Source: a virus
Taxonomy: Duplodnaviria > Heunggongvirae > Uroviricota > Caudoviricetes
Strand: one strand, 5' to 3'
Virus record (IMG/VR): IMGVR_UViG_3300029518_000200
Length of the DNA stretch: 14,419 nt
Shown: in pieces, positions 1-14,419 of the stretch
Layout: each line of letters begins with the position of its first letter
Numbering within the stretch: position 1 is the first letter of the stretch
Notes under the pieces: model-generated
Told to the model about the DNA's origin: nothing
What the model saw: only the letters and a program-made list of their open reading frames with translations
Database searches by the model: none
Made by a program: the position numbers and the translations under genes

Positions 1-622
1 CCGTGTTAAACAGGTCTACAGCAAATCCATGCTGGCTTGGAATGTAATCCGATCCAATGGCTTTATCCCAGTCTTTTTCGCGAAGATTCCATTCTGTGTC
101 AGAAATGTCTTCAGGACGGTCTGTCTGATTTTGATAGTGATAGTCTGTCAGAAAATCAGGACGTGATTCCAGATAGTCCCTGAGCATTGGATTGCCAAAA
201 AACATGACAAGCGTCTTTGTTTCCATAGGAATAATCTGAAGTTTGCAACGATAGTCATAGCAACTTCGAAATGGTGAAAACTTGGCACATTTACTGATTT
301 CGTCAATTATATGCATATAAATGCCAATATAGACACTTTGCCATTTACCTTCCTGCACGGCTTTCCATATGCCGTGTATATAATGATTATCTGCATTTTG
401 ATTGTTTTGGTGGTCTGTATTTGCAACCATTTCTGCGACACGGTCATCACCATTAGCTTGTTTGAAATTATAGAAATACAACGTTTTTGCAATAACCTTC
501 TGTAAGATGTCACGGTTGCAGATGTTTTTGATTTCTGTTCTGAGACCATCGAATATGTGGCTTAATTCATACATGGAATAGTTATGTGTGAATTTATAAG
601 CATCGTATATTTTTGTACTCAT
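1..622 (-). CDS. Hypothetical protein, phage-like, 3'-truncated by the window edge (>207 aa; MSTKIYDAYKF...DYHYQNQTDRPEDISDTEWNLREKDWD...)
   Basis: Translated by hand (absent from the ORF track): ATG at 622 after AAAGGAGG RBS, open to the window edge; upstream motif at 664-678. Confidence 0.85.
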   Translation of the reverse strand, partial: MSTKIYDAYKFTHNYSMYELSHIFDGLRTEIKNICNRDILQKVIAKTLYFYNFKQANGDDRVAEMVANTDHQNNQNADNHYIHGIWKAVQEGKWQSVYIGIYMHIIDEISKCAKFSPFRSCYDYRCKLQIIPMETKTLVMFFGNPMLRDYLESRPDFLTDYHYQNQTDRPEDISDTEWNLREKDWDKAIGSDYIPSQHGFAVDLFNT

Positions 623-663
623 AGTTTTCCTCCTTTATTGTTATTTTTGTTTATGACTACAAA

Positions 664-678
664 ATAAATATGGATTTT
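664..678 (-). promoter_or_regulatory. Motif A (AAAATCCATATTTAT), putative element-specific promoter/operator
   Basis: One of 7 co-oriented copies; 41 nt upstream of ATG 622. Confidence 0.75.
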
Positions 679-687
679 ATGTAAAAC

Positions 688-716
688 AAAAAGCTCCCTA
701 TTTTTAGAGAGCTTTT
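688..716 (-). terminator. Intrinsic terminator
   Basis: Minus strand AAAAGCTCTCTA-AAAA-TAGGGAGCTTTTT, just after the stop at 735. Confidence 0.8.
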
Positions 717-734
717 CTAAGTTTACTTCGAGCC

Positions 735-1370
735 TTAGGACTCAAAGCCCCAGTATTCGTTATCGAGCTGGTCAAAAGTAATTCTTGGCTTGCTCTTTTT
801 TCTTTTCTTCTCATGAGCTTTCTTTGCCTCCTCATATTTATACTTTGTCACCTGTTTCACTGCTTCTTTGAAGCGCTCAGATGGTTCAGTATTAATGAGT
901 GGATGCTCATGAAAACCGCCAACGTTGTCTGTGAAATTATTGTCACGGGCAGTCTGGCAGTAATTGTTGTGAAACAGTTTCACGTCATCAAGATTAAAGT
1001 CGATGTAAAATACATCCTGTTTCTTTCTGATGTACAGTCTATTCCCAACAATCTCGAGTTTTGCCTTAGCAATAAACACTAAGTTGTAAATCAACTTAGG
1101 ATATATACTGAATCTGTTAACAAGTTCAGCATATGTGTTCTTATTGCTGGCATAATCTTTTGCTCCGCTTGCCAGATAAACGAGTGTCTCGCATGTAGGA
1201 CATACATTCATCTTCTGCGGATTGAACTTGTCAAGAGCAGTGCAACCCTCAATATTCCATTCTTTTATATAAGAACAATTTATTGCATGCACCATTCTTG
1301 CGCCTCCCAGAGGTCTGATAAGTGCAGTGTTCTTATCAATACCTGTCTCTTTGAACAATATATTATTCAT
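735..1370 (-). CDS. Hypothetical protein (211 aa, MNNILFKETG...), with CPTC and a basic C-terminal patch
   Basis: Start moved to ATG 1370, which has an AAGGAGG RBS and avoids overlap with the upstream gene. Confidence 0.8.
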   Translation of the reverse strand: MNNILFKETGIDKNTALIRPLGGARMVHAINCSYIKEWNIEGCTALDKFNPQKMNVCPTCETLVYLASGAKDYASNKNTYAELVNRFSIYPKLIYNLVFIAKAKLEIVGNRLYIRKKQDVFYIDFNLDDVKLFHNNYCQTARDNNFTDNVGGFHEHPLINTEPSERFKEAVKQVTKYKYEEAKKAHEKKRKKSKPRITFDQLDNEYWGFES

Positions 1371-1383
1371 TACAGGCACCTCC

Positions 1384-1722
1384 TTAAATGAAATCTGACT
1401 GGGTAAATCCCAGAGACTCCATTGTGTCAATTGGCCAGCAGTCTTCTGACTTACCGATACTTTCTGGTAACACACCTGCATCAGCAAGGAAGAATCTCTC
1501 CCAGCCATTGTGCTTTCCTTCCTGACAACATGCACTGCACATGCAATCAACACAATTCATTGATTCACAGGCTATTTCGCCTGCAACGTACTCATTTGAA
1601 GCATTTAAAACATCTTCAAACTGAGTCTCTGTAAAATATGGCTCAATACTTGAAAACATCTCATTTGCTTCAGGATTAATGCCGTTTCTAGCATTAACCG
1701 TTTCTTCAAAATTCGTTTTCAT
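1384..1722 (-). CDS. Hypothetical Cys-rich protein (112 aa; C-x4-CxxCxCxxCC), possibly metal-binding
   Basis: ORF with GAAAGGAG RBS; motif A 45 nt upstream. Confidence 0.8.
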   Translation of the reverse strand: MKTNFEETVNARNGINPEANEMFSSIEPYFTETQFEDVLNASNEYVAGEIACESMNCVDCMCSACCQEGKHNGWERFFLADAGVLPESIGKSEDCWPIDTMESLGFTQSDFI

Positions 1723-1767
1723 ATATCTTCTCTCCTTTCGCTTTATTTTTTATTTAAGATATACGAA

Positions 1768-1782
1768 ATAAATATGGATTTT
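1768..1782 (-). promoter_or_regulatory. Motif A copy
   Basis: Exact AAAATCCATATTTAT on the minus strand. Confidence 0.75.
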
Positions 1783-1803
1783 TTACAATTCATACGAACA
1801 CAC

Positions 1804-1834
1804 AAAAAAAGAGAGTTTTGTATACTCTCTTTTT
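1804..1834 (-). terminator. Intrinsic terminator (possibly bidirectional)
   Basis: Minus AAAAAGAGAGT-ATACAAA-ACTCTCTTTTTTT. Confidence 0.75.
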
Positions 1835-1965
1835 GGATCCATATTGCTTATATTCATTTCTTTATTCTCAGTGGTAGCATGAACCATGGATTTACATTCA
1901 AACAGTTTTACTGCTGTTGCATTTATTCATTACGTATTACGATATGAACTGATACATACATTCCT

Positions 1966-2245
1966 TCAGTAACATCTGCTCATTAATTATTAACTGTTAC
2001 ATTTTAATCGTATATTACTGTAAACTATTTACATGTAATCTAGTAACATGTGTTTCTTAACACTTATTTCTTACTGGCATCTTTTACAGGCATCATCTTT
2101 ACATACATTCACCACATACACCTTGTAACATATACATCAGTAATATTTACTCATTAATTATTAACTGTTACATTTTTAATCGTATATTACTGTAAACATT
2201 TATATGTAACCTAGTAACATGCACCTCTTAATATTTATTACTTAC
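1966..2245. repeat. Imperfect direct repeat, 2 x ~109 bp (1966-2074, 2137-2245; period 171)
   Basis: Shared core CTCATTAATTATTAACTGTTACATTTT(T)AATCGTATATTACTGTAAAC...TAGTAACATG. Confidence 0.9.
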
Positions 2246-2796
2246 CACCATTCTCTTTACACAATTTATTTATTATCATTCTGTAACATTTACCTGTTAG
2301 TTTTATCTCTTACTTATTATATATATCATTGTAAACAGTATATGTATTAATCTCTTTCTATTTATACTGCTTATATTTATCTCTTTTTATTTAATTGTCG
2401 TGTAACCAGTCCGCCGTCAATTACTCGTTTTACATCTATTTTTCAGCATTAACCTCGCAGCCTTAACGACGGGAAATGCTGAGCTGTTTGACTGAACCCC
2501 CTCAGCAGATTATTAGTTACAATTATACTGCTGCTATGTATTTTTTTTGATATATATTATAGAAAACATTTATTTTAACGGTATATACATTAACGATGAT
2601 ATTTTAAAAAGGATTAAATGTAAGGAATATTTTTGAAATATGATTAACTTGGGGAAATATGTTGTGCGGAAATTCGCTGTAAAGATCGTATTTGATTTAA
2701 GATGAATGCTTAAGAATGAATGTTTTGTTATAAGTATTTTCGTAAGCAATGCTCCGAATTGTTGGTCAGTCTACCATACCCTGACAAGATTTTCTT

Positions 2797-2836
2797 AAAA
2801 AAGAGCGCACTTCTCCACTATGGGGTAAAAATGCAC
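2797..2836 (-). terminator. Probable terminator of the ncRNA
   Basis: Minus GTGCATTTTT...AGAAGTGCGC stem (G-U pairs only work on this strand) followed by TCTTTTTT. Confidence 0.6.
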
Positions 2837-3584
2837 AAGATCTTATCAAAGAATCTGATAGGCTGACAAGAATTGAGTATGTTCTTCGTCGGCTTAACCT
2901 CCGTGAATACAGTATATTGTTCTTCCGCACTTCACCGTAGCTTGAACGGAAGCGCTCACGTCATCAGTCGCCCCTTTGCAGGGTTAAGCACTCTCCTACG
3001 CCTTTCGGCAACGACACATCCTAGAGGGAAAATGCCGATACTTCCTGAAGCTGTCATAATCTGTAAATTATGTCAGACATTCATTTCATATGACATGTGC
3101 GGGCTGCGAACCCGAGAATTTTCCATTGGATGCTTTTTCCTCCTGCCCTCTTATTTATTGACCATGGCATCTGGTCTCAACGCGTTTACTTTTTCGGTTG
3201 GTCCCGCGCCCCCGGACCTCTTCCGATTTCCTTTATCAGTGCTCGCCTTCCGACGTTTCCCATTACAGGATGAACCCGGCTCTTCGTCTACCGGTATACA
3301 TATACCATGAAAGAACAGTTACTGTCCGCTGTATGTGTATATGCTGCACAGTTTGTAGGCAGAAATCGTTTTTATCTAATTATAAAGGCCTGCATGAATC
3401 ATGAGTTTTCTATGTCCGGCGATTTTAGACATTTTCTCTCTCCGATACGATGCTTTTGTTCATTGTTCAGACGGATGCCCAATATATCCTTTTTGGCTTC
3501 CGCTCTTTGCATACCTGACCCAAGCGATTTTATGGGCCGCCAGTTCCACGCTCCCTCCGAAGCAGGTAAACAAAAATTTGTCTG
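2797..3584 (-). ncRNA. Putative large structured ncRNA (~790 nt), family unassigned
   Basis: Bounded by a motif-B promoter (3590-3618) and a hairpin plus U-tract (2797-2836); GC-richer than flanks; many nested stems with GNRA loops on the minus strand; no credible ORF. Confidence 0.7.
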
Positions 3585-3589
3585 TATAT

Positions 3590-3618
3590 ATAATATTCTC
3601 AATTTAATATTTGTCCAA
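3590..3618 (-). promoter_or_regulatory. Motif B, sigma70-like promoter TTGGAC-N17-TATTAT
   Basis: Same hexamers and spacing at 6675-6703 and 12067-12095. Confidence 0.75.
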
Positions 3619-3639
3619 AGAAAAAAGTAAAAAAATGCA

Positions 3640-3675
3640 AGAAAATCAGCATACAGTATAAACCATATGCTGACT
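3640..3675 (-). terminator. Intrinsic terminator
   Basis: Minus AGTCAGCATA-loop-TATGCTGATT-TTCTT, after the stop at 3686. Confidence 0.65.
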
Positions 3676-3685
3676 AAATTGTTAA

Positions 3686-4363
3686 CTACTGGAACATCGG
3701 ACGTTCATCCTCTTCAGCAGCTTCATTGACAGCTCTCTTCTGGTCAATGTCACGGAGCACATCAGCTTCGATTTCTGCCATTGTATCTTCATCAATATCA
3801 AACTGCTGATAAGAAGCATTCTCCATATTGAAGATTAAATGTGCCTGTGTTTCCTGATCATTTCCATCAAGTGTTCTGAAGTATGAAAGTGGGAATGAGA
3901 ATGTTGCTCCAACTTTTCCATCATACTTCTCCGGAATAAAATTGAGTGAGAACATAGGAATTGTTATGTTTTTATTGTCAATATGTTCCTCTGCCATCTG
4001 TCTGTAAGTATTAAGCATTTCCATCAAATCCTTAAGATACTCATCCTGTGGAGTCTCGAATGTAAGAATTACATTTAAGAGATCTCCATCAATTGAGTAA
4101 ATGTCAGCAGTACAACACTCGATTGTAATGTCATCAACAATCTCTCTCTGATCTTCAGTAATCTCATCAAAATCGTCTTCATCGTGTACATCGTGAAGAG
4201 CTTCAATCATTGCAACGATTGTACACGGACAATATCCATCTTCATTTGTTGCAAGAATTTCATTATTAACATCATCTGCTGTAATCTCTCCCGGCTCTAA
4301 CTGAACTTCTTCTACTTCTGGTCTGTCAGGTACCGGTACAGTCATGTTTTCTGTATTTTCCAT
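3686..4363 (-). CDS. Very acidic hypothetical protein (225 aa, MENTENMTV...)
   Basis: Start moved to ATG 4363 (AGAAAGGA RBS); the longer ORF-track start runs through a terminator and motif A. Confidence 0.85.
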   Translation of the reverse strand: MENTENMTVPVPDRPEVEEVQLEPGEITADDVNNEILATNEDGYCPCTIVAMIEALHDVHDEDDFDEITEDQREIVDDITIECCTADIYSIDGDLLNVILTFETPQDEYLKDLMEMLNTYRQMAEEHIDNKNITIPMFSLNFIPEKYDGKVGATFSFPLSYFRTLDGNDQETQAHLIFNMENASYQQFDIDEDTMAEIEADVLRDIDQKRAVNEAAEEDERPMFQ

Positions 4364-4393
4364 TGTTATTAATTCCTTTCTGTAATTTATACA

Positions 4394-4408
4394 ATGAATA
4401 TGGATTTT
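4394..4408 (-). promoter_or_regulatory. Motif A copy (AAAATCCATATTCAT)
   Basis: 30 nt upstream of ATG 4363. Confidence 0.7.
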
Positions 4409-4434
4409 AAAAATACACAGTAATATTTCTGTAC

Positions 4435-4470
4435 AAAAAAAAGAGACATAGAAATACAATGTCTCTTTTT
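4435..4470 (-). terminator. Intrinsic terminator
   Basis: Minus AAAAAGAGACAT-loop-ATGTCTCTTTTTTTT. Confidence 0.85.
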
Positions 4471-4479
4471 ATGTTCTGA

Positions 4480-4917
4480 CTATAAATCACCAAAATCGTC
4501 TGCAGTATCTTCATCTTCGATTTTATTGTTTAATTCCAATGGATCCACTTCTTTATCTTTAATGTCTGCAAGTGGTTCATCTTCTATTCTGTCATTTGCA
4601 TCAAGTTCCATACCCCTGCCTTCATGAGTCTGCATAAAGTTGTCAACTATCTTCTCCATGCTTTCCATATCAAGATTTGTTCCCTCAAATGCTGATGCAA
4701 TATCAGTCTTTGCAAGCAGCTCATTGGTCACAAGCATTTCTGAAAGATTTGAACAATCTTTGAAAGCTCCCTCGCCAATTTTTTCAATATTGTTAGGAAT
4801 TGAAAGGCTGCTTAACATCTGATTTCCTTCATACTGATGAGGCATGATTTCTGTTTTAAGTTTAAGCTGTCTCTCAGTAAGTTCATTAACAAGCTTTGCA
4901 AGGTCATTCTTTGTCAT
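4480..4917 (-). CDS. C-terminal part of the split gene: one BspA-type (LRR_5) repeat and an acidic tail
   Basis: LSSLSIPNNIEKIGEGAFKDCSNL fits LRR_5; no Shine-Dalgarno before ATG 4917. Confidence 0.5.
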   Translation of the reverse strand: MTKNDLAKLVNELTERQLKLKTEIMPHQYEGNQMLSSLSIPNNIEKIGEGAFKDCSNLSEMLVTNELLAKTDIASAFEGTNLDMESMEKIVDNFMQTHEGRGMELDANDRIEDEPLADIKDKEVDPLELNNKIEDEDTADDFGDL

Positions 4918-4971
4918 TTCAACGTTTCTAGGTGAACCAGCAATTCCTTCCCTGCCACCTGCTTCCGGTCC

Positions 4972-5940
4972 TCAGAGTTCCTGAACAATTTCCTTTGCGT
5001 TAAGCTGCTTACCGCCATCTTCAAAGGCAAGTGTGATTGATTTAAATTTCTCATTATAAGTAACTGTCGCTGGACAGATTGTATTCTGGTTTGGTGAGAA
5101 ATATGATGCTGCACAGAAAATACCATTTGTGTCAAATACTCTTACATCCTTATTCTCGTAAACAAGCTGGTCTTCAACCTCTTTCTCTCTTGTCTGAGCC
5201 CATTCCTTGCCTGCTGTAATCAGTTTGTCATGTTCCGGATCGTTAATATCTACAATAGCATTCACAACATTGTAAGTATCGTCAATCTGTTTTGTCACAT
5301 CAATGGCTTCTGTATAACGCTGTCTAGGCTGTCCATCATTATAAGCATAATACGCATTAAGCTTATCCTGAATATCTTTATCAAGCTCGTGGATATGATG
5401 CGCGCCTTTTACATCAATCATTTCAGCAGCTTCCCAGAATCTGTAGTCTTCCGGCTTTCTTCCCTGTAAAGCGTATATTCCGCCAAGGGTATCAAGGTCA
5501 ATATGCGATACAACAACAGTAGCAAATGGTGGAAGCTCAGGAACATCCGGTGTATTACATGGAGCAGGATTGTTCGAACGAGGACCATGATGGGCAAGTG
5601 TCACCATTGTTCCTTCAAGGCACTCATCTCCATATTCGGCTTCGACAGTTGCTTCTGCCTTTATGTTTTTAGCTATATCGTATGATGGCGCAAGGATGAC
5701 TCTCTGGTCTTCACGTATGGCTTTAGAAAGGTCGCCGTTCTTACCAACAACCTTGTATGAGTAAGAATAATTCTGCTGGTTCTGATAGTCGTTTAGCTGT
5801 TTTTCCTTTATTAAATCTATGGCTTCTGTTTCTGTACGACAAATAAAAGCATCTGAATTATACTGAAAGTACCTTGCTGCCAGTATTTTATGTCCGGAGA
5901 AATCTTCGTACCGGACAAAGATTTGCGATCTTTCTCCCAT
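4972..5940 (-). CDS. N-terminal part of the split gene: putative DHH-superfamily phosphoesterase (322 aa)
   Basis: AAAGGAG RBS; motifs TLAHH, SHIDLDTLGG and IDVKG. Confidence 0.65.
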   Translation of the reverse strand: MGERSQIFVRYEDFSGHKILAARYFQYNSDAFICRTETEAIDLIKEKQLNDYQNQQNYSYSYKVVGKNGDLSKAIREDQRVILAPSYDIAKNIKAEATVEAEYGDECLEGTMVTLAHHGPRSNNPAPCNTPDVPELPPFATVVVSHIDLDTLGGIYALQGRKPEDYRFWEAAEMIDVKGAHHIHELDKDIQDKLNAYYAYNDGQPRQRYTEAIDVTKQIDDTYNVVNAIVDINDPEHDKLITAGKEWAQTREKEVEDQLVYENKDVRVFDTNGIFCAASYFSPNQNTICPATVTYNEKFKSITLAFEDGGKQLNAKEIVQEL

Positions 5941-5941
5941 A

Positions 5942-6250
5942 TTAATTCTCCTTTACTGTTAATGCTTCAAGTTTTTCCTTGGTGTTTGCCGATGCATAAA
6001 CCTCGATGCCTGTTATCACAGCAACAGGCTCATGGCTTTCCTGTTCCTTACAGAATTCTGAGAAACATTCGTCAAGGTCATTAATACCCTGTTCTGATGT
6101 AATATTCTCAATATCAAAAGAAACCTCATCTTCGTCAGCGCCAAACTGAAAAACCTTTTCGCATGAAAGAAATCTGACGTGAACTACTGCCCACTTTTTT
6201 ACGCCCTCAATGTTGTTAATTTTGTGATTTTTTAAATACTCTTTGACCAT
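5942..6250 (-). CDS. Hypothetical protein (102 aa)
   Basis: AAAGGAGG RBS; abuts the next gene. Confidence 0.85.
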   Translation of the reverse strand: MVKEYLKNHKINNIEGVKKWAVVHVRFLSCEKVFQFGADEDEVSFDIENITSEQGINDLDECFSEFCKEQESHEPVAVITGIEVYASANTKEKLEALTVKEN

Positions 6251-6294
6251 AATAATATCCTCCTTTAATTAATTTATTTAAAAATGGTTACAGG

Positions 6295-6309
6295 ATAAAT
6301 ATGGATTTT
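6295..6309 (-). promoter_or_regulatory. Motif A copy
   Basis: Exact AAAATCCATATTTAT, 44 nt upstream of ATG 6250. Confidence 0.75.
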
Positions 6310-6314
6310 TCTTA

Positions 6315-6644
6315 TTAATTAATAGCCCATTCTTTGACCATTTTCTTGCAGAGATTCAACAGCTTGGTCTCATTGGCCGCAATATTAGCTTTTACAAGCT
6401 TTTCGTTACCAATATATAAATCCTCACCGATAAGGATTAAGTCAGCAATAGTCTGTGCATATGCAAACAGATTATTTTTAAGCACTGCCTTGTCATAGGA
6501 AGCAAACAGTTCATAAAAACCATTATCCTTGTTGCCAAGCGCATCCTTATACACATCGGTCCAGTATTCTCCTTTGTTATTTTTCTTACTCCCATATAGG
6601 AGATTAAATATTTCGTCTATGTGTTTTTCTATTGTTTTTACCAT
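6315..6644 (-). CDS. Hypothetical protein (109 aa)
   Basis: AAGGAG RBS; motif B promoter upstream. Confidence 0.85.
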   Translation of the reverse strand: MVKTIEKHIDEIFNLLYGSKKNNKGEYWTDVYKDALGNKDNGFYELFASYDKAVLKNNLFAYAQTIADLILIGEDLYIGNEKLVKANIAANETKLLNLCKKMVKEWAIN

Positions 6645-6674
6645 TTATAACTCCTTATACTATGTTTTTTTTAT

Positions 6675-6703
6675 ATAATATGCAAAGTTCTGATTTTGTC
6701 CAA
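6675..6703 (-). promoter_or_regulatory. Motif B promoter TTGGAC-N17-TATTAT
   Basis: 30 nt upstream of ATG 6644. Confidence 0.75.
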
Positions 6704-6738
6704 AGTATCATTATTAATTTTGATATTTTTATAATATA

Positions 6739-6834
6739 TTTATGTGTAGTTTTATAGTTAGCTTTATACATATGTTTATACACATATTTATGTACATATT
6801 TATACACATATTTATATACATATTTATGTACATA
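6739..6834. repeat. Tandem 12-bp array, consensus TTTATRYACATA (5 near-perfect and 3 degenerate units)
   Basis: Units start at 6739, 6751, 6763, 6775, 6787, 6799, 6811 and 6823, each with TTTAT. Confidence 0.9.
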
Positions 6835-6887
6835 AAAAGAAAAAGCCCCGCCAGAAGCGACAATACATCAGCTGACGAGACCTTTTT
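6834..6887 (-). terminator. Intrinsic terminator with a large loop
   Basis: Minus AAAAAGGTCTCGTCAG...CTGGCGGGGCTTTTTCTTTT; G-U pairs fix the strand. Confidence 0.75.
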
Positions 6888-6894
6888 ATCATTT

Positions 6895-7077
6895 TTAATA
6901 GCCGCAGTAAGATCTGCGAGCAGAGAAATCTGCTTTTCTTTCAGCCTTTCTCTGTTTATCTTTGCGGCTTGCCCATTTGCCATATCCAACAGCATGTGTA
7001 TTAAATTTTGGCATAATGGTTGCTTCAAGTCCAGACATTACTGAAATTGTCTGAACTTTATTTTTCCTTTTACTCAT
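6895..7077 (-). CDS. Small basic protein (60 aa, MSKRKNKVQ...)
   Basis: ATG 7077 with AAAGGAGG RBS; has its own motif A and terminator. Confidence 0.8.
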   Translation of the reverse strand: MSKRKNKVQTISVMSGLEATIMPKFNTHAVGYGKWASRKDKQRKAERKADFSARRSYCGY

Positions 7078-7115
7078 AACGAATTCCTCCTTTAAAAACA
7101 TGTTAATAAGTTGCA

Positions 7116-7130
7116 ATGTATATGGATTTT
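7116..7130 (-). promoter_or_regulatory. Motif A copy (AAAATCCATATACAT)
   Basis: 38 nt upstream of ATG 7077. Confidence 0.7.
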
Positions 7131-7136
7131 GTTGTT

Positions 7137-7168
7137 AAAAAAAGACAGCTGCCAAACGCAACTGCCTT
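7137..7168 (-). terminator. thyA operon terminator
   Basis: Minus AAGGCAGTTGC-GTTTG-GCAGCTGTCTTTTTTT. Confidence 0.85.
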
Positions 7169-7177
7169 AATTATTAA

Positions 7178-8050
7178 TTATATTCCCAAGTCAAACTTCA
7201 TCTGTGGGTTTTTCTCTTTAATTTTATCAACCGGATAATCCGTTAGCACAAAGTCGTCAATAGTAAATTCGTAAAAATCTGTTTTATCAGTATTAAGTAT
7301 AAGCTGTGGACAGCATCTGACAGATTCCCTTGTAAGCAGGGTTTTGACATTATTAACGTGTCTGTCGTAAATCTGCACATTTTCGATGACATGCGTAAAC
7401 ATACCGGGCTTGAAACCACATACTTTTGCGACCATAAGCTGTAATGCAATATACTGAAGTTCATTGATAGCACAGCTTACCTCGTAATCAGAACTTCTCT
7501 GATTCATAAGCATATCAAGATATAATCCGTCTTCACCCTGTCTTACATTCCAGATAGTTTCATAACAACATGGATTAAGTCCCTTTGTAGTGCCGCCGGT
7601 TTCATCTGAAAAATCGTCTTCCTGCCACATATTTATTATGTGCCTGCGTCCAAATGGGTCCTGCTTGAGTCCATTAAACAGTTTATTCATAAGATTATGC
7701 CGTTTTACTGTAGCACCATAGCGGCAGCCAATTGTTCCATCGCCAATATCCCAGTCGTCCCAGTATTTAATACCCATCTCATGCAGATCGTCAATTTTGT
7801 TGCTCTGCATTTGATATATCCACAGAATTTCTTTTACTGCGCTTTTCCATGCAATCGGTCTTAATGTTTCAACCGGACATTCACCTTTTGACAGATCATA
7901 CTGCTGCATAATATGGTTTATTGAATATGTATAAGCAGGCAGTCCGTCTGAATAATGAGGCCGTGGATTAATATCCAGTGTTCCTTCTTTAAGTATTTTG
8001 TTGAGAACTAATTTGTGATAATAGTCTCCTTTTGTTCCTGTAATTAACAT
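7178..8050 (-). CDS. thyA: Thymidylate synthase ThyA (290 aa)
   Basis: EILW, YWDDW, YG, GRRHIINMW, catalytic PCC, QRSSD, dUMP-specifying Asn (AINELQY), QIYDRH. Confidence 0.95.
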   Translation of the reverse strand: MLITGTKGDYYHKLVLNKILKEGTLDINPRPHYSDGLPAYTYSINHIMQQYDLSKGECPVETLRPIAWKSAVKEILWIYQMQSNKIDDLHEMGIKYWDDWDIGDGTIGCRYGATVKRHNLMNKLFNGLKQDPFGRRHIINMWQEDDFSDETGGTTKGLNPCCYETIWNVRQGEDGLYLDMLMNQRSSDYEVSCAINELQYIALQLMVAKVCGFKPGMFTHVIENVQIYDRHVNNVKTLLTRESVRCCPQLILNTDKTDFYEFTIDDFVLTDYPVDKIKEKNPQMKFDLGI

Positions 8051-8065
8051 AAAATTCTCCTTTAA

Positions 8066-8365
8066 CTAACTTGGCATATCTGCTGGCAGATCCCTTTTAA
8101 GTGTTTCCATAACATCGTTTATTGCTTCCGGATTGTCAGCACACAACTGTTTAAATGTATCAAGCATTTCTACAGGAGTTACATCCATAGTTACTGCTAT
8201 TGAACATATCACATGCAGTGCCATTGTCATAAACGACTCTGTTTTTCCATTCATCTGAATTGATACACTTAAGCCATTGTCAGTATCTTCAGACCATACT
8301 ACAATTGCATTCTTATTTTCTTTCTGTATTGTTTCCATTAAGTTTTTTATTTCTTCCATCATCAT
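8066..8365 (-). CDS. Hypothetical protein (~99 aa; start at 8365 or 8362)
   Basis: AAAGGAG RBS before ATGATGATG. Confidence 0.75.
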   Translation of the reverse strand: MMMEEIKNLMETIQKENKNAIVVWSEDTDNGLSVSIQMNGKTESFMTMALHVICSIAVTMDVTPVEMLDTFKQLCADNPEAINDVMETLKRDLPADMPS

Positions 8366-8462
8366 CCTTCTCCTTTGCGTTTGTTCTGCATGCCTGACTA
8401 TCACATTCTAAGCATGTTAAATATATTACTCTCTCACCGCTTTCCGGACATATTTTTGCCAT
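8313..8462 (-). CDS. Small Cys-rich protein (49 aa, MAKICPESG...CLECDSQAC), probable Zn-binder
   Basis: AGGAG RBS overlapping the upstream stop; four Cys; overlaps the next gene by ~50 nt. Confidence 0.65.
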   Translation of the reverse strand: MAKICPESGERVIYLTCLECDSQACRTNAKEKDDDGRNKKLNGNNTERK

Positions 8463-8472
8463 ATAAAATCTC

Positions 8473-9402
8473 CTAATGCAATTTGATAGTTTCTCCAATA
8501 TTTAACCTCTTTGTTTTTTCAAGAAGCTTGCCATCGAAATTCATACATGACAAAGTATCGCAGATATTGTCATTTGTTTTAAGGCAGTAAACATCTGTAC
8601 ACATGCCAACAAGTCTATATAAATATGTTGAGTTTCTTGACAGCTGCATTCTTTTTGTGTCAAAAGCGTCAGTCATAATAATATGGCTATTAAGCATCCT
8701 GCATCTTTTTGCAAATGTTAAAATCGTATTAAATGTGTTTTCGTCTTCATTGATAAATTCCAATACATCATCAATAAACAGATAGCTTTCCTTTTTGTTT
8801 GCGCAGTTAATAGCCATTCTCTCATATATATAATCAAAGAGACACAGTTCTTTAATCTTGCTTTCTATATCTGATTCGCCAACGGAATAACAGTATGGAA
8901 CATATTTATTATTGTCATTATAATTTTCAAAATACTTGTTTCCACTGCAGATAATACTCATTTTAGATATTGTCTCTGCCACAGTATGAAGTTCCTTAAT
9001 ATCTTCATCAGAAAAAGCATTCTTTTCTTTAAAATATTTAAGGTCAACTTCTTTTTCTGAATACAGTGATGTGATTATCATGCTTAACATTATTGCCTGC
9101 TTTGGTGTAAATGATTTCTTTGCTACTATTTTATGAATATCTTTTAACAAATCTCTTTTATTTACAAGAATGCTATCTTTACATTCACTGACAAGCGTGT
9201 CATTTGTATATATTACGTAAGGATTTACCCTGTGTGTGTATAAATTTTCTTTATTGTCATGACTGATTTCGCCATGAGTATTTATAGCGAATATTTGTAC
9301 ATTTGATCTTTGAAATAAATCATTTACCAGTTTTTTAATCAGAGTTGTTTTCCCGGAAGCAGGTCCACCTGCTATAAAAGTGTTTGCTACTAAATTTTCC
9401 AT
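8473..9402 (-). CDS. P-loop ATPase, VirB4/HerA-FtsK-like and divergent (309 aa)
   Basis: Walker A GGPASGKT, Walker B YLFIDD, then KRCR at the Arg-finger position. Confidence 0.7.
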   Translation of the reverse strand: MENLVANTFIAGGPASGKTTLIKKLVNDLFQRSNVQIFAINTHGEISHDNKENLYTHRVNPYVIYTNDTLVSECKDSILVNKRDLLKDIHKIVAKKSFTPKQAIMLSMIITSLYSEKEVDLKYFKEKNAFSDEDIKELHTVAETISKMSIICSGNKYFENYNDNNKYVPYCYSVGESDIESKIKELCLFDYIYERMAINCANKKESYLFIDDVLEFINEDENTFNTILTFAKRCRMLNSHIIMTDAFDTKRMQLSRNSTYLYRLVGMCTDVYCLKTNDNICDTLSCMNFDGKLLEKTKRLNIGETIKLH

Positions 9403-9419
9403 TGTTTTCTCCTTTTGAT

Positions 9420-9446
9420 ACAGCGGCCGCTGTCGACGACCGCTGT
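9420..9446 (-). other. Intergenic GC-rich stem-loop without a U-tract
   Basis: Minus ACAGCGGTCG-TCGACAG-CGGCCGCTGT, directly before the ATPase RBS. Confidence 0.6.
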
Positions 9447-9451
9447 GCTAA

Positions 9452-10591
9452 TTAAGCTATATAGTCAAGAAAGCTCTTAATATCGTTTTCTCCTGTATAT
9501 GAGCTGAGTTTATGTTTCAGATCTTCTGCCGAATACTTCTTGTCAAGTTCTTTTCCTAAGCGAGCATTCTCAGCAGCAAGTTCTTTATAGTCAATAAGAA
9601 GTTTGTTCTTCTTCATGTATTTCTCGTCAACAATATCACTGCCCCAGATTTCACCGTCAGGGAAAATCTCGTTACAGGCTTCTTTAACAGCCTTTATAAC
9701 AGTATCAGGCATTCCATTATCATCCAGTGTCTTTTCAAGTACATCCTGTGAAATCCTGTAACTGCTTATATCCTCAATTCCATTATCAGAAGCCTGCTTC
9801 TCAATATCAATGTATATTCCAAGAATTGCTGACTCAATGTCTGCACCATCACCAATATTATTTGCTATTGCTGACTGGATTGTATCTCTCTTTTCATCTG
9901 ATGATATTACAGATTTGCAGCCAAGCCCATTCTCAATGAACTCTGTATGAATATCTCTGCTTTTCTTTGAATAAAAAAGAGCAGAATGAACGTCAGTACT
10001 TCTGTCATTAAACGCAGGAAACATAAATGCTGACTCCGGTGCACCTACTACCCAGTCACGCTCTCTTGACTTAATCTGATTCATAGTTTCATTGTAACCA
10101 AGTGCTGCTTTTGATAAGTCAACCGGACACACTGTACAGATAAGATACTTAAATGTCTCTTCTGACTCATCAAGGTTTTTCTTATCCTCTGTCTTTGTCA
10201 TGACATCATAATTGTCAAGGAACAGAACGATAAAGTAGTTTCCTGTATGGTCATAGGTGTCGATTACATGCTCATAATAAGCCGTAAGCATATCTTCATC
10301 TGCTAAATCGCTGTCTCTCAGTGCCATAAGCGACTGCTGCTTTCCGCCAATCTTTTCTTCATCAAGTGGAAAATCAAGGTTGAATAAGTTGTTACCAAGG
10401 CTGCCGCTTAACGATTTCTTTGCAATGTCAAGATACTTGAAAAAATCTTCATCATCCATGGTCAGCATCTGACGGTTGAATGTAAATACAATATTCTTGT
10501 CGGCGTTTACATAGCAGCCTGCTACCTTTGAAATTGTTACGTCGTCTTTTTTAAATCGTTTTCTAAGTTCCAGTATTTCTGTCTTTTTCAT
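9452..10591 (-). CDS. DUF4317 family protein (379 aa)
   Basis: Recognised from memory of the clostridial family: ELRKRFKK...GCYV, SLSGSLGNNL, ICTVCPV, RDWVVGAPESAFMFPAFNDRSTD. Confidence 0.8.
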   Translation of the reverse strand: MKKTEILELRKRFKKDDVTISKVAGCYVNADKNIVFTFNRQMLTMDDEDFFKYLDIAKKSLSGSLGNNLFNLDFPLDEEKIGGKQQSLMALRDSDLADEDMLTAYYEHVIDTYDHTGNYFIVLFLDNYDVMTKTEDKKNLDESEETFKYLICTVCPVDLSKAALGYNETMNQIKSRERDWVVGAPESAFMFPAFNDRSTDVHSALFYSKKSRDIHTEFIENGLGCKSVISSDEKRDTIQSAIANNIGDGADIESAILGIYIDIEKQASDNGIEDISSYRISQDVLEKTLDDNGMPDTVIKAVKEACNEIFPDGEIWGSDIVDEKYMKKNKLLIDYKELAAENARLGKELDKKYSAEDLKHKLSSYTGENDIKSFLDYIA

Positions 10592-10628
10592 TTTTTAGTC
10601 CTTTCTTGTTACATGACTTTTATATATT

Positions 10629-10991
10629 TTAATTATTGAGTACATTGTTAACTGATGCGATAACTTTTTCGGCCTGAAATGGTTTTACAATAAAATCCTT
10701 TGCACCGCGTTTTACCGCATCTAATACCATTGCCTGCTGTCCCATTGCTGAACACATAACAACTTTTGCGTTTGAATTTGCTTCCATTATCTTAGACAAA
10801 CCTTCAAGTCCATCACAGTCCGGCATTGTAATATCCATTGTTACAAGATCCGGATGGAACTCTATATATTTCTCAGCAGCCTCATTACCATTGCCAGCTT
10901 CTGCTACTATTTCATGACCTGCTTTTGTGAATATATCTTTTAACATCATTCTCATAAAAGCAGCATCATCTACTATCAATATTTTTGCCAT
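10629..10991 (-). CDS. cheY: CheY-type single-domain response regulator (120 aa)
   Basis: IVDDAAFMRMM, VTMDITMP (phospho-Asp), MCSAMGQQ, FIVKPF: Firmicutes-type CheY signature. Confidence 0.9.
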   Translation of the reverse strand: MAKILIVDDAAFMRMMLKDIFTKAGHEIVAEAGNGNEAAEKYIEFHPDLVTMDITMPDCDGLEGLSKIMEANSNAKVVMCSAMGQQAMVLDAVKRGAKDFIVKPFQAEKVIASVNNVLNN

Positions 10992-10999
10992 TGTTTTTA

Positions 11000-11596
11000 T
11001 TACTCTCCTTGATTTTGTATAGGGACTGCCTTATACAAAAACATTCCCTTAAAACTCATCTTTTCAACATCTTCCTTTGTATATGTTTTTATTGATGATT
11101 TTTCTTCAGCATCATAAGTGCATAATGTATAAATTTTTTTGTCTTTGTCTACATACATACATAACGAAGCACTGGAATCTGTTACACAAACACTTCCTTC
11201 TGTTAAATTTTCTATATCAAAGGGCTTATATTCAAAGCCTTCATTTATTAACAGTTCTGAAAAATCCTTTGCTGTAATTGTCTTGTCTTTAACATCGGTA
11301 GTGTTATCTGTGATATATTTCATTTTTGTAAGCATTCTGTATATAAATGTACATATATCATCCTGTGAAAACTGTTTATCAATATCTTCTGACTCTGTTT
11401 CCTTTTCTGACTCCGTTTTTTTTACTGATGGAATCTCTGTGTTTTGATTCTCATTGGATCTCTTTTCGTCTATTTGCTCTTTTATGGTTTTATCCTGTAT
11501 TACTGCTTTCTTTGCCAGTGGTCCATTTGCGCATCCTGTCAATGCAGACGTTATCGCAAGTGTAAGAATCAGTGTCGTGAGGTATTTATTCTTCAT
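11000..11596 (-). CDS. Putative lipoprotein (198 aa)
   Basis: MKNK, hydrophobic stretch, lipobox LTGC; AGGAGG RBS. Confidence 0.8.
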   Translation of the reverse strand: MKNKYLTTLILTLAITSALTGCANGPLAKKAVIQDKTIKEQIDEKRSNENQNTEIPSVKKTESEKETESEDIDKQFSQDDICTFIYRMLTKMKYITDNTTDVKDKTITAKDFSELLINEGFEYKPFDIENLTEGSVCVTDSSASLCMYVDKDKKIYTLCTYDAEEKSSIKTYTKEDVEKMSFKGMFLYKAVPIQNQGE

Positions 11597-11609
11597 AATC
11601 AGATACCTC

Positions 11610-12062
11610 CTACAACAAATAGCGAAGTCCGCTTAAATATTTCTCTTTAAGCTTATCCGTCAGAGTGTCTGTTTTATTTAAGTGGTCTTTCATGTCAGCA
11701 ATTTTTACAAACCATGCAAGTTTTCCTGCCGGAGTGTTTACTGAATCTTTAATTCGCTTACAGTATTCATCATAAGACATATTTTCTTTATCATGAGTCA
11801 GCAGCAATAAAGCTGTTTTTAATGGTTCATGTAATGTTTTGTATGCATTTGAATCTGCAAATTCCGTATCTTCACATAAATCATGCAGATAAGCGAGTGT
11901 AATACAGTCGTTTTGTATGTTATTTGGTATCATTCTGTCAGTTTGAACATATTTGGCGACACGTCTTACGTGTTTATATGTTTCTTCCTTATGATATAGT
12001 TTTGCAAGGCTTTTTGCTTCCTGATTAGTCATTACTTTCATGTGTAAAAAATATCCTTTCAT
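11610..12062 (-). CDS. HD-domain hydrolase, RelA/SpoT-HD (small alarmone hydrolase/Mesh1)-like; start may be 12041
   Basis: H-x-x-RVA, AYLHDLCEDT, LLT, VKIAD motifs. Confidence 0.8.
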   Translation of the reverse strand: MKGYFLHMKVMTNQEAKSLAKLYHKEETYKHVRRVAKYVQTDRMIPNNIQNDCITLAYLHDLCEDTEFADSNAYKTLHEPLKTALLLLTHDKENMSYDEYCKRIKDSVNTPAGKLAWFVKIADMKDHLNKTDTLTDKLKEKYLSGLRYLL

Positions 12063-12066
12063 TAGT

Positions 12067-12095
12067 ATAATATTCCACTTTTAAAATCTGTCCAA
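12067..12095 (-). promoter_or_regulatory. Motif B promoter TTGGAC-N17-TATTAT
   Basis: Third exact copy; heads the HD...thyA gene run. Confidence 0.75.
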
Positions 12096-12096
12096 A

Positions 12097-12111
12097 ATAA
12101 ATATGGGTTTT
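12097..12111 (-). promoter_or_regulatory. Motif A copy (AAAACCCATATTTAT)
   Basis: Lies next to the -35 of motif B. Confidence 0.7.
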
Positions 12112-12150
12112 TCTCACAAACAGTAATTTTTCTTTATGTATTCGCAGTAT

Positions 12151-12165
12151 AAAACCCATATTTAT
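12151..12165 (+). promoter_or_regulatory. Motif A copy (AAAACCCATATTTAT) upstream of nrdD
   Basis: Orientation flips with the gene; 46 nt before ATG 12212. Confidence 0.75.
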
Positions 12166-12211
12166 CTATGTAGTCTTTATAAAAGAAAAGTAGAAAAAGG
12201 AGGAAATTGAT

Positions 12212-14419
12212 ATGAAGATTATTAAAAGAAGTGGCATGGAAGTTGATTTTGATGTCACAAAAATAGCGGCAGCAGTCAGAAAGGCAAATAATTCTGTTGT
12301 TGACTATGAAAAAATCTCTGAGGATGAAATCATAAAGTTGTCAGAGACTATTGAGAATGCGTGCAGCAATATGCAGCACACTCCTACTGTTGAGGATATT
12401 CAGGATATGGTAGAAAACCAGCTTATGAGCATGAAGAAGTTCACACTGGCAAGAAACTATATAACATACCGATACAGAAGAGAGCTGGTCCGCAAGTCAA
12501 ACACGACAGACGATCAGATTTTAAGCCTTATTGAGTGTAACAATGAGGAAGTCAAACAGGAAAACTCCAACAAGAATCCTACCGTAAACAGTGTGCAGCG
12601 TGACTACATGGCTGGTGAGGTGAGCAAGGATATTACAAAGAGATTTTTACTTCCAGCTGACATTTGGGATGCACATGAGAAAGGTCTTATCCATTTTCAT
12701 GATGCAGACTATTTCGCACAGCATATGCACAACTGCTGCCTTGTCAATCTTGAGGACATGCTTCAGAATGGCACGGTTATCAGTGGTACTATGATTGATA
12801 CACCAAAGAGTTTTTCTACAACTTGCAATATAGCAACTCAAGTAGTTGCACAAATAGCAAGCGCTCAATATGGTGGACAAACAATAGCACTTTCTCACCT
12901 CATTCCGTTTGTAGATGTTTCTCGTAAAAAGATATACAACAGAATGGTTGCAAATTTCAACAAGATGGGATTAGCTGTTTCCGACTCTAAGTTGAGAAGC
13001 CTTGTTGAAGCTGAACTTGACGAGGAAATTAGTCGTGGAGTTCAGACGATTCAATACCAGCTTATTACTCTTATGACAACAAATGGACAGGCTCCATTCG
13101 TATCTATCTTTATGAACATTGGTGACTGTAAGAGCGAACAGGAGAAAGCTGATTTTGTCAAAGTTTCAGCAGAAATTTTTAATCAGCGTATTAAGGGCGT
13201 AAAGAATGAAAAAGGAATATATGTTACACCAGCATTTCCTAAACTTTTATATGTTCTTGATGAGTGCAATATTCATGAAGACTCGCCATACTTCTGGTTA
13301 ACACAGCTTGCTGCAAAGTGCACTGCAAAGAGAATGGTTCCTGATTATATCTCTGCTAAACAGATGCGTGAGCTTAAGAACGGTAATGTGTATGGCTGCA
13401 TGGGATGTAGATCTTTCCTTACAGTTGACCGCTATTCAGAGACTGTTGGCAACATTTCAAAAGCCAAAAATTTTGATGAGCACAAGGGTCATGTATATTT
13501 TGGCCGTTTCAATCAGGGTGTTGTTACACTAAACCTTGTTGATGTAGCATGTTCATCAGGCCGTGACATGGATAAATTCTGGGAGATACTTGATGAGAGA
13601 CTTGAGCTTTGTCATAGAGCTTTAAGATGTCGTCATGAAAGACTTCTTGGAACAAAATCTGATGTTGCACCAATTCTCTGGCAGCATGGTGGTCTTGCAA
13701 GACTTGGTAAGGGTGAAGTTATTGATCCGCTGCTTTTTAACGGATATTCAACCATTTCACTTGGTTACGCTGGTCTTTGTGAGATGTGCCGTTACATGCT
13801 TGGAAAGTCACATACAGATCCGTCTGCGACACCATTTGCGCTTAAGGTAATGCAGAAGCTTAACGAAGCTTGCAACAAGTGGAAAGCTGCTGAAAATATT
13901 GATTATTCAATATATGGCACACCGCTTGAGTCTACCACTTATAAGTTTGCAAAGTGCTTACAGAAGCGTTTTGGTATCATCAAAGGTGTTACCGACAAGA
14001 ACTACATCACAAACAGCTACCATGTGCATGTAACAGAGCAGATTAATGCATTTGATAAGCTAAAGTTTGAGTCCCAGTTCCAGAAGCTGTCTCCGGGTGG
14101 TGCTATTAGCTATGTTGAAGTACCTGACATGCAGACAAATATTCCAGCAGTAGTTGCTGTTATCCAGTATATTTATGACAATATCATGTATGCTGAACTT
14201 AACACAAAGAGCGATTATTGTGAAGTCTGCGGCTATGACGGTGAAATCAAAGTTGTTGAGGACGAAAAGTCTCACAAACTTGTATGGGAATGTCCACACT
14301 GCGGAAATCGTGACCAGAACAAAATGAGTGTTGCCCGCCGTACATGCGGTTATATCGGTACACAGTTCTGGAATCAGGGAAGAACTCAGGAAATTAAGGA
14401 ACGTGTACTTCACTTATAG
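12212..14419 (+). CDS. nrdD: Anaerobic (class III) ribonucleoside-triphosphate reductase (735 aa)
   Basis: N-terminal ATP cone (IIKRSG...FD..KI), HFHD, HNCCL, QYGGQ, MGCRS, TPLES, CEVC/CPHC Zn site, glycyl-radical loop RRTCGYI. Confidence 0.97.
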   Translation: MKIIKRSGMEVDFDVTKIAAAVRKANNSVVDYEKISEDEIIKLSETIENACSNMQHTPTVEDIQDMVENQLMSMKKFTLARNYITYRYRRELVRKSNTTDDQILSLIECNNEEVKQENSNKNPTVNSVQRDYMAGEVSKDITKRFLLPADIWDAHEKGLIHFHDADYFAQHMHNCCLVNLEDMLQNGTVISGTMIDTPKSFSTTCNIATQVVAQIASAQYGGQTIALSHLIPFVDVSRKKIYNRMVANFNKMGLAVSDSKLRSLVEAELDEEISRGVQTIQYQLITLMTTNGQAPFVSIFMNIGDCKSEQEKADFVKVSAEIFNQRIKGVKNEKGIYVTPAFPKLLYVLDECNIHEDSPYFWLTQLAAKCTAKRMVPDYISAKQMRELKNGNVYGCMGCRSFLTVDRYSETVGNISKAKNFDEHKGHVYFGRFNQGVVTLNLVDVACSSGRDMDKFWEILDERLELCHRALRCRHERLLGTKSDVAPILWQHGGLARLGKGEVIDPLLFNGYSTISLGYAGLCEMCRYMLGKSHTDPSATPFALKVMQKLNEACNKWKAAENIDYSIYGTPLESTTYKFAKCLQKRFGIIKGVTDKNYITNSYHVHVTEQINAFDKLKFESQFQKLSPGGAISYVEVPDMQTNIPAVVAVIQYIYDNIMYAELNTKSDYCEVCGYDGEIKVVEDEKSHKLVWECPHCGNRDQNKMSVARRTCGYIGTQFWNQGRTQEIKERVLHL

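Follow-up and report, generated by a model that had tools for sequence, protein, structure and literature searches.

The window, by which we mean the whole 14,419-nt stretch of DNA analysed here, encodes a thymidylate synthase, NrdD, a response-regulator receiver, DUF4317 and many proteins without a known family, and comprises on its minus strand a predicted large non-coding RNA (ncRNA) gene, hereafter the unit, lying downstream of a gene for a 225-aa acidic protein (Table 1). Relatives of the window genes occur on contigs of up to 318-349 kb, and a single allele by itself is present on 328 contigs, the longest of them 331 kb. Viral contigs yielded no relative of the neighbour proteins in four protein scans, and the one weak match of these proteins in genome contigs (E 4e-4) was judged spurious; the element looks plasmid-like, not phage-like. 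Judged by gene sharing, the named record nearest to the element is the Butyrivibrio megaplasmid pCY360 (L033-L051), which has in common with the element a methyltransferase (66%), NrdD, DUF4317 and a ThyA fragment, and in which neither the unit RNA nor the 225-aa protein found a match; pCY360 displays 33 ORF-free gaps of at least 450 nt. The 225-aa protein showed no Pfam, PHROG or plasmid-record match and no usable Atlas match, and its family, which includes relatives of 30-56% identity, is a marker for this element family.

Other parts of the window display features of their own, including (i) a hypervariable cassette at 4480-5940, replaced in relatives by other, longer gene sets, in which a 322-aa ORF appears to fuse the start of a 198-aa gene with other sequence; (ii) an AT-rich 110-nt direct repeat (1966-2074 and 2137-2245, 171-nt spacing), present in three copies in loci L011 and L007 and partly deleted in L003 and L005; (iii) a GC-raised gene-free patch with hairpins at 2385-2510, covered by a contig from an RNA run, with a nucleotide diversity (pi) of 0.068 and no stem constraint; and (iv) a second repeated motif upstream of genes (624-694, 1719-1782 and 12151-12221), distinct from the promoter of the unit.

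A first-pass annotation had proposed that the unit is headed by its own promoter, isolated by an upstream terminator, ended by a hairpin with a U-tract and richer in GC than its surroundings, and each of these sequence features was borne out. The sigma-70-type site TGGACA-N16-TATTAT occurs three times in the window versus 0.02 expected from shuffles, two of the copies heading protein ORFs and the third preceding the unit, where it is kept in all five loci scanned. Both hairpins fold more stably than shuffled sequence (Table 1), and natural changes in that of the unit are confined to the loop region; a pattern scanner listed neither. The GC content reaches 0.45-0.48 within the unit versus 0.26-0.38 in flanking bins. 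There is no ORF directly downstream for the unit to lead, the next credible minus-strand gene starting at 1722 behind a further terminator (1806-1834), and, with no gene after the terminator, the unit is unlikely to act as a riboswitch or attenuator leader.

Table 1. Features of the unit and its immediate surroundings (window coordinates)
Feature	Position	Strand	Remarks
Predicted ncRNA (the unit), ~788 nt	2797..3584	minus	34/789 columns variable in 8 copies, pi 0.016; no Rfam match
Promoter-like site TGGACA-N16-TATTAT, sigma-70-type	3590..3617	minus	predicted +1 near 3584
Predicted terminator of the upstream gene, 14-bp hairpin	3640..3675	minus	folding z -5.5
Predicted intrinsic terminator of the unit, hairpin and U6	2797..2836	minus	folding z -3.2
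Upstream neighbour, 225-aa acidic protein	3686..4363	minus	57 clusters (50% identity) at E<=0.001
5' junction domain, UACCUG/CAGGUA closing GGCCCA/UGGGUC (predicted)	3504..3576	minus	C3534-G3521 to U-A
Hairpin 2 (predicted)	3471..3503	minus	C3496-G3478 to U-A; folding z -2.0
Possible 18-codon ORF	3376..3432	minus	SD-like site, -6.6 kcal/mol
Predicted five-way junction, four hairpins, one GNRA (GGAA or GAAA)	3239..3349	minus	z -2.2
UCGG/CCGA with GGUCC/GGACC hairpin, plus GACCA/UGGUC hairpin (predicted)	3160..3226	minus	no stem substitution among 75
Middle multi-helix domain with CGGG/CCCG and CAUAAU/AUUAUG	3016..3133	minus	predicted
3' core, hardly variable, with nested helices and a pair of GNRA hairpins (predicted)	2892..3009	minus	pi 0.006 over 2797-3045

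Nine related loci, taken from one metagenome scan (121 pattern matches) and fetched via the upstream 225-aa protein, all carry the unit in the same intergenic position, seven of them whole and two ending inside it; an apparent deletion in locus L009 proved to be the end of its contig. Across the eight full copies the variation is unevenly distributed, with pi 0.046 over the 5'-most 115 nt and 0.006 over the 3'-most 249 nt. For comparison, nearby genes display pi of 0.072-0.133 at fourfold sites in five of six cases (DUF4317, 0.017) and 0.009-0.059 at second codon positions, and segregating sites amount to 34/789 versus 80/387, a contrast whose p-value is overstated owing to linkage among sites. 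The promoter spacer (0.041), the patch at 2385-2510 and the AT-rich region (0.080) are more variable than the unit. The AT-rich segment 2511-2796, beyond the terminator, shows an unexpectedly low diversity (0.020), and therefore either a low-diversity block contributes to the pattern or this segment is itself constrained.

The earlier statement that the unit holds no credible ORF led by a ribosome-binding site is right in that a long conserved protein is absent, but slightly too strong given the 18-codon minus-strand ORF with an SD-like site. Scored against the anti-SD motif, this site lies between the extremes seen for six neighbouring genes (-3.1 and -13.4 kcal/mol); three of the four inferred changes in the ORF are synonymous, and the SD is altered in three of eight copies. 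On the plus strand, a 145-aa ORF antisense to the unit has relatives of 93-99% identity only, and its frame changes in 21 of 46 gene calls, near 2932-2935 (11), 3121-3136 (6) and 3207-3212 (4), so that it is not a protein. A further plus-strand ORF of 107 aa varies in length from 70 to 219 aa across 36 gene calls.

The stems listed in the first pass pair as proposed, 64 pairs having been checked by script with the CCCU/AGGG stem entered as two inner pairs; GCUUAACC and the CCCU hairpin share bases 2982-2983, and consequently both cannot be complete. Over its whole length, the unit has an unremarkable fold energy on the minus strand (z -1.35; plus strand, +0.30); among 120-nt windows wholly inside the unit, z falls below -2 on the minus strand only at 3400-3519. 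The full fold and the stability of the RNA are inferred. In the 3' core, whose helices differ from the minimum-energy fold, A2924G and C2949U preserve CUUCCG/CGGAAG; in the middle domain changes are mostly wobble-keeping, with three breaks near 3051-3083; substitutions of the domain at 3160-3226 sit in loops; and in the local fold of the five-way junction five substitutions preserve pairs and two break them. A predicted long-range helix, 3505-3496/2953-2944 (p 0.87), was rejected because position 3496 covaries locally with 3478. Self-complementary segments at 3187-3180 and in the loop 3213-3205 are at chance level by arithmetic and serve as leads only.

Both-sided changes affect 2 of 231 predicted pairs, C3534-G3521 and C3496-G3478, both located in local hairpins and each converted to U-A. 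Changes at 3534 and 3521 co-occur in all ten gene calls that show either, whereas the second pair appears among gene calls as U-A in three, U-G in four and a mismatch in one. The copies are about 98% identical, and the two double changes may therefore be two events. In 500 shuffles run on the 5' model, whose structure was derived from the same sequences, the covariation score was reached four times and two such pairs 56 times. Substitutions were also counted against the stems, using a set of 75 that comprises (i) 34 from the DNA alignment, (ii) 2 from mapped contigs, and (iii) 39 inferred from amino-acid differences in the spurious antisense gene calls, with the transition chosen when ambiguous and with changes beside frameshifts and one ambiguous transversion left out. 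These 75 substitutions break one of the 64 first-pass pairs, which had been fixed before the variants were seen, versus 6.4 expected (P 0.007), and the 41 held-out substitutions break none versus 3.4 expected (P 0.025). The test is weaker on computed folds (P 0.05 for the global fold, 0.16 for the held-out substitutions on the alignment fold, 0.31 for shared pairs), ranges from P 0.005 to 0.38 over six structure sets and three variant sets, and gives P 0.10 with the DNA-only variants of the unit; the plus-strand fold suffers 24 breaks versus 15.8 expected. One of five non-RNA control regions also reached P 0.047, and genes show the same strand asymmetry. The structural evidence is consistent and modest, not decisive.

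Of 24 listed sequencing runs, 20 carry the stretch or part of it; they derive from 12 studies, mostly of wastewater, and three are on record as RNA. Four runs were examined, at the level of contigs. In RNA run X20 a single contig over 4.5 kb matches at full length; it measures 198 nt and aligns at 3387-3578, and its six unaligned letters would reach the predicted +1, a weak hint of transcription of the 5' part. RNA run X16 contributes contigs at 2389-2540, 2631-2996 (crossing the terminator) and 5265-5554, with no contig over 2997-3585, a pattern unlike that of a very abundant RNA. The stop of an X15 contig at 2804 was rejected as a transcript end, DNA run X7 also breaking at 2797-2802. A 789-nt contig carrying the antisense gene call P0091 has the predicted length, a weak hint given the many short contigs listed. 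The proposal of a minus-strand ncRNA is accordingly upheld by constraint, by the two double-sided changes, by substitutions that avoid stems and by broken antisense ORFs, but not by a clear transcript.

Searches for known families gave no Rfam match at gathering score in the whole window, none at E<=10 over 2780-3600, in a search taking in GOLLD, ROOL, OLE, RNase P and introns, and none across four related loci totalling 78 kb. RNase P, tmRNA, SRP, 6S, OLE and raiA found no Rfam or ARAGORN match, and group I/II introns and HEARO-type RNAs no Rfam core match, the unit holding a fixed intergenic position in 9/9 loci; a catalytic or housekeeping identity is set aside because no core matches. Neither the window nor any of seven related loci contains a tRNA gene. 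Distant homologues of the RNA itself were sought in phage and plasmid records, viral contigs and Firmicute plasmids, Lachnospiraceae chromosomes and drafts lying outside this scope. Blastn of the phage and plasmid records found none, the Ligilactobacillus salivarius match being a 43-mer, rich in AT, that lies outside the unit; viral contigs scanned with four RNA patterns returned 0, 14, 7 and 5 loci, none extending past the pattern by nhmmer or covariance model; and nhmmer with two covariance models gave no accepted match on pCY360 and 11 other Firmicute plasmids, two 15-bit matches being rejected for broken pairs. ROOL and GOLLD models run on five plasmids were likewise without a match, but their controls were silent too, rendering this comparison uninformative. 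In the literature, a full-text search with a 19-nt piece of the unit retrieved no paper, a term search of 10.64898/2026.09.22.753630 gave no match, and six unit motifs are absent from the text-readable supplements of PMC8040213, where a sub-motif of 27-219 nt could be catalogued. The first-pass suggestion of a new class is plausible but falls short of proof, with no distant homologues, no significant covariation and no clear transcript.

Among known large RNAs, a close counterpart is ROOL (RF03087), in particular the megaplasmid long ncRNA of L. salivarius, described in the accessible part of PMC5643018 as 520 nt long and very abundant on a gut megaplasmid. Both RNAs are stand-alone and large, lie on gut-Firmicute megaplasmids, overlap a spurious ORF call and show few SNPs between strains; however, ROOL spans 507-659 nt, compared with about 790 nt for the unit, which lacks an RF03087 match, and cage formation and abundance are features of ROOL, whereas the unit is known from sequence and contigs. 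As far as the available text of PMC5737381 goes, only rRNA, GOLLD and group II introns are named as longer and more complex than ROOL. GOLLD (RF02032), with its variable 5' and conserved 3' part (10.1101/2024.12.08.627333, in the portion accessible), resembles the unit in a size near 800 nt, in GNRA loops and in the distribution of conservation, the 788 nt and the contrast of pi between the two ends fitting the expected ~700-830 nt with a conserved 3' and a variable 5' region. It differs in that the unit has no match to the RF02032 3' domain at E<=10, neither a tRNA cluster nor recognisable phage structural genes around it, neighbours not found in viral contigs and no distant homologue in the searches made, whereas GOLLD often lies beside tRNA genes in phages and prophages. 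The ARRPOF and GEBRO motifs, in the accessible part of PMC5737381, share with the unit a plasmid-borne, GC-raised structured region near a gene-free stretch, but average 223-349 nt, and the unit is without origin evidence. OLE RNA is likewise a large Firmicute ncRNA, of about 600 nt, whereas the unit has no Rfam match and lies on a mobile element.

We consider it likely that the unit is a real large ncRNA gene of an uncatalogued family, carried by a plasmid-like element of 300-350 kb that is common in bacteria of the human gut. It would be transcribed from 3584 to 2797, from its own promoter to the terminator-like hairpin, as a stand-alone RNA, with the upstream terminator presumably insulating it from the preceding gene. 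The alternative that there is no functional RNA, the unit being a low-diversity intergenic block or a decayed element with stems arising by chance, would account for the unremarkable fold energy, the low diversity of the adjoining 2511-2796, the lack of a distant homologue in the searches and the thin RNA-run evidence, but sits poorly with a perfect, conserved promoter that points into the unit, a terminator 788 nt further on, the two double-sided changes and the avoidance of stems by substitutions, and we regard it as improbable. That the unit is instead a highly diverged GOLLD or ROOL missed by the Rfam models, as the first pass had entertained, is invited by the similar size, the Firmicutes mobile element and the conserved 3' and variable 5' regions; since Rfam gives no match at E<=10 and tRNA genes are absent nearby, it is not filed under either family, and this origin appears very unlikely.

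As regards function, the leading mechanism, held tentatively and at a little under an even chance, is a trans-acting structural scaffold of the ROOL/GOLLD kind, the reading that best fits the pattern of an independent RNA with constraint over its whole length, GNRA loops and a 3' core that hardly varies. By analogy, the RNA would fold and, as is the case for ROOL and GOLLD, self-assemble through GNRA and loop-loop contacts, and the assembled RNA may work in trans. A trans-acting regulatory RNA with protein or mRNA targets, of the sponge or antisense type, possibly also encoding the 18-codon peptide, could make use of the SD-like site, the mostly synonymous ORF changes, and the motifs CGGAAG and AAAUCG, found four and three times in the unit; four ORF changes are, however, too few, the SD is not kept in all copies, a rough calculation puts the motif repeats at chance level, matches of the unit to other element DNA (five sequences, 14-21 kb) do not exceed 16 nt, and the tightest constraint lies more than 300 nt away from the ORF, leaving this function unlikely. 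ColE1 RNA II is a model for primer and copy-number control, and a replication-linked RNA acting in its manner, or in that of ARRPOF, towards an origin in the AT-rich repeats at 1840-2400 would draw on the 1-kb AT-rich gene-free stretch downstream with its direct repeats, on the X16 contig that crosses the terminator and on the location of ARRPOF in a region needed for plasmid replication (PMC5737381, accessible part). Against this, 1722-2797 contains no DnaA box and no GC-skew switch, genes keep their direction, the repeats differ in copy number and form the least conserved part (pi 0.08), and no rep gene occurs among the 17 window proteins scanned; such a role is rather improbable too.

The scaffold reading extends, as a possible but doubtful proposition, to the unit being the first representative of a new class of ornate RNAs of ~790 nt, with no relation to GOLLD, ROOL or OLE, that builds an RNA-only assembly from itself and, without dependence on phages or tRNA clusters, is carried by a widespread gut megaplasmid of ~330 kb. 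To our knowledge, few structured RNAs of bacteria reach this size, and no function has been settled for either ROOL or GOLLD. If true, an RNA of 790 nt that is unrelated to these two and sits on a frequent gut element would constitute an independent case, making it possible to ask whether cage-like RNAs are of use to mobile elements at large and not specifically to phages or tRNA clusters, and the unit RNA is an immediate target for cryo-EM.
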